A program made the position numbers and the translations under genes. From NCBI GenBank assembly GCA_964291675.2, contig OZ219866.1, positions 64,001 to 128,000 of the forward strand: a stretch of DNA of 64,000 nt, read 5' to 3'. Positions 1 through 64,000 of the stretch are shown piece after piece (the stretch's first letter is position 1; each line of letters opens with the position of its first letter). The DNA comes from Alphaproteobacteria bacterium. Its GTDB lineage: Bacteria; Pseudomonadota; Alphaproteobacteria; MPNO01. Under the pieces are notes generated by a model. The model was not told the origin of the DNA. It searched no databases and was given only the letters and a program-made list of their open reading frames with translations.

Positions 1-87
1 GCCATGACGGCCCATCCGGTGAGCACGCACGTCAACCGGCCCGCCAACGACGATCCGCGCTGCGTGGAGCCGGTCACGCTGCTCTGA
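1..87 (+). CDS. SOS response-associated peptidase (SRAP/YedK/HMCES), C-terminal fragment
   Basis: Frame 1 reads AMTAHPVSTHVNRPANDDPRCVEPVTLL*, matching the SRAP C-terminal PVS..VN...ND.P.C.EP pattern; truncated by the window edge. Confidence 0.75.
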   Translation, partial: AMTAHPVSTHVNRPANDDPRCVEPVTLL

Positions 88-309
88 GTTCCGGTCGCCC
101 GGCGGCCTGAACCCCCACCCCTGACAACCCCGTTCCGGAACGGCCTCGCCGTTCCCTGTCGCTCCATCGCGCATCTCGCCAGCCGGAGTCCGGCCAGCCG
201 GAGCCGGACGGGCCGGCGGGCCGGTGCGGGAGGACCCGCCGCGCGCCGGCATTCCCGCCGCCCGCCCCGGACCGCGATCCGGGGCCGTCCCCCAGCCCGG
301 AGACCGCCC

Positions 310-840
310 ATGCTCCACCGGATCACCGGCCGCGCCACCAAGTGCGGCCCCTCCGCCATCTCCGCGATCGCCGGCGTGCCGACCCACCAGGCCGCCGCCG
401 TCATCCGCCGCCTTACCGGTCGCCGCGCCGTCAACGGCGTCTACATGGACGAGCTCGCCGCCGCGCTTGCCGAGTTCGGCTGGACGCCGGACCGCACGCT
501 CCGCCACCCCAGGCTCGGCGACCGCCGCTACGCCCACGACGAAGAGGCCTGGGAACGCCGCCTCTCGGACCTTCCCTGCGAACGGCGCGCCGTCACCCTC
601 GGGACCTTCCTCGACCCCGCGCCCGCCGGAACGTGGGCCATCGCGACGAGCGATCACTTCGTGGCCTACGGCGACGGTTTCGTGGCGGACTCCGGCGCCT
701 TCTTCTCGCGCAAGCCGGCCTTCTGGTTCCGCGCCATTCCCGAGCATGACCGCGTCGCGCTCAGGCGCGTCCGCGAAGCCATCCGGTTCGCGCCGGTCCC
801 GGGCAGCGCCGGGCGCGGCCCGTCTTCCAAGGAGTGTTGA
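310..840 (+). CDS. Hypothetical protein with papain/C39-like Cys-His-Asp pattern
   Basis: GGAG RBS; motifs KCGPSAISAI, SDHFVAY, FVADS; next gene starts 3 nt after the stop. Confidence 0.6.
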   Translation: MLHRITGRATKCGPSAISAIAGVPTHQAAAVIRRLTGRRAVNGVYMDELAAALAEFGWTPDRTLRHPRLGDRRYAHDEEAWERRLSDLPCERRAVTLGTFLDPAPAGTWAIATSDHFVAYGDGFVADSGAFFSRKPAFWFRAIPEHDRVALRRVREAIRFAPVPGSAGRGPSSKEC

Positions 841-843
841 GCC

Positions 844-1488
844 ATGCCCAGGATCGTCGAGACCACCGTCTACACGATCGACGAGCTTTCGGACGCGGCG
901 AAGGAAGCGGCGCGCGCCTGGTATCGCGAGTCCTGCCTCGACTACGAGTGGTACGACTTCGTCTACGAGGATTTCCACACCATCTGCGGCATTCTCGGCG
1001 TGACGCTCCGCACCAGCCTCGTGCGCCTTTATGGCGGCGGAACGCGGGACAAGCCGCATCTCTGGTGGACCGGCTTTTGGTCGCAAGGCGACGGCGCGTC
1101 GTTCGAAGGCTCTTATTCCCACGCCAGGGGGGCGGCAAGGGCGATCCGCGCCCATGCGCCCAAGGACGAAGAACTGCACCGCATCGCCGACGCGTTGCAG
1201 GCGGTTCAACGGAAGAACTTCTTCCAGATCCACGCGTCGATCCGCCAGAGCGGGCGCTACCACCACGAATACACCATGGCGGTCGAGGTCGAGCGCGACA
1301 GCCCGACCTGGCAACCGCCCACGGACGATGCCGAGGACACGGTGACCGAGGCCATGCGCGACCTGGCGCGCTGGCTCTACCGCCAGCTCCGCGCCGAATA
1401 CGAACATCTAACCTCCGACGACGCGATCGACGAGACCCTCGCCGCCAATGCGTGGTCGTTCACGGCGGCGGGCGAATACTTCGTCTGA
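844..1488 (+). CDS. Conserved plasmid/ICE protein, usually annotated 'antitoxin of toxin-antitoxin stability system'
   Basis: ETTVYTIDELSDAAKEAARAWY and GFWSQGDGASFEG motifs typical of this family; function not established. Confidence 0.75.
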   Translation: MPRIVETTVYTIDELSDAAKEAARAWYRESCLDYEWYDFVYEDFHTICGILGVTLRTSLVRLYGGGTRDKPHLWWTGFWSQGDGASFEGSYSHARGAARAIRAHAPKDEELHRIADALQAVQRKNFFQIHASIRQSGRYHHEYTMAVEVERDSPTWQPPTDDAEDTVTEAMRDLARWLYRQLRAEYEHLTSDDAIDETLAANAWSFTAAGEYFV

Positions 1489-1711
1489 CATCGCCGCACA
1501 TCCCGCGCCGTCCCTGAACGGCGCGGGCCCGCCGGGCACCTCCGCACCTTCCTGAATCCGACCGTCGGCCGCGCCCGCGCCGGGTTTCCCCGGCGCGCGT
1601 CGCGCCGGCGGGAGTCCGGTCAGCCGGCTGGGGGCGGTCGGCGGGCAGGCGCGGGAGGCCCCGTGCCGCGCCGCCGGCCCGCTTCCGCCCTTCCAGCACG
1701 GAGACCGGCCC

Positions 1712-4700
1712 ATGCTCGACGCCAACCCGGCGCCCGACGCCCTCGCGCGTCCGCCCCTTCCCACCGACGCAATCGAACCGCCGGCATCGCCGGCCCGCCC
1801 GTCTCCGGGCGATGCCCTGTTCGCTGCGGCCCGGGCCCTGCTGCCGGTGCTGGAGGCCGGCCGGCCGCTCGATGCCGCGATCCTCCGGGACGCCATGACC
1901 GAGGCCTTCGGCGCGTCCGACGCCGTGGGCGGCTGGGTCTGGAAGGACGCCTACGAAGCAGTCGAAGCGGCGTGCGTGCTGTTCCTCCAGCGCTACGGAC
2001 GGGGCATGCGCCGCACATGCGGCGCCGGTCCCGACGGGCCGCGCCGCATGCTGGCGATGCTGGAGACGCTCGCGGCGCTGGAGCCCTCCCACACCAAGCG
2101 GTCGGAAGAGCAGGTCCGGCTCCAGCAGTTCTCGACCCCGCTGCCGCTCGCCTATGCGGCGTTGCAGGCCGCCGCGATCCGGCCGGACGACGTCGTGCTG
2201 GAGCCCTCCGCCGGAACCGGGATGCTGGCGGTGATGGCGGAATGCGCGCTGGGCACGGACGCCGCCGGCAAGCTGTATCTCAACGAGTATGCGCAGACCC
2301 GGGCCCGGTTGCTGATGCAGCTCTTCCCCGGATCAGTCGTGACCGCCTTCAACGCCGAGGCCATCGCCGACCGGCTGCGCGACGTCCGCCCGACCGTGGT
2401 GCTGATGAACCCGCCGTTCTCGGCAACGCCCGGCGTCGACCGCAACCGGTACGACGCCGACCTGCGCCATGTCCGCTCGGCCGCGTCGATGCTGCCGCCG
2501 GGCGGGCGGCTGGTGACGATCACCTCGGCCCATTGCGTGCTGGGCGACGCCGTCGGCCGTCTGGATCCTCCGGCCCGCTGCGTCTTCACCATGGCGATCG
2601 ACGGCCGCGCCTACGCGAGGCGCGGCACCGGCTTCGACACCCGCCTCACCGTGCTGGAGCGCGGCCCCGGACCCGCCGTGGATCTCGACGGAACGGCCCG
2701 CGCCGCCGACGCCCGCGAGCTGCTCGATGCCGTCAGCGCGGAGGTGCCGCAGCGGCAGCCGATCGCGCCCACGCCGATCCCGTCAGGCCCGGCCCGCGAT
2801 CTCTTCGGCAAACCGGTCGCGCCGAAGCCTGAGAAGCGCCGCGGGCCGAAGCCCGTGTCCACGCCCGAGACGCAGCGATCCCACGACTGGGGGCCGATTT
2901 CCGAGCTTACCGTCGAGACCGGCCCGGTCGAACCCGCTGCGGTGGAACCCGCCGCCGATGCCGATTCCCATGCCAGCGACTCCGGCCCCTACGCGCCGTG
3001 GCGGCCGGGCGCCGTGCGGGTGCCGGGCGCGGTCGAGCACCCGACGCCGCTGGTCCAGTCCGCCGCCATGGCCGCCGTGCCGCATCCCGTGCCGGCGTAC
3101 AGGCCGATGCTGCCCGAGCGCGTGGTGACGGACGGCCTGCTGTCGGACGCCCAGCTCGAGAGCGTCGTGCTGGCGGGCGAGGCCCATTCGCGGCACCTTG
3201 CCGCGGAGTACCGCATCGGCTCGCAATGGGACACCGTCCACCGCCGCAAGCTCGACGATGACGGGAACGAGGAGGAGGTCGATACCTCCCTCGTCACCCA
3301 GGAAGGCGAGACCCTGTCGGAGCCGGTGCGCTTCCGCCGGGGCTGGATGCTGGGCGATGGCACCGGCTGCGGCAAGGGCAGGCAGGTCGCCGCCATCATC
3401 CTCGACAACCGCCTGCGCGGCCGGAAGAAGGCGCTCTGGCTCTCGCAGTCCGACAAGCTGCTGGAGGACGCGCGCCGCGACTGGACCGCATTGGGCGGCC
3501 TGGAAAGCGACGTCATCCCGCTGGGGAATTTCCGGCAGGGGATGGAGATCCCCCTCGACGCCGGCATCCTCTTCGCGACCTACGCCACGCTGCGCTCGCC
3601 GTCCCGGCAAGGGAAACCGTCGCGGCTGGAGCAGATCGTCGAATGGCTCGCGGGCTCATTGGACGAAGAGGACCGCCACGGCTTCGACGGTGTGATCGTC
3701 TTCGACGAGGCGCACGCGATGGCGAATGCGGCGGGCTCGAAGTCCGAGCGCGGTGAGACCAAGCCGTCGCAGCAGGGCCGCGCCGGGCTGCGCTTGCAGA
3801 ACGCGCTGCCGGACGCGCGCATCGCCTATGTCTCGGCCACCGGCGCCACCACGGTGCCGGGACTGGCGTATGCAGGACGGCTCGGACTCTGGGCCGCCGG
3901 GGAGACGCCGTTCGAGAAGCGCACCGAGTTCGTCTCCGCCATGGAGGCCGGCGGCGTCGCCGCGATGGAAGTCGTCGCGCGCGACCTCAAGGCGCTCGGG
4001 CTCTACCAGGCGCGGGCATTGGCCTATGACGGGATCGAGGTCGACATCCTGGAGCATCCCCTCACGCCGGAGCAGCGGCGCATCTACGACGCCTATGCGG
4101 GCGCCTTCAAGGTGATCCACGCCAACATCGAGGAGGCGCTCAAGGCCACCGGTATCGTCCAGGGCGAGGACACGCTCAACAGGAACGCCAAGGCGGCAGC
4201 GTTGAGCGCCTTCGAGGGCACCAAGCAGCGCTTCTTCGGTCATCTTCTGACCGGCATGAAGGGCCCCTCGACCATCCGCGCCATCGACGCCGACCTCGCG
4301 GGCGGCCGGTCGGCGGTCGTGCAGCTGGTCTCCACCGGCGAGGCGTTGATGGAACGCCGCATCGCCGACGTTCCGGCCTCGGAGTGGGACGACCTCAACA
4401 TCGATCTCACGCCGCGCGATGCGATCCTCTCCTACCTCATGCACGCCTTCCCCGTGCAGTTGCAGGAACCCTTCACCGACGACGGCGGCAACCTGCTGAG
4501 CCGGCCCGCCCGCGACGCGGACGGCAACCCGGTCATCTGCAAGGAAGCGGAGGACCGGCGCGATGCGCTGATCGAGAAGCTGGCGGCGTTGCCGCCGGTG
4601 CCGACCGCGCTCGACCAGATCGTGCAGCATTTCGGGCACGAGGCGGTGGCGGAAGTCACGGGCCGGTCGCGGCGCGTGCTCAGGATCACGGATGCGAAGG

Positions 4701-6226
4701 GCGAGCGGATGGCGCTGCGCAGCCGGCCGGCTTCCGCCAACCTCGCCGAGACCGCCGCCTTCATGGACGGAGAGAAGCGCATCCTGGTGTTCTCCATGGC
4801 CGGCGGCACGGGTCGCAGCTATCACGCGGACTTGTCTTGCGGGAACACGGAGCGGCGCATCCACTACCTGCTGGAGCCCGGCTGGCGCGCCGACCAGGCG
4901 ATCCAGGGGCTGGGGCGTACCCACCGCACGCACCAGGCCTCCGCCCCGCTGTTCCGGCCCGTCACCACCGACGTGAAGGGCGAGCGCCGCTTCATCGCCA
5001 CCATCGCGCGCCGTCTGGACAGCCTCGGCGCCATCACGCGGGGCCAGCGGGATTCCCAGACCGCGATGGGCGGCAGCGACGCGGCGCTGTTCCGCGAGAG
5101 CGACAACCTGGAGAGCGTCTACGCCCGGGCGGCTCTCAGGCAGTTCTACGGCGCGCTGTGGCACGGAAGCATCCAGGGCTGGAATCTCGAGCGCTTCGAG
5201 AAGGCCACCGGGCTGAAGCTTACCTGGGAGGGCAATCTCAAGGAGGACCTGCCGCCCATGCCCAGGTTCCTCAACCGGCTGCTGGCGCTCCCCATCGCCG
5301 AGCAGAACCAGCTCTTCGCCGAGCTGGAGGAACGCATTGCCAGCAACATCGAGCAGGCGATCGAGGCCGGCAGCTACGAGGTCGGCGTCGAGACCGTCAC
5401 CGCCGACTCGCTCATCGTCGCCGGCCGCGAGACGCTCTACGAGCATCCCGGCACCGGGGCGGCCACCGAGCTGGTCGAGATCGTCCGCCGCGACAGGCTG
5501 GTGCCGCTCACGGCGGAATCGGCGCTGGAGATCGGCGAACGCGATCCGGGTCCTGACGGCAAGCCGCGCCTGGCCGTGAACGCCCGCTCGAAGCGCGCCG
5601 CCGTCATCCTGCCGGCCGCTTCCCGCATGCTCGACGACGGCGGCGTGCGGGAGCGTGTGCGGCTCATCCGGCCCGCGACGGCCGAGACCATCGCGAGGGC
5701 CGAGCTCGACGCCTCCAACTGGCGCCGCGCCGACGAGGCGCAATGGCGGCGCGTGTGGGACGCCGAGATCGCCGGGCTGCCGTCGCACCGGGACTCGCGC
5801 TTCTGGCTCGCCACCGGCCTGCTGCTGCCGGTCTGGGACCGCCTGCCGGCCGAGAACATGCGGGTCCGGCGGCTGACCTCGGATGACGGCATCGCGCTCA
5901 TCGGGCGCGTGCTCGACGCCGAGCAGGTCCGCGCCGTGCGTCAGAGCTTCGGCCTCGGCGGCGGCCCCGCCATGACCGGCGCGGAGGCCTTCGAGGCAGT
6001 GATGGGACGCGGCAACGCGCTCGCGCTCGCCAACGGCTGGCGGTTCGCGCGCCGCCGGCTGATGGGCGCCGACCGCATCGAGATCGAGGGCCCGGCCGAC
6101 ACCGACATGGACGCGCTGAAGCGTATGGGATGCACGGTGGAGATCGTCCAGTTCCGCGCCCGGATATTCGCGCCGAACGCCGGTGCGATGGAGCGCATCC
6201 TCGCCCGCTGGCCGCTCGCCGCCTGA
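1712..6226 (+). CDS. Strawberry-notch family methyltransferase-helicase (MTase + AAA_34 + Helicase_C_4)
   Basis: EPSAGTG and MNPPF MTase motifs; GDGTGCGKGRQ Walker A; DEAH; AIQGLGRTHR. Confidence 0.9.
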   Translation: MLDANPAPDALARPPLPTDAIEPPASPARPSPGDALFAAARALLPVLEAGRPLDAAILRDAMTEAFGASDAVGGWVWKDAYEAVEAACVLFLQRYGRGMRRTCGAGPDGPRRMLAMLETLAALEPSHTKRSEEQVRLQQFSTPLPLAYAALQAAAIRPDDVVLEPSAGTGMLAVMAECALGTDAAGKLYLNEYAQTRARLLMQLFPGSVVTAFNAEAIADRLRDVRPTVVLMNPPFSATPGVDRNRYDADLRHVRSAASMLPPGGRLVTITSAHCVLGDAVGRLDPPARCVFTMAIDGRAYARRGTGFDTRLTVLERGPGPAVDLDGTARAADARELLDAVSAEVPQRQPIAPTPIPSGPARDLFGKPVAPKPEKRRGPKPVSTPETQRSHDWGPISELTVETGPVEPAAVEPAADADSHASDSGPYAPWRPGAVRVPGAVEHPTPLVQSAAMAAVPHPVPAYRPMLPERVVTDGLLSDAQLESVVLAGEAHSRHLAAEYRIGSQWDTVHRRKLDDDGNEEEVDTSLVTQEGETLSEPVRFRRGWMLGDGTGCGKGRQVAAIILDNRLRGRKKALWLSQSDKLLEDARRDWTALGGLESDVIPLGNFRQGMEIPLDAGILFATYATLRSPSRQGKPSRLEQIVEWLAGSLDEEDRHGFDGVIVFDEAHAMANAAGSKSERGETKPSQQGRAGLRLQNALPDARIAYVSATGATTVPGLAYAGRLGLWAAGETPFEKRTEFVSAMEAGGVAAMEVVARDLKALGLYQARALAYDGIEVDILEHPLTPEQRRIYDAYAGAFKVIHANIEEALKATGIVQGEDTLNRNAKAAALSAFEGTKQRFFGHLLTGMKGPSTIRAIDADLAGGRSAVVQLVSTGEALMERRIADVPASEWDDLNIDLTPRDAILSYLMHAFPVQLQEPFTDDGGNLLSRPARDADGNPVICKEAEDRRDALIEKLAALPPVPTALDQIVQHFGHEAVAEVTGRSRRVLRITDAKGERMALRSRPASANLAETAAFMDGEKRILVFSMAGGTGRSYHADLSCGNTERRIHYLLEPGWRADQAIQGLGRTHRTHQASAPLFRPVTTDVKGERRFIATIARRLDSLGAITRGQRDSQTAMGGSDAALFRESDNLESVYARAALRQFYGALWHGSIQGWNLERFEKATGLKLTWEGNLKEDLPPMPRFLNRLLALPIAEQNQLFAELEERIASNIEQAIEAGSYEVGVETVTADSLIVAGRETLYEHPGTGAATELVEIVRRDRLVPLTAESALEIGERDPGPDGKPRLAVNARSKRAAVILPAASRMLDDGGVRERVRLIRPATAETIARAELDASNWRRADEAQWRRVWDAEIAGLPSHRDSRFWLATGLLLPVWDRLPAENMRVRRLTSDDGIALIGRVLDAEQVRAVRQSFGLGGGPAMTGAEAFEAVMGRGNALALANGWRFARRRLMGADRIEIEGPADTDMDALKRMGCTVEIVQFRARIFAPNAGAMERILARWPLAA

Positions 6227-6350
6227 GCGGCCCGCATGATACGTATGGCCGGCCCGACGCCCGCCGTTACATCAGTTGCCGGCGCACCGGGGGTCCGTAC
6301 CGCCGGCCCGCCGGCCGCCGGCCCCGATTCCACGGACAAGGAGAGCCGCC

Positions 6351-6620
6351 ATGACCGCACAGACCCTGCCCGACGAGCCGAACTTCTGCTTCTGTCCCGC
6401 CTACGACGTCGAGACCGAGGTGCAGCAGATCAGAATCGTGATCGAGGGGCTGGCCGGCCATGTCCCGACCGCGCTCATCAGCCTCGACCTCGAAAATGCT
6501 CTCGACATTTGCGACAAGCTCAACCGACGCCTCGGGCTCGACCGCGAGGCCTGGCAGGCCATGGTTGCCGCCTCCATGCAGGCCGAGGACGAGGATCCCG
6601 AGAGCGACCCCTGGCACTGA
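6351..6620 (+). CDS. Small acidic hypothetical protein (89 aa)
   Basis: AAGGAG RBS before ATG 6351; host-like codon usage. Confidence 0.65.
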   Translation: MTAQTLPDEPNFCFCPAYDVETEVQQIRIVIEGLAGHVPTALISLDLENALDICDKLNRRLGLDREAWQAMVAASMQAEDEDPESDPWH

Positions 6621-6717
6621 AGCCATATCCCTGCTGCGCGGCCGGCCCGCCGCCGGCTGCCGGTCCGCGGGCTCGCCGGCGAGGGCTCGCCGCTCCGTTG
6701 CCGGGAATAGCTACGCC

Positions 6718-7113
6718 TCAGTCCTCTTTCTCCAGCTCCCGCTTCCGTCTCCGTTCGAGGCTCTTCAGCATTTCCTCGTCGTGTTGCGGCTCGTCCCACG
6801 GCCCCGCCTCCGCGGCCGCCCAGGTCAGCATCCCGAAGAAGTCCGGATCGCCCGCATGCAGCTGGCAGGTGTACATCATGTTGACCACCTTGCGCATCAG
6901 GTCGCGCATCTCGTCCTGCCCGATACGCGCCACCTCCCGCCAGGGAATCCGCTCCCCGTTCGCGTCGACCACCACCACGTCCGAGAAATCCCCGGTATGG
7001 CTGACCGGCGCCGGCCCGCCGTGGATGTCCTCCATCACCGTGTTGCGGAAGCACATCACCGCCATGCCCTTCGCCACGACCGCCGCCATGTGCTCTTCCA
7101 ATTCGTTCGCCAT
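6718..7113 (-). CDS. Conserved hypothetical protein (131 aa)
   Basis: MANELEEH...CFRNTVMEDIHGG...SHTGDFSDVVVVDA...IPW; GAGGGG RBS; the only reverse-strand gene I call in the leading region. Confidence 0.7.
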   Translation of the reverse strand: MANELEEHMAAVVAKGMAVMCFRNTVMEDIHGGPAPVSHTGDFSDVVVVDANGERIPWREVARIGQDEMRDLMRKVVNMMYTCQLHAGDPDFFGMLTWAAAEAGPWDEPQHDEEMLKSLERRRKRELEKED

Positions 7114-7664
7114 ACGGACCCCTCTCTCTCGTTCGCAATTCCGGCCCGCGTCGCCGGACCGCCGACCCGCCCATGCCTCGACACGTCTCCCCGATCGCGG
7201 CCTGCCCGGCTGCGCAGCCGGCCCGCCGTCCGCCGCCATTCGCGCCGCCGGCCGGCCATCGGCCCCCCGCGCGGAGGCGAATGCGCGCCGATGCCGCCTC
7301 GACGCAGACTGCCACGGCCCCGCGCGGCACGCCAACCGCCCGGACGGTCGCCCCCGGCGCAATCCGGTCTCTTGCCCATCGTCGCGCCAGCCCGGAAACC
7401 GGACCGCCGGACACCTGCTGCACGCGAGGGGGCCGCTCCTCCCCCGCCCCATGCGGCAGGGGTCGGATCCAATCGTCAGACCCGGCTTCCCTCGCCGACG
7501 CCGGTGGCGCCACCGGACCGCGATCGCCTGGTGCCGGGCCGGTCAGGACGGTCATGCGTGCAGCATCCGAAGCGCCGGCCGAAGGGGAGTTGGAGAAGAG
7601 CAATCCGGGAGTAAGTCCGCTGCGGGAGAGTGAGCGGCGGAATCGCAACCGGGGAGATCGGGAC

Positions 7665-8198
7665 ATGGCGACATTGCGATATGCGGGGATCGGGGCGCGG
7701 GCGACTCCGGCGGCCGTGCTGGCGGACATGACCGTGATGGCGGGGTGGCTGGCGCGGACCGGCTGGCATCTGTCGTCGGGCGGCGCGGACGGGGCCGATA
7801 CTGCGTTCGCGGCGGGAGCGCCGGCCGGGCAGCGGACGATCTGGCTGCCGTGGCGGGGCTACAACGGGCATCGCGGGCCGGACTGCCGGGTGCTGTCGGC
7901 GGCTGAGCTGTCGGCCTGCATCGAGATCGCGCCGCCCCTGCATCCGGCGTGGGAGCGGTGTTCGCCGGCCGTCCGCAAGCTGCATGCCCGGAACGCGGCG
8001 GTGCTCGGGTTGACGCTGGATCGGCCGGTCGATGCGTGCGTGTGCTGGTCGGCCGGAGGACGGGATGAGGGTGGCACGGGCATGGCCATCCGCATCGCCG
8101 AGGACCGCGGCATCCCGGTGCTGAACCTGGGGTCCATGTCGCCGCGGGCGGTGTGCGAGCGCCTGGCCGCGATCCGCCGCGCCGATCCGGGGTCGTAG
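7665..8198 (+). CDS. SLOG superfamily (DprA/Smf-like) protein
   Basis: YAGIGARATP, SSGGADGADTAF, LHARN and GGTGMAIRIA motifs; GGAG RBS. Confidence 0.8.
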   Translation: MATLRYAGIGARATPAAVLADMTVMAGWLARTGWHLSSGGADGADTAFAAGAPAGQRTIWLPWRGYNGHRGPDCRVLSAAELSACIEIAPPLHPAWERCSPAVRKLHARNAAVLGLTLDRPVDACVCWSAGGRDEGGTGMAIRIAEDRGIPVLNLGSMSPRAVCERLAAIRRADPGS

Positions 8199-8299
8199 AG
8201 CAGGAGGAGAGCGCCTGTCGGGCGAGTGTCCGGCAGGCCGGAGGGAGTGGTTTCCCCGCGCCGATGCCGGGCATGGCAACGGCACGAGGAGACCCGCCC

Positions 8300-8551
8300 A
8301 TGTTCAATCCCCACTTCCGCCTCGGCGCCCCGACCGGCGGCGACCTTCTGACCGAGCTGGGCGTCCCTCCCGAGCTCGTCAGCGAGATCGCCGAGGACGA
8401 GCGCGCGATCCGCTGTCCCGACCGCGGCGCCGACTATCCCGAACAGGGCTTCGCGAGCCTCGCCCCGGAATCGTCGCTCGACCACGGCCTGCACGAGGCC
8501 GGACCCAACGAGCCCTGGGACCCGGCGTCGATGCTCTCCCCGGCCGGTTAG
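8300..8551 (+). CDS. Small acidic hypothetical protein (83 aa)
   Basis: GAGGAG RBS before ATG 8300; coding-like codon usage. Confidence 0.55.
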   Translation: MFNPHFRLGAPTGGDLLTELGVPPELVSEIAEDERAIRCPDRGADYPEQGFASLAPESSLDHGLHEAGPNEPWDPASMLSPAG

Positions 8552-8659
8552 AGGTGGAGGGGGGCTTGGAGAGATTGAACGGTCGGGGGTTCGGGGGAGT
8601 TACCCGGCCTCCGGCCGTTCGGAACCCATCGTCATCAACATGAACCGCAGGAGACCGTC

Positions 8660-9121
8660 ATGGCCTTCGGAAAGAACCACGCGGAACTCGTCGGCCGCCT
8701 CGGCGACGACGTCACCGTCAACCACCTCGCCTCGGGCGGCCGCGTCGCCAATCTGTCGATCGCGACCGACGAGTCGTACATCGACCGCAACTCCGGCACC
8801 AAGGTCGACAAGACCGAGTGGCACCGGGTCGTCACCTTCCAGGACGGGCTGATTGACATGCTCCAGAAGCACGCGACCAAGGGCCGCCTGATCCACGTCG
8901 AGGGCAAGATGCAGACCCGGCGCTGGCGCAAGGAAGGCGAGGACTCGGACCGCTTCTCCACCGAGATTCTCGTCGTGCCGGGCCACCGGGTACAGTTCTA
9001 CGACAAGCCCAACGGCAACGGCGCCCCGCCCGCGGACGCCCAGGCGCCGATGGACGACACCGCCGCGCAGGCCGCGGCGCCCGCGACCAGCACCGGGGAC
9101 ATCGAGGACCCGCCGTTCTAG
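8660..9121 (+). CDS. ssb: Single-stranded DNA-binding protein
   Basis: LVGRLG, SIATDESY, TEWHRVV, VEGKMQTRRW and acidic tip DIEDPPF. Confidence 0.95.
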   Translation: MAFGKNHAELVGRLGDDVTVNHLASGGRVANLSIATDESYIDRNSGTKVDKTEWHRVVTFQDGLIDMLQKHATKGRLIHVEGKMQTRRWRKEGEDSDRFSTEILVVPGHRVQFYDKPNGNGAPPADAQAPMDDTAAQAAAPATSTGDIEDPPF

Positions 9122-9149
9122 GCCGCCTCTCATCGTTCCTCCCTCCCTC

Positions 9150-9185
9150 GGGAGCCGGCACTTCGTGCCGGCTCCCTTTCTTTTT
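9150..9185 (+). terminator. Rho-independent terminator after ssb
   Basis: GGGAGCCGGCAC-TTC-GTGCCGGCTCCC stem-loop followed by TTTCTTTTT. Confidence 0.85.
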
Positions 9186-9294
9186 GCAGCGGGCCCGGAG
9201 TCTCTGTCTCCTTCATCCCGGCGCCGTGCCGCTCCGGCGCCGGAGTCCGGGAGAAGCGCGGGAAGGGGCGTTCGCCTTTGCGAGGAGAGAGAGC

Positions 9295-9879
9295 ATGACC
9301 CGCGACACCGAGAGCGTCTTCGCCCAGGGGGCGGTCATCGTCCCCGATTTCGTCACCCCGGCCGAGGAGGAGCGCATCCTGCTCCGCATCGCCCAGGCGC
9401 CCTGGATGACCGAGCTGCGCCGGCGCGTGCAGCACTACGGCTACCGCTACGACTACCGGGGTGCCAGCCGCCCGGAGCCCGCCGCGCCCTTCCCGCGCTG
9501 GGTCGAGGTCATGGCGGATCGACTGCGGGAGCACTTCGGCGGGACGCTGCCGGTGCAGTGCATCGTCAACGAGTACCGCCCGGGCCAGGGGATCGGCATG
9601 CACGCCGACCATGCGGATTTCGGGCCTGTCGTGGCGTCCCTGTCCCTCGCCGCCGACTGGCCGATGCGCTTCCGCCCGCGCTCCGTCCGCCCCTACGCCC
9701 GCGACGGGCTGCCGGGCGACGAGGTCGCGGTGCTGCCCCGCCGCTCGGTGCTGGTCCTCGCGGGCCGCGCGCGCCGGGACTGGATGCACGGCATCGACCG
9801 GACCGACACCGCCGGCCAGGCCGCGACGCGCCTCTCGGCCACCTTCCGCACGATCGCACCCGCCGGCGCGCGTCCGTGA
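9295..9879 (+). CDS. AlkB-family 2OG-Fe(II) dioxygenase
   Basis: RRVQHYGYRY, IVNEY.PGQGIGMHAD (HxD), SLSL, WMHGI, RLSATFR. Confidence 0.9.
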   Translation: MTRDTESVFAQGAVIVPDFVTPAEEERILLRIAQAPWMTELRRRVQHYGYRYDYRGASRPEPAAPFPRWVEVMADRLREHFGGTLPVQCIVNEYRPGQGIGMHADHADFGPVVASLSLAADWPMRFRPRSVRPYARDGLPGDEVAVLPRRSVLVLAGRARRDWMHGIDRTDTAGQAATRLSATFRTIAPAGARP

Positions 9880-9929
9880 GCCGCGCGGAGCCGGTCCTTC
9901 TTCGATCTTCCCGCTACAGGAGCTGCGTT

Positions 9930-10385
9930 ATGATCCGTTTCGTCCAGGGCGACCTCTTCGCCTCCGGCTGCGAGGCCCTCGTCAATCCCGTCAACTGCGT
10001 CGGCGTGATGGGCAGGGGTCTCGCCCTCCAATTCAAGCGCCGCTTCCCGGCCAACTTCGAGGCCTACCGCGACGCCTGCGCGCGCCGCGAGGTCCGGCCC
10101 GGGCGCTGCTTCGTCTTCGACGCCGGCGCCGGGCGCCCGCACTTCGTCGTCAACTTCCCGACCAAGCGGCACTGGCGCGACCGCAGCCGCATCGAGGACA
10201 TCGCCGCCGGTCTCGACGACCTGGCCGGCATCCTCGATCGCCGCGCCATCCGCTCCGTCGCGGTCCCGCCGCTCGGATGCGGCCTGGGCGGCCTGCCCTG
10301 GCCCGAGGTCCGCTCCCTGCTGCTCGACCGCCTCGCGCCCTCCGAAGGCGTCTCCATCGTCATCCACGAACCCGTCCGCCGGTAG
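9930..10385 (+). CDS. Stand-alone macrodomain, DarG/TARG1-like ADP-ribose glycohydrolase
   Basis: GDLF, LVNPVNCVGVMGRGLALQFK, NFPTKRHWR (DarG-type lysine) and PPLGCGLGGLPW. Confidence 0.9.
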   Translation: MIRFVQGDLFASGCEALVNPVNCVGVMGRGLALQFKRRFPANFEAYRDACARREVRPGRCFVFDAGAGRPHFVVNFPTKRHWRDRSRIEDIAAGLDDLAGILDRRAIRSVAVPPLGCGLGGLPWPEVRSLLLDRLAPSEGVSIVIHEPVRR

Positions 10386-10514
10386 CCGGTCCCGGCCGCG
10401 CCCGCGCTTCGCGCGAGCCGCTCGCCGGCCCCGCTGGAGTGGAGGTGCGCTTTCGCGCGGGCGTCGCGCGGCAGGCCCGAGGGAGGCCGCCGCCCATGGA
10501 CGGAGGATGACGGC

Positions 10515-11066
10515 ATGCGTATCTACAACCGCGACGAGGTCTGCCCGTTTCGCTTCACCCGCGAGGCCTGGGGCGAGTTCAGCAACTTCGCGCCGCTGGC
10601 GGCGCCGATCGCCGCCGGCCCGTGGACGTTCACCACGTCCGAGGCCCTGTACCAGGCGGCGAAATTCGGCGCCGCGCCGGACGTGCAGCGGCGCATCGCC
10701 TGCGCGCCTACTGCGCGCGAGGCGGCCGCCATCGGGCGCGGCACGGCGGCGGGCATGAACCCAGACTGGAACGCGCAGCGCGTGAACGCGATGCGCTGGG
10801 TGCTGCGCATGAAGCGCGAGGCCAATGCCGCCGCGATCGACGCCGCGCTGGCGCGCAGCGGCGATTGCGCGATCGTCGAGGTCTCGACCCGCGACGCCTG
10901 GTGGGGCGCGAAGCCCGCGGGCGACAGCTACCGCGGCGAGAACGTGCTGGGCCGGCTCTGGATGGAGCTGCGCCAGCAGCTCCGCGACGGCGATCCCGCT
11001 TCGCGGGCAGCCGCCTGGGTCGGCCGGATCGAGGTCGGGCGGCTTGCCGATCCGCCCTGCGCCTGA
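10515..11066 (+). CDS. NADAR family protein
   Basis: FSNF, TSEALYQAAKF, DWNAQRVNAM, IVEVSTRDAWWG, GENVLGRLWMELR. Confidence 0.9.
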   Translation: MRIYNRDEVCPFRFTREAWGEFSNFAPLAAPIAAGPWTFTTSEALYQAAKFGAAPDVQRRIACAPTAREAAAIGRGTAAGMNPDWNAQRVNAMRWVLRMKREANAAAIDAALARSGDCAIVEVSTRDAWWGAKPAGDSYRGENVLGRLWMELRQQLRDGDPASRAAAWVGRIEVGRLADPPCA

Positions 11067-11192
11067 CCGGCGCACGGCTGCCGGCCCGGCCCCGCACCCG
11101 CGGTTCGCTCGGGGCGCTCGCGCCACCGCTCCGCCAGGAGGCGGAGCCTGCCCGGTATCGGGCGTCCCGCATGTCCCGGAGGGAAGTCTCGC

Positions 11193-12230
11193 ATGCAGCA
11201 CCAACCGTCTCCCGCCGCCGCTATCGCAGCGGCGCTCGCCGCGCGCGCCGAGGAGGTCTGCCGGCACTATCTGCCCAACGGCCGCAGGCTCGGCCGCTAC
11301 TGGATCTGCGGCGACCTGGATGGCGCTCGCGGCCGCTCGCTCTTCGTTCGCCTCTCCGGCTCCGGCAAGCCGGGGAAGTGGACCGATGCAGCCGATGGAT
11401 CGCATGGCGACCTGCTCGACCTGATCCGCCACCGCATCAACGCGCCCACGCTGCGCGCGGCGCTCGACGAGGCGCGGCGCTTCCTCGCCTTGCCGGTTTC
11501 ACCGGCGTCGGCGCCGGACGTGCCTTACGACGCCACCGAGGCGGCACGCCGCCTGTGGCGGCGCTGCCGCGCGGTCGACGGCAGCCATGCCGAGCGCTAT
11601 TTGCACGCGCGCGGTTTGTCGCGCTGCCGCTTCGCGGCCCTGCGCTTCCATCCCGAGCTTCGCTACCGCGAAGGCGCGACGGTGCGCCGCTTCCCGGCGC
11701 TGGTCGCCGCCGTCACCGGCGACGACGGCCGGATTTTCGGCGTGCAACGCACCTGGCTCGATCCCCGCTCGCCCGCCAAGGCAGGCGTCGCGGCGCCTCG
11801 CAAGGCGCTTGGCCGCATCTACGGCCTCGCGGTGCGCTTCGGCGTGCCCTCCGACGATGCTGCGCTCGTCGTCGGGGAGGGCATCGAGACGGTGCTGTCG
11901 CTGGTCACCGCCGTACCGGAGATCACCGCTGCTGCCGCGCTCTCCGCCGGGAGCCTCGGCGCGTTCGCGCCTCCCCCCGGCACAGCCCGGCTGGTGATCG
12001 CAAGGGACAACGACGAGGACGGCGCGCTCGCGGCCGAGCGCCTCACCCGGCGCTGCGCGCGGGCGGGCGTCGCCTCCACGGTGATCGTGCCTGCCGGCAA
12101 CGACTTCAACGACGACCTGATCGAGTTCGGCGCGGCGGCGCTACGCGCCCGCTTCGCGCCGCTGTTCCGCCCGGCGGCCTGCGCCCTGGCAGAGCGCGAC
12201 GCACGGCAGGCCGAGGGGAGCGCGTCATGA
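11193..12230 (+). CDS. Toprim-domain primase-like protein (DUF7146/Toprim_3 type)
   Basis: YLPNGRR.G.YW.CGD, GKWTDAA..HGDLLDL, GVQRTWLD, VGEGIET, ARDND, NDFNDDL. Confidence 0.85.
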   Translation: MQHQPSPAAAIAAALAARAEEVCRHYLPNGRRLGRYWICGDLDGARGRSLFVRLSGSGKPGKWTDAADGSHGDLLDLIRHRINAPTLRAALDEARRFLALPVSPASAPDVPYDATEAARRLWRRCRAVDGSHAERYLHARGLSRCRFAALRFHPELRYREGATVRRFPALVAAVTGDDGRIFGVQRTWLDPRSPAKAGVAAPRKALGRIYGLAVRFGVPSDDAALVVGEGIETVLSLVTAVPEITAAAALSAGSLGAFAPPPGTARLVIARDNDEDGALAAERLTRRCARAGVASTVIVPAGNDFNDDLIEFGAAALRARFAPLFRPAACALAERDARQAEGSAS

Positions 12231-12454
12231 GCGGCGTCGCCTTCCGCCGCATCGCTCCGGACGAGTCTCGCATCGTCCTCGACGGCGACCATGTCGGCGA
12301 CGTCTATGCGCTCGACGATCCGCTCCGGGAGGGCGCACGGTATTTCGTGGTGCATCTCGACGAAGACCCGCGCGGTCCGTGCCGCGTGCATGACCGCAGC
12401 CGCATCCGCGAGGTAACCGAGCGACGGATCCTCTCGCATCCGCTCTGGGGTTGA
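12227..12454 (+). CDS. Small hypothetical protein (75 aa), coupled to the Toprim gene
   Basis: ATGA overlap with the upstream stop; GGGGAG RBS. Confidence 0.65.
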   Translation: MSGVAFRRIAPDESRIVLDGDHVGDVYALDDPLREGARYFVVHLDEDPRGPCRVHDRSRIREVTERRILSHPLWG

Positions 12455-12536
12455 CCGGTCATGCCCGCCGGTCCGGAGACTCGTTCCGGAGGCCGTGCCA
12501 GGCCGAACCGCCGATGGGGTCGGTGCGGGTGGAGAG

Positions 12537-12800
12537 GAATTGGCCTCCGACGTGCTGTCCCATTGTGTCACGCGTGCTCGGGCCAGCAACCCTCCGGGTC
12601 CTCCGGTCGCAAGCTCCCTGCGGCCTGGCCCAAGAAGCTCTAGGGCGGGCCGTGAAAGTCGCCGACCGTGAAGATCGCGGAGCGATCTTCCGCACCAAGA
12701 TCGGCGACTTTCCGCACCAACCCCGCCCAAGAGCTTCTAAGGCCAGGTGCTTGCCCTGTGCGCGCGTGCCCCAACAGGACATCACATCGGGGATCGGCCC
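12537..12800. promoter_or_regulatory. Large imperfect stem-loop; candidate single-strand (Frpo/ssi-like) promoter
   Basis: Nested inverted repeats CCTGGCC/GGCCAGG, AGAAGCTCT/AGAGCTTCT, GGGCGGG/CCCGCCC, GAAAGTCGCCGA/TCGGCGACTTTC, GAAGATCGC/GCGATCTTC, just upstream of ATG 12831. Promoter role is inferred. Confidence 0.6.
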
Positions 12801-12830
12801 CGGTCGTGAAACCGATCAAGGGAGATCGAC

Positions 12831-13757
12831 ATGACCTTCGATATCGACACCATCGAGACTGGCGGGCAGTCCGCCACCGCAACCGTCTGCGAACAGGCCG
12901 AGCTTTTCGGCGCCACCCCCGAGCGCGACGAGTTCGACAGCCGCGACGTCTGGGACCGCGACGACGCCACCGACGCGGTGAGCGAGGCGTTCCGCATCCT
13001 GGCCCAGGGCGTCGCGCCGGACGGGTTCCAGCTCGCCGACGAGCGCGAGAGCCTGCTGTGGGGCTTCGTCAACATGCTCGACGCACAGACCCAGCGCCTC
13101 GACCGCGCCGCCGACAGGCTGCTGCCCGAGATCCGCGACCTCCAGCGCGCCCAGGACGGCACCGAGATCAAGTCGCGCGAGCTGGAACTGACCACCGCGC
13201 GGGCGCAGAACCTCGGTGACCGCCGCGACGCTTTCGAGATCATGCGCGACGAGGCCGCCGATGCCTACCGCGTCGAGACCGGCAGCGTCTGGCGACCCCG
13301 GCGCGGATCGCACACGAGCCAGACCGGCAAGCTGACCTCCGCCGCCATCGACGCCCGCGACTACATGCGCGCGAGGAAGGACCGCGAGACGACGGCCCAC
13401 CTGCCCGAGGGAACCCTGATCGCCATCGCGGGCGGCAAGGACGTGCAGGACCCGGCTGCGGTCATCGCCCGGCTCGACAAGGCTCGCGAGAAGTACGCCG
13501 ACATGGTGCTGGTCCACGGCGGCGGCCCCGGCGTCGAGAAGGTCGCCGCAAGCTGGGCCGAGCGCAACGGCGTCCACCAGGTCGTCTGCAAGCCCGACTG
13601 GGACCGGCACGGCCGCGCTGCCCCGTTCCGCCGCAACGACGAGCTGCTCAACCTCCTGCCGAAGGGCGTCATCGCGTTCCCCGGCAGCGGCATCACCGAG
13701 AACCTCATCGACAAGGCCCGGCATCTCGGCATCCCGGTCCAGCGCATCGCGGCCTGA
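12831..13757 (+). CDS. DUF2493 (YspA-like SLOG) domain protein, copy 1
   Basis: Helical N-terminus plus IAIAGG, LVHGGGPGVEKVAASWA, AAPFRRND, VIAFPGSGIT. Confidence 0.85.
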   Translation: MTFDIDTIETGGQSATATVCEQAELFGATPERDEFDSRDVWDRDDATDAVSEAFRILAQGVAPDGFQLADERESLLWGFVNMLDAQTQRLDRAADRLLPEIRDLQRAQDGTEIKSRELELTTARAQNLGDRRDAFEIMRDEAADAYRVETGSVWRPRRGSHTSQTGKLTSAAIDARDYMRARKDRETTAHLPEGTLIAIAGGKDVQDPAAVIARLDKAREKYADMVLVHGGGPGVEKVAASWAERNGVHQVVCKPDWDRHGRAAPFRRNDELLNLLPKGVIAFPGSGITENLIDKARHLGIPVQRIAA

Positions 13758-14111
13758 CCGCAGCGCCTCGCGGGCCGCGTCGTCATCCCCGGCAGCGGGC
13801 GGTGGCGGCGCGGCCCGTTTCCGCGTGCGCACATCGGTGGCGCCGCACCGCCCTCCTCGCGCGCGCTTCGCGCGGCGCTCGTCGCGATCCTCGCCACGCT
13901 CGCCCTGGCCGGCTGCGCCGGCTGCGGGCATCGCGTCGGCTTCGTCCCGATGCGGCGTCTCACCGCCGCCCCGGCGGTCTCCGCACCATGCTGCGCATGG
14001 ATGCGTCGCCGCCGGCGTCGATACCCGGCGCCTTGGCGCCGGGTCCCGCGCCCGTGGAGGAAGAGCGGAGCGAGGGGTCGGGCAAGCCGACCGGGAGAGA
14101 GGAGGGAGGAG

Positions 14112-14447
14112 ATGCGCGCGATCTTGAACCTGCGGAACGAGCCCAGGCTGCGCGATGAATTCCAGTATGCGCACGTCGTCAACAGCACCGTGCTGATCGA
14201 CCGCCGCACCAGGTGGGCCAATCCGTTCAGGATCGGCGAGGACGGTTCGAGGGATGAAGTGATCGCTCGCTATCGCGCCCATCTGTGGCACCTCATCCAG
14301 GCGGGCGAGGTCTCGCTGGAGGAGCTCGCCGAGCTCGACGGGTGCTGGCTGGCCTGCTGGTGCGAGCCGTTGCCCTGTCATGGGGACGTGCTGGCCAAGG
14401 CGGCGGCATGGGCGGCTGGAGTGCTGGCAGAGCGGAAAGCTGCGTGA
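14112..14447 (+). CDS. DUF4326 domain protein
   Basis: IDRRTRWANPF, LACWCEPLPCHGDVL; GGAGG RBS. Confidence 0.85.
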   Translation: MRAILNLRNEPRLRDEFQYAHVVNSTVLIDRRTRWANPFRIGEDGSRDEVIARYRAHLWHLIQAGEVSLEELAELDGCWLACWCEPLPCHGDVLAKAAAWAAGVLAERKAA

Positions 14448-14855
14448 TGGGTTCTCTCGACAACATCGGATTGGTTTGGGCGTCCGCCCGGCCAAGAGGC
14501 CGGTCGCCGGGCTCTATTCCGCCGGGCGCGGCAGGCCGCGCCCGGCTCCACGAAGCCCGCTGCGCGGTCTTCGCCCTTCGGGTGACGATCCCTGACGCGG
14601 GGCCGTCGCTTCGCGACGTCCGGCGGTCGCCGCCCTGGTGGGCGGCGGCGTTGTTGCGTTTCCTCCCAGACCGGTCTGGGCGGCGCGCCATTCCAGGTCC
14701 GCAGCGGCGGCCCGCAACCCGCTTCGCGGGTCCTTCACTTCGTTGCGGCCCTTCGGGTGCAGGCCGCCTCGATCTGCGGACCTTCCAGGCTTGACTCGCC
14801 GCCCACCCCGCTCCGGGGGAAACGCGGTGTTTTTTTGGAGAGAGAGGAACTGACA

Positions 14856-15878
14856 ATGACCTACAACAACACCGACACCGCGATGGCCGAAGCCTTCGCA
14901 GCAGCCGGCATCCACAGCGGGTTTGACGCCAGCACCGTCGAGACTGCCACCGACCACGGCGACGACCAGCGCGAGCCCGAGCACGCCGCATCGGCAACCG
15001 CCATGGCCTGCGAAGCCGCCGCCCTCTACGGCGCGACCCCCGGACGCGACGAGTTCGACAGCCGCGACGTATGGGACCGCGACGACGCGCTGGACGCCGT
15101 GTCCGAAGCCTTCCGCATCATGGCGCAGGGCATCGCGCCGGACGGCTTCCAGCTTGCCGACGAGCGGGAGAGCCTGTTGTGGGGATTCGTCAACATGATG
15201 GACGCCCAGACACAGCGCCTCGACCGAGCCGCCGACAAGCTGCTGCCCGACCTTCGCGACCTGCAACGCGCGCAGGACGGAACCGAGATCAAGTCGCGCG
15301 AGCTGGAGCTGACCACCGCCCGCGCGCAGAACCTCACCGACCGGCGCGACGCCTTCGAGATCATGCGCGACACCGCCGCCGACGCCTACCGCGCCGAGAC
15401 CGGCAGCGTCTGGCGGCCCCGGCGCGGCTCGCACACCAGCCAGACCGGCAAGCTCACTTCGGCAGCCATCGACGCCCGCGACTTCATGCGCGCCCGCAAG
15501 GACCGCGAGACCATGGCGCACCTGCCGCAGGGAACGCTTGTCGCCATCGCCGGAGGCAAGGACGTTGCCGACCCCGCCGCCGTCATTGCCCGGCTCGACA
15601 AGACCCGCGAGAAATACGCCGACATGGTGCTCGTGCATGGCGGCGGCCCCGGCGTCGAGAAGATCGCGGCGCGCTGGGCCGAGCGCAACGGCATCCAGCA
15701 AATCGTCTGCAAGCCGGATTGGGACAAGCACGGACGCGCCGCACCCTTCCGCCGCAACGACGACTTGCTCAATCTCCTGCCGAAGGGCGTCATCGCCTTC
15801 CCCGGTTCGGGCATCACCGAGAACCTTGTCGACAAGGCGCGGCAGCTTGGCATCCCGGTTCAGCGCATCGCGGCATAG
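14856..15878 (+). CDS. DUF2493 (YspA-like SLOG) domain protein, copy 2
   Basis: Near-identical protein to 12831-13757 with a longer N-terminus; GAGG RBS. Confidence 0.85.
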   Translation: MTYNNTDTAMAEAFAAAGIHSGFDASTVETATDHGDDQREPEHAASATAMACEAAALYGATPGRDEFDSRDVWDRDDALDAVSEAFRIMAQGIAPDGFQLADERESLLWGFVNMMDAQTQRLDRAADKLLPDLRDLQRAQDGTEIKSRELELTTARAQNLTDRRDAFEIMRDTAADAYRAETGSVWRPRRGSHTSQTGKLTSAAIDARDFMRARKDRETMAHLPQGTLVAIAGGKDVADPAAVIARLDKTREKYADMVLVHGGGPGVEKIAARWAERNGIQQIVCKPDWDKHGRAAPFRRNDDLLNLLPKGVIAFPGSGITENLVDKARQLGIPVQRIAA

Positions 15879-16179
15879 CCCGCAGCGTCCCCGAGCGGGC
15901 CGCGTTGCTCCGGCAGCGCGGCCCGTTTGCATTTGTGCATCGCTCGCCGATCGCCGTTGCGTTCGGCTTCCGCGTCACGCCCCGTTGCACCATGCTCCGC
16001 ATGAGTGCATCGACGGCTGCGCCGCTTCGCGCGCAGACCGCTCCGCAGTGCCTCGCGCACTTCGCGCCGCAGTGCCCGCCGCTCACTCGCCGCTGCGGCT
16101 CCGATCCGCCGGGTTCCCCGGCGTCGATCTCCCGATCTCCCGTTCAGCGCCAATCAGGCTTCCGACCCGCCGGGGCGGG

Positions 16180-16435
16180 CTTCGGGGTCACACCCGACGC
16201 AGCAGGCTGCGGGCTGCGGCATGCGTGCGCTGCCGTAGCCTGACGTGCGCTGCTGTCAGCTACCGGCGCCTGTGAGCGCCTGACTGTTGTTGGATCGAGC
16301 GTGTATCGGTGCGACACACGCGGATTGTCATGCCTCAGGTGTCGTCAGGCGCCGCCAGTCGCGACCGATACACGGATCGGCATACGCTCAAGCACCGGAA
16401 AAACACCGACCGATACACGGACCGGCACACGCATA
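16180..16435 (-). other. oriT with MOB_F-type nic site (predicted cut between 16190 and 16189)
   Basis: Minus strand CGCAGC-CT-GCTGCG-TCGGGTGT^GA versus F nic TGCGTGGGGTGT^GG (12/13 match, with preceding IR); repeats of ACCGATACAC at 16301-16310 (inverted), 16364 and 16409. Confidence 0.75.
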
Positions 16436-16654
16436 TCGCGCCGTAGCGGGCAGGCCCGACTTCCACGAGTGCCCTCACACTTGACCGAATACCCGATCGC
16501 GCCGCATGCGCGGACGCGCCGACCGGTTCCGAGTCGCCACGCCACTTTGGACGATTTTTCCCGCCGACGGTATATACCGAAGTACCGACGGTCGCCGCCG
16601 GTACCGTCTGCCTTCCGCGCAGACGTTCCGCCAACCGCTGTCGGGAGAAAACCC

Positions 16655-16948
16655 ATGCGCAAATCCCCCTTCGAGGAACTGGTCGAGGCAGCCTTCAGTC
16701 GGATGCCCGCCGTCCACACCGAGGATGTCACGCACGACGTGTTCGACACGATTGAGAACGATCCGGCCCTGCTTCGTGAATACAAGGCGCTTCTCGAACG
16801 CTTCCACACGCCGAGGCTGTCGGGCCGCGCCAATGTCAACCAGAGCATCACCTACTGGGTGATGAAGAAAACCGGCCGATCCACGCTCTCGAAGCGCCAT
16901 CCGAGCCCCCGAAGCACGCTCATCCAGACCTATTCAAAGCTCGGCTAA
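16655..16948 (+). CDS. Hypothetical protein (97 aa) beside oriT
   Basis: GGGAG RBS; non-repetitive globular-looking sequence. Confidence 0.55.
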   Translation: MRKSPFEELVEAAFSRMPAVHTEDVTHDVFDTIENDPALLREYKALLERFHTPRLSGRANVNQSITYWVMKKTGRSTLSKRHPSPRSTLIQTYSKLG

Positions 16949-17071
16949 GGTCTGCGGGCAGGCTTCGCACACGATTGTCCGGCGGCCCCGGAGGGCCGCC
17001 GGCGCTCGTGCGGCCGGCACGAATTTTCCGGTTGCGGCGCCGGAATGCGCCCCGACCGCAGCCGGTCGCGC

Positions 17072-17455
17072 TCAATCCGAGGAGTCCCGGCTCAGCGATT
17101 CCTGGAAGGCGCGGGCCTCGGCGACCAGCCTGTCGAGCTCCTCCCCGCGCCCCTCATGGAGCATCGCGTCGCGCCGTTCGGTCGCCAGGAACCAGGTGTA
17201 GCGGAACATCCGCTCGATCAGCGGCGCCATCGAGGGCTTCACCGGAGTCGGATCCGCGTTCGCCGGAGCCCGCGCGAGCGCGAGCATCTTCTCGCGGACG
17301 AACTCGGCGGCGGGCATTTCGTGGGCCGCCGCCGCGTTCTTGACCTCTTCCCACTCCGATTCCGAGAAGCGGATGCCCCGGGTCTTGCGGGCATCGCCCG
17401 CCTTTTCCGCGCCGGTCTCGCCGCCCGCAGCTTCGCTTCGCTCGTTTTCGCTCAT
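17072..17455 (-). CDS. Ribbon-helix-helix protein; probable relaxosome accessory (MobC-like)
   Basis: RGIRFSESEWEEVKNAA..EMPAAEFVR RHH pattern; lies between relaxase and oriT. Confidence 0.7.
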   Translation of the reverse strand: MSENERSEAAGGETGAEKAGDARKTRGIRFSESEWEEVKNAAAAHEMPAAEFVREKMLALARAPANADPTPVKPSMAPLIERMFRYTWFLATERRDAMLHEGRGEELDRLVAEARAFQESLSRDSSD

Positions 17456-17467
17456 CGTCCCGGCTTC

Positions 17468-17944
17468 CTAAAAGAACTGCTCCCCGAGCTTGCGCTCACG
17501 GTTCGGGGCCTTCCCCACGATTTCGAAGCGGTGGCAAGCAGCGCGGAACGAGTGCGGCGTCTTGCTTTCGCCGAAGCCGTAGACCGCAAGCCCGCCCTCG
17601 CGCAGCCGCTGGGCGAGACGGGTGAAGTCGCTGTCGCTCGACACCAGCGCGATTCCATCGAGCCCATGGCCGAGCATCAGGTCCATCGCGTCGACCGCGA
17701 GCGCGATATCGGCCGCGTTCTTGCCCCGCACATGCGCCGGCTGGTGGCACGGCACGATCGAATGCTCGCGGATCGCGGCGTTCCAGCACCCGAGCCTGCC
17801 GTTCGCGAAGTCGCCGTAGATGCGCCGCACCATCGCCTCGCCGAGCCCGCCGACGGTCTCGAACACCGCCCGCGCGTGGCGCGGACTTGCGTTTTCGCCG
17901 TCGATGAGAACCGCAAGACGTGTGCATCCGGCCCGTTCAGGCAC
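17468..17944 (-). CDS. NYN (LabA/DUF88, PIN-like) domain protein
   Basis: VLIDGEN, RRIYGD, GKNAADIALAVDAMD, LVSSDSDF; likely GTG start after GAGGA. Confidence 0.85.
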   Translation of the reverse strand: MPERAGCTRLAVLIDGENASPRHARAVFETVGGLGEAMVRRIYGDFANGRLGCWNAAIREHSIVPCHQPAHVRGKNAADIALAVDAMDLMLGHGLDGIALVSSDSDFTRLAQRLREGGLAVYGFGESKTPHSFRAACHRFEIVGKAPNRERKLGEQFF

Positions 17945-17954
17945 GCCGTTGTCC

Positions 17955-20900
17955 TCACAACCCAAGATCCATGCCTCCCTTGTCGCGATCGAGCGCGGGC
18001 ATTTCCGGCTCCTTCGCGGGCGTCTTCGTGCTGTCCCCATCCCGTCCGATACCCTCGCCAAGGCCGCGTTCGGGACGCGATTCCGGAGTCCGCCCCGCCT
18101 CCGCAGTCTTTTCCGATCCCTCGCGCTTCATCTCGCCGATGCCTTCGAGCGCCGCGATGCGCTCGCCGGTGACGGCCTGGAGCTGGGCGCGGAGCTCGGC
18201 CGCGTCGTCGGTCACCAGCTCCGCCCGGTCGCGGGCGCGGCTGATCTCGACGTAGAAGCTCTTCTGCGTGGTGAGATGCGGGTGCCTGGCCTCCATCGCG
18301 GCGATCACGTTGTCCACCGTGCGGCCCTGGAAAGCGTGCACCGTGGACGCCCAGGCGTGGTCGAGATGCCTGAGCTGCGGGTCGCCCTTGCCGAGATCCA
18401 TCGTCTTGCCGTCCTCCAGGCGGAACGTCACCCGGCCGTTGGCGACGCGCAGAACCTCCGCCGTGCGGCTGTTGACCAGGCCGAGGCCGGCCTCGTTGCG
18501 GGTCCAGCGGATGCGGTCGCCGGCCCGGAGCTCGATCTCCTCCGCCCGGTAGACCTCGCTGCCGCCCTTTCGCCCGCCGATCTCCTCCGGCTTCCATGCG
18601 ACCCGGCCGCCCTTGCCGTCATCCAGCAGCACCGCGCGCGCCTTGCGGTCGACGCCCGTGACGCGCCGCTCGTCGCCCTTCTCGACGCCGATCCGCTTGT
18701 AGGGGCGGTGGAAGGCCACCACGTCGCCCGTTCCGTAGTTGGCGGCGAGCGCCTTCTCCGCATTGGTGTAGCCCTTGGAGACCAGCCGCTCGCTCTCCAT
18801 CGTCGGCCCGTGGAGGCGTCCCTCGCGGGCAAGGCGCTCGCGGATATGGCCGTTGATCCCCTGCCGCAGCTCGTGGGAAGGCGCCATCACGCCGGTATTC
18901 GCGCGCGCGTCCGCGTCGAGCCGGAGCCAGCGGGCGGCGACCGCGCCGGCGATATTGTCGGGTTTGACCTCGGCGACGTTGCTTCCGAGCTTCGCGAAGG
19001 CGCGCTCGATGTCGCCCTTGAGACTCGCCTCGACCGCTTCCTTAAGGGCGGGATCGCGCTGGCGCATGATCTCGTCCATGGTCGCGGTCTGCATGCCGGC
19101 GGCCTGGAGCTGGGCGAAGGGTTTGCCGGCATCCACGGCGTCGAGCTGCTTGGCGTCGCCCACCAGCACCACGCGCGGGATACGGAGCGCGTTGGCGATC
19201 CTGAGCAGGTCGCGCGCCTGCACGGTGGAGGCGAGCGAGCCCTCGTCGACCACCAGAATGGTCTTCGCGAAGGCGGCGCGCATATCCCTGGCGCCCTTCT
19301 TTGTGAGCCGCCCCTCGGCGACGCCAGCGTTGCGCGCGAGGAAGCGCTGCAGGGTCTCGCTCTCGATGCCGGCCTCGGAAGCCAGCGTCTGCACCGCCGA
19401 GGCCGAGGGCGCGAGCCCCGCCATGCGCCAGCCCTTCTTCTCGGCGAGCGTCCGCGCGCGATTCAGCATGGTGGTCTTGCCGGTGCCGGCATAGCCCTGG
19501 ACGCCGACCGTGCGGTCCTTCGCCGACAGGATCAGCGTCACCGCATCCTTCTGCCCGGCCGTGAGCGGCCCCTTGTTGAGGTGGCCCTGGACCTGCCAGC
19601 CGCGCATCGGCGACCGGCCGCGCCCCTGGCCGCCCCGCCACAACGCCACCGCCTCGCGTTCCTCGCCCACCGTGCGATCGGTGGCGAGCGAGTCCTCGGC
19701 GCCGGGGACGTTCACCGCGTGCAGGGTCCCGGCCTTCTCCAGCGCCGCGACCTCGCGCTCGATGTCCCCGATCGAGGCGGCGCCCGGCGCATGGGCGAGC
19801 GCGGCAGCCAGCAGATCCGTGCGCGAGAACACCGCCTCGCGCTCGGAAAGATGCGCCATCGCCCAGGCGACCGCCTCGGCGGAGGGCGATGCCGGTGGAG
19901 TTTCGGGCCCAGTCTCACGGCCCGGCAAGCCATCCCGGTCCCAGCCGGACCGCCGATCGGTTTCCACCGCACTCGGTCCGCCAGCGCCCGGCTGATTATC
20001 GCCGTCGATATCGTGCCGCTCCCGGTTTCCTGCACCGGCCGTCTCGCCCGGTCCGGTGGCTGGTCCGACCCCCGCCTCCCTTTCCGGAGCGCCGGATTTC
20101 TCGATGGCCTCGGCCACCAATGCCGTCGCATCGAGGCCGAGATCGGCGGCCTGGCGCTGCCACACGCCCCGCAGCTCGTCGCGGTCGATGTCGCGCTTCT
20201 TCGCCCGCGTCATCAGCGCCGCGCGCTCGGCGAGGCGCGGATTGTCGGCCGGGCTGCCGAGTTCGCGCGCCTTCATCGCCGCCTCGACCTCGGCCCGGCG
20301 GCTCGAGAACGCCTCGATGGTCTCTCTCGGCACGCCCGCAATCTCGAAGCGGCCGTCGGCATGGGTCTTCTCGATGCCGTAGCCGAGCCTGGCGAGGCCG
20401 GCGGCGAGTTCCGACCGGTAGAGGGCGCCCAGCAGCATCTTCGAGCCGTAGAGCTTTTCGTTCGCCATGGTGCGCCACTTACCGTCCTCGCCCTGCACCA
20501 TGTTGGCGAGCACGGCATGGGTGTGGAGCTGGGGATCCAGATTGCGCGAGGTGTCGTGCCTGAAGGTGGCGGCCACGGTCTTCTGGTTGCCGGCGCGGAT
20601 CATGCGGCCGGTATCGGGATCCTTCATTCGGGTCTCGGCGGCATTCTTCTCCACCCAGGCGAGCGCCGCCGCCGCGGCCCTGTCGTGCGCCGCGACGATG
20701 CGCCGGTCGCCGCCGATCAGCGCGGCGAGCGAGACCGATTTGGGCGCGGAGAAGGTGAGGTCGCGGCCGGGCCGGTGGATGATCTCTCCGTCCTTGCCCC
20801 TGCGCCCGAGCTCGGTGCCCGAGCCGTCCGGCACCTTGCCTTCGAGGACCGCCCGGAACGTGTCCGGGTCGACCGGGCCTTTCAGGCCGAGCTCTTCGGC

Positions 20901-21020
20901 CCCCCTGCCGGCCCAGACGCTGGCCTCGCGGTGTTCGGGATCGTCCTTCGCGTAATAGCCGTCGCGCTCGTAGTAGTGCGCCCCCTGGGCGGCCGAGGTG
21001 AGCGCCCCGATCGAGAGCAT
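17955..21020 (-). CDS. traI: MOB_F conjugative relaxase-helicase (TrwC/TraI)
   Basis: YYERDGYY, DLTFSAPKSVS, HDTSRNLDPQLHTH, QGYAGTGKTT, VVDEGS. Confidence 0.95.
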   Translation of the reverse strand: MLSIGALTSAAQGAHYYERDGYYAKDDPEHREASVWAGRGAEELGLKGPVDPDTFRAVLEGKVPDGSGTELGRRGKDGEIIHRPGRDLTFSAPKSVSLAALIGGDRRIVAAHDRAAAAALAWVEKNAAETRMKDPDTGRMIRAGNQKTVAATFRHDTSRNLDPQLHTHAVLANMVQGEDGKWRTMANEKLYGSKMLLGALYRSELAAGLARLGYGIEKTHADGRFEIAGVPRETIEAFSSRRAEVEAAMKARELGSPADNPRLAERAALMTRAKKRDIDRDELRGVWQRQAADLGLDATALVAEAIEKSGAPEREAGVGPATGPGETAGAGNRERHDIDGDNQPGAGGPSAVETDRRSGWDRDGLPGRETGPETPPASPSAEAVAWAMAHLSEREAVFSRTDLLAAALAHAPGAASIGDIEREVAALEKAGTLHAVNVPGAEDSLATDRTVGEEREAVALWRGGQGRGRSPMRGWQVQGHLNKGPLTAGQKDAVTLILSAKDRTVGVQGYAGTGKTTMLNRARTLAEKKGWRMAGLAPSASAVQTLASEAGIESETLQRFLARNAGVAEGRLTKKGARDMRAAFAKTILVVDEGSLASTVQARDLLRIANALRIPRVVLVGDAKQLDAVDAGKPFAQLQAAGMQTATMDEIMRQRDPALKEAVEASLKGDIERAFAKLGSNVAEVKPDNIAGAVAARWLRLDADARANTGVMAPSHELRQGINGHIRERLAREGRLHGPTMESERLVSKGYTNAEKALAANYGTGDVVAFHRPYKRIGVEKGDERRVTGVDRKARAVLLDDGKGGRVAWKPEEIGGRKGGSEVYRAEEIELRAGDRIRWTRNEAGLGLVNSRTAEVLRVANGRVTFRLEDGKTMDLGKGDPQLRHLDHAWASTVHAFQGRTVDNVIAAMEARHPHLTTQKSFYVEISRARDRAELVTDDAAELRAQLQAVTGERIAALEGIGEMKREGSEKTAEAGRTPESRPERGLGEGIGRDGDSTKTPAKEPEMPALDRDKGGMDLGL

Positions 21021-21021
21021 G

Positions 21022-23109
21022 TCAGAGCCACTCGGACGGCCGTTCGCCGTCCGGCCCGGCGGGCGGCGGCGGGTCTTCCGCTTCGGAGCCGTCGTCCGGC
21101 GGGCCGTCCTGCGGCGCTATCGCGGGCACCGCGGCATCGGGTTGTGGCGCCTGCCCGGTCCCGTTCGGCGCCGCGCCAGCCTCTCCCGGCAGCGGCACGA
21201 GATCCAGCTCGCCCTGGCGCGTGACGGCATCCGGCGCGTCTTCCGGCTCCATCGTCGGGATTGCCGCGCCGGTGCCGGCCTCGTCCGGCGGGTCCGGAAT
21301 GGCCATGCCGTCCACCGCGCCGGGCTTCGCGGGTGCCGCGGCCGGCGCATCGTCTCCGCCTCCGTCACCCTCGCGCGGCACGAACCGCTCCGCCGCCTTC
21401 GGCCGGGCGACGTATTTGAGGCGGATGGAAGCGACCGGGAAGGGCCCGGGGAACTTCAGATAGCCCGAGAGGTTCTCCAGCCGCATGATCTCGGAGGGCA
21501 GCGCGAGCGCGCGCAATTCCCGGCGCGGCGTCAGGCTCACCCCGTCGCGGATCGTGTTCGCTCCGTAGGAGTAGCCCTCGGAGACCTCCTCGACCTCGCT
21601 GCGTCCAAGGCTGTCGGCCGACCATTGCGCGGTGTCGCGGTCGGGCGCGGCCAGCACGACGCGGGTGCCGCACAAGCCCGAGATGGTCTCCGCCCCGTTG
21701 CGTCCGTAGAGGTCGCGCAGCGCCGAGGCCACCTGGACGCCGAGCACGAAACAGCCGCCGAACTGGCGCGACTCCGCGAGGCCCGGCTGGAGCGACGGCA
21801 CCTGGTGCAGGGTGGGGAGCTCGTCGAGGATTACCCAGATACGCCGCCCGTCGTCCTGGGCAAGCGTCAGCATGGCGTTGACCGCGATCTCCAGCCAGGT
21901 CGAGATCAGACCCCGCAACGAAGCATGCTGGTCTCCCCTGGACGTGAGGAACAGGAACCCGTCGCGGTCCTCGTCGCCGATCCACTCCCGGATCGAGAAC
22001 GGCTTGCCGGTATCGGGCAGGAACTCGAGCGCGGACAGGTTCGCGGTCAGCATGGCGCGCACCGAGAGCGCCGTCTTGGGGTTGTCGGGATCGACGATGG
22101 ACTGCGCCACCGTGCCTTCCATCGCCTCCGCGAGCGCCGTCAGGTCGGTCTTGAGCAGGTGGTCGACCAGGACGCGGTTCTCGGTGATCCCCTTCTGCCG
22201 CAGCACGCCGGCGCCGTTGGAGAAGAGCTGGCGGGCGGCGGTCACCCAGAACGGGTCCACCGTGTCCTTCTGCTGCGGGATCAGCGCGGCGGCCATCATG
22301 TCGAAGTCGCGGGGGTTCCGCGCTTCCAGGAACGGCGACCAGCGCGGCGCGCGCGCGTCGAGCGGGTTCATCAGCACGTCGCGGCGCTCATCGAAGAAGG
22401 CGCGCGTGTAGCTCCCCATCTTGTCGTAGAGGACGCAGCGCTCGCCCCGGGCGCGGATCTGCGAGACAAGATCGGAGATCAGCACGGTCTTGCCGGAGCC
22501 GGTGGTGCCCGAGACGATGGTGTGCTGCGTCTCGGTGCGCTCCGGGTAGGGAATGCCGGCGATGGCGTAGGGCCGGAACCGGACGGCGCCCGGGAAGAGG
22601 CCCAGGACGCGTTCTTGGGGCGATTGCAGCCGGCGGCGCAGCTCCCCGGCGGTGACCATCTCGGCGCCCCTGATGCGGCGCTGGCGGCCGAGCTGCGCGC
22701 CGCGCAGCCAGAACGCGACCAGGAAGAGCCCGATCAGCCCGCCCCCGGACATCGCGCCGAGCCCGGCGCTCTGGAACATCACGTCCCTGATCCGCTCGCG
22801 CGCCTCGCGGGCCGGGACCGAGGCGGCGATGTCGCGGATGCTGAGCACGCGCCGCGTGCCGTCGGCGAACCGGATCTCCTGACCCGAATCCGGATCGTAG
22901 CCGATCGTCAGCTTGACCTCGGCGAGCGTCACCATGCCGGCCGCGTACCACTCCGCCCCCGTGGTGCGGTGCCACAACGTCCAGCCCGGCACCACGACGG
23001 TCGTGAAGGCGGCGAACAGGACGGCGGCCCGGAAGAGCTGCCCCCACATCCGGATAGCGTGGAAGACGGTCTGCCCGCCCCTGAGCGTGCTGCCGCCGAT
23101 GCCGCGCAT
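21022..23109 (-). CDS. traD: Type IV coupling protein
   Basis: Two N-terminal TM segments, GTTGSGKT, DELPTL, ESRQFGGC, acidic C-terminal tail. Confidence 0.93.
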   Translation of the reverse strand: MRGIGGSTLRGGQTVFHAIRMWGQLFRAAVLFAAFTTVVVPGWTLWHRTTGAEWYAAGMVTLAEVKLTIGYDPDSGQEIRFADGTRRVLSIRDIAASVPAREARERIRDVMFQSAGLGAMSGGGLIGLFLVAFWLRGAQLGRQRRIRGAEMVTAGELRRRLQSPQERVLGLFPGAVRFRPYAIAGIPYPERTETQHTIVSGTTGSGKTVLISDLVSQIRARGERCVLYDKMGSYTRAFFDERRDVLMNPLDARAPRWSPFLEARNPRDFDMMAAALIPQQKDTVDPFWVTAARQLFSNGAGVLRQKGITENRVLVDHLLKTDLTALAEAMEGTVAQSIVDPDNPKTALSVRAMLTANLSALEFLPDTGKPFSIREWIGDEDRDGFLFLTSRGDQHASLRGLISTWLEIAVNAMLTLAQDDGRRIWVILDELPTLHQVPSLQPGLAESRQFGGCFVLGVQVASALRDLYGRNGAETISGLCGTRVVLAAPDRDTAQWSADSLGRSEVEEVSEGYSYGANTIRDGVSLTPRRELRALALPSEIMRLENLSGYLKFPGPFPVASIRLKYVARPKAAERFVPREGDGGGDDAPAAAPAKPGAVDGMAIPDPPDEAGTGAAIPTMEPEDAPDAVTRQGELDLVPLPGEAGAAPNGTGQAPQPDAAVPAIAPQDGPPDDGSEAEDPPPPAGPDGERPSEWL

Positions 23110-23292
23110 GGCGTTCTCCTTCAGGTCGCGTGGTTACCGCCCGGAGGCGGAGGGGGCCAGGGGCCGGGTCGAGGGCGAACGGGGCGGAGGGGGTGCCCGG
23201 ATCGGGAGCCTGCCCCGGACGAGTTCCGGGGTCCGGGCCAGGCGCGAGGATTCCCTTTTGCGGTTCCGCCGCTATGCTCGGAGGACATGCAC

Positions 23293-23619
23293 ATGACACG
23301 AACATTTTCGGACTCCGGCGCCTCCTGGCGCGCCCGCGCCATCGTGCTGGGCCCGCTGGCGCTCGCCGCGCTCGCGACCGGCGCCGGCGCCGATGCCGCG
23401 TTGCTCGGGCCGCTGTGGCTGGCGGCGCTCGCCTGGACCGTGCTCGCCAGCCTGGCGGGCGCGATCCGGCGCGGCCTCCGCCACGGCGACCGCGCCGCCT
23501 TCGGCCGCTACCGGTTCCCGGACGGCGCCGATGCCGGCCTCGACATGGACACCCGGACGGGCATGTACGCGTATCTGCGCGACGAGGAGGACCGGCTGCT
23601 CGACGACGACTGGCGCTGA
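23293..23619 (+). CDS. Small inner-membrane protein; candidate entry-exclusion factor
   Basis: GGAGG RBS, two hydrophobic helices and an acidic tail; convergent with traG, as for Eex of SXT/R391. Function inferred from position. Confidence 0.55.
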   Translation: MTRTFSDSGASWRARAIVLGPLALAALATGAGADAALLGPLWLAALAWTVLASLAGAIRRGLRHGDRAAFGRYRFPDGADAGLDMDTRTGMYAYLRDEEDRLLDDDWR

Positions 23620-23648
23620 CCGGCCCGGGGTGCGGATCACGGCCCCGG

Positions 23649-26566
23649 TCAAGGTGAAGAGTCCCCCAATTTTCCTGATCTTGCCGCGGCCGGTTCCCGC
23701 CGGCCCCGCCCGCCGCGGCGTCGGGCACCGCGTTCTTCGCGGTGCCGTAGAGCTTGCCGGCGAGCCAGTCGCCGATCACCGGCAGGTTCTCGGTCGCGTG
23801 ACGCTCGAAGGGTTTGTCCGTCTCGACCGCCACCCCGGCGCGGCCTTCCCTTGCGTCCTCCCGCGCGATCCCGGCCCGCGCCTCGCGCCCGGCTTCCTTC
23901 ACCGTCATGTCGGCCTTCGTCTCCGCGCGCCCGCCGAGCGCATCCGCATCCACCTCGCCCGGGCGGGGCGCGCCCGCCGCAGCCGCCCGGTCGCGCACGC
24001 CTTCGGCCCAGCCGCCCCAGGCCGCCGCGGTCTCGCGCCCGTAGGCGCCGCGCAATTCGCCCGCCGCGCCCTCGTATTCGGCGGCGCCGCCGACCGAGGC
24101 CGGATCGGGGCCGGCCGGAGCGGGGAACTTCTCGGCGATGAACGCCGCAGCGTGCTCGCGCAGCGCCTCGGCGTCCTCGGCCGTCTGGGGCGAGGCGATG
24201 CGCATGGCGCCGGCGGCGCCGATCGGCCGCCCGTCCGATCCCGTCCGCTCCGACAGCCAGGCGAAGAAGGGCTGGCCCAGCTCGCGCTCGACCGCTTGCG
24301 CGTCCGAGCGCACCTGCGCGGCCTGCTCGGACCAGCTCTCCGATTCCTGCCTCGCGAGCGAGGCCCGTTCCTGGAACGTCCGCATGCGCGTGAGATTGGC
24401 CGACAGGCTCTCGTCGAGGCTCGCCGCCTCGCTCTCGCCGGTCGCGGTCGTATAGCGCCGGGAGGCCTCCGAGACGCTCGACCAGAGGTCGGTCACCTGG
24501 TGGCTCTGGGCGTAGTCCTTGACGGCGTTCCAGGCGTTCTTCTCGATGGTCTGGCCGCGCCACATGGCCGAGCCGTCGGCGCCGAGCTTGACCACGAAGT
24601 CCCAGCCGCCGCCGACCTTCGCCTGTCCCGTCAGCACCGCCATCTGGTCCTTCGAGATGCCCGCCGTCTCCGACATCTTGTCGTAATGCGCCTCCAGCGC
24701 CTGGACCTGGGCGCTCTCGCTCTCCGTCACGCCCCGCGCATAGGCTTCCCCCGTGCTGACGTCGTGGCTGTAGCGCTCAATCAGCCCCGTCGCGTCGGTG
24801 ACGGCGGCGTTCCGCGCCTGGCCCGCCTCCGCCGACCAGTGGCGCGAGAGCGTGCTGGCCTCGGCCGCGCGGGTCTCGTAAGACGTGGCCAGCGACTCCG
24901 AGAGGCGTACGCCGGCCGCCGGGATGCGGCTGGTCGCGGCGCCCATGTCGGCGATGGGGGTGCCGTCGCCCGCGACGGTGAACGCCGCGCCGGCGGGCGC
25001 ATAGCCGGTGTAACGGTCGGTGTCGACATGGGCCGAGGTGCGGATCTGGCGCCCCTCCAGGGTGGCGAAGCGGTGGCTGTCATAGGCGGTGCTGGCGAGC
25101 GAGAGGTTGCCGGTCGTGCCCTCGTGGGCGGCCGACGAGGCCGCGTCCTGACCGACCGCCAGCACGGACGTGGCCAGCACCGTGGCCTTGGAGAGCCCGT
25201 AGGCAAGCGCGGCGGCGAGGAACGGCACCGACATGGAGAGATACCCGCTCATCACGGCCACGTCCGAGGCGACCGCCCGGATGCCGGCCTGGGCGACCAG
25301 CGAGATGCCGATATCGCCGCCCGGCATCAGCGCCGCGGCCTGCATGCGCTCGGCCGCCTCGCCCATGCTGATTCGGTGCAGCACCGCGTAGAGCGGGCCC
25401 CAGGACTGAAGCCAGACCAGCCCGGTGACGTAGGAGCGGAAGATCGCCCCGCCCGCCGGCGTCAGCATCAACAGCACCGCGATCGGGAACGCCCCGACAT
25501 AGAGGCACTCGAAGACGATGCGCAGCAGCGGCACCCAGGTCTCGGCCTGCCTGCCGATCGCCCGGTAGGCCGAGACGGTCTGCGCCTCGGCCCGCGCTTC
25601 CGTATAAGCCCGCAAGGCGGCGGCATTGCCGGCCTCCGCCGCCCACTGCTCGCCCGCGTCGTGGACGGCGTTCAGCACCATCTGCTGGCGCATGATCTCG
25701 CCCGCCGAGCGCGAGGCGCCTATGAGAAAGTCGTGCGCGGCCGGCAGTGCGGCCAGCAGCTCGGCGCGGGCCAGCGCCCCGGTCCTGGCGTCGGGGAAGA
25801 TGCGCCTGCCGAACACCGTGCCGGCCCGGGCGATCTCGGCGTTCCACTGCTCGTTGAGCAGCCCGGCGCCGGTCTCGCAGGTGACGATGCTGCGGTCGAT
25901 GGTGGTCGCGCCGGTCCCCGAGACCGCGCCCCTCGCGGCATACTCGAACATGCGCGCCGGCGAGGCGCCGGCCGAGGGCGAGCCCGTCGCCGTGACCAGG
26001 GACCAGATGTCGGTGGATTCGCGGAGGTCGTCGGCCGAGACGTGGCCCAGCAGGAGCGCGTGGAACACGCACTGGCGGGCGTAGTTGCGGACGTTCCTCG
26101 CGAACACCGCGTCGGTGATCTCGAGCCGGGTCGCCCTGGCCGCGAGCCGGGCCCCGAATATGAGCCCGTGGCGCTGGTAGGCGAGGTCGTTGGGCAGCGT
26201 GAAGGCCTGCTCGGTGAGGCGCGTCAGCCCGTCGCCCACCTGGCTGGTGAGCGAGGCGAACAGCGCGAGACCGATGGGGACGTTCGCCACCACGGCGGGC
26301 GCCAGCGCCGGGTCGAGCCGGTCCACCACCCGCACGGTCGCCTTGGGCACGATCATCGCGCCCCAGACGACCGCGAACAGCAGGATCCACTTCGCGTTGT
26401 CGCGCCAGCTCCCGCCGAAGGCGGTGCGGAACAGCACCCAGCCGAGACCCGCGATGCCGGCGAGCTGGGCGAGCGTCACATAGGCGCCGCCCGAGGTAAT
26501 GGCGGCGACGGCGTTCAGGAGATCGACGAGGTAGGTCCCGCCGCCGAGGGTGAAGAGCTCGTACAT
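23649..26566 (-). CDS. traG: Mating-pair stabilisation protein TraG (stop lost by a -1 frameshift near 23665)
   Basis: LLNAVAA, VVANVPIGLA, WLQSWGPLYAVL TraG_N motifs; one extra G in the G5 run would give ENWGDSSP*. Confidence 0.88.
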
Positions 26567-26589
26567 ATATTAAGGTGTCACCGCATGGG

Positions 26590-28095
26590 TCAGCGCGAAC
26601 CCGCGCCGGCCCCACCACGCGCGAAGGCGAGCGCGGCGCGCAGATCGGCCGAGAGCGCGCCCGCGAGCTCGGTCTCGATCAGGCGAAGCTTCTCGACCAC
26701 GGCGAGCGCCGTGTTGAGCCGCTGGAGGCCCTGGTGGCGGTGCCTTGCCAGCGCGACCCGGTTGGCCCGAAGCCCTTCCCGCCACCTTCGCAATTGCTCG
26801 CCGTCGGCGATGTCCAATGTGCCGGCGCGCTCCTCGACGGTGCGGTGGAGGTCCGTGATCCAGACCTGCATGACGTCGAGCGCGACGGCCTCGGCGAGCG
26901 CGTCCATCTCCTGGTCGATCACCGCGCCCCGGTAGGCCGCTGCCGTGTTGGCGACCCGGTAGACCGGGAGCGTGGTGAGGTTCACGAGGCCGAGCGCGGC
27001 GGCGGGCGGGGCGGTGTCGGTGCGCACCGCGTCCACGAGATCGCGCAGCAGCTCCGCGACGCGCGCCCGGAAGCCCCGGTTCGCGGGGATCGTCACCGTG
27101 CCGAGCGTCGGGTTGAGGCAGAGGTTGGTGGTGTCGCAGCGGTAGACGGGAAGCGTTCCGCCGCCCTCCATCAGCACCTCGGTCACCCGGCGGTCGAGCG
27201 CCAGCGGCTCCAGGATGCGGACGCGGGGACCGGAAGGATCGCTGTCGCTGGTCGGCGCGGTGACGATCAGCGTGCCGGTGACCGCCATCGCGAACTCGGC
27301 CAGCTGGACGTCGCCCGCCAGGAAGGACGACGCCCGGATCGCCTTCCAGGCATAGTTGACGTTGACCGGCACCTGGTCCGCCATGGCGCCCGAGGCGCTG
27401 GCGAGGGTCGAGTTGCGCCTGCCGTCGGCGCCGCAGCCGTGCTTCGCGGCGGCGTAGTCGGAGAAGATGCCCTGCGACGTGCCGATCGCGGCGCAGATGG
27501 ATGCCGAGGCCCGGTCGTTCTTGGACCAGACGGCGCCAACCAGCGCCTGGGCGGTCTCGCAGGAGTTGAGGTTCTGGCTGTTGACCCACTGCGCCAGCGC
27601 CCGCAGCTTGGCCATGGTCTCGGCGATCACCGGCGAGATCGTCTCCAGCGCCAGCTCGAAGGCGAAGCCCGCGGCGTTCTGCGCCACCGCGCGCCCGAAG
27701 GCGATCAGCTGGTCCGAGTTGATGAACGAGAACGCCCCGGCGAAGGCGTCGATGCCGCCGCACCCCGCGCGGAAAGAGGGCAGGTTGACGGTAGCGACCT
27801 GCTCGGAGCGCACCGGGGCGCGGAGATAGAGGTTGCCGAGCGTCCAGTGGCCCGACGCCTGGCCCTGGAAGGCGGTCGGGCCGGTGGTGTTGACCGCGGC
27901 GCCCTGCCAGAAGCGGTTCATCTCCGAGAGCACGTCGGCATGGGACGGGCCGGCCGCGAGAAGGACGGCGGCAAGCAGGCCGGTCGATGCGGCGGCCCGC
28001 CGGAAACGGCGCTGTATCCCGGACGGACGCCACCGTCGGCGGTTCGTGCATACGGTATGCAGACCGGGCCGCATGGGGCATCCGCTAATAGTCAT
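26590..28095 (-). CDS. traH: Pilus assembly protein TraH
   Basis: PSFRAGCGGIDAFAGAFSFIN and NLNSCETAQALV; start codon uncertain. Confidence 0.92.
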   Translation of the reverse strand: MTISGCPMRPGLHTVCTNRRRWRPSGIQRRFRRAAASTGLLAAVLLAAGPSHADVLSEMNRFWQGAAVNTTGPTAFQGQASGHWTLGNLYLRAPVRSEQVATVNLPSFRAGCGGIDAFAGAFSFINSDQLIAFGRAVAQNAAGFAFELALETISPVIAETMAKLRALAQWVNSQNLNSCETAQALVGAVWSKNDRASASICAAIGTSQGIFSDYAAAKHGCGADGRRNSTLASASGAMADQVPVNVNYAWKAIRASSFLAGDVQLAEFAMAVTGTLIVTAPTSDSDPSGPRVRILEPLALDRRVTEVLMEGGGTLPVYRCDTTNLCLNPTLGTVTIPANRGFRARVAELLRDLVDAVRTDTAPPAAALGLVNLTTLPVYRVANTAAAYRGAVIDQEMDALAEAVALDVMQVWITDLHRTVEERAGTLDIADGEQLRRWREGLRANRVALARHRHQGLQRLNTALAVVEKLRLIETELAGALSADLRAALAFARGGAGAGSR

Positions 28096-28924
28096 GACCG
28101 GGCTCCAGGGCGGTGAGGGCGAAGATCCGCTCGGCCATCTCGTCCTCGGCCAGGACGCCGAAGCCGACCGGCACGACCTTCTTCGTTTGCACATCGAACA
28201 GCACGAGCGCTGGGACCGGGGCGTTGCCGAGGCCGAAGCGGGCGGCGCGCCCGTTGTCGGGCACGGCCTCCGGCCAGCCCTCCAGCGCCTCGCCGGTGAG
28301 CGAGACCGCGAGCACGTCGAGGCCGTGGCGAAGACTGAAGGCGCGCAGCAGCGGTCCGAACACCTTGCACCCCGCGCAGCCGGCATGGCCCAGGTAGATC
28401 AGTCCGTAGCGCTCGCCGAGGCGGGCCAATGCCGCGTCGCGCGCGCCGCGGCGTTCGTCGGACCAGATCTGCTTGGCGAGCGCCCCGACCGGACGCCGGA
28501 GCGTGTAATCCAGTTCCGGCGTCGCCCACACCGAGCGCCGGAAGGCATCGGAGAAGGCCGCCGCCTTCTGCAAGGTCTCCTGTTGCAGCCGCAGATAGTC
28601 GGTGACGTTGGCGGGCGTGGGGTCGAGGATCGCCACGGCGCGCGCCTCCTCCAGCGCCTTGCGCATCGCCTCGATCCCTTCCGTGGCCGGCTGTCCGGTG
28701 TCGCCGGGAGGCGGGGCGGGGGTGGGTCCGACCCGTTGCGGCTCGTCCGCCCGGTCGCAGTAGAAGTGCCAGCCGAGGCCCTGTCCCTCGCCCGAACCCG
28801 GATTCCCGCACCAGGAGCGCCACTCCCCGCCCGCCGCGGACGCGCCCAGCGCCGCCCAGACGCCGATCGCGGCAAGGGCGCGTGTCACCGTGCGCCGGAC
28901 GACGGGACTTGCGGCGCCGGGCAT
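28085..28924 (-). CDS. traF: F-type TraF (thioredoxin-like)
   Basis: GWHFYCD, AILDPTPANV.DY, PELDY, CAGC, VPALVL. Confidence 0.9.
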   Translation of the reverse strand: MPGAASPVVRRTVTRALAAIGVWAALGASAAGGEWRSWCGNPGSGEGQGLGWHFYCDRADEPQRVGPTPAPPPGDTGQPATEGIEAMRKALEEARAVAILDPTPANVTDYLRLQQETLQKAAAFSDAFRRSVWATPELDYTLRRPVGALAKQIWSDERRGARDAALARLGERYGLIYLGHAGCAGCKVFGPLLRAFSLRHGLDVLAVSLTGEALEGWPEAVPDNGRAARFGLGNAPVPALVLFDVQTKKVVPVGFGVLAEDEMAERIFALTALEPGHDY

Positions 28925-28925
28925 C

Positions 28926-30071
28926 TCACGGACCCCGGGAGTAGAAGTCGCGGATGCGCGCCCGCATCGCATCGCCGGTATCGCCGGCGTCGGGCAGCGA
29001 GACCGAGGGCTCCATCGAGCCGTCCATCAGGTTCTCGGTGAACTCCGAGAGGTCGAGGCGCGCGAAGTCGATGCTCTCGATCTCGGCGACGGTCAGGCCC
29101 CGGCAGCTCGACCAGCCGATGCCGAGCTGCGCCCGGCCCTGCTGCTGGAGGATGCGCCCGAGCTTGGAGCCGAACACGCACCAGGCCCGTGAGCGGCGGA
29201 TGCAGAGGCCGAAGAAGGTCTTCTTCGAGCAGTATTTGCCGAGATAGTGGGTGTTCCCGGCCTTGCGTTCCTCGGCCAGCTGGCGCTCCGAGGCCGAGCA
29301 GTTGGCCATCCCCACCAGCAGCCCGGAGTTCCTGCAGCAGTTCGCGAGCCCCCCGAAATGGATGTGGCAGGCCCGGCGGGTCCCCTTGAAGAAGCGCATG
29401 TCCTGGCGGTCGAACTCGTCGCCGCCCAGCTCCAGCGCCATGTTGAGCCGCGTCGTCGCCTCGACGAAGCCGGTGTTGGCCTGCGATGCAACGCTGTCGC
29501 AGTCCGCGCCCACGCACCAGCGCACGGAGCCGCAGGCGCCGCCGCGGCCGGACTGCGCGAGGCCCGACCCGCAGGCCGTCACCGCGCCCGAGGCGAGCCC
29601 GCCCGCGCCGTGGACCGGGGCCTCGGGCGCCGCGGCGATGCCCTCCGAGCGCACCACGCCGGGTTCCGTGGCCGCGACCGGCCGCACGGGCCGCACGGTC
29701 GTGCCCCGGATCACCGCCCGCCCGGCCGCGCCGCCCGGATCGTCCGGATCGGCGAGCCGCGCGCGGGCCGCGCCCTCCATGCCGGAGGCGGTCAGGTTCC
29801 GCTCCGGCACGCTCGTCCCGGCATAGCCCGGCACTTTGATCGTGTTGGACGAATCCCGCGCGATCGCGCCCGCCGCTGCCGTGCCCGCGTGGCCGATGGC
29901 CCGCGCGGCCGCCCGGGGATCCTCCGCCTGCGCCGCCATCCCCGAGACCACCCACAGCATCAGGCAGACGAGGGCGAACATCGCCGTCCAGGTCAGCAAC
30001 CTCATGGTCCGCGTGCCCCGGTCCAACGCGATCTCGATGCGATCGCGGACAAGATCGGATCGTTCCGTCAC
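28926..30071 (-). CDS. traN: Short TraN
   Basis: FFKG...C, NCC, HYLGKYC, WCVFGSKLGRILQQQGRAQL, CRGLT, IDFARLDLSEF. Confidence 0.88.
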   Translation of the reverse strand: MTERSDLVRDRIEIALDRGTRTMRLLTWTAMFALVCLMLWVVSGMAAQAEDPRAAARAIGHAGTAAAGAIARDSSNTIKVPGYAGTSVPERNLTASGMEGAARARLADPDDPGGAAGRAVIRGTTVRPVRPVAATEPGVVRSEGIAAAPEAPVHGAGGLASGAVTACGSGLAQSGRGGACGSVRWCVGADCDSVASQANTGFVEATTRLNMALELGGDEFDRQDMRFFKGTRRACHIHFGGLANCCRNSGLLVGMANCSASERQLAEERKAGNTHYLGKYCSKKTFFGLCIRRSRAWCVFGSKLGRILQQQGRAQLGIGWSSCRGLTVAEIESIDFARLDLSEFTENLMDGSMEPSVSLPDAGDTGDAMRARIRDFYSRGP

Positions 30072-30874
30072 GGCTGTCGTTCCTTTCTCAGACGTTCGAG
30101 CTGACGCCGGGCCGTGTCGCGCCCGACGGCTCCCTCGTCCGCGACGGCCTGGAGCGCCGCCGCGAGGCCGATGTTTCCCGTCACGACGTCATGGGATGGC
30201 GCGGGGTCGTCGGCGCAGCCCCGGCTCCGGCAGGGCGGCACCCCGCCCGGCACCACCACCACGGCAGGCACCCGTTCGATGCCGAACAGGCGAAACAGGC
30301 GCGGGTCGATGGCGACGCCGGCCTCTGCGCCGCCAAGGCGGTCGCCGATGCGCCTGATCGTGGCGCGCATCCCGTCTTCCGACACGCCGCGCAGCACCAG
30401 CGGCGGACCGGCGTGTTCCGCTGCGCCGAGCCGGGCCGCCTCGCGCGCCCATTGCTGCCAGCTCGCGGCGGGCACCGACAGGCTGGTGAAGATCAGAACT
30501 TCCGCCGTCCCGGAACGCGGTCCGGTGAGACCGCCTGCATGGCGCTCGGCCGGGAGGGGAGGGGCGGACCGTCCGGGCGAACCAGGGCCCGCCGCGCCTG
30601 CCCCGGACACCGATCCGGGAACCGTTTGCCGCGCTGCCGTGCCGGCCCGCTCCAGCGCGCGGTCCAGGATCGAGCGGGTCCAGTCGCCGAGATCGTCGCC
30701 GCCCGCCTTGCGCAAGACCTCCGCCGCAAGCTCGCTTGCGGCGGCTTCCGAAGGCGCCGGCGTTTGCTGGGCCAGCGCCGGGCGGCAGCACGCCGCAAGC
30801 AGGAGGAGGCCGGCAAGCCCGGCAACCAGGGCTCCGGAGCGCCTTGCCGACGTCCGGTTCAGAGGAGGCAACAT
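30068..30874 (-). CDS. trbC: F-type TrbC pilus assembly protein
   Basis: LIFTSLSVP, LVLRG, IDPRLFRLFGIERVPAVV, GNIGL. Confidence 0.88.
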   Translation of the reverse strand: MLPPLNRTSARRSGALVAGLAGLLLLAACCRPALAQQTPAPSEAAASELAAEVLRKAGGDDLGDWTRSILDRALERAGTAARQTVPGSVSGAGAAGPGSPGRSAPPLPAERHAGGLTGPRSGTAEVLIFTSLSVPAASWQQWAREAARLGAAEHAGPPLVLRGVSEDGMRATIRRIGDRLGGAEAGVAIDPRLFRLFGIERVPAVVVVPGGVPPCRSRGCADDPAPSHDVVTGNIGLAAALQAVADEGAVGRDTARRQLERLRKERQP

Positions 30875-31860
30875 GTCCGTTTTCTCCACAGCAGGTAGCC
30901 GAAGTTCTCGCCCGCGACCGGTAGCTCGCGCAGCGATTCCCAGAGCACCGACGAGCGGCCGGTCGGGTTGCAGCCGGTCATCGGCGAGGTCGCCGGCACC
31001 GGCTGGGTCATCTGCCAGCGGTACTGCGACTTCTTCATCACCGGCATCGGGTAGCGTCCGCAGAGCGCCGCCGAGCCCGAGGTGCCCCAGGCAATCCCGG
31101 CGCGGTGGAGCCGGTAGACCAGCCGCTGGGCCGCGAGCAGCGACGCCTGCACCCCGCCGACATGGGCGGCGACGTTGCCGGTGAGCGGATACATCCCCCC
31201 CTGGCACCCGGCGCACCAGAACATGGGATCGAGCGGCAGGCCGGCCGAGGCCGCGGCGCAGTCGGCGGCGCATGCCGCCTGCGCCGGCAGGTTGGCGAAC
31301 AGCGCCGCTTCCGGGTTCAAGAGGAACGACAGCTCGTCGTCGAGCCAGGCCGGGTCGAGCTCCGAGGTCCAGGCGATGTCGAGCCCGCCGCCTTCGAGGC
31401 AACCGAGATCGAGCAGCACGCCGATCCAGGAGAGCAGGGGATACATGTAGTAGTGCGCGTGCCAGACCGAGCCCTTGGCGCCATCGCCGCCGGAGGAGCC
31501 CGTGCGGCCGCGCGCGGCGTGCAGCCCCGGGTCGATGGTGAGGCCGCCCAGGTTGGGGAAGCACCAGGGCGCCCGCGTCACGTCCATCAGCCGCGCCGGC
31601 TCCCACACCCCGAGCGAGAGGCCGATGCGCGGGATCGGCGAGCCGCAGAGGCAGATCGGCGAGGAGGGGTTGGGCGTGTCCGGCGCGCCCGTCGCGCTGC
31701 CGATCGTGATCGGGCCGATCGTGATGGGAAACAGGCACTCCCAGCACACGTCCGAGATCGGGTTGACGAACCGCCCCGTGCAGGACTGCGCCGAGGCCGC
31801 GCCCGGCCACAACAGGGCCAGCAACGCGAGCGCGGCCGGGAGGGCGAGGCGGCGGGTCAT
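30859..31860 (-). CDS. traU: TraU
   Basis: CTGRFVNPISDVCWECLFPI, WEPARL, WCAGCQG.MYPLTG, WRKRTCC. Confidence 0.95.
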   Translation of the reverse strand: MTRRLALPAALALLALLWPGAASAQSCTGRFVNPISDVCWECLFPITIGPITIGSATGAPDTPNPSSPICLCGSPIPRIGLSLGVWEPARLMDVTRAPWCFPNLGGLTIDPGLHAARGRTGSSGGDGAKGSVWHAHYYMYPLLSWIGVLLDLGCLEGGGLDIAWTSELDPAWLDDELSFLLNPEAALFANLPAQAACAADCAAASAGLPLDPMFWCAGCQGGMYPLTGNVAAHVGGVQASLLAAQRLVYRLHRAGIAWGTSGSAALCGRYPMPVMKKSQYRWQMTQPVPATSPMTGCNPTGRSSVLWESLRELPVAGENFGYLLWRKRTCCLL

Positions 31861-32279
31861 TCCGCGCGGCCTGCCCCGGACGCCGATCCGGGGGCCGGTG
31901 CGGAATCGCCGGCATCGGGCGTGTCTCCCGGCGCGCGGCGACTGCCGAGGATGTTGACCATGCCCTGCCACCCGGACACGACGATCTCCGTCACCGTCCG
32001 GTCGTTGCCTTCCCTGTCGGTGAAGCCGCGCGTTGCGATCCGGCCCTCGACCATCACCCGGTCGCCCTTGCGCAGCATCCTGCCAACCGCCTCCACCACG
32101 GGGCCGTAGACCACGATCCTGTGCCACTCCGTTGCTTCGGCGGGGCGTCCCTCCGCGTCCGTCCACTTCTCGGTCGTGGCGAGGGTGAAGGTGGCCGCCT
32201 TGCCGCCGTTCTTCAGATCCCGGATCTCCGGGTCCTTTCCGGCATGGCCCACCAGGGTCGCTCGGTTCACATTCAGCAT
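31857..32279 (-). CDS. ssb: Second SSB, embedded between traW and traU
   Basis: VNRATLVGHAGKDPEIR, LATTEKW, TEWHRIV, VEGRIATR; no acidic C-terminal tip. Confidence 0.9.
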   Translation of the reverse strand: MLNVNRATLVGHAGKDPEIRDLKNGGKAATFTLATTEKWTDAEGRPAEATEWHRIVVYGPVVEAVGRMLRKGDRVMVEGRIATRGFTDREGNDRTVTEIVVSGWQGMVNILGSRRAPGDTPDAGDSAPAPGSASGAGRAE

Positions 32280-32282
32280 GAC

Positions 32283-32987
32283 TCAGTCCTCCTCTTCGTG
32301 TCCTGTTCCCCGGATCGGGGTCCGGGGCAGGCCGGACCCCGATCCGGGATCGTCCCGGTCCTCGACCGGGACTTCCGTGATGCGCAGCCGCGGTCCCGCC
32401 TGTTCGACCAGGCTCGGCGTGAAGCGGAGGCCCAACCGCGCGGCGAGGCGCCCGCCCTGGTCGAAGAAGAAAGGCCAGCCGTGGCGGCGCATCAGTTCGA
32501 GCGGCCGTCCGGCGAGCAGCACGATCTTCGCGGGGCGGTCATGGGCGAGCGCCCAGGCGATCTCGGCCTCGAGCCGGCCGTCGACAAACAGCAGGTCGCG
32601 GGCGAGCGTCATGCGTTCCAGCGGGTTCACCCGCGTGCCGGCCGCGGCGATGAGAACGCCGTCGGATGTACGGATGTCGCGTTCGACGCCGATGGCGGGA
32701 TCGAACAGGCGGCTCCGCCGTTCCGTGGCGGGCGCGATGCCCGACACCGGGTCCGGTTCCTCCAGCTTCCGCCGGGCATTGGCGCGGGCCTCGCTTTCCA
32801 GCCGCGCCAGCTCGCCCGAGCCCTGCATTTCGATCAGCCGCGCCTCGATCTGCGCCAGCAGGTCGGGCTCCGCCACCGGCCAGGTCGCGCCGCGCACGCC
32901 GAGATCCGTCGCGGATGCGGGCGCGGCCAACGCCAGCGCAACCGCCACTGCCGGCGCCCACAGCCGCCGGAAGGCCGGGCGCGTCAC
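32283..32987 (-). CDS. traW: TraW
   Basis: DLGVRGATWPVAEPDLL, GTRVNPL, FFFDQGGRL..LG...PS; GTG start overlaps the upstream stop. Confidence 0.92.
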   Translation of the reverse strand: MTRPAFRRLWAPAVAVALALAAPASATDLGVRGATWPVAEPDLLAQIEARLIEMQGSGELARLESEARANARRKLEEPDPVSGIAPATERRSRLFDPAIGVERDIRTSDGVLIAAAGTRVNPLERMTLARDLLFVDGRLEAEIAWALAHDRPAKIVLLAGRPLELMRRHGWPFFFDQGGRLAARLGLRFTPSLVEQAGPRLRITEVPVEDRDDPGSGSGLPRTPIRGTGHEEED

Positions 32988-33610
32988 GACCGGTCTCCGG
33001 CAGCCGGGGGCGGTCCCCCGGCCGGATGCGGCAGGATCGTCGGGGCTCCGGTTTCCGCGTCCTCCGGCCCGGCCAGCGGCCCGTCGAGCCCGAGCCAGGG
33101 GATGTCGGGCATGGCGATCGCGCGCCCGAGGATGCGATCGCGCGGCACGAGGCCGATCTCCGCGTAGCGGCTGTCGTGGGAATCCGCGTGCTCGGCGGAC
33201 AGGTAGTAAAGTCCGGAAGGGATGACGCCCGGCGCGATGGCGTCCAGCGGCCGCCCGTCGAGCGCATGGCTCTTGGCCCGGCCCACCGGCTCCCCGTCCA
33301 GGAATACCGTCCGGTCTTCGCCGATCGTGACCCGCATCCCCGGCACGCCGCGCACGGTCTTGAGATACGGAACCGGCGAGCCCAGGGCTTCCGGGGGGTC
33401 GAACAGCACCCGGTCGCCGATTATCGGCGCCTCGCCGAACAGCGGGAGGGCGGCATAGCCCCACGCCCGGTCCGACCAGCTGGCGTTGACATGGATGCGC
33501 GAGGCCGCGCCCAGCCAGACGGCCGCCAGCACGACCATGACCGCGAGCCCGACATGCCGGCGGCGCGAACGGCCGGCCTTCCGCGCGAGTTGCAGACCCT
33601 GCGCGCTCAT
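32984..33610 (-). CDS. S26 signal peptidase (TrhF-like pilin maturation)
   Basis: VNASWS, YLKTVRGVPG, SHDSRY.EIGLV. Confidence 0.88.
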   Translation of the reverse strand: MSAQGLQLARKAGRSRRRHVGLAVMVVLAAVWLGAASRIHVNASWSDRAWGYAALPLFGEAPIIGDRVLFDPPEALGSPVPYLKTVRGVPGMRVTIGEDRTVFLDGEPVGRAKSHALDGRPLDAIAPGVIPSGLYYLSAEHADSHDSRYAEIGLVPRDRILGRAIAMPDIPWLGLDGPLAGPEDAETGAPTILPHPAGGPPPAAGDRS

Positions 33611-34032
33611 CGCGCCGCTCCCCGCTCCGCCAGGATCGCCGCGAGCGCGGCCTCGACCCGGGCCGTCGCGTCCGGCGCGCCGGCGGCCACGGCGCGGGCC
33701 GGCAGCAGGACCAGGCGATGACGTTCGGCCACCTGTCCGAGCGCCGCTTCGAGGGCCTCGCCCCAAGCGCGCACGTCCTCCGCGCTCTTGCCTTCGCTTG
33801 CGGCGCGCGTGGTGTAGGCCGCCGCGATCTCGGCAAGCCGCACGCCGGCGATACGCGGCGGCTCTTCCACGCCGTATCGGAGCGTCGCAGCCGCGACCGC
33901 CGCCGCCACGGCGCCCGACAGCAGCACCGCCGACACCATGACCGGCCAGCTCGACCCCTTCCGGCCCATGTCAGCCTTCGCCAGCAACTTGCCCCGGACC
34001 CGTTCCGGGGTCCGATCCGTCCGGTCGGGCAA
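33607..34032 (-). CDS. trbI: TrbI-like protein
   Basis: Single TM segment, C-terminal LVLL..AV.AGAPDAT, and position in the operon; start uncertain. Confidence 0.75.
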   Translation of the reverse strand: MPDRTDRTPERVRGKLLAKADMGRKGSSWPVMVSAVLLSGAVAAAVAAATLRYGVEEPPRIAGVRLAEIAAAYTTRAASEGKSAEDVRAWGEALEAALGQVAERHRLVLLPARAVAAGAPDATARVEAALAAILAERGAAR

Positions 34033-34630
34033 CCGCCGCGAAGCGCCGCTGCCGCTCCTCTTCCGGCCCGGCGAGCGCCCGGAAGCGGGCGAGCCAGCCG
34101 GTGGCGGCCTTGTCCGGTGGCATCGAGCGGATGCGCCGCTTCAGCGGCGGGAAGGCGACGCCGGTGCTCGCGGGGGCATCGTCCATGATGTCCCGGCGCT
34201 CGGCTGCCGCCGCCATCCGGGTGACGAACCGCAGGAGTTCCGCCTGTTCTTCCTCGAGAACGGCATCGAGCCCCGCCGCCTGGCGCACCGCGGTCTCGAT
34301 CCCGGTAGCGAGCCTTCCGGCGCGGTCCGCCGCGCGCTGCGAGTCCGGCAGGTGCCCCCGGAGCCAGGCGGACGGCGCATTCGCGACCAGCGCGTGCAGC
34401 GCGAGCCGCCGGCGGTCCTCGTCGCCAAGACCGTCGAGCGCCTCGATCTCCTCGCTGACGATCACCGCATGGGCCGCGACCGAGTGGTAGTGGCGGGTGC
34501 AGCCGCCCCGGCGGCAGGTGTTAGCGAGCACATGGGCCAGCGCCTCGAAGTCGATGTCGGCGCCCGTCACGTCCTCCGGATCGCCGGGCCAGTTGAGCGG
34601 CCGTTCGCCGCCCGGTGATTTCCGCGTCAT
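33971..34630 (-). CDS. YfbR-like HD-fold protein with degenerate active site
   Basis: IDFEALAHVLANTCR.GG...HSVAAHA is conserved, but LLHDAxEAY is replaced by LVANAPSAW; ATGA-coupled to traC. Confidence 0.7.
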   Translation of the reverse strand: MTRKSPGGERPLNWPGDPEDVTGADIDFEALAHVLANTCRRGGCTRHYHSVAAHAVIVSEEIEALDGLGDEDRRRLALHALVANAPSAWLRGHLPDSQRAADRAGRLATGIETAVRQAAGLDAVLEEEQAELLRFVTRMAAAAERRDIMDDAPASTGVAFPPLKRRIRSMPPDKAATGWLARFRALAGPEEERQRRFAAVARPDGSDPGTGPGQVAGEG

Positions 34631-37160
34631 GCGCCTTCTCCCGTTTCGGATGGTTCGGAATGTCCGGCAGCGCCGGTTGCAAGCCGGTCGATGGCCTCGA
34701 CGGTCGTGAGCCCCTCGGCCTTGAGCCGCTCGACCGCCGCGAAGGCAGGGCCGCGCGACGAGAACAGCGCCACCGACCACGGATCGAGCACCAGCCGCGC
34801 CACCCGCCAGCCGTCCGGGCCGTGCAGCACCAGCTCGGCATAGCGGCCGTCCGCCGTTGTCAGGCTCTTGAGAGCGCGCTCCATGCCCGGGTCGCAGTGG
34901 ATGCGCTTCTCGGACTTCAGGAGCTCGACCGACTCGTCCTTCTGGGCGAGGAAGATCACCCAGTCCGAGTTCTCCCAGGCCGCCCGCGCCGCCGGGTTGG
35001 CGTAGTAGTCGTTGACACTCTGGGTGCCGGTGATGAGCGCGCCGCGGTATTTGCGGGCTCTTCTGGCGGCGCCTTCGAGGAATGCCTTCGAGTCCTCGCC
35101 CGACAGGAGATCCCAGGCCTCGTCGATGACGATGGCCTTCGCCCGCGTGCGGGGGCCGTGATACATGCGCTGGGTGGCGAGGAAGACCACCAGCATCAGC
35201 ACCACCGCCTGGACGTCGCCCCGGCCCTTGAGCTCGGCGAGTTCGAACACGGTGAGCGCGTTCTCCAGGTCGGGGACGTTCGAGCCCGCGAACAGCCGGC
35301 CCATGGCGCCGCCAGGACACCAGGGGCCCAGCGTGGTCGCCATGTCGGCGGCACGGCGGTCGTCCCGCTTCGCGAGATGGCCCCGCACCGTGCCGAGATC
35401 GGCGTCGTTGCCGGCCTCGTCCCAGGCCGCCGCGATGGCCTCCGCGATCAGCGCCGCCTCGATGTCGTCGATGGAACCCCGGCGCCGGGCCATGCGGCCG
35501 ATGACGCTGGCCAGCATGGCGAAGCACTCTTCCCTGTAGTCGCCGTCATGCTCGGCAGTGCCTGAGTCGATCATGGCGAAGGGATTGAGGCAGGCCGGGT
35601 CCTTGCCGAAGGCGATGAACGCTCCCTCCAGGGCTTCGGCCGTGTGCTGGAACGACCGGCCGTCGTCGATCACCACGGCCTCGCCGCCGGCGCCGATCAG
35701 CCCGGTGACCAGCTCCTGCATCAGCACCGACTTTCCGGAGCCCGACTTGCCGGTGACGGCGACGTTGTAGTTGCCGGCCTCGTTGGCGAAGGGCGACCAG
35801 CAGGCCGGCTGGCCGCGCCGCCCGATCAGGAACAGCGCCGGCGGGTTGTCCGGGTTCGCCGGCTGTCCCCGCCACTCGCCGTGCAGCGGGGCGAGGTTGA
35901 CCGCGCTCGACGTCAGCAGCGTCTTCATCCGGCCCATGCGTTCGAGATCGGCGTCGAGGCCCCCGGCCGAGCCATGGGGAGGCACGCCAGCCAGGAGGGA
36001 AGCTGCACGTAGCGCTCGGCGTTCACCCGCCAGCCCTGGCCGTGATAGATCGCGCGGACCGCCTGCTCGGCCTCGTCGAGCGCGTCCAGCGGCGCGTAGA
36101 CCGCGGCCATGTAGCAGGCCCGCACCAGCTTCTCGCCGTCCTTGATCCGGTCGGTGACCGCCTGCCAGTCGCGCGCCTTCTCGGGCAGGCCGGGGAGATA
36201 CTTGGCGATGCCGGTGCCGGCCTGTTGCGTCGCGCGGGCGGACTTGAGGAACGCCTTTTCGCCCGCCGCCTCGTCGCCGGTGACGACGGTGAGGCAGGTG
36301 AGCACCGGGCAGCCCGGTTGCAGAAAGTCGCGGTGGAAGTCGCCGATCAGGGCATTGCCGCGCCAGCCCGGCCAGACCTCCGGGAAGGCGATGGCGCTGA
36401 GCACCCGCACCGCAATGTCCTGCCCGTCCGGGTGATGGAAGGCGAGGCCCGTGGGATGGACCGAGAGCGCCCGCCCGGGGGCGATGCACTGTTCGTGGAG
36501 CGGGTCGCGCGGCGCCCAGCGGCGCGGCGGCCGTTCGGTGCCGCCGTCACGATGGCCGCCGATGTCGGGGCTGGTGAGCTCCGCCGCGAGCGAGAGCAAC
36601 CCATCGGGCTCCAGCCGCCGTATCTGCGCGCCGGCCGAGGCCAGCGTCCCCTCCAGCGCCCGGCGGAACGCGCCGAGCGCGGTCTCGGAAGCCGGGCCGG
36701 GCGGCCCGGCCAGGCTGGCGGTGACGAACACCCGGTAGTCGGCCAGCGTGAAGGGCGGCCCGCCCGAATGCAGGCGGCGCCAGCCGCCGGAGGCGAGCAG
36801 GGCGCGTCGCCCGGTTTCCATGCGGGCGAGCGCGCCGCCGCCGTCGCTTCGGGGTTCCGACCAGCTCCGCGCTGCCGCCCCGAACCTTGGGCTCGCCCAG
36901 TGGACGACCTGGACCGTGCAGCGTTCGGGCGCGGCGTCGGCCAGCGTGCCCGCCAGCGCGCCCAGCGTCTCGGCGTCGATGCCGGCGAAGGGCGGCAGCT
37001 CGACCACGAACCCGGTGCTGGCCGCGTTGACGTAGAGCTCGCTGGACTCGTCCCAGGCGCGCCAGGGCAGAAGCGCGTGCAGCTCGGCCGACATCGCCGG
37101 CGGCGACCAGGGTCCCGGCGCCTCCGGACCCTCGAACAGCTCCAGCAGGCGGCGGATCAC
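34627..37160 (-). CDS. traC: VirB4-family ATPase TraC (-1 frameshift near 35972)
   Basis: LLPWRAWD N-terminus; NYNVAVTGKSGSGKS, IDEAW, RRARKY; two overlapping ORFs join as CLPM-GSAGG. Confidence 0.9.
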
Positions 37161-37843
37161 TCGACCCTCCAGCCCGCGGGCTCCAGCACGACCCGGACCC
37201 AGGCGGCCTCGCGGTACACCCCGTCCGCATCGACGAAGGGCGCGATCCAGATCCGCGCGACGACCTCCTCGGTGCGCAGATCGTCGGCGTCGGGGTCTTC
37301 CTGCGCAGACTCGCTCCGCACGCGGCCGGGATCGGCCGGAAGGGCGGCGGCTGCCGGTTCTTCCAGACGCGCAGCGTCCGGTCCCTCCGGGTGAGCCGAC
37401 GAGGCCGCCGTGTCCGTCTCCCGCGCGGTGCGGGCCGCTGGCGCGTCCCTCTCCGCGGCGGCACGCGCCGGTTCCGGCTCGCCGGCGGTGGCTCGCTCGC
37501 CGCCGCCATCATTGCCGTCACCGAACAGCCGCGCGAGCCAGGCGAGGGGATCGAACCCGCCGCATTCGGCCTCGCAGGACCGGCCCGCCCCCGGCGGCGC
37601 TCCGGGCGCCCGCTCCGCGTGGGGCCGCCAGAGCGGCTCGCGCAGCACGGTGTTCTCCCCGGCGGCCGGGTCCGGCACCGCCGGGTCGGCCTCCGCCACG
37701 CTGCCGCAGGACCCGCCCTTCGGCAGCGGGCACTGCCACTCGTCGCCCACATGGGTCGCCGCGCAGCCGGCGAGCAGCAGCGCGGCCAGCGCGGCGGCCG
37801 GGACCCCGGCCCGGCGCGGCGCAGGTGTCTTCGGATGCGTCAT
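37157..37843 (-). CDS. traV: TraV lipoprotein
   Basis: Lipobox LLAGC, WQCP....C.SV, RIWIAPFVDADG. Confidence 0.9.
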   Translation of the reverse strand: MTHPKTPAPRRAGVPAAALAALLLAGCAATHVGDEWQCPLPKGGSCGSVAEADPAVPDPAAGENTVLREPLWRPHAERAPGAPPGAGRSCEAECGGFDPLAWLARLFGDGNDGGGERATAGEPEPARAAAERDAPAARTARETDTAASSAHPEGPDAARLEEPAAAALPADPGRVRSESAQEDPDADDLRTEEVVARIWIAPFVDADGVYREAAWVRVVLEPAGWRVE

Positions 37844-37844
37844 C

Positions 37845-39113
37845 TCACTCTCCCTTGCGTGCCGTCAGGACGGGGCCGCGGCCGTCGATGCGGGCGCCCT
37901 CGAGGAACACCAGCGTCACCCGCGTCCCGGCCTGGAGCTGGATCACCGGCTGGTACTGCTCGGCGCGGCGGATCATGTAGTCGGCGACCTTCTGCCCGGC
38001 GGTGCCCGCGCCGGCGCCGAGACCGGCCCGCCCGATGTCGCTCAATCCCGTGTTCGCGACGGCGGCGCCGGTCCCGGTCGCCACCGCCTGGGGCTGGAAC
38101 GCCTGCGCCACCCCCTGGCCGAGGCCCGAGACCATGCCGGCGAGAAACGCCTTCTCCACGAGCGCGCCCTCGCGGCTCACGACGGGCCCGCGCACCCCGG
38201 TCTTGCCCGAGCCCGCGACGAACCCGGCGACGTCGGTTTCGACCACCGTGCCGGACTCAGGGCCGGCGCAGGTCATGGTGCGGAAGCGCACATAGACCTT
38301 CTCCGAGGAGAGGTCGCCGTGGGCGGCGCCGGTCACGGTGCAGCCCTCGACGTCGACTGCCAGGGCCGTCCCGTCCTCGGCGGCGGTCCAGGCAGGGCCG
38401 GTGATGCGCATGAGCACCGGGCGGGGATCGCCCTGGGAGGAGACCCCGGCCGAGGCGTCGACCCCGGCCAGCACCACCGCCTCGGCATGGGCGCCGGCCG
38501 GCAGCCACACCGAGACCGGCTTCGCCACCGCATCGGCGACCATCTCCGCGCCGCTGCGGGGGTCGTGCACCGACGACTGCGGCGCGCCTTCCAGCTCGAA
38601 GGTCTCGATCATCCGCCCCGGGAGCGGCGCCGCCGGTTGCGGCTGCCCGCCCGCCGGCGGCGCGTCGCCCTGCACCCGGAAATACTCGCCCGACCCCGGC
38701 GCGGCGCCCGGCGGCGGTTCCACGCCGCGCCGCAGCTCGTCGATGACCACCGCCTGGCGGTCGATGACGGAACGCGCGTCGGCGGCGTCCGCCTCGAGCC
38801 GGGCGCGCAGCCGCTCGTTGTCGGCGCGGAGCGTGCGCGCCTCCTGGCGCAGCTCGCGGAGCTGCGTCTCGATCCCCCCGAGCCTGGCCTCGGAGCGCCG
38901 CGTCCAGACCTTCTCGGCGGCGTCCGGTCCGGCGATCTCCGCCTCGATGCCGCCTCGCGGCGCGCGCTCCCCGCCGCCGCCCATGCCGAGCCAGGCGGCG
39001 AGACCGAGCAGCAGCACGGCCGCAACGACGGAGAACAGAAGCAGCTGGCGCCGCCTCACCGCCCCGGCGTCGCCGGGGTCCGCGCCGGTGCGGAAGTTCC
39101 GGCCCGCGCTCAC
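37845..39113 (-). CDS. traB: TraB (VirB10-like)
   Basis: TM segment plus coiled coil, WLPAG..AEAVVLAGVDA, GDLSSEKVYVR, AEQYQPVI. Confidence 0.92.
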   Translation of the reverse strand: MSAGRNFRTGADPGDAGAVRRRQLLLFSVVAAVLLLGLAAWLGMGGGGERAPRGGIEAEIAGPDAAEKVWTRRSEARLGGIETQLRELRQEARTLRADNERLRARLEADAADARSVIDRQAVVIDELRRGVEPPPGAAPGSGEYFRVQGDAPPAGGQPQPAAPLPGRMIETFELEGAPQSSVHDPRSGAEMVADAVAKPVSVWLPAGAHAEAVVLAGVDASAGVSSQGDPRPVLMRITGPAWTAAEDGTALAVDVEGCTVTGAAHGDLSSEKVYVRFRTMTCAGPESGTVVETDVAGFVAGSGKTGVRGPVVSREGALVEKAFLAGMVSGLGQGVAQAFQPQAVATGTGAAVANTGLSDIGRAGLGAGAGTAGQKVADYMIRRAEQYQPVIQLQAGTRVTLVFLEGARIDGRGPVLTARKGE

Positions 39114-39865
39114 AGCGGCTCTCCCGCAACGGACTCGACGACCGCCACGCCGAGCCGTCCGCTCTTCGGTCCGGTGCCGGGCTCCGCCAGCCACAGCGCG
39201 GCGACTCGCCAGACACCGGGAATGCCGCCGATGGTCCCGGCGAGGCCCGCGGCGCCCTCCGCACCCTTGGGCGCCGGACGCGCGGCCTCGAACACGAGCG
39301 CCGCCAAGCGCGGACCCCGCCAGGTCTCGATGAAGCTCAGTCCGGCAGGCGCCGCTGCGCTCGCCGCATGGATGGAATATCCCGGCAGCGGCTCGCGCCG
39401 GGCGACGGCGCGCACCAGCCGCACCAGCGCCGCGACATGGGCACCGCCCGCCGATGCCGGGGCCACCGCCGCCGCGCCCGGCAATGCATTCGCGTTCCGG
39501 ATCAGGATCTGCGCCGAGTCCCGCGCCGAGGGCGTCAGGGTCAGACGGTAGGTGAAGCCCTTCTCGGTGCCGACGAAGAGCGTCACGGGGTTCCGGTCCG
39601 CGGAACCCCGGCCGGCAGGCCTCAGATAGAGGTCGCCCGAAACGGCGTCGTGCTCGACCGCAAACCCGTCCGGCGCGCGCACCGCCTTCGCGATCCGATC
39701 GCCGTGAAGCGCGATCCGGTTCACATGCGTCGCGGAGATCTCCGCCCGCAGCTCGGCATGGTCGGCCGCGTCGAGAATCTGCATCGCAAGCGCCGGCCCG
39801 GGCGCCGCGAGGACAAGGTGTATCGCAAGCAGCAGCCCGAGCCGCCGTTGGTGGGTGCGTGTCAT
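39110..39865 (-). CDS. traK: TraK
   Basis: Signal peptide, ISATHVNRI, GDLYLRP, TLFVGTEKGFTY. Confidence 0.88.
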   Translation of the reverse strand: MTRTHQRRLGLLLAIHLVLAAPGPALAMQILDAADHAELRAEISATHVNRIALHGDRIAKAVRAPDGFAVEHDAVSGDLYLRPAGRGSADRNPVTLFVGTEKGFTYRLTLTPSARDSAQILIRNANALPGAAAVAPASAGGAHVAALVRLVRAVARREPLPGYSIHAASAAAPAGLSFIETWRGPRLAALVFEAARPAPKGAEGAAGLAGTIGGIPGVWRVAALWLAEPGTGPKSGRLGVAVVESVAGEPL

Positions 39866-40434
39866 CGTTCACTCTCCATTTGTTCGAAGCGCAGGAGCCC
39901 GATCCGGCCCGCGTCGATGCGGAAGGCGAGCCGGTAGCGCCGGTCCTCGCGCGCGGCCTCTTCGCGGCCGATCCAGGTCACCAGCTCGCCCGCGACCTCG
40001 ACGCTGAGCCGTCCGGGGTCGGCGGTAATCTCCGCGGGGTAGAAGGCGCTCGCCATGTCGCGCCCCGCCATGCGCGCAGCCTCGGCCTCGACCCAGGCGC
40101 CGATCGCGCCCCTGGCCGATGCATGGCTCATCCGCGCCGCCGCGCTGCGCACGTGGGCCGCGTTCTCCGGGGTGAGCGTGAGCAGCGTCACCGTGACGGT
40201 GCGCGCCACGTCCTCCAGGTAGCGCGCGCCCGCGAGCCCGGCGCCGGCACCGCCGCCGCCGATCTCCCAGGCCGGCCCGGCCGTGGCCGGGACCAGCACG
40301 GTGACCGTCTCGCGTCCGGCGAACCCCACGGTGAGCGCCAGGTTCGCCGCCATCGACAGGATCAGCAGCCCGGCCAGTGCCAGGCGGACGTCCCGCACCC
40401 GGCGGATGGCGGAGTCCATGTCGGTGCGCCTCAT
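39862..40434 (-). CDS. traE: TraE
   Basis: TM segment, TVLVP, YLEDVA..LLTLTP, SAFYP; position in the operon. Confidence 0.88.
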   Translation of the reverse strand: MRRTDMDSAIRRVRDVRLALAGLLILSMAANLALTVGFAGRETVTVLVPATAGPAWEIGGGGAGAGLAGARYLEDVARTVTVTLLTLTPENAAHVRSAAARMSHASARGAIGAWVEAEAARMAGRDMASAFYPAEITADPGRLSVEVAGELVTWIGREEAAREDRRYRLAFRIDAGRIGLLRFEQMESER

Positions 40435-40441
40435 CGCCGCC

Positions 40442-40750
40442 TCACCCGGCGAACCGGCGCAGATGGCTCGGCGGCGTCGCCTTGAGACGCAGCACGAAGT
40501 CCGGCAGAAACCAGTAGAGCGCGTAGCGCGCGATGTTGGCCCCGCCGCCGCGCTTCATCCGGCGCAGCAGCAGCCAGCCCCCGACGCCGGCAATGAGCCC
40601 CGCCACGAACTGGTTCGCGGCCAGCCCGAGCAGGGCCGGGCCCATCAGCGCCGCCGCCTCGTCGACGGTCCAGAACAGCCAGCGCTCCGGATCGTCGAGC
40701 CGGCGGGGAATGACATGGCGGGCGGTGTCGTTCATCGCACGCCCCGTCAC
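40442..40750 (-). CDS. traL: TraL
   Basis: IPRRLDDPERWLFWTVDE, LYWFLP, PPSHLRRF. Confidence 0.92.
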   Translation of the reverse strand: MTGRAMNDTARHVIPRRLDDPERWLFWTVDEAAALMGPALLGLAANQFVAGLIAGVGGWLLLRRMKRGGGANIARYALYWFLPDFVLRLKATPPSHLRRFAG

Positions 40751-41061
40751 ACGATCGCCGTGCCGACCAGGCCGGTGACGATGCCGACGCCCGCGCCCGC
40801 GGCGATGCCGACGCCGACCGCGCCCATCAGCTGCATCGCGTTGAAGCGCAGCACCGAACCGACCAGCGCGGCGCCGACGGCGAGCGCCGCGGCGAGCTGG
40901 CCGCCGGTGCCGCCGACGATGTTCTCCACCGTGTCCAGCGGCGCGCCGAAGGTCGTGTCGGTGGTCGCCAGCGCCGCGTCCGCGCCGGCCAGCACCGCAA
41001 GCGCCGCGAGCGCCGCCGCCCCGAGGGCCGCGCGCATCCGTCCCCGCGCCCGGCCCCTCAT
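40747..41061 (-). CDS. traA: F-type pilin precursor
   Basis: Signal peptide, ATTDTTF, two hydrophobic helices; directly upstream of traL. Confidence 0.8.
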   Translation of the reverse strand: MRGRARGRMRAALGAAALAALAVLAGADAALATTDTTFGAPLDTVENIVGGTGGQLAAALAVGAALVGSVLRFNAMQLMGAVGVGIAAGAGVGIVTGLVGTAIV

Positions 41062-41339
41062 CGCTCCGCTCTCCCCGGCTCGGAATCCTGCCCTCCAGGT
41101 TCGGGGGCCGGGGCGGGCGCCGGCCCGGGCCGCGGACCCGAGCCGTCGTCCGAGGTCGAACGCCGCCGCCGGGTCTTCGACCAGTGGTCGAGGTCCTCGG
41201 CCAGGTAGCGCACCGCCGTGCCGAACAGGTGGTACACCGGCCCGCCGCCCGTCACCCGGTAGCGGTCGAGCGTGCGCGCCGACAGGCCGAGATGCTCCGC
41301 CGCCCGGCGCGTCGACAGGTACTTGCTCCCGTCCGCCAT
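41058..41339 (-). CDS. AlpA/Xis-like HTH protein (RdfS-like recombination directionality factor)
   Basis: YLSTRRAAEHLGLSARTLDRYRVTGGGP...VRY...DLDHW...RSTSD resembles RdfS; AAGGAG RBS. Confidence 0.85.
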   Translation of the reverse strand: MADGSKYLSTRRAAEHLGLSARTLDRYRVTGGGPVYHLFGTAVRYLAEDLDHWSKTRRRRSTSDDGSGPRPGPAPAPAPEPGGQDSEPGRAER

Positions 41340-41896
41340 CTCCGTCTCCTTCTCCGAACTCCCCGGCGCCGCGCGGTCGCGGGCGCATGTGCGGGGCCAT
41401 CCAAGCGAAGACGGGCGCGCGGCGGCAGGGAGAAAAACAGGGCCGGAAATTCTCCCCCCGGCAGGCGGCGCCTCACGGCGCCTCCCGCCGTCTGACGGTG
41501 CCTGACGTGCGAATCCGCCAACTCGCCGCCTGCCGTGTCTGACCGCGCGATCGCGGGACGGACGGGCCGATACGCGCGAATCGGCGGACCGGCAACAAAC
41601 GGCCGGTCGCCCGGATTGCAGAGTGCCCGGTCCGAACCGGGCGGTGGGTCAGAGGTTGGCGATTCCGGTCCGGGCGGCACCTCGCGTGCCGGCCCGCCGG
41701 GGAACGGCGGACTCGGCATCGGGCGCCGACCGGACGCCGGCGCTCACCCGCCCGGACGGCGTTTCCCGATCGTTGCCGTCAAGGTGCGGCTTGCGGGCAT
41801 CGGTGGCCGCAAGATCGAGAACCCGTGGTGAAGCCGGTGAGAATCGGCAGCCGCCGAGACGGGCGCAATGGCTCCGCGCGGTGCGGCGCGAGACGA

Positions 41897-42633
41897 TCAG
41901 CCGCCGTCCCGCCGCTTCCGCTCGATCGCGCTCGCCTTGTCCAGCCGGTAGCGGACCCGGCCGCGCAACCAGTCGCTCGTCTTCCAGTGCTTCTCGACCT
42001 CGTCGAGGCCCCAATACGCGATCGCGATCTCGCGCTGCGACGCCACCTCCGCCCGGTTCAGCGCCAACACCATCAGCAGTTCCCGTTCCTCGCCCACCGA
42101 ACCCGCCCTTGCCGAGGGGCCGGACCCCCGGAGACGCTCCACAGATCCATCAGCCGGGCGATCTCAATCGGTAGTTCCAGCCCATAGTCGTGGTAGAGCC
42201 GGAGGCCGCCGCCGGCGAGCAGCGGACCCTCCTTCGTCACCAGGATCTGCACCGCCCGCCCGTCCTGCTCGATCTTGACGATCAGGGTCCCGTCGAGAAG
42301 CCGCAGCCCGTCGATGCGCGCGCCCGCATCCGCAAGCATCGGCAGGAACGGCCGCGCCTTCGACGACCCCTCGCCCTCCAGCGTTGGCTCGCCGGCCAGA
42401 AACGGCGAGGCCGGGCCGTCGCGCGCGAACGGGTTCTCCCACGCCGCGATCTGCCAGGGGTCGCGCGCCGCAAGGTCCGCTGCCGACTGGACGCGCACCG
42501 GAAAGGCGGTCTCCTTCTCATACGCCGGGGACTCAGAGTGCGCCTCGAACGCCTCCTGGTACGTCCGCAGGTTGCGCAGCAGCTTCCAGATGCGCGTGTC
42601 GCCGCCCGCCGCCGGCGCGCCCCCGCGCGCCAT
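41897..42633 (-). CDS. FseA-like activator (DUF6499 + DUF2285), split by a -1 frameshift near 42100
   Basis: N-terminal WKLLRNLRTY resembles DUF6499 WEFLRRN..Y; second frame ASQREIAIAYWG..V...W..SDWLR.RVR is the DUF2285 HTH; upstream of the RdfS-like gene. Confidence 0.7.
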
Positions 42634-42636
42634 GCC

Positions 42637-45600
42637 CTACCAGCGCGCCGTGAGGCCGAACCCGATGCGGTGCTCGGGCACGTCGCCGGCACCGTCGCGC
42701 CGCACCGCGTCGAGATGGAGCTCGAAGCCCCCGCCCCCCGCCGGGGCGAGCCGCCAGCCCAGGCGCAGCTCGCGCGCCGTGTCCGACAGCCCCATCCCGA
42801 CATGCGGCGTGCCCGTGAAGCCGCCGCCGAACAGCGCGATGCCGTAGCCCATCTCCGCGTCGAGCCGGCTCGACAGGGGCGCGTCGTCGTTCGCGGCCAG
42901 CCCGGACGCGTCCGGCAGCATCCACAGACGCTCCGAGCCGCCCGGGTCCGCGCCCCAGGACGGCGTGAGCGAGGCGGAGAGGCCGCGCCCGGCGGCGCCC
43001 GGCACCAGCCTGAGCGACCCCGACACGCCCCATTCGTCGTAGCCGCCCTCGGCATGCGCCGCGAGACCGTGCACCTTCAGCGCCATGTCGAGGCCCCGCG
43101 ACGGGTCCGCGTAGCCGAGGCCGGCCCCGAGCTCGAAGCCCGTCCCGGTCTCCGCGTCGCCCCCGTCATGGCGCAGCCCCAGCTCCACCGACGGCGTCAG
43201 CGCCGCGCCGCCCGCGAGCGCGAACGTCCGCGAGCCGTCGAGCACCGCCCGCAGCCGGCTCGCCTCGGCCCGCGCCGCCGCGAGGTTGCCCGCCTCCGGG
43301 GTCGAGACCGAGGCCGACTCCGTCCGCACCCAGAACGCGTCCGCCTTGAGCGCGAGCGCGAACCCGCCGGCTTGCGCCGGCGTCACGAGGTCGCCCCGCA
43401 CCCCCATCGCCGCCAGCGTCATCGAGAGGTCCGCGCCATAGCGCTCCGCCGTGGCGCCGTCGAGGTCGAGGGTGAGGCGCCCGGAGCCCGTCCCCGCGAG
43501 ACCCCACGCCGAGACCCGCTCCGAGAGCGCGACCCGCGCATAGGGCAGCATCGTCGTCACCGCGCTTCCCATGACATAGCTCCGGCCCGCGCCCCGCGCC
43601 GTGCCTTCGCCCAGGCTGTGGGTCATCGCGAACCCGGTCAGCAGACGGCCCCGCTCGTAGTCCATGCCCATCGAGCCGGTCGCGGTCTCGCCGCTCAAGC
43701 TGAGCCCCGGACCGGCGCTGGAGAACCGCGACACCGAGGCGCCCTGGCCCCAGCCCGTCCACTGCGACCCCGCGCCGCTCCCGAGCACCGCCCGGAACGA
43801 GGTCCCCATCAGCAACTCGCGCCCGCTCATCGTCCGTGAGGCGTCCCCGGACGGCTCACCGGACCACGACAGCCAGTCCGCGCCGCCGCGGCCGCCCGCC
43901 GGTGCCGGCGGCAGGCCGGACCCGGAGCCGTCGAGCGACAGGCGGTGCCCGCCCAGCGTGAAGTGCGAGCCCGCATCGCGCGGCGTCTCCAGCCGCGCCG
44001 TCACCGCCGCCACCGCGTCCGCCGCCGCCGCGCGCCCGAACCGCGTCAGCCAGTCCTGCTGCACGGGTCGGAGTTCACGATGGTGCCGGTCGCCTCGCCG
44101 TCGGCGATCGCCGCGCCCTTCGCCTTGCTCAAGCGCAGCGTGAAGGTCTCCGTGCCCTCGTCGTGCGCGTCGTCGAGCACCGGCACCGAGACCGTCTTCG
44201 CCGTCTCGCCCGCCGCGAAGGTGAGCGTTCCAGAGGCCTTGCTGTAGTCCTTGCCCGCCTTCGCCGTGCCGTTCTTCGTCCGGTAGCGCACCGTCACCTC
44301 ATCCGACGCGGCGCGCGAGAGCGTCACCGCGAAGTCGAGCGTCGCGCCCGCGCCCTCCTGCGCGCTGGCGTCCGCCACCGAGAGCCCGGGCGGTCCCTGC
44401 ACGGTGTGGGTCAGCGCGCTCCCGAGCTTGCGCCCGTCCGCGGTACAGATGGCCCCCGCGGCCGCGCAGTCCGCCGTCGCCGGCAGCGCCACCGTCACCG
44501 GCCCGTGCGAGGAAGGCTTCACCGTGAGCGCCCACCGGTCGCCGCGCCGGCCCACCTGCCGCACACGCTCCAGCGTCCCGCCCGTCACCCGGAACGCCGC
44601 CGCATCGGCGTTGCCCGCGACCGGGGCCGAGAACGCCACGCGCAGCGAGAACTTCCCCTTGCCACGGTGCTCCGACGGCGCCGCCTCGAAGCGCGCCGTC
44701 AGCGGCGCCAGTGCCTGCCGCGCCGCCGTCGCGTTGGTCACCGCCCGCCCCGAGATCCGCGCCACGTCGCCCCGGGGGCCGCGCAGCCTGCCCGGCCCCG
44801 AAGGCGGCAGGTAGTCCATCGTCACCGCATCGCCCGCGCTCACCGCCGGGCTCAGCGCCAGCGTCACCGTCCGACCGCTCACCGCCACCGACGAGACCGC
44901 GTGCTCGGCCCGCGTCGACTTCACCGAGAAGGCGCTGCCCGGCGGCACCGCCGAGGCGTCCAGGTCCGCGTCGAACGCCAGCGTCAGCGCCGCCCCGTCG
45001 ACCCGCGCCGACGACACGCCGGGCGGCGCCGACTTCTCGGGCGGGTTGCCCTGCTGCCCCGACGGCCCCCCCGGCGTGCCGGCAGTCGTCGTCACCGTCG
45101 TCTTGTAAGCCTCAATGTCCGGCTTGCCCTTCGGCCCGAGCACCAGCACCCGCACTTCGTACTCGGTGCTGTGACGGAGACCCGGCAGCGTCACCCGTGG
45201 GTGCGCCGCATTCGTCGAGTGCTCCTTGCTACCCCACCAGAGGGTATTGCCCTTGTAGCGCCACTCGATGCGATAGGCGCAGTGCTCGTGCGCGTTCGCC
45301 GCCCGCCACGTCACCTCCAGCGACGTCCGCTCGGCCAACGTGCCGTGTTGGTCCGTGTACCGGGTCAGCCCTCCCTTCGTCACCTTGAAGTCCGTGAGTC
45401 TCAGGCCGTAGATGAACTTGGTTGCCGTCAGGCGCAACGACACTCGCTGCCGGTCCTTCCAGCCCAGCCCGGTCCCCGCCCAATAAGCGCTATTACCCGA
45501 CGGGATTATGTCGTCGTAGGCAAACGGAACGCCATCCACCAACAGCGTCAGCCCGGCAAGTTTACTCCTGGCGTAAGCGCCAGAAATTCCCGTGAACCGA

Positions 45601-45986
45601 ATGGAAAAATCGCCGTTTGCTGAGGTCCAATAGAGGGCTTCTACGGTGAATGTGGTGCCTCCATGCGTGAACTCGTGGTCCGTGAGGGCAACCGAGCAGT
45701 CGTCTTGACTGGAGGCAGAGTCGTCGCAACCGTAGACGCCGAAGTCCCGGTCCACCGTCAGCGTCGTGGACCAGAGGGTCTGCGCCTGGGCCGGCGCGGC
45801 GGCGAACAGGGAGAGCGCGCCGAGCAGCAGAGCGAGGACGGGCAGGAGAAGGGCGAGGCGGGCGCGCCCGCCGCGCGGGTCAGGCCGGGAGCGGTCCCCG
45901 GGCGGCGTCGGTCCCGACGACGGACACCGGGACGGGGCGGAAGCGGCCGATCGGTGCGCGCCGGCCTCGCGCCGGGCGCACGTCAT
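42637..45986 (-). CDS. Autotransporter-type adhesin (Fn3, SwmB-like, Calx-beta, beta-barrel); -1 frameshift near 44064
   Basis: Signal peptide ending APAQA; GLRHSTEYEVRV; VDGAALTLAFD; LSVADASAQEG..LDFAVTL; WLTRFGR linker; barrel ending GFGLTARW. Confidence 0.85.
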
Positions 45987-45989
45987 GCC

Positions 45990-46370
45990 GCTGGGCCGCT
46001 GGGCCGCTGGGCCGCTGGGCCGCTGGGCCGCTGGGCCGCTGGGCCGCTGGGCCGCTGGGCCGCTGGGCCGCTGGGCCGCTGGGCCGCTGGGCCGCTGGGC
46101 CGCTGGGCCGCTGGGCCGCTGGGCCGCTGGGCCGCTGGGCCGCTGGGCCGCTGGGCCGCTGGGCCGCTGGGCCGCTGGGCCGCTGGCCGCTGGGCCGCTG
46201 GGCCGCTGGGCCGCTGGGCCGCTGGGCCGCTGGGCCGCTGGGGCTGGGCCGCTGGGCCGCTGGGCCGCTGGGCCGCTGGGCCGCTGGGCCGCTGGGCCGC
46301 TGGGCCGCTGGGCCGCTGGGCCGCTGGGCCGCTGGGCCGCTGGGCCGCTGGGCCGCTGGGCCGCTGGGCC
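45990..46370. repeat. Octamer simple sequence repeat (GCTGGGCC) x48
   Basis: 381 bp = 46 perfect units, one 7-mer (46182) and one 6-mer (46237). Confidence 0.97.
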
Positions 46371-46372
46371 TA

Positions 46373-46381
46373 ATTATACCA
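46373..46381 (-). promoter_or_regulatory. Extended -10 element TGGTATAAT facing the repeat and adhesin
   Basis: Perfect TGnTATAAT in GC-rich DNA; TTGACT lies 20 bp upstream, a non-optimal spacing. Confidence 0.5.
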
Positions 46382-46566
46382 CCGGGGGACCCTGGCGAAG
46401 TCAACAGAAAACGCATGTGTGATCCACCCATCGAACCCTCCGCTCGCATGCTCAACGCCCCCCGTTGCACCCCGCTCGGGCCGCCGGACCGTTCCGACCG
46501 GGCCGGCCGCATCGCGGCGACCGGCCGGCTCCAACCCGAACCATAAGACAGTTGGCTGAAATCGTT

Positions 46567-46584
46567 CCTATCAATGCTGATAGG
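46567..46584. promoter_or_regulatory. Palindromic operator candidate
   Basis: CCTATCA-ATGC-TGATAGG in the AT-rich spacer between divergent genes. Confidence 0.45.
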
Positions 46585-46856
46585 TTTTGGTAAAAAATTT
46601 TGCGCTAATGTCTCGCGGCCCGCCGGCGCCCGCCTTGCCGCCGAATCGCCGCCATGCTCTTTGTCCCCCAGCAAACCCGCCACGAGTTGAACTTGCCGCC
46701 GCCAGTTTCGAGAATGGACACACCCGGTAGGGTCAAGTCGCGACGAATCGCCGTCGCCGGACGCCCGCATGTCGCAGGGGCGCCGGTCGCCCGGCCCGAC
46801 GCGGCGACCGAGCCTGCGCAGCCGACGAACGGAAACACCGCGCCGGGGGGAACGGC

Positions 46857-48008
46857 TTGAGCGAGCGCGACGCCTTCGACGCCATCCTGGCCGCCCTGCA
46901 CGAGGCGGCCCTCGACGACGCAAGCTGGCCGGCCGCCAGCGGGCTGGTCGACGAAGCCTGCGGGATCAAGGGCAACCTGCTGACCCATGGCGCGGGCGCG
47001 TCCCCCGACGACCACGTCGTCTACCTGCACCGCATCTGCTTCCGCGGCGAGCGCTGGCCGGACGCCGAGCGCGGCTATTTCGAGGAGTACTTCGCGCAGG
47101 ACGAGCGCGTGCCGCGCCTGCGGGCGCTGCCCGACAGCCGCCTGGTCCCCGCCGCCGAGCTCTTCACCGACGAGGAGAAGAAGACGTCGGCGGTCTGGAA
47201 CGAGGCGCTGCCGATCATCGGGATGCAGGACGGGCTGACCGTGCGCCTGGACGGCCCCGGCGGGTCGCGCATCTTCTGGAGCCTCGCCGACCCCGCCGAC
47301 GGGAACGGCTGGCCGTCCGCGCGGATCCGCACGGTCGAGCGTCTGCTCCCGCACCTGCGCCAGTTCGTGCGGGTCCGCAAGGCGCTGGCCGACGCCGACG
47401 GCCTGAACGCGTCGCTTGCGGCGCTGCTCGACAGCACCGCCGCCGGGATCCTCCAGCTCGACCGGCGCAGGCGGATCGTGGCGGCGAACGACCGCGCCCT
47501 CGACCTGCTCAGGGAGCAGGACGGGCTCCTCGACGAGGACGGCTTCCTGCACGCCCCCGCGTCGGCCGACGACCACCGCCTCCAGCTTCTGCTTGCGCGG
47601 GCCCTGCCGCCACTCCCCGGCGCCGGCGCCGGCGGCTCGCTGGCGCTGACGCGCCCGGCCGGCTCGCTCCCGCTCGTGCTGCACGTCATCCCGCTCGGCC
47701 CGCGCGAGGACGGCATCTCGCCCGCGCTGGCCGCGGCGCTCGTCCTGGCGGTCGACCCGGGCGCCCGGCCGCCGGTCGATCCCGCGCTGGTCCAGGCGGC
47801 GCTCGACCTCTCGGCGGCGCAGAGCCGGGTGGCGGCGCTGCTGGCCGAGGGCAGGTCCGTGCGCGACATCGCCGTGGCGATCGGGCGCAGCGAGAACACC
47901 GTGCGCTGGCACATAAGGCGGATCTTCGAGAAGCTGCACATCACCCGGCTGGCGCAGCTGGTCCAGCTGGTGCGCTCGCTCGCCGACCCCGCGGCCGCCA
48001 ACTCGTGA
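46857..48008 (+). CDS. LuxR-family regulator with GAF-like/PAS sensor region
   Basis: IVAANDRA PAS-like motif; C-terminal LSAAQSRVAALLAEGRSVRDIA...TVRWHIRRIFEKL. Confidence 0.88.
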   Translation: MSERDAFDAILAALHEAALDDASWPAASGLVDEACGIKGNLLTHGAGASPDDHVVYLHRICFRGERWPDAERGYFEEYFAQDERVPRLRALPDSRLVPAAELFTDEEKKTSAVWNEALPIIGMQDGLTVRLDGPGGSRIFWSLADPADGNGWPSARIRTVERLLPHLRQFVRVRKALADADGLNASLAALLDSTAAGILQLDRRRRIVAANDRALDLLREQDGLLDEDGFLHAPASADDHRLQLLLARALPPLPGAGAGGSLALTRPAGSLPLVLHVIPLGPREDGISPALAAALVLAVDPGARPPVDPALVQAALDLSAAQSRVAALLAEGRSVRDIAVAIGRSENTVRWHIRRIFEKLHITRLAQLVQLVRSLADPAAANS

Positions 48009-49270
48009 GTTCGATGCGCGAGACCGTGCGGTTCCTGCTCGCCCACGCGGCGACGGCGGGGGAGCGCCGGCGGACCGGCGTGGCCTGGAACCCGCTGTCC
48101 CCCAGCATGGCCCAGGACCCGTATCCCGTCTATGCCGTCATGCGCCGCCGCAGCCCGGTGCACCGCAGCCGGCTGGCGAACGCCTGGCTGTTCTCGCGCC
48201 ACGCCGACGCCGACGCGATCCTGCGCGACCATCGCCGCTTCGCCAGCGACCCGCGCAAGGGCAGGCTCACGCGCCGCCAGCAGGCCATGCTGCCGCCGGC
48301 GGAAGAGTTCACCATGCTCTCGCTCGACCCGCCCGACCACACAAGGCTCAGGGCGCTGGTGAACAAGGCGTTCACGTCGCGCGCGGTCAACGCCATGGAG
48401 GCGCATATCCGCGCGACCGCGGCCGCGCTCCTCGACGAGGCCGACGCCGCCCAGGGCTTCGACCTCATGACCGCGCTCGCCCAGCCCCTGCCGGTGATCG
48501 TGATCGCGGAGATGCTCGGCGTGCCGCCCGGGGACCGGGACCGGTTCAGGCTCTGGTCGGACCGGCGCGCCCGCCTGCTGGAGCCCACGGTCAGCGCCCG
48601 CGAGCGCGCCGTCGCGATGCAGGCAGGTCGCGACTTCGACTCCTATTTCCGGTCGATCGTCGCCGAGCGCCGGGCCGAGCCCCGCAACGACATCCTGAGC
48701 GCGCTGGTGCAGGCGGAGGACGAGGGCGAGCGGCTGACCGAGCGCGAGACACTCAACATGCTGCGCCTGCTCGTGATGGCCGGCAACGAGACCACCACCA
48801 ACCTGATCGGCAACGGCATGCTCGCGCTGCTGCGCAACCCGGACCAGCTCCGGCGCCTGCGCGACGACCCGGGCCTCATCCCCACGGCGGTGGAAGAGCT
48901 GCTGCGCTACGACCCGCCGGCCCAGGCGTTCTTCCGGCGCGCGGTCGCGGACTGCGAGGTGAACGGCTTCGCGCTGCGCAAGGGGGACAACATCATCCTC
49001 CTGATCGGCGCCGCCAACCGCGACGAGCAGGCCTTCGACGACCCCGACCGGCTCGACGTCGGCCGCGCCGAGTGCCCGCACCTGAGCCTCAGCCGGGGCA
49101 TCCACTACTGTCTGGGCGCCCAGCTCGCGCGGCTCGAGGCCCGGATCGTGTTCGAGATGCTGCTGGAGCGGTTCCCCGAGATCGAGCTGCTCGACGACCG
49201 GCCCCGGTTCCGCAGCGGCGTCGTGCTGCGCGGCCTCGAGTCCCTGCCGCTGCGAGGCGGCCGCGCCTGA
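48005..49270 (+). CDS. Cytochrome P450
   Basis: DPPDHTRLR, AGNETT, EELLR, AANRD, GIHYCLG heme motif; GTGA overlap with the regulator. Confidence 0.95.
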   Translation: MSSMRETVRFLLAHAATAGERRRTGVAWNPLSPSMAQDPYPVYAVMRRRSPVHRSRLANAWLFSRHADADAILRDHRRFASDPRKGRLTRRQQAMLPPAEEFTMLSLDPPDHTRLRALVNKAFTSRAVNAMEAHIRATAAALLDEADAAQGFDLMTALAQPLPVIVIAEMLGVPPGDRDRFRLWSDRRARLLEPTVSARERAVAMQAGRDFDSYFRSIVAERRAEPRNDILSALVQAEDEGERLTERETLNMLRLLVMAGNETTTNLIGNGMLALLRNPDQLRRLRDDPGLIPTAVEELLRYDPPAQAFFRRAVADCEVNGFALRKGDNIILLIGAANRDEQAFDDPDRLDVGRAECPHLSLSRGIHYCLGAQLARLEARIVFEMLLERFPEIELLDDRPRFRSGVVLRGLESLPLRGGRA

Positions 49271-49455
49271 GCGCCTCGCGCAGACCGGCAATACCCCGTC
49301 AAATCTGGCCGTTCTCTGCGACCTCTATGGACATGTGCGGGCGCCCAAGACCACGCCGGTCAAGCGTCGTCTCAAACTCGGCCCTGGACGTTTGTCCCCG
49401 CACTCCGGCAACCGAAACTGGCGGGACTCCATTCGTCCCGGCGGGCGGTCGGCGA

Positions 49456-50727
49456 TCAGGCGAGTACCAGCCTGTCGAAGTCTATCGCTCCTCCCTCCGC
49501 AAGACACTTCAGGATACCTCGGCGGCACAGGTCACGGCCTTCATTGAAATTCTCCACATCCGATGACGATGGTTCGGAGTTGCGGTTGGCATGGACTACG
49601 TCCGACGCCTTGCCGTAGACCTTGTGGAGGAGCTTCCGGTAGCGAAGGCGCTCCTCAAAGCCGTTACCCAGATGCAGCGCTCCGTGGATCGATAGCCGGA
49701 ACTGCAACTCCCGGCCGTCGGCGTACAGAGCCTCCAAAGCGATCCTGAGGTCCACCAAGCGGTCGTTGTACGGCGCGCTGTCGTCACGCGCCTCGCGCCA
49801 GCGGTGAATCGCCGTGTCCAGCCGGTGGGCTCCCGCCGCCTCGCGATGTCTGTAGATGCTCGCCGCCTCGCTCAGCTTGTCCGCCGAGAGTTCGACGTAT
49901 GCCCCGCTGTGCGATGGAATGCCGTGGAATGACATGTTCGTAGGCTGGCAGACCTCCCGCAGTTCCTCACCGTAGTCCCACCAGCACGCTGTCCATCGAA
50001 CGCATTGGTCGTGAGCCAGCGACAGCGCCTCACAGAACCTGTCGATGTCGAAGTCGGGTATGGCGACCTGACGTTCGGGCGGCCAGGGCGCCGAATCGGC
50101 CACGGGTTTGCAGATTCCAGGCAAGGCCGACTGGTACTCGACAGTCAGGAGGACCTTCCCAAGGTACAAGTCGTAGGACTGAAGGAATGCGGCCGCCATC
50201 TCCGGGTACAGGCGGACAAGTTCATCCGTGGATCGGGGCATGACGGACAGCCTGAGGCCGTCCTGTCCCCGCACAGTCGCGGGGCTCCGATCGGCTGGAT
50301 GCGCGTTGAGGAGGTACAGCTTCCAGTACGAAAAAAGCTCACCGCCCATCCATCGGTGCAGCTCGTTGACCACCCACTCTGGTCCCAGGATCGCGCCGCT
50401 GCGAAGCAAGTGCTTGGCAAGTGCATTGAGTGGAATACTTGAGTGTCCCTGAACCGGGAGAATGAGGCCGAACCCGATGTGGTCCTCGTCGTCCAGATAG
50501 TCGGCGAGAAGATTGCGTAGCGCGTCGACCAGTTCAACCATGGCGGGATGGGTGTGTTCGATGTCGGTAATCAGGGCCCGGGGGCGAAGACCCGCCTGGT
50601 AACGCGTGCGCAGTGTCGTTGCGTCCACATACGACACCGGCGTCCCGTATTCGACGATGCCGAACCGGCATTGCGCGACGGCGGCCGCGAACAGTTCTGT
50701 TATCTCCGCGCGAGTGGGAATGGCCAT
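49456..50727 (-). CDS. ApeA-like HEPN domain protein
   Basis: C-terminal DLRIALEALY...ELQFRL...YGKASDVVH; lower GC than the backbone. Confidence 0.7.
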   Translation of the reverse strand: MAIPTRAEITELFAAAVAQCRFGIVEYGTPVSYVDATTLRTRYQAGLRPRALITDIEHTHPAMVELVDALRNLLADYLDDEDHIGFGLILPVQGHSSIPLNALAKHLLRSGAILGPEWVVNELHRWMGGELFSYWKLYLLNAHPADRSPATVRGQDGLRLSVMPRSTDELVRLYPEMAAAFLQSYDLYLGKVLLTVEYQSALPGICKPVADSAPWPPERQVAIPDFDIDRFCEALSLAHDQCVRWTACWWDYGEELREVCQPTNMSFHGIPSHSGAYVELSADKLSEAASIYRHREAAGAHRLDTAIHRWREARDDSAPYNDRLVDLRIALEALYADGRELQFRLSIHGALHLGNGFEERLRYRKLLHKVYGKASDVVHANRNSEPSSSDVENFNEGRDLCRRGILKCLAEGGAIDFDRLVLA

Positions 50728-51048
50728 GACGGTGTCCTCGGATGTTCCCGATCCGGATGGAGTCTCTTACACGGAAGGACGATGGTGGACCAATAGACGA
50801 TGGAGCGCCGCCCGTAGGCACCCGCGCCGCCTTCGGCCGGGGACTCTATCGCCTACGCGGTGCCTGCCCGAAGCTTGTCGGGAAACCCTGCTGACCGCCA
50901 AACGATTCCTCGTTCGCCAGTATCCGTTCGGCGGCCGGGGGATGCGATGCAAGACCGCTCGCTTGGGTCCGCCCCCAGGCACTCTTGATGACCCATCACC
51001 CGGCAGGCGAAGCCGGTTGTTGAAGCGCGATGCCGACCGGAGGTGGTG

Positions 51049-51459
51049 ATGCCCGGTGTCGAGGATCTGTACAGCGCGATCGATGCCGATGACGTCGACC
51101 GGATCGAGCGACTGCTGACGATGTAGCCCGGTTTCGTCAACTCCACCGACGAGGCGCCTCCTCCGATTCACTGGGCGATCTACCGAGACAGACGCGGAGC
51201 GGTGGAGGTGCTTCTGAACCATGGGGCGGATCTCGCGCTGCGGGATCGGGATCGCGATGCAACGCCGCTCGACTATGCGGTCGTGTACGCGCGAAGGGAA
51301 TTTATCGCGTTGTTGATCTCGCGTGGCGCCAACCTCGATAGCGGAATGCAGGTTGCGCTCAAAGGCGCTTCCGGCGGATTCGAGGAATATGCCGAGTTGC
51401 CGGACCGCCGACAGTATGAGACGATTGTTGACCTGCTTCGTGAACTTGGTTCGCCATGA
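51049..51459 (+). pseudogene. Ankyrin-repeat protein with in-frame TAG at 51124
   Basis: GGAGG RBS; PIHWAIY...VEVLLNHGAD and TPLDYAV...LLISRGAN; the frame is continuous across the stop. Confidence 0.75.
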
Positions 51460-51811
51460 CCTCGCGCCCTCCGGCAGGTTCCCCAATGTCAATCTGCAGC
51501 GGAGAGACCGCCCCGATGAACGGTCGCCGACTCGTCAATGCGCGGAGTGCGCCGCCATACCGTCCGCGCCATTGCTCGTCTGCGTCGGCTGAAACCGCGG
51601 TAGTGCCGGGACGGCAGGGCAAGGCTGGCCACCAAGCTCCGGCCGTTGCCGCATCCCCGGGAACCCGAACGCTTACGCCCGGGATAGTACGTGTTCGTTC
51701 AGCGAGTGATGGCGGTGACCAGACCACCGATCCCAACCGCCCGCGATCGGGCAGTACATGAAATCCGCGCCGGCGCGGCGATGTAAGCGATGCCGGAGAG
51801 CCACCCGGCTT

Positions 51812-53392
51812 TCAGCTTGACGGCGGGATGAAGTTCCAGGGCATGAGCTCGTCGATGCAGCTGTTCGGGTGGCCGTTGGCGATGGCTTCAAGGGTGGCCT
51901 TGAGCCAGGCGTAGGGTTCGATGCCGTTCAGTTTCGCGGTCTCGATGAGCGAAGCTATGCGTGCCCATGCGGCGGCGCCTTCGTCGTGACCGGCGAACAA
52001 TGCGTTTTTGCGATTCAGGGCAATCGGCCTGGCGAGATTCTCGACACTGTTGCTGTCCATCTCGACGCGCCCGTCGGCGAGGAAGAGTTGGAGGCCGTCC
52101 CAGTGGCGGGTGATATAGGCGAGCTTCTCGCCGAGCCGCGACTTGGGCGAGACGCGGGCGCGCTGCTGTTTCAGCCAGTCGCCGAAGGCCTGGACCAGGG
52201 GCGCGCTGCGCGCCTGGCGTTCGGCGAGGCGCTGCTCGGGCGCGCCGCCGCGGATCTCGGCCTCGATGGCGTAGAGTTCGGCGATCCGGCGCAGGCCCTC
52301 GGCCGCGATCTCCGAACCGCTGCTGTCGTAGATTTCGCGAAGCCGGCGCCGACAATGCGCCCAACAGTATGCCAGCCGCAGCGGCGCGCCGCCCTTGCGG
52401 CGCAGACCGGTCAGCCGGTTGTAGCCGGCATAGCCATCGACCTGCAGGATACCGTTGAAGCCGTCGAGGAAGCGCTCGGCATATTCACCGCCGCGCCCGG
52501 GCGCGTAGAAGTACACGACGCCCGGCGGATCGGGTCCGCTCCAGGCGCGGTCGTCGCGAGCCAGCGCCCACAGCCAGCCGGTCTTCGTCCTGCCACGGCC
52601 CGGATCGAGCACCGGCGCCCGGGTCTCGTCCATGAACAGCTTCGAAGAGCGTTTGAGATGCTCCGCCAGCCGGTCGGCCACCGGCTTCAGATGGAACGAC
52701 GCCTTGCCGACCCAACCGGCCAAGGTCGAGCGGTCCAGCTCCAGACCCGAGCGGGCGTAGATCTGTACCTGGCGATACAGCGGGGTGTGCTCGGCGTATT
52801 TGGAGACCAGCACATGGGCGATGGCGCCCTCGGTCGGCAGGCCGCCCTCGATCAGCCAGGCCGGCGCCATGGCCTGGGTGACGCCCTGCTCGCAAGTCCG
52901 GCAGGCGTATTTCGGCCGCACCGTGACGATCACCCGCAGCTGCGCCGGCACGATGTCCAGGCGCTCGCTCCGGTCCTCGCCGATCTTCACCATCTCCCCA
53001 CAGCCGCAGGGACAGAGCGTGCTCTCCGGCTCGATCACCTGCTCGATCCGGGGCAGGTGTTCCGGCAAATGGCCGAGATTGCGCGCCGGGCGAGGCCGCT
53101 TCGGCGAGCGGACCGGCGACAGATCTTCCGGCGCCGCTGCGGTCTCCACCTCAGCAGACGCGCCCTCCAGGTCCTCGAACGCCAGCTGGCGTTCGTCCGC
53201 CGACAGCTTCTCCGACCTCTTGCCATACACGACACGCTGTAGTTCGCGCACCAGATGTTCCAGACGACGGATGCGCTCGGACTGCGCCTCGTTCTCGGCC
53301 GTCAGTGTCTCCAGCGCTGCAAGCGCCTGCCTCGCGGCTGCCGCCTGTTCGGGCGTCAGCGTTCCGAGGTCGATCTCCGCAAGCGCTGCCAT
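51812..53392 (-). CDS. tnpC: IS66 transposase
   Basis: YGKRSEK, CPCGC, MDET, LQVDGYAGY, CWAHCRR, RKNALFAG. Confidence 0.95.
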   Translation of the reverse strand: MAALAEIDLGTLTPEQAAAARQALAALETLTAENEAQSERIRRLEHLVRELQRVVYGKRSEKLSADERQLAFEDLEGASAEVETAAAPEDLSPVRSPKRPRPARNLGHLPEHLPRIEQVIEPESTLCPCGCGEMVKIGEDRSERLDIVPAQLRVIVTVRPKYACRTCEQGVTQAMAPAWLIEGGLPTEGAIAHVLVSKYAEHTPLYRQVQIYARSGLELDRSTLAGWVGKASFHLKPVADRLAEHLKRSSKLFMDETRAPVLDPGRGRTKTGWLWALARDDRAWSGPDPPGVVYFYAPGRGGEYAERFLDGFNGILQVDGYAGYNRLTGLRRKGGAPLRLAYCWAHCRRRLREIYDSSGSEIAAEGLRRIAELYAIEAEIRGGAPEQRLAERQARSAPLVQAFGDWLKQQRARVSPKSRLGEKLAYITRHWDGLQLFLADGRVEMDSNSVENLARPIALNRKNALFAGHDEGAAAWARIASLIETAKLNGIEPYAWLKATLEAIANGHPNSCIDELMPWNFIPPSS

Positions 53393-53447
53393 GGCCCGCT
53401 CGATAGCACAGTGTCGGAAGGGAACAGGCCCCGATCAGGAGGATGAG

Positions 53448-53801
53448 TCACTCTGCCTCAGCCGGGCGCCGCGCCGACAGCGCCCGCACACGACGCCAGT
53501 CCAGGCCGGAGAACAGCGCCTCGAACTGCGCATGGCTCAGGGTCATGACACCGTCGCGGATCGCAGGCCATACAAAGCCCTGCTCCTCCAAGCGCTTGTA
53601 AACCATGACCAACCCGGTCCCGTCCCAGTAAACGAGCTTCAGCCTGTCAGCTCGCTTCGCCCTGAACGCAAAGACCGTTCCCGTGAACGGGTCCTTGCGC
53701 AACACGCTCTTTACATGCGCGACAAGGCCGTCGTGTTGGCGACGGAAGTCGACGGGCTTCGTCGCGACAACGATCCGTACCCGGTTCGACGGGAAGATCA
53801 T
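53448..53801 (-). CDS. tnpB: IS66 accessory protein
   Basis: PVDFR, DRLKLVYWDGTG, KRLE.G.FVWP. Confidence 0.95.
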   Translation of the reverse strand: MIFPSNRVRIVVATKPVDFRRQHDGLVAHVKSVLRKDPFTGTVFAFRAKRADRLKLVYWDGTGLVMVYKRLEEQGFVWPAIRDGVMTLSHAQFEALFSGLDWRRVRALSARRPAEAE

Positions 53802-54190
53802 GACGCTGCATTCAGCGCAGAGACGATCTCCGCCAGACGGCCCGCCGGCGTCCCGGCGTCGAGCCGGACCGTAACCCTCTCGAGAACCACTTCCAGACGC
53901 GCACTGCTCGCCTCGGCGACACCGTTCCCCTCCGCCCGGACCACCAGAGGCGCAAACTCCACTGCCTCGTCCGCCGCAGGCAAAACCAGACGGCCTTCCC
54001 GCGCCATGCGACGCCAGTCCGACAGATGGTTCGGGCGAATATCGTAACGCCGTGCTACCGAGGCCACCCTCGCGCCTGGCTCAAGCGTCTCCGCAACAAT
54101 CCGTGCCTTCAACTCGTCCGGCCAGCGACGGCGGCCCTTCACTCCACCAATCACCTCGACCGGGCTGAGAAACTCCGCAGTGCGCTCCAT
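53798..54190 (-). CDS. tnpA: IS66 HTH accessory protein
   Basis: RRRWPDELKARIVAETLEPGA.VA.VARRY. Confidence 0.93.
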   Translation of the reverse strand: MERTAEFLSPVEVIGGVKGRRRWPDELKARIVAETLEPGARVASVARRYDIRPNHLSDWRRMAREGRLVLPAADEAVEFAPLVVRAEGNGVAEASSARLEVVLERVTVRLDAGTPAGRLAEIVSALNAAS

Positions 54191-54410
54191 GGAGAAACTC
54201 CCCTACGTCCTCCCGAACGTAGCGGAGTCTCAAATCCTGACACCGAGCGGAAGGTGCCCCCGCCGCATCGCTTACGCGGCGATCGCATCACCCAATGACC
54301 GAACGAACACCCGGGATATCCTGGCAGGCGCCGCATGCGCCGCCTCCCGTTCGAATCAAATTGTTTGCCAATAGTTTGCCAACTGACCGAATCTGCCCAA
54401 GCCGAAATAG

Positions 54411-54449
54411 AAAAGCCCCCGAAAACGTCAGTGTTTTCAGGGGCTTCTT
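54411..54449 (-). terminator. Terminator-like hairpin downstream of the tRNA fragment
   Basis: AAGCCCC.GAAAAC/GTTTTC.GGGGCTT stem with a T run on the minus strand. Confidence 0.6.
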
Positions 54450-54494
54450 TGGTTGCGGGGGTAGGATTTGAACCTACGACCTTCAGGTTATGAG
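54450..54494 (-). other. att core: 3' half of initiator tRNA-Met(CAT), not a complete tRNA
   Basis: Minus strand CTCATAACCTGAAGGTCGTAGGTTCAAATCCTACCCCCGCAACCA; the 5' half is absent; integrase starts 165 bp away. Confidence 0.9.
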
Positions 54495-54659
54495 TTTGGC
54501 TTGAGTTCGTGGGCTGGAGGTGTCCCGGGGTCTCTGGAGGTTGATTTACCTTGCGTTTCTGCGCTTCCCTCGTGATGCGGAGAGGTCTAGAATGGCCCTG
54601 AGATTACTTTCAGCAGGTACCTATAGGGTACCTGAGGTTAGGACGCAAGGATTATCGCC

Positions 54660-55805
54660 ATGCCGAAGATCACCAAGCGCACCGTCGATGCCCTGAAGCC
54701 TCACGAGCGCGAGCGCGTCGTCTGGGACGACGACCTCAAGGGCTTCGGGGTGAGGGTCCATCCCTCCGGGCGGAAGGTCTTCATCGTCAAGACGCGCTTC
54801 GGCGGCAGAATCATCAAGATGACCATCGGGCCTTGCACGGCCGTTTCCGCCACGTATGCCCGTGTGCGGGCCGCAGAGATCATCACCGACGCGAGGGCCG
54901 GGAAGAACCCTGCGGGGCGCAGGTCCAAGGCGCCCACCATGCGTGACCTGGGGAAACGGTTCCTCAAGGACTATGTGCCCGATCACTGCAAGGCGAGCAC
55001 GGCGGAGGAGTACCGCCGTTCGGTCGAGCTGTTCATCAACCCCCGGATCGGCAACCGCCGGGTGCCGGACGTTCAACGGAGCGACATTGCGACGCTGCAT
55101 CACGATTTGCGGGACACCCCCTATCAGGCCAACCGGACGCTGGGGGTCTTGTCGAAGATGATGAACCTCGCGGAGCTGTGGGAGCTCCGTCCCGACGGCT
55201 CGAACCCGTGCCGTCATGTGAAGAGGTTCAAGGAGGAGAAGCGCGAACGCTTCTTGTCGGACGAGGAGTACCAGCGCCTGGGCGCGGCGCTGAAAGAGAT
55301 CGAGCAGGAGCGCTCTGAGACGGCCTCCGCCATCGCGGCGGTCCGTCTGCTGATGCTGACCGGCTGCCGTCTGTCGGAGATCCAGAAGCTGCGGTGGGAG
55401 CATGTCGATCTGGACGCCGGCGAGCTCCGGCTCACCGATACTAAGACTGGCGCCAAGGTGGTGCATCTCGGCGACCCGGCGATCGCGGTGCTGCGGGGGA
55501 TCGACAGGAAGGAAGACAACCCGTGGGTGATCGCGGGCCGCAAGCCGGGGAGTCACCTAACTGACCTTCAACATCCCTGGCGACGCATCCGCAAGCGCGC
55601 CGGACTCGACGACGTGCGCATCCACGATCTGCGTCACAGCTTTGCCAGCGGCGGGCTGCTGGTCGGCGAGGGTCTGCCCATGATCGGCAAGCTCCTCGGG
55701 CACACCCAGGTCCAGACCACCGCCCGCTACGCGCACCTCGCCAACGATCCCGTCAAGTCGGCCGCGAACCGTATCGCCAGCCGTATCGCCGAGGTGGCGG
55801 GGTGA
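54660..55805 (+). CDS. Tyrosine integrase with N-terminal arm-binding domain
   Basis: WDDDLKGFGVRV.PSG.K, TGCRLSEI, HDLRHSFAS, LLGH, TTARYAH. Confidence 0.95.
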   Translation: MPKITKRTVDALKPHERERVVWDDDLKGFGVRVHPSGRKVFIVKTRFGGRIIKMTIGPCTAVSATYARVRAAEIITDARAGKNPAGRRSKAPTMRDLGKRFLKDYVPDHCKASTAEEYRRSVELFINPRIGNRRVPDVQRSDIATLHHDLRDTPYQANRTLGVLSKMMNLAELWELRPDGSNPCRHVKRFKEEKRERFLSDEEYQRLGAALKEIEQERSETASAIAAVRLLMLTGCRLSEIQKLRWEHVDLDAGELRLTDTKTGAKVVHLGDPAIAVLRGIDRKEDNPWVIAGRKPGSHLTDLQHPWRRIRKRAGLDDVRIHDLRHSFASGGLLVGEGLPMIGKLLGHTQVQTTARYAHLANDPVKSAANRIASRIAEVAG

Positions 55806-56014
55806 GGCCGGAATCCTCGCCTCTATGAGAGGCGGAACGGCCTGACCCGACAGGCGCTTGCGCATCTCTCCGGTGTCGGGGGTGCGGGGGCTGGATTGGA
55901 GGCCGGGAAAGTCCCTGTGGACAAACCGATAAGCAATTGATAGAACAAACTAGGAACATCAAGCGGGACGGTACAATGGTGCGGAAGGGACCTATGTGGT
56001 AGGGGGGTGCCGAC

Positions 56015-56776
56015 ATGGCCGACAATTCCGCGATCGAATGGACGGACGCGACCTGGAACCCGGTGACGGGTTGCACGAAAATCACGCGCGGCTGCGATAA
56101 CTGTTACGCCGCGCGCTTCGCCGAACGTTGGCGGGGCGTTCCGGGTCACCCCTACGAGCAGGGCTTCGACCTGCGCCTCTGGCCGTCGCGGCTTGATCAG
56201 CCGGAGCGCTGGCGCAAGCGACGCATGATCTTCGTCAATTCGATGAGCGACTTGTTTCACAAACGCGTGCCGCGCGCGTTTATCGACGATGTATTCGACC
56301 GGATGGAAACGACCGACCGCCACGTCTATCAGGTCTTGACGAAGCGGAGTTCGCGTATGCGTGATTACCTGCGCCACAGATATTCCGACGGTGCGGCACC
56401 GGAGCATATCTGGTGCGGCGTATCGGTCGAGGACCGCTTGGGCGGGGCCAGGATTCGGCATCTGCAAGCCGCGCCGGTCACGGTCCGTTTCCTGTCGATA
56501 GAGCCGCTCCTGGGTCCAGTCGGCGAGATCGACCTGGACGGAATTTCCTGGGTCATCGTAGGCGGAGAAAGCGGTCCGAATGCGCGCCCGATAGAATACG
56601 ACTGGGTTTGCGAAATCCGTGACCGGTGCCGCCGCACCGATGTGCCATTCTTTTTCAAGCAATGGGGTGGGCCAACACCCAAGGCCAGAGGCCGCGAGCT
56701 CGAAGGCGTGGAGCACAACGCGATGCCAAGCCAAGCAAGTAAAGAAAGCGGCCATGCCCTTCGAATGGCATCCTGA
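56015..56776 (+). CDS. DUF5131 (phage Gp37/Gp68) family protein
   Basis: IEWTDATWNPVTGC......CDNCYA, FVNSMSDLFH, WVIVGGESG, FFFKQWGG. Confidence 0.93.
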   Translation: MADNSAIEWTDATWNPVTGCTKITRGCDNCYAARFAERWRGVPGHPYEQGFDLRLWPSRLDQPERWRKRRMIFVNSMSDLFHKRVPRAFIDDVFDRMETTDRHVYQVLTKRSSRMRDYLRHRYSDGAAPEHIWCGVSVEDRLGGARIRHLQAAPVTVRFLSIEPLLGPVGEIDLDGISWVIVGGESGPNARPIEYDWVCEIRDRCRRTDVPFFFKQWGGPTPKARGRELEGVEHNAMPSQASKESGHALRMAS

Positions 56777-58004
56777 CGAACCTCCGCCAGAGATCGAGTC
56801 GCACAGCAAGGCAAAGCTGTCTGTCTTGCGCAGTTACCTTCGAGCCTACTTCGACAGACTCAACATCAATCCGAACCGGGACGCGTTCAAGCTGGATCTG
56901 GTCGATGGGTTTGCGGGTGGAGGCCTTTTCCTAGACAACGGTGATCCTCTAGCCGGAACGCCGCTGATCATGCTGGAAGAGGCCTCATCGGCAACCGAGA
57001 GGCTGAACCGAAACCGTATTAAGCGCCTGCATGTCGACTGCAAGTTCTATTTTGTCGACAAGGAAGCAGCGCACACCGACCACCTCCGGAGAGTCCTCAC
57101 CGAACGGGGACAAGAGATCGACGAAGATAGAATCGTTGTCCGAACCGGCCTGTTCGAGAACGAAATCGACGGTATTCTTCAATCGATTCATCGCAGGCAA
57201 CCTCGTGCAGGAAGGGCGATCTTCCTGCTCGATCAAACCGGGTTTTCTCAGATAGAACTGGCGATGGTCTCTCGTATTTTCGCGGAATTGCCGGCTGCGG
57301 AAGTTATTCTGACCTTTGCCGCTGACGCGCTCGTTAACCATCTGTCGGAAACACCGCAGATTGCCAAGGCGGTCGCGCCGTTGCAATTGTCGGAATCCCA
57401 AATCGAAGACCTTATTCGCCTTAGGGACGGCAACGGTGGACGAGCACTCGTTCAAAGACTGTTGCGAGATCACGCCCGCGTGGCAACGGGCGCAACATAT
57501 GACACTCCTTTTTTCATTCGACCGGGACGGTCGCGGCGTGCCCTATGGTTTCTCCACCTGTCCCGCCATCCCACGGCACGCGATGTCATGATTCAGCGGC
57601 ATTGGGATATTCAGAACACGTTCGAGCATTACGGCCCGGGCGATTTCGGCATGCTGGGTTGGGATGCGTTGAAGGATTCGACAACCCTCCCATTGTTCAA
57701 CTTCGATCAGATGAACCTCGAGCAAATGGACGCCCAGCTCTTGGAGTCGCTTCCCAAGGAACTATACGGTCTTGCGTCCGAGCAACCCGTTACCGTCGAT
57801 GCGATGCGGCACGCTCTGGCAAATCGGACAGCCGCTCGCTTTTCCGATTTGGACCGAATCATTCTCCACCTTGCTAGGGAAAGAGAATTCGATATCTTGA
57901 ACCCTGACGGACAAATTCGGTCGCGTTCGCTAACTCGACTGAACCCCACTGATCGAATTGCACTTCCGCTAAACTTGTTGCTGCCCGGGATTTCTCGTCT
58001 GTAG
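56754..58004 (+). CDS. tcmP: Three-Cys-motif partner protein (MTase-like fold + wHTH)
   Basis: HSKAKL.VL..YL, DGFAGGG, GTPL, FLLDQTG; overlaps the DUF5131 gene. Confidence 0.82.
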   Translation: MPFEWHPDEPPPEIESHSKAKLSVLRSYLRAYFDRLNINPNRDAFKLDLVDGFAGGGLFLDNGDPLAGTPLIMLEEASSATERLNRNRIKRLHVDCKFYFVDKEAAHTDHLRRVLTERGQEIDEDRIVVRTGLFENEIDGILQSIHRRQPRAGRAIFLLDQTGFSQIELAMVSRIFAELPAAEVILTFAADALVNHLSETPQIAKAVAPLQLSESQIEDLIRLRDGNGGRALVQRLLRDHARVATGATYDTPFFIRPGRSRRALWFLHLSRHPTARDVMIQRHWDIQNTFEHYGPGDFGMLGWDALKDSTTLPLFNFDQMNLEQMDAQLLESLPKELYGLASEQPVTVDAMRHALANRTAARFSDLDRIILHLAREREFDILNPDGQIRSRSLTRLNPTDRIALPLNLLLPGISRL

Positions 58005-58088
58005 CGATGATCACTAGAGCGTATCCGTTTTAGACGGAACCGTATCCGACGCTTCGGATGTAGTTTGCTGCCGTCCCCACGGACGAGT

Positions 58089-60179
58089 TCACGATTCCAT
58101 CCGCAGATCGTCAAGGAACTCGGACGCGGGCTCGGCGCCGGTCACCAGCAGACGATCACGGGCACGTGTGCAGGCAACGTAGAGAAGCTGCCGTTCCGTG
58201 CTGTACGTGTCTTCCAGGTCGGCTTCGTCGGCCACGTTCTCGATGCGTGATTGCAGGGGCAAAACCTCGTCGTCGCACGCCATGACCGCCACTGCTCGGA
58301 ACTCCAGTCCTTTGGCGAGATGCATCGTCGCGACGGCGACCTTGCCTGATGCCCCGTCCGAGCGTTCGTCCAATTCGATCGAGCTTAGGTCCGCCAGGCG
58401 GACAGCCTCCCGTGCCCTCGCGATCTCGCCTTCGGATCGTACGAACACGGCGATCTCGTGCGGCGCAAAACCCTCCTGCCGAAGCTCCGCGAGCCAGTCC
58501 GCGACGGCGGCGGCCTCTTCGTCGGGCGATGCAAGAACCCCGATGCTGGGCACGGGTCCGTTGAAGGCGGAGACGGTGCCACCGCGCCGCTCGGTGATGC
58601 CGTCCACGTCGGACAGCTCGGGCGGCAGCAAGCGGTCCGCTTGCCTTCGTATCTGGTGGGAGGTCCGGTAGTTGATGCGCAAGGTGTGCGAGCGCCCGCG
58701 CACGTCGACGCCCAGCGCGCGCCAGGAGAAGGGCGTGAGGAAGATGCGCTGGCCGAGATCGCCAGCGAAAAACAGACTGTCGGGGCGGCCGCCACCGAGG
58801 GCCGCAAGAAAGAGCAGTTCCGACACGCCGATGTCTTGGGCCTCGTCGATGACGCAGAACTCGAACGGCGGATGCGCTCCCTCTGCAACATGCCGTTCCA
58901 CAAGCCGGAACAAGCGGGGCTCGGTGAGCAACCCCCGTTCGTCCAGGCCATCGCGCACCATTGCGAAGATCGACCAGAGCACCGCGCGCTGGGATTCCGC
59001 CAAGTGGGTTTTGCGGCCAAGCCGCGTGACATCCCGGTAGTCCTCCCAACTGTCGAGTTGCCACGCGTCGATCACCCGGCTCCACTCGGTCCACAGGAAG
59101 TGGGGGTTGAACGCGTGCACTTCGACCTCGGCGGCTGCCAGGTCGATCAGCGCCCGCACCTCACCTTCGGTCACCAAGGTAGCTGCCCCGAAGTTCGCCT
59201 CGTAAAGGCGCCGGCCGATGCCGCCCATCGAGTTCACCTCCAATCGCTCGGTGATGCTGGGCTGATTGTGGACCAGGCGTCCGAGCCTAACCCGCAGCGC
59301 GTTCGCCAGTGTGTCGGAGAAGGTGGTGAGGAGGACGCGGGCATCGGGATGCGCTCGGGCCAGATGAACGGCGCGGTGGAGCGCCACGATGGTCTTTCCG
59401 GTGCCGGCCGAGCCTGATACGCGGGCCGGGCCGCTGTATGCGGCCTCCACGATCCGCCGCTGCGCCGGGTGCAGGAAGACCGTCCACTTCTCCCACGGGA
59501 ATTCGAGCGCGCGCTCCAGCTCGTCGGCGTTCTCCACGAGGCGGAAGCGGCGTTGCGCGTCCGGATGCCCGAACGGGTCCGTATCGGCGGCGGCATGCGC
59601 CGGCCGGTCCGGTGTGCCGCCGGTTGCGAGCTCCAGCAGCGCCTCCGCCGCCTCGGCCGGTAGATGGTCTGCGAGATCGAGCAGCGAGTCCTCGTCCGCG
59701 CCGCGAACGTCCTCCAGCCACGTCTCGGGGACGCCGTAACCCAGCAACTCGTCGTCTGATGCTTCGGCGAAGAGCGCAGGCTTAGAGGCGGCCCGCGCAA
59801 CGGCAGCTGCCTTCACGACGATAGGGCGCGGGACTTCGATCTCGCGCACGGTCTCGCGGATTTCGACGATTTGAGCCGCGCCGGTCTTCGGATGCCGCTC
59901 GATCCGTCGTCGCTCCGCCCATCGGTACGCGGCATCGTGATGGTCGACATAGGCGAGCAGGACGCTCGATGCGGTGCGATGAACGATCAGGCGGATGTTC
60001 CGGCTGACCCGGACCGACCAGAAGTTCCGATCCTTTGCTCGATCCAATTTGTGAAACGAGTGCCCGGCCCCTGACGGGTCCATCTGCAGGTCGAAGGCCG
60101 TGGTCTTCACGGCCTTCTGTTCGTCACCGGTCAGCTTGGCGAGGCTGTCGGTGAAGGTGTCGGCGATACGGAATTCCAT
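58089..60179 (-). CDS. UvrD-like SF1 helicase with N-terminal RelE/ParE-like domain
   Basis: FWSVRVSRNIRLIV..YVDHHD N-terminus; GSAGTGKT, IDEAQD, NYRT, KGLEF, YVACTRAR. Confidence 0.88.
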   Translation of the reverse strand: MEFRIADTFTDSLAKLTGDEQKAVKTTAFDLQMDPSGAGHSFHKLDRAKDRNFWSVRVSRNIRLIVHRTASSVLLAYVDHHDAAYRWAERRRIERHPKTGAAQIVEIRETVREIEVPRPIVVKAAAVARAASKPALFAEASDDELLGYGVPETWLEDVRGADEDSLLDLADHLPAEAAEALLELATGGTPDRPAHAAADTDPFGHPDAQRRFRLVENADELERALEFPWEKWTVFLHPAQRRIVEAAYSGPARVSGSAGTGKTIVALHRAVHLARAHPDARVLLTTFSDTLANALRVRLGRLVHNQPSITERLEVNSMGGIGRRLYEANFGAATLVTEGEVRALIDLAAAEVEVHAFNPHFLWTEWSRVIDAWQLDSWEDYRDVTRLGRKTHLAESQRAVLWSIFAMVRDGLDERGLLTEPRLFRLVERHVAEGAHPPFEFCVIDEAQDIGVSELLFLAALGGGRPDSLFFAGDLGQRIFLTPFSWRALGVDVRGRSHTLRINYRTSHQIRRQADRLLPPELSDVDGITERRGGTVSAFNGPVPSIGVLASPDEEAAAVADWLAELRQEGFAPHEIAVFVRSEGEIARAREAVRLADLSSIELDERSDGASGKVAVATMHLAKGLEFRAVAVMACDDEVLPLQSRIENVADEADLEDTYSTERQLLYVACTRARDRLLVTGAEPASEFLDDLRMES

Positions 60180-60228
60180 GGAGCGGTCAATGCGGCAACG
60201 CGCCACGCTTCGGTGAGGCTGTTGCCCG

Positions 60229-63024
60229 TTACACCCGGAACACCTTCATCGCCTCGTCGCCGAGGTGGTTGATGACCTTGACGGCGATGCGGCCGGAGGC
60301 GGGCTTGGGGAAGGGGCGGGAGGTGTCGCTGTTCAGCGTGGCCCAAGCGTCGAGGTCGACCTCCGCCTTGAGCGTCGTCTTCAGCGCCTTGTAGGGGTCG
60401 TTCGCGCCCAGGAAGTAGGCGTGGCGGACGAAGAAGCTCTCCTCGTTGTAGTCCGTGTCGACGAACCAGCAGGCGATGCCGTCGGCACCATCGCTCCGCA
60501 CCTCGCCGGTGTTGGGATGGAAGACGTCCACCCCGTTGATCCGCACCTGGATGGCGTCGTTGCCGTCGTCCTGGATGTCGATATCGGGCTCGCCGAAGAT
60601 GACGAACAGGTTGCCCTTGCCCGTGTTCTTGAGGTCGCCGGCCATGTGCAGATCGGCGTTCATGCGTGCCTTGAGCACCGGGATGCGTCCCAGCTTCTCG
60701 AACTCGGCGGCGTGGGCGTCGTAACTGAAGGCGCAGGCGATCAACACGTCGAAGCCGGCGTCGGCGGCCTCGCGCGCGGCGGCCACCAGATCAGGCCGCG
60801 CGACGGTGCCGAACTCCGGCCCGATGAAGACGCCAGCGCGGTGCGTGGCGCCCACCTCGCCGCCGCCCTCCACGTAGCGCCCCTCGGCGCAGACATAGTG
60901 GCCGGGCCAGGGTGTGAGCGCGCTGAATTCGATGCGGTCCTCCCGGTGCGCCTGCTGTACGCCGGCCGTCCTGAGGTTCTCCAGGATCATTTCGGTGAAG
61001 TTCGCCGCCTCTCCGTAGCCGAGCTTCCGATCAACGAGGGCGGAGAACAGCTCGTCGTTCTCGTCCACCGCGAGCATCCGGTGCGGCGCCAGGCTCTCGA
61101 CTGTGAAGGGGCCGGCGACACGGATGCGCGCGTTATCGGTGTAGGGCTTGTCGTAGAGATACTCGTGGTCCGCCTTGGCGGCGATGGAGCTATCGATCTC
61201 CTCCTGCCGCGCGATCCGCGCCTCCCACCACTCGGCGTGCGCAGCCGTGGTGTCGGCGGGCCAGTCGTCGCCTGCCTCGCGCGGGATTTCCCACTCCTCC
61301 CATTGCTTGCCGAGGGCGGCGTTGAGGCGGGCGCGGAGGGGCTCCAAGGTCTCCTGCCAGCGCTGCCAGATCACGTCGATCTCGGCATTGTTGGCAATGG
61401 ATTTCAGGGTAATGTGCGGCACGCGCTCGTAGACGAAACCTTGGCGGATGTCGCCGCCGGTCGGTGCCTCCGAAGGTGCTCGCTGCGTGATCTCCGCCTC
61501 CTTCCGCTGGCCCTCGAGGCTGTCGGCGAGCAGGTACCAAGGATATCGCGCGCCCATGATGCGGGCCCGTGCCAGCGCAAGCGCCACGCGGGAGGTGTCG
61601 ATGGTGATCCAGCGCCGTCCCCATTGCTCGGAGACATAGGCTGTAGTGCCGGAGCCACAGGTTGGGTCCAGCACGAGGTCGCCGGGATCAGTGGTCATCA
61701 GGATGCAGCGTTCAACTACGCGAGTGGCCGTCTGTACAACGTAGGTTTTCTCATCTCCAAATCCGCTCTGTCTCGTGTCGTCCCAAACGTCATTGTGGGA
61801 TTGAACATCGAAATCAGAAAATGGCCTAATAAACCGAAGTGTTTTTCCGATCCCGTAGAGACGTGACGCACGATGAAGACGTTCCATACCAACCAAGTTT
61901 GTTTTCCATCCGCCTTTTCCAGGCACATATCTGTTGTCATCAAGAGAATATTCGAAAAGCGTTGTGCTACTCGATGATTGTGAGGTCATCGGATTTGCGG
62001 CTGACACCTGTACTTCGTCGGCAATACTGTCGATCTGCTTTAGTTCATCCTTGGATAATGCTCGTAACTTTCCTACACCGTCTCTTCCAAAGCGGTAATT
62101 AAAATCATCCGATGGCTGTCTCCTAAAGTACAAAGTTCTATATTTCGTTTTGTTTGCATTTTTTGCATACCATACAACTGCATCATAAGTATTATCGAGA
62201 TACAATGATCCCTTTCCAGTGGTTTTTCTGACCACCGATTGACTAATGTAATTCGCTTCTCCGAACACTTCGTCCATCAGCGCCCGGACACGATGAACGT
62301 TCTCGTCGCCGATCTGCACGAAGACCGAGCCGCTCTCAGATAACAGGTCGTGCGCCACAGTCAGCCGGTCGCGCAGATAGCTCAGGTAGGAGTGGATGCC
62401 GTCGCGCCAAGTGTCGCGGAAGGCCTTCACCTGCTCGGGCTCGCGGGTGATGTGGGTGGCGTTGCCGTCCTTCACGTCACGGCTTCTGGTGGACCACTGG
62501 AAGTTGGAGTTGAACTTGATGCCGTAGGGCGGGTCGATATAGATGCACTGCACCTTGCCGCGCAGGCCCTCGCGCTCCGCCAGCGAGGCCATCACCTGCA
62601 AGGCGTCGCCGAGGATCATGCGGTTCGACCAGTTGGCGTCGTGCTTGTAGAACTCGGTCCTGGCGGCGCCGTCGGGCAGGCCGTTGAAATCGGCGAAGAG
62701 GTCCGGCGTATCATGCGCCTCCTCGTCGCGCCGTTCCTTCGTCTGCTTCAGCAGGTCGTCGATCAGGACCTTTGGGTGCACCTTCTCTTGGATGTAGAGC
62801 GGCGGCGCCTGGACGGCCAGATCGGATACGTCCTGCTCGTACTTGCCGCGCCAGACGAGCTGCGGGTCGAGGTCGTGGTTGCGGCGCTCGTAGGCCACGC
62901 GGACCGGCGCCTTGTCCTCCTCCGCCATGACGGGGTGGTACTCTGCCGTCGGGATGTTGCGCCGCGCCACCTCACCGTGCGTGAGCGTCTCGACCGACTT
63001 GGCCTTCTTCTTGCGGCGTGCCAC
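60229..63024 (-). CDS. mod: Type III-like R-M DNA methyltransferase
   Basis: IYIDPPYG precedes DPTCGSGTT (beta-class order), with a variable central region. Confidence 0.9.
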   Translation of the reverse strand: MARRKKKAKSVETLTHGEVARRNIPTAEYHPVMAEEDKAPVRVAYERRNHDLDPQLVWRGKYEQDVSDLAVQAPPLYIQEKVHPKVLIDDLLKQTKERRDEEAHDTPDLFADFNGLPDGAARTEFYKHDANWSNRMILGDALQVMASLAEREGLRGKVQCIYIDPPYGIKFNSNFQWSTRSRDVKDGNATHITREPEQVKAFRDTWRDGIHSYLSYLRDRLTVAHDLLSESGSVFVQIGDENVHRVRALMDEVFGEANYISQSVVRKTTGKGSLYLDNTYDAVVWYAKNANKTKYRTLYFRRQPSDDFNYRFGRDGVGKLRALSKDELKQIDSIADEVQVSAANPMTSQSSSSTTLFEYSLDDNRYVPGKGGWKTNLVGMERLHRASRLYGIGKTLRFIRPFSDFDVQSHNDVWDDTRQSGFGDEKTYVVQTATRVVERCILMTTDPGDLVLDPTCGSGTTAYVSEQWGRRWITIDTSRVALALARARIMGARYPWYLLADSLEGQRKEAEITQRAPSEAPTGGDIRQGFVYERVPHITLKSIANNAEIDVIWQRWQETLEPLRARLNAALGKQWEEWEIPREAGDDWPADTTAAHAEWWEARIARQEEIDSSIAAKADHEYLYDKPYTDNARIRVAGPFTVESLAPHRMLAVDENDELFSALVDRKLGYGEAANFTEMILENLRTAGVQQAHREDRIEFSALTPWPGHYVCAEGRYVEGGGEVGATHRAGVFIGPEFGTVARPDLVAAAREAADAGFDVLIACAFSYDAHAAEFEKLGRIPVLKARMNADLHMAGDLKNTGKGNLFVIFGEPDIDIQDDGNDAIQVRINGVDVFHPNTGEVRSDGADGIACWFVDTDYNEESFFVRHAYFLGANDPYKALKTTLKAEVDLDAWATLNSDTSRPFPKPASGRIAVKVINHLGDEAMKVFRV

Positions 63025-63027
63025 GGA

Positions 63028-63243
63028 TCAGCCAACCCTGGTCGAGCACAATGGCAGGGCCTCAGTCTCCAGCGTCGAGAAATCGAGGCGCCGGGACGCA
63101 TTGTCGATGTCGAAACCCACAACTTCGCCGTCCCCGTCGAGATCGACGTTCAGGCCGTCCGAGACCTCGCGCGTCTCCGCGCCCGGTCCAGCCTTGAACT
63201 CGACGTAGAGGCTGTCGGTCTCGGGATAGTAGTGCAGCTTCAT
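63028..63243 (-). CDS. DUF2283 domain antitoxin-like protein
   Basis: YYPETDSLYV...VDLD.DG.VVG.DI.NAS. Confidence 0.88.
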   Translation of the reverse strand: MKLHYYPETDSLYVEFKAGPGAETREVSDGLNVDLDGDGEVVGFDIDNASRRLDFSTLETEALPLCSTRVG

Positions 63244-63490
63244 TCTTCGTCCCTCTTGAACCTTCGATCAAAGAACGCGTTGTAGACTGTCTCGCCGTCG
63301 GCCAGCGTCACCACACGGAGGATGCGCGGTGCGCCTCGCCAGCGCGTGTTACCTCACCCCAGAAGCGAATGCGGCCATCCGGCTGCACGTCGCGACGAAG
63401 GGGCCCAGCGATAACGGCAGCGCACCACGCCGGATCAATATAGGGTCTCTTGCGTCGTACCTGCTCCTCAAAGTAGCGCGTCGTCTTCAT
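63240..63490 (-). CDS. Small toxin-like partner (BrnT/DUF4258-like); -1 frameshift near 63332
   Basis: QPDGRIRFWG, then in the shifted frame ILRVVTLADGETVYNAFFDR; ATGA-coupled on both sides. Confidence 0.7.
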
Positions 63491-64000
63491 GCGGCAGCAT
63501 CTTCGGGAAGATAGCTGCTGACAAGCGCGCCGAACTCCGATTCAAACTCGTAGACATCCGTGAATTCGGCGAAAGACCAGCGGCCGAAGGTGCCGAGCGC
63601 GTTCACCCCCGGCACCCAGTAGGTCTCCATGGTTGCCTTCTTGACCTTGGCGTCCGCACGCCGGTAGCCCTTGATCTCGACGATCAGGTGCAGTGGGTCG
63701 TCGTCGCCCCGCCCATCGTCCACCAGCACGATGAAGTCGGGGATGTAGGTCCCTGCCTCGCCGCCGAGACGGTATGGCACCTCCAACCCGAGCCCGTGGT
63801 TCTTCACGTAAGCGCGGACGCGGGGGTGTCCCTCGGCGACAGGACAGAACACAGCCTCCCAGTCGCTGTCGCAGACGATATAGTTGATGTGGCAACAGCG
63901 CGCGTCGGTCTTGTAGACCGTTTTCGAGGTCGTGAAGTGGACATGCCTCGTCGAGCCTGCTGCGTTGTATGGGTCGAGCACGGCCTTGACCGGGCGTTCA
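63487..64000 (-). CDS. res: Type III restriction endonuclease, C-terminal part
   Basis: HINYIVCDSDWE, AYVKN.GLG.EVPY, YIPDFIV, IVEIKG (PD-ExK); truncated by the window edge. Confidence 0.88.
   Translation of the reverse strand, partial: ERPVKAVLDPYNAAGSTRHVHFTTSKTVYKTDARCCHINYIVCDSDWEAVFCPVAEGHPRVRAYVKNHGLGLEVPYRLGGEAGTYIPDFIVLVDDGRGDDDPLHLIVEIKGYRRADAKVKKATMETYWVPGVNALGTFGRWSFAEFTDVYEFESEFGALVSSYLPEDAAA

Follow-up and report, generated by a model that had tools for sequence, protein, structure and literature searches.

One of the questions raised by this locus is whether a long octamer array directly in front of a gene for a large secreted adhesin-like protein acts as a genetic switch and, if so, what it switches. 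The window, by which we mean the whole stretch of 64,000 nucleotides that was analysed, carries on its minus strand an array of GGCCCAGC that TRF described as period 8, 48.4 copies, 98% matches and 1% indels; one of its two imperfect units is 2 nt short and the other 1 nt short. In a TRF survey of the whole 4.8-Mb genome, no short-period array ranked above this one and another built of the same octamer. The array lies between a TGGTATAAT box and an ATG (45986-45984) that follows immediately after the array end, and reading of the letters found no GGAGG-like Shine-Dalgarno (SD) sequence before this ATG. TRF and the letters thereby confirm what a sequence-only reading of this DNA had reported, namely 48 octamers directly before an adhesin ORF whose ATG at 45986 lacks a ribosome-binding site. 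A near-perfect short-unit array directly 5' of a gene for a secreted fn3/Calx-beta protein is the arrangement of a simple-sequence-repeat (SSR) contingency locus. The features of the locus are given in Table 1.

Table 1. Features of the adhesin locus and its surroundings, in descending order of position
Feature	Positions	Strand	Basis
SD-like GGAGGG of leader ORF	46436..46441	-	letters read
Leader ORF (uORF), 183 codons, running through the -35/-10-like boxes and the whole repeat	45880..46431	-	ORF reading
-35-like TTGACT	46399..46404	-	letters read; conserved at most module sites
Extended -10-like TGgTATAAT, 2 nt before array	46373..46381	-	letters read
Simple-sequence repeat (GGCCCAGC) x 48.4, two imperfect units	45987..46370	-	TRF and reading of letters
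GC-rich hairpin potential, +6 to +33 of adhesin ORF	45954..45981	-	predicted fold
Adhesin part 1 (646 aa): SD-less ATGA start, long Arg-rich leader, signal-peptide-like segment to AQAQ, fn3, SWM_repeat, Calx-beta	44046..45986	-	Pfam; signal peptide by eye
Frame break between adhesin parts, 19-nt ORF overlap	44046..44064	-	ORF reading
Adhesin part 2 (475 aa): conserved C-terminal domain, end ...ARW	42637..44064	-	homologues, ESM Atlas
FseA-like regulator N part (186 aa), with DUF6499-like 'IWKLLRNL'	42073..42633	-	homologues; motif by eye
FseA-like regulator C part, DUF2285/RovC-type HTH, -1 (+2) frame	41897..42142	-	Pfam, PDB search
Inverted repeat GGGAGAA-N15-TTCTCCC, ~89 nt upstream of HTH_17 ATG	41428..41456	.	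letters read; not conserved in C1 paralogue
RdfS-like small HTH_17/excisionase-like gene	41058..41339	-	Pfam HTH_17 E 5.9e-6, 26.9 bits vs cut-off 27
traL, first recognisable gene of F-type T4SS block	40442..40750	-	Pfam TraL 1.9e-30

The array belongs to a recurring 5' module. Across this genome, related genomes and sponge metagenomes, 44 sites of the module were found, with arrays ranging from 1.5 to 48 copies. The order at these sites is an SD-ATG leader ORF, a TTGACA/TATAAT-like pair, the repeat, an invariant ATGA, then a leader and signal peptide, with a conserved CCTGA 35-107 nt beyond the adhesin ATGA start. At these sites the array starts 0-6 nt past the -10 box and fills the full distance to the ATG. 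Together with the -10 box and an ATGAC-TGCGCCCGGCGC leader, the octamer of the window occurs also at G000:C2:3.06 Mb, as 29.4 perfect units heading a decayed adhesin in a rearranged element remnant, and on a paralogous element on contig C1, as ~1.5 units. On reading, 33 pattern matches in genome_contigs yielded 15 true module sites at 14 loci, from MAGs titled Alpha- and Gammaproteobacteria, Vicinamibacteria, Dehalococcoidia and Binatia; a metagenome scan gave 26 further sites. The units found at the same place in the module are GGCCCAGC, GGCCAGC, CCCACGG, GCCGA/AGCCG, GAAGCCG and CCGG(A/G)TCG, all of 5, 7 or 8 nt and never a multiple of three. Within the genus, a 5' repeat tract was present at 18 of 23 adhesin/FseA-like loci, with unrelated units. 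No published account of the module was found in the main texts of openly accessible papers on octanucleotide repeats, sponge-symbiont SSRs, and uORF or coupling phase variation.

Repeat number differs between loci and, at one relative's locus, between assemblies. This metagenomic locus, represented in three assemblies, has 7 heptamers in L073 and 9 in L077 and L091, with upstream flanks identical at 400 of 400 positions; the octamer of the window, for its part, is present as 1.5, 29.4 and 48.4 units within one genome. In this the tract behaves like a hypermutable contingency tract, in support of the slippage invoked in the earlier reading. The start that follows the tract is constant. An ATGA start without an SD is found at 37 of 37 first-type module sites, a set drawn from two pattern scans and from searches of the genome itself, two of these scans having required ATGAC, and the SD-less start is accordingly no mark of a defect. 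The second module family also starts ATGAG(T/C). Among the 120 best homologues listed for the adhesin C-terminal domain, 31 start M-x-C-[AVT], where x is T in 12, R in 9, N in 4, S in 3, K in 2 and M in 1; all these residues are encodable by codons starting with A, which fits conservation of ATGA. What keeps the A at +4 could be initiation efficiency and not a TGA stop.

The upstream half of the module is a leader ORF that reads through the entire repeat. Its ATG (46431-46429) is 445 nt upstream of the adhesin ATG, and as 445 mod 3 is 1, the leader ORF is offset by one frame, overruns the adhesin start and stops at a TGA (45882-45880) 105-107 nt into the adhesin ORF, within the conserved CCTGA. 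A gain of one unit or a loss of two would bring the leader ORF into frame 0, and a loss of one or a gain of two into frame 2; the earlier arithmetic, by which an out-of-frame GGAGG-ATG at 46431 would fuse to the adhesin upon +1 or -2 units, is correct. The SD-ATG is also conserved, as an SD-ATG leader ORF is open to the adhesin ATG at 16 of 17 genome loci, where ~4.0 would be expected from shuffles, and a strong SD stands 4-9 nt before the leader ATG at the same relative place in 16 of the 17. In one leader-peptide family, pairwise differences are 0.200, 0.207 and 0.314 at codon positions 1, 2 and 3, and there is an in-frame 6-nt indel. The 1.5-fold excess at third positions is a weak sign of translation, and we infer from these sequence features that the leader ORF is translated.

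Because the unit length is not a multiple of three, gain or loss of units would shift the leader ORF among three relations to the adhesin start. It could stop on that start in an ATGA overlap, which is a classical arrangement for translational coupling; it could overrun the start and stop at the conserved CCTGA, as in the window; or it could fuse to the adhesin. With an adhesin that has no SD of its own and a leader frame set by the repeat, adhesin translation would depend on repeat number, and the frame of the leader ORF would thus control adhesin output. Each genome has several module loci, and a population would then show varied combinations of adhesins. We therefore propose, as a reading about evenly poised between right and wrong, that the octamer array is a slippage-prone contingency tract and part of a conserved 5' module, spread horizontally, that controls large secreted adhesin-like proteins; in this multi-locus contingency system, repeat number would set where the leader ORF ends relative to the adhesin start. 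Given that the layout recurs at dozens of adhesin genes of sponge-associated bacteria, the tract most likely turns adhesion on and off, or dims it, in a stochastic manner.

The leader ORF does not take up its three possible frames relative to the adhesin at random. Across 31 deduplicated loci, which are related and hence non-independent, arrays of fewer than 8 units were coupled at 10, fused at 4 and overrun at 0, and arrays of at least 8 units were coupled at 5, fused at 2 and overrun at 10, the 8-unit threshold having been picked after the data were seen and the long arrays being possibly mis-assembled. Overrun is the commonest state of the long arrays (10 of 17) and the frame shared by the window array, and copy number differed between overrun loci and the rest (Mann-Whitney p = 0.004). 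A second module family is in the overrun frame at 7 of 8 loci, with the stop at +53 and copies from 10.8 to 39.8. Since the coupled state is favoured in short arrays of the first family and overrun in the second family, the frames point to no single ON state. The proposal that in-frame fusion is the ON state is not supported by these counts: fusion is the rarest frame, seen at 6 of 31 DNA loci, in 2 of 33 homologues that were found independently and at 1 of 8 second-family loci, and its product would carry 100 or more additional residues ahead of the signal peptide.

A different way in which the repeat might act is suggested by the boxes beside it. The extended -10 noted earlier as abutting the repeat is confirmed, TGgTATAAT at 46381-46373 ending 2 nt from the array, and it is separated from TTGACT by 20 nt, which is why a consensus scan of 40900-47000 called 0 promoters. 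Most module sites keep a TTGAC(A/G/T), 16-25 nt ahead of the -10-like box. The TATAAT is read as Y-N at some loci and I-I at others and is therefore conserved as DNA and not as peptide; conservation as DNA of TTGACA and TATAAT hexamers within the leader ORF argues for a promoter there. A transcript from the internal TATAAT box would miss the start of the leader ORF. The tract could then be a promoter-proximal or 5'-UTR length rheostat of the hmw1A/hmw2A type, with TTGACT-N20-TGgTATAAT as the adhesin promoter, transcription starting in the first unit, the length of untranslated repeat tuning mRNA or translation, and the SD-ATG irrelevant. This would explain -35 and -10 hexamers that are close to consensus at almost every module site on a 70% G+C background, a TATAAT kept as DNA in two frames across loci, and an array that always begins 0-6 nt past the -10 box and reaches the ATG; moreover, HMW1A expression in H. 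influenzae is inversely proportional to the length of the transcribed 5'-UTR heptamer repeat (PMC12721329). However, most alphaproteobacterial sites have a spacer of 20-23 nt and few have one of 16-17 nt, a transcript from the TATAAT box would be without an SD, and neither the conserved strong upstream SD-ATG nor the non-random frames and the restriction of unit lengths to 5, 7 and 8 nt would be predicted. The repeat RNA also folds less stably than its shuffles, at an MFE of -215.1 kcal/mol where these average -252.7 (z = +6.5), and the centroid structure leaves the repeat unpaired; a long hmw-like hairpin with a region complementary to the repeat may nonetheless form. We regard the rheostat as rather unlikely. 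Just past the ATG, the predicted hairpin is paired in 94.4% of cells across 36 sequences, and in the same 36 sequences compensatory change was found at 0 of 9-12 pairs, equal to shuffles.

The gene behind the array is that of a modular surface protein. Pfam recognised Calx-beta (5.5e-21), SWM_repeat (3.2e-16) and fn3 (2.7e-07) in adhesin part 1. Part 2 had no sequence match in Pfam, NCBIfam or PDB, and a single-sequence AlphaFold2 model of it was unusable (pLDDT 32); in the ESM Atlas, 27 of 30 feature matches fell in clusters with one common family set, and the top three were PF03797 autotransporter clusters with a score of 0.96. Part 2 is on these model-based matches probably a divergent autotransporter beta-domain. 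What had been described as one adhesin ORF before the regulator consists, in the window, of two ORFs in different frames (44046-45986 and 42637-44064), whereas all 120 best longer homologues have both parts in a single ORF. Some contigs, from three sequencing runs, have a 1-nt length variant at the frame break, which may be an assembly error or a minority allele; alternatively, the break may have disabled the unit in the window.

The second possibility leads to the view that the window module is a non-functional local relic, with an adhesin pseudogene and a tract that expanded without constraint. Besides the split adhesin, it would accommodate the length of the array, the longest examined (48.4 units against 39.8 or fewer elsewhere), its place as one of only three below 100% TRF match among 18 5' arrays, and the fact that the second long array (29.4 units) heads a decayed adhesin in an element remnant. 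Against it, the 1-nt variant in contigs leaves room for an error or minority allele at the break, no damage is seen in the leader ORF, the two boxes or the ATGA, and the leader ORF is in the predominant frame of long arrays. We consider decay of the window module unlikely.

The other end of the adhesin gene adjoins a regulator. The earlier observation that the adhesin stop is 3 nt from the start of an FseA-like gene is accurate (TAG 42639-42637, ATG 42633-42631), and the synteny on which that reading asked to be judged is in its favour: the adhesin C-terminal domain immediately precedes a same-strand FseA-like gene at 24 of 30 loci. So conserved a partnership with a DUF2285 regulator means that the adhesin did not come in as a sporadic insertion. 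The junction itself is not conserved, the gap being ~65 nt in the C1 paralogous element and ~0-160 nt at other loci. There are up to 10 FseA-like loci per genome. In the window the regulator and the adhesin are probably on a common transcript, and a LuxR-family PAS regulator is encoded divergently, adjoining the module.

The regulator is divided between two overlapping frames, the C-part ATG at 42073 overlapping the N-part TGA. Its N part has 107 homologues; 74 of them span 90% or more of the query, and 61 of these are 176-186 aa long. Of 6 homologues examined, 3 end ARNG(N/S)C. It has no DUF6499 match in Pfam or NCBIfam; by eye, 'IWKLLRNL' in the window and 'AWSFIRAS' in the C1 paralogue resemble the AWEFLRRN motif given in PMC10359603. 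The C part scored 19.8 bits against Pfam RovC_DNA-bd (PF10074), below the 26.4 cut-off (E 1.2e-3), and matched PDB RovC 6xz5 by phmmer with E 4.4e-5 over 46 residues. At 14 of 15 loci the second frame of the regulator is +2/-1 relative to the first, and not +1 as in FseA.

Downstream of the regulator the earlier order of FseA-like then RdfS-like gene stands in that the RdfS-like gene (41058-41339) is next, but the two are ~560 nt apart, and NCBIfam excisionase models match the RdfS-like gene weakly (E 4.7e-4 and 0.022). This 560-nt region holds a 7-nt inverted repeat with a 15-nt spacer (41428-41456), the geometry of which resembles the FseA box, described in PMC10359603 as two inverted hexamers 15-16 bp apart. 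A pilin-like (traA-like) ORF lies between the HTH_17 gene and traL, TrwC, TrwB, TraH and TraN are encoded further downstream, and there is a tyrosine integrase at 54660-55805. T4SS, relaxase, coupling protein and integrase thus stand in one block, as in an integrative and conjugative element (ICE), and a collinear second copy of the element is on C1.

These surroundings bear on how far the switch might extend. In the sequence-only reading, fusion was the ON state, and coupling or polarity would co-switch the FseA-like activator, ICE excision and conjugation in place of quorum sensing. The frame arithmetic, the 3-nt gap and the adhesin-then-FseA-like order at 24 of 30 loci with gaps of ~0-160 nt are in line with this, as are the location on an F-type T4SS element with TrwC relaxase and integrase and the FseA-box-like inverted repeat upstream of the HTH_17 gene; according to PMC10359603, FseA activates the rdfS promoter in ICEMlSymR7A. 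On the other side, fusion is the rarest frame and would leave over 170 residues ahead of the signal peptide, and the frame break splits the adhesin upstream of the regulator. The FseA likeness is itself limited by a sub-threshold DUF2285 domain, a DUF6499 domain without a match and a frame split of -1 rather than +1. Most adhesin/regulator pairs are without an HTH_17 gene in the 1.5-kb flank, where only 8 of 30 FseA-like loci have one just downstream, none of the RNA contigs listed bridges 42633-42640, and the divergent LuxR-family PAS regulator makes other control possible. We find the co-switch by fusion highly improbable. The broader notion that adhesin and DUF2285 regulator are one phase-variable operon, in which leader-ORF slippage would gate, by coupling or polarity, the adhesin plus an activator of excisionase-like and F-type conjugation genes, is very unlikely; it would give rare 'sticky donor' cells without quorum sensing, and the cassette would be a portable, cross-phylum one diversifying the adhesins of sponge-microbiome mobile elements.

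Phase variation by repeats is known chiefly in host-adapted pathogens with small genomes. The present case is a family of adhesin loci in high-G+C sponge-associated bacteria, many of them on mobile elements, whose tracts lie within a leader ORF instead of in the gene itself or in a simple promoter. Should the leader-ORF frame govern translation of the adhesin, a contingency locus would be wired in a new way, and a tractable one, with three discrete states and with stops at the conserved ATGA and CCTGA. Through the DUF2285 regulator with which the adhesin is paired, surface variation is tied to regulators known for control of ICE transfer, and co-regulation of adhesion and gene transfer in symbiont communities becomes testable.

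Among known systems, Neisseria opa has many paralogous adhesin loci per genome, each with a 5' repeat whose unit is not a multiple of three, which allows combinatorial phase variation. The CTCTT repeats of opa are within the signal-peptide coding region of the adhesin itself. The loci described here are likewise numerous adhesin loci with their own repeats, but the repeat precedes the adhesin ATG. The 5'-UTR heptamer repeat of hmw1A/hmw2A is reportedly also the subject of PMC8262952 and PMC2424069. Like hmw1A/hmw2A of H. influenzae (PMC12721329), the module has a tandem repeat that separates promoter elements, here promoter-like boxes, from the ATG of a gene for a large secreted adhesin, in paralogous loci with copy number varying between isolates; the hmw unit is 7 nt, and the module units are 5, 7 or 8 nt. 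In hmw the repeat stays untranslated and works by way of RNase III and a long hairpin formed with a G-rich partner (PMC12721329). Here the repeat is inside a conserved SD-ATG leader ORF with non-random frames, its RNA is less stable than shuffles, and it is carried by environmental symbionts of high G+C, in as many as 48 units.

The (GCAGA)n repeat of Streptococcus gallolyticus pil1 (PMC3894217) is similar in being a non-multiple-of-three repeat within an upstream leader-peptide ORF, in that repeat number alters the end of the leader peptide, and in that an adhesive surface structure is controlled, adhesin control being a proposal in our case. In pil1, longer leader peptides destabilise an intrinsic terminator (PMC3894217); here a scan of 40900-47000 gave two terminator-like sites only, at 41462-41442 and 46567-46584, and none within 45880-46441. 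The overlap of the leader ORF with the adhesin start, by ATGA or CCTGA stops, points to translational coupling or occlusion, unlike pil1.

For the regulator the closest system is FseA/QseM of ICEMlSymR7A (PMC10359603), which likewise has a DUF2285-type HTH regulator in two overlapping frames upstream of HTH_17/RdfS-like and conjugation genes. The frames of ICEMlSymR7A FseA are in a +1 relation, whereas here they are -1/+2 and meet at a different place in the protein, and the DUF6499 domain of FseA is without a Pfam match here. ICEMlSymR7A FseA is driven by TraR quorum sensing (PMC10359603); here the regulator is behind an adhesin gene.

The sequence-only reading had described a repeat running into an adhesin ATG that lacks an SD, with a GGAGG-ATG 445 nt upstream, and this observation is confirmed by TRF and by reading of the sequence. 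Two units of the window array are imperfect by reading, one being 2 nt short and the other 1 nt short. The leader ATG and the adhesin ATG are 445 nt apart, so the leader ORF and the adhesin are offset by 1. The arithmetic was also right that a gain of one unit or a loss of two would fuse the leader ORF to the adhesin; a loss of one or a gain of two would make the leader ORF stop right at the start of the adhesin.

Features of the adhesin and regulator region (window positions)
Feature	Position	Strand	Remarks
Tandem array GGCCCAGC	45987-46370	minus	TRF: period 8, 48.4 copies, 98% matches, 1% indels
Adhesin ATG	45986	minus	array abuts ATG directly; without SD
TGgTATAAT	46381-46373	minus	array starts 2 nt after; TTGACT 20 nt farther upstream
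Leader SD GGAGGG and ATG	46441-46436, ATG 46431	minus	frame open through repeat
Leader-ORF stop TGA	45882-45880	minus	105-107 nt into adhesin ORF
FseA-like regulator, two overlapping frames	41897-42633	minus	DUF2285 part at +2/-1
Perfect 7-nt inverted repeat, 15-nt spacer	41428-41456		~89 nt upstream of HTH_17 gene

The module of leader ORF, promoter-like boxes, repeat and adhesin start recurs. A second GGCCCAGC array in the source genome consists of 29.4 perfect units, with TATAAT and the ATGAC-TGCGCCCGGCGC leader also present in the window, and an element on the other contig, C1, shares the boxes and leader, has only ~1.5 units and carries an intact 1743-codon ORF. Copy number differs 30-fold among these three paralogues. 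Among relatives, one genome has ~11 octamers and another has a pair of GGCCAGC heptamer sites, one of 2 units and one of 9. The heptamer count is 7 at locus L073 and 9 at L077 and L091, and their upstream flanks are identical at 400 of 400 positions. This polymorphism and the spread among the paralogues speak for an unstable tract. Species-representative genomes were scanned for the pattern, and of the 33 matches 15 sites (14 loci) were recognized by reading as carrying the module. The MAGs with module sites are titled Boseongicola, Defluviicoccus, Paracoccaceae (3 sites), Rhodospirillaceae, Candidatus Poriferihabitaceae (2 sites), a gammaproteobacterium, Vicinamibacteria, Dehalococcoidia and Binatia, a range that mis-binned mobile DNA may inflate, although two of the records are chromosome-scale. 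Metagenomes yielded 26 additional module sites, some with other units, CCCACGG and a GCCGA pentamer, in the same position. Apart from one chance-like match without a leader, the module pattern was absent from 400 genomes sampled evenly from the rest of the class; on this sample the module is not a class-wide feature.

Of 20 family genomes, 9 supplied the 30 fetched loci with homologues of the 186-aa regulator ORF. In 24 of these loci the adhesin C-domain is encoded immediately upstream in the same orientation, and the adhesin-regulator pairing is conserved. The survey of 5' arrays covered 23 adhesin/FseA-like loci: 20 with 12 kb upstream fetched, the window, the C1 locus and the closest relative. 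Eighteen of them have a short-period array at the adhesin 5' end, built of GGCCCAGC, GGCCAGC, AGCCG, GAAGCCG or the CCGG(A/G)TCG family; copy numbers are 6.1-48.4 and identities 97-100%, 15 of the 18 arrays being perfect. Loci L134, L145, L147 and L148 have none, nor does C1 (1.5 units). The closest relative, whose regulator is 77% identical, has (AGCCG) x 16.8 within its own SD-ATG leader ORF. The CCGG(A/G)TCG family is laid out as TTGACA, TATAAT, array, ATGAG(T/C) and CCGCCTGA at +53.

This second module family (L130-L144) has 10.8-39.8 perfect copies, ATGAG starts and leader ORFs beginning MTMTDK or MIGSMQK, and it occurs at 10 of 10 loci examined in one relative (G019) and 4 of 4 in another (G009). 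At the 5' end of a further adhesin/FseA-like pair of the source genome, (GAAGCCG) x 6.1 (G000:C2:14151-14193; L149:6652-6694) lies inside an SD-ATG ORF in frame with its adhesin. In both module families CCTGA (45880-45884 in the window; codons for leader P-D/E) is kept 35-107 nt past the adhesin ATG, and there and at equivalent sites it is the stop of the frame that overruns the adhesin start.

The SD-ATG leader ORF is open up to the adhesin ATG at 16 of 17 genome loci, compared with ~4.0 expected from shuffles, 1 of the 17 nulls being uninformative. In one leader-peptide family, differences at third codon positions are in 1.5-fold excess and there is one in-frame 6-nt indel. The adhesin ATG is without an SD and is written ATGA at all sites read. 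An M-x-C-[AVT] start is found in 31 of the 120 best-listed homologues, which were retrieved through the C-terminus, independently of the module search patterns; the residues seen at x (T, R, N, S, K and M) are each encodable by a codon starting with A. A pattern-unbiased DNA check of second-codon variants, R and S being ambiguous in protein, added one case, ATGAAG.

At 31 deduplicated sites the leader ORF is coupled, with its stop on the adhesin ATGA, in 15, overruns to CCTGA in 10 and is fused in 6. The frames are non-random: arrays of fewer than 8 units include 10 coupled, 0 overrun and 4 fused sites and those of at least 8 units 5, 10 and 2, and copy number differs between overrun sites and the rest (Mann-Whitney p = 0.004), in a sample where loci are related, the 8-unit threshold was set post hoc, long arrays are possibly mis-assembled and the two module families prefer different frames. 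In the second family 7 of 8 sites overrun at +53 despite 10.8-39.8 copies. The spacing of the leader and adhesin ATGs is not the same in its members L136 and L143, the difference being 129 nt, or 16 units plus 1 nt; the two also differ in the stretch from TATAAT to the first full unit, which appears to be the source of the extra base.

We favor a leader-ORF frame switch, in which repeat number would set the frame of the leader ORF relative to the adhesin start, and on these sequence patterns we give it an even chance of being correct. The competing model is a pure rheostat of 5'-UTR length, with a promoter-like pair ahead of the array. The -35/-10-like hexamers are indeed conserved at the DNA level, since TATAAT encodes Y-N at some loci and I-I at others, but most sites have a spacer of 20-23 nt between the boxes and a promoter scan called no promoter, and we consider the rheostat improbable. 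Within the frame switch, fusion would be the least likely of the three frames to be ON.

Structural candidates were rejected. A G-quadruplex or i-motif was set aside as a conserved feature: on the plus strand GGG recurs at 8-nt intervals in the octamer array, but by reading G3 runs are absent from the heptamer, pentamer and CCGG(A/G)TCG variants. Unusual structure in the repeat RNA was discarded, the predicted fold being less stable than shuffles, as was a conserved hairpin after the adhesin ATG, with zero compensatory pairs. A comparison of 41000-47000 with Rfam, at an E limit of 1, matched no known RNA family.

The adhesin precedes the FseA-like gene as had been claimed, but it is not the single ORF described, being split into two frames, 44046-45986 and 42637-44064. 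Its first part has fn3, SWM_repeat and Calx-beta domains. The second part (475 aa) has zero matches in Pfam, NCBIfam and PDB sequence searches; it is the conserved C-terminus of >1000 large proteins, and protein-language-model features group it with PF03797 autotransporter clusters (score 0.96). A single-sequence AlphaFold2 model of the C-terminal domain was set aside (pLDDT 32). Because the 120 best-listed homologues of the second part are all single ORFs (842-2199 aa, covering 96-100% of it), the window adhesin gene is, by this comparison, broken or mis-assembled at 44046-44064. A 1-nt length variant occurs at the break in some contigs of three sequencing runs. ORFs behind the module sites encode large fn3, Calx-beta or cadherin-like proteins. 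Within the 2482-codon adhesin of the closest relative, 399 nt are duplicated in tandem, the copies being 98% identical (L129:10179-10978).

The regulator is FseA-like only in part: its second, small ORF has a weak DUF2285/RovC match, and the first has no family match, with a DUF6499-like motif by eye. The -1/+2 relation of the two ORFs, seen in the window and among L100-L128, holds in 14 of 15 loci, down to 35-40% identity. FseA, by contrast, is made by a +1 frameshift at a different place in the protein (PMC10359603). A conserved slippery motif X_XXY_YYZ for the -1 frame was not found among two-frame loci, and the layout may reflect either programmed -1 frameshifting of a separate kind or two proteins encoded in a conserved arrangement.

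The 3-nt spacing from the adhesin stop to the next ATG holds in the window; unlike the pairing, this junction is not conserved across loci, and none of the listed records, from fragmentary metagenome contigs, bridges it. Adhesin and regulator are likely co-transcribed in the window. The RdfS-like HTH_17 gene follows the FseA-like gene in the order proposed, but a gap of ~560 nt separates them, and such a gene follows the regulator in 8 of 30 loci only. The inverted repeat ahead of it has FseA-box-like geometry and overlaps a weak terminator-like site; the HTH_17 gene is probably expressed from a regulated promoter of its own. The first interpretation, a repeat-controlled switch on the adhesin tied to transfer, is partly supported overall, a co-switching of conjugation being conjecture.

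The host genome is 4.8 Mb in two contigs with ~69% G+C. The window encodes an F-type conjugation block (TraL, TrwC, TrwB, TraH, TraN) and further an SSB, a Toprim primase-like gene, an Sbno-type helicase and a tyrosine integrase. A second F-type element, G000:C1:218932-262433 (L010), is collinear with window positions 1-44365 at 78-90% identity; there the adhesin module and a tyrosine recombinase gene are divergently oriented. The region G000:C2:3048000-3067000 (L009) holds a rearranged remnant, in which a traC fragment is on the opposite strand. Divergent from the window module is a PAS-domain regulator of the LuxR family (GerE; 46857-48008, plus strand), followed downstream by a P450 gene, an IS66 transposase and the integrase. 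An AT-rich patch just upstream of the leader ORF contains the palindrome CCTATCA-GCAT-TGATAGG (46567-46584), and the C1 copy has a 13-nt inverted repeat ahead of the leader SD (L010:11845-11880); these palindromes may be operators.

The module would be SSR contingency control in a new form. The opa genes of Neisseria are a multi-locus system, and the module here is likewise multi-locus. Of known systems, the module stands closest to two, the hmw 5'-UTR repeat (PMC12721329) and the leader-peptide repeat of pil1 (PMC3894217).
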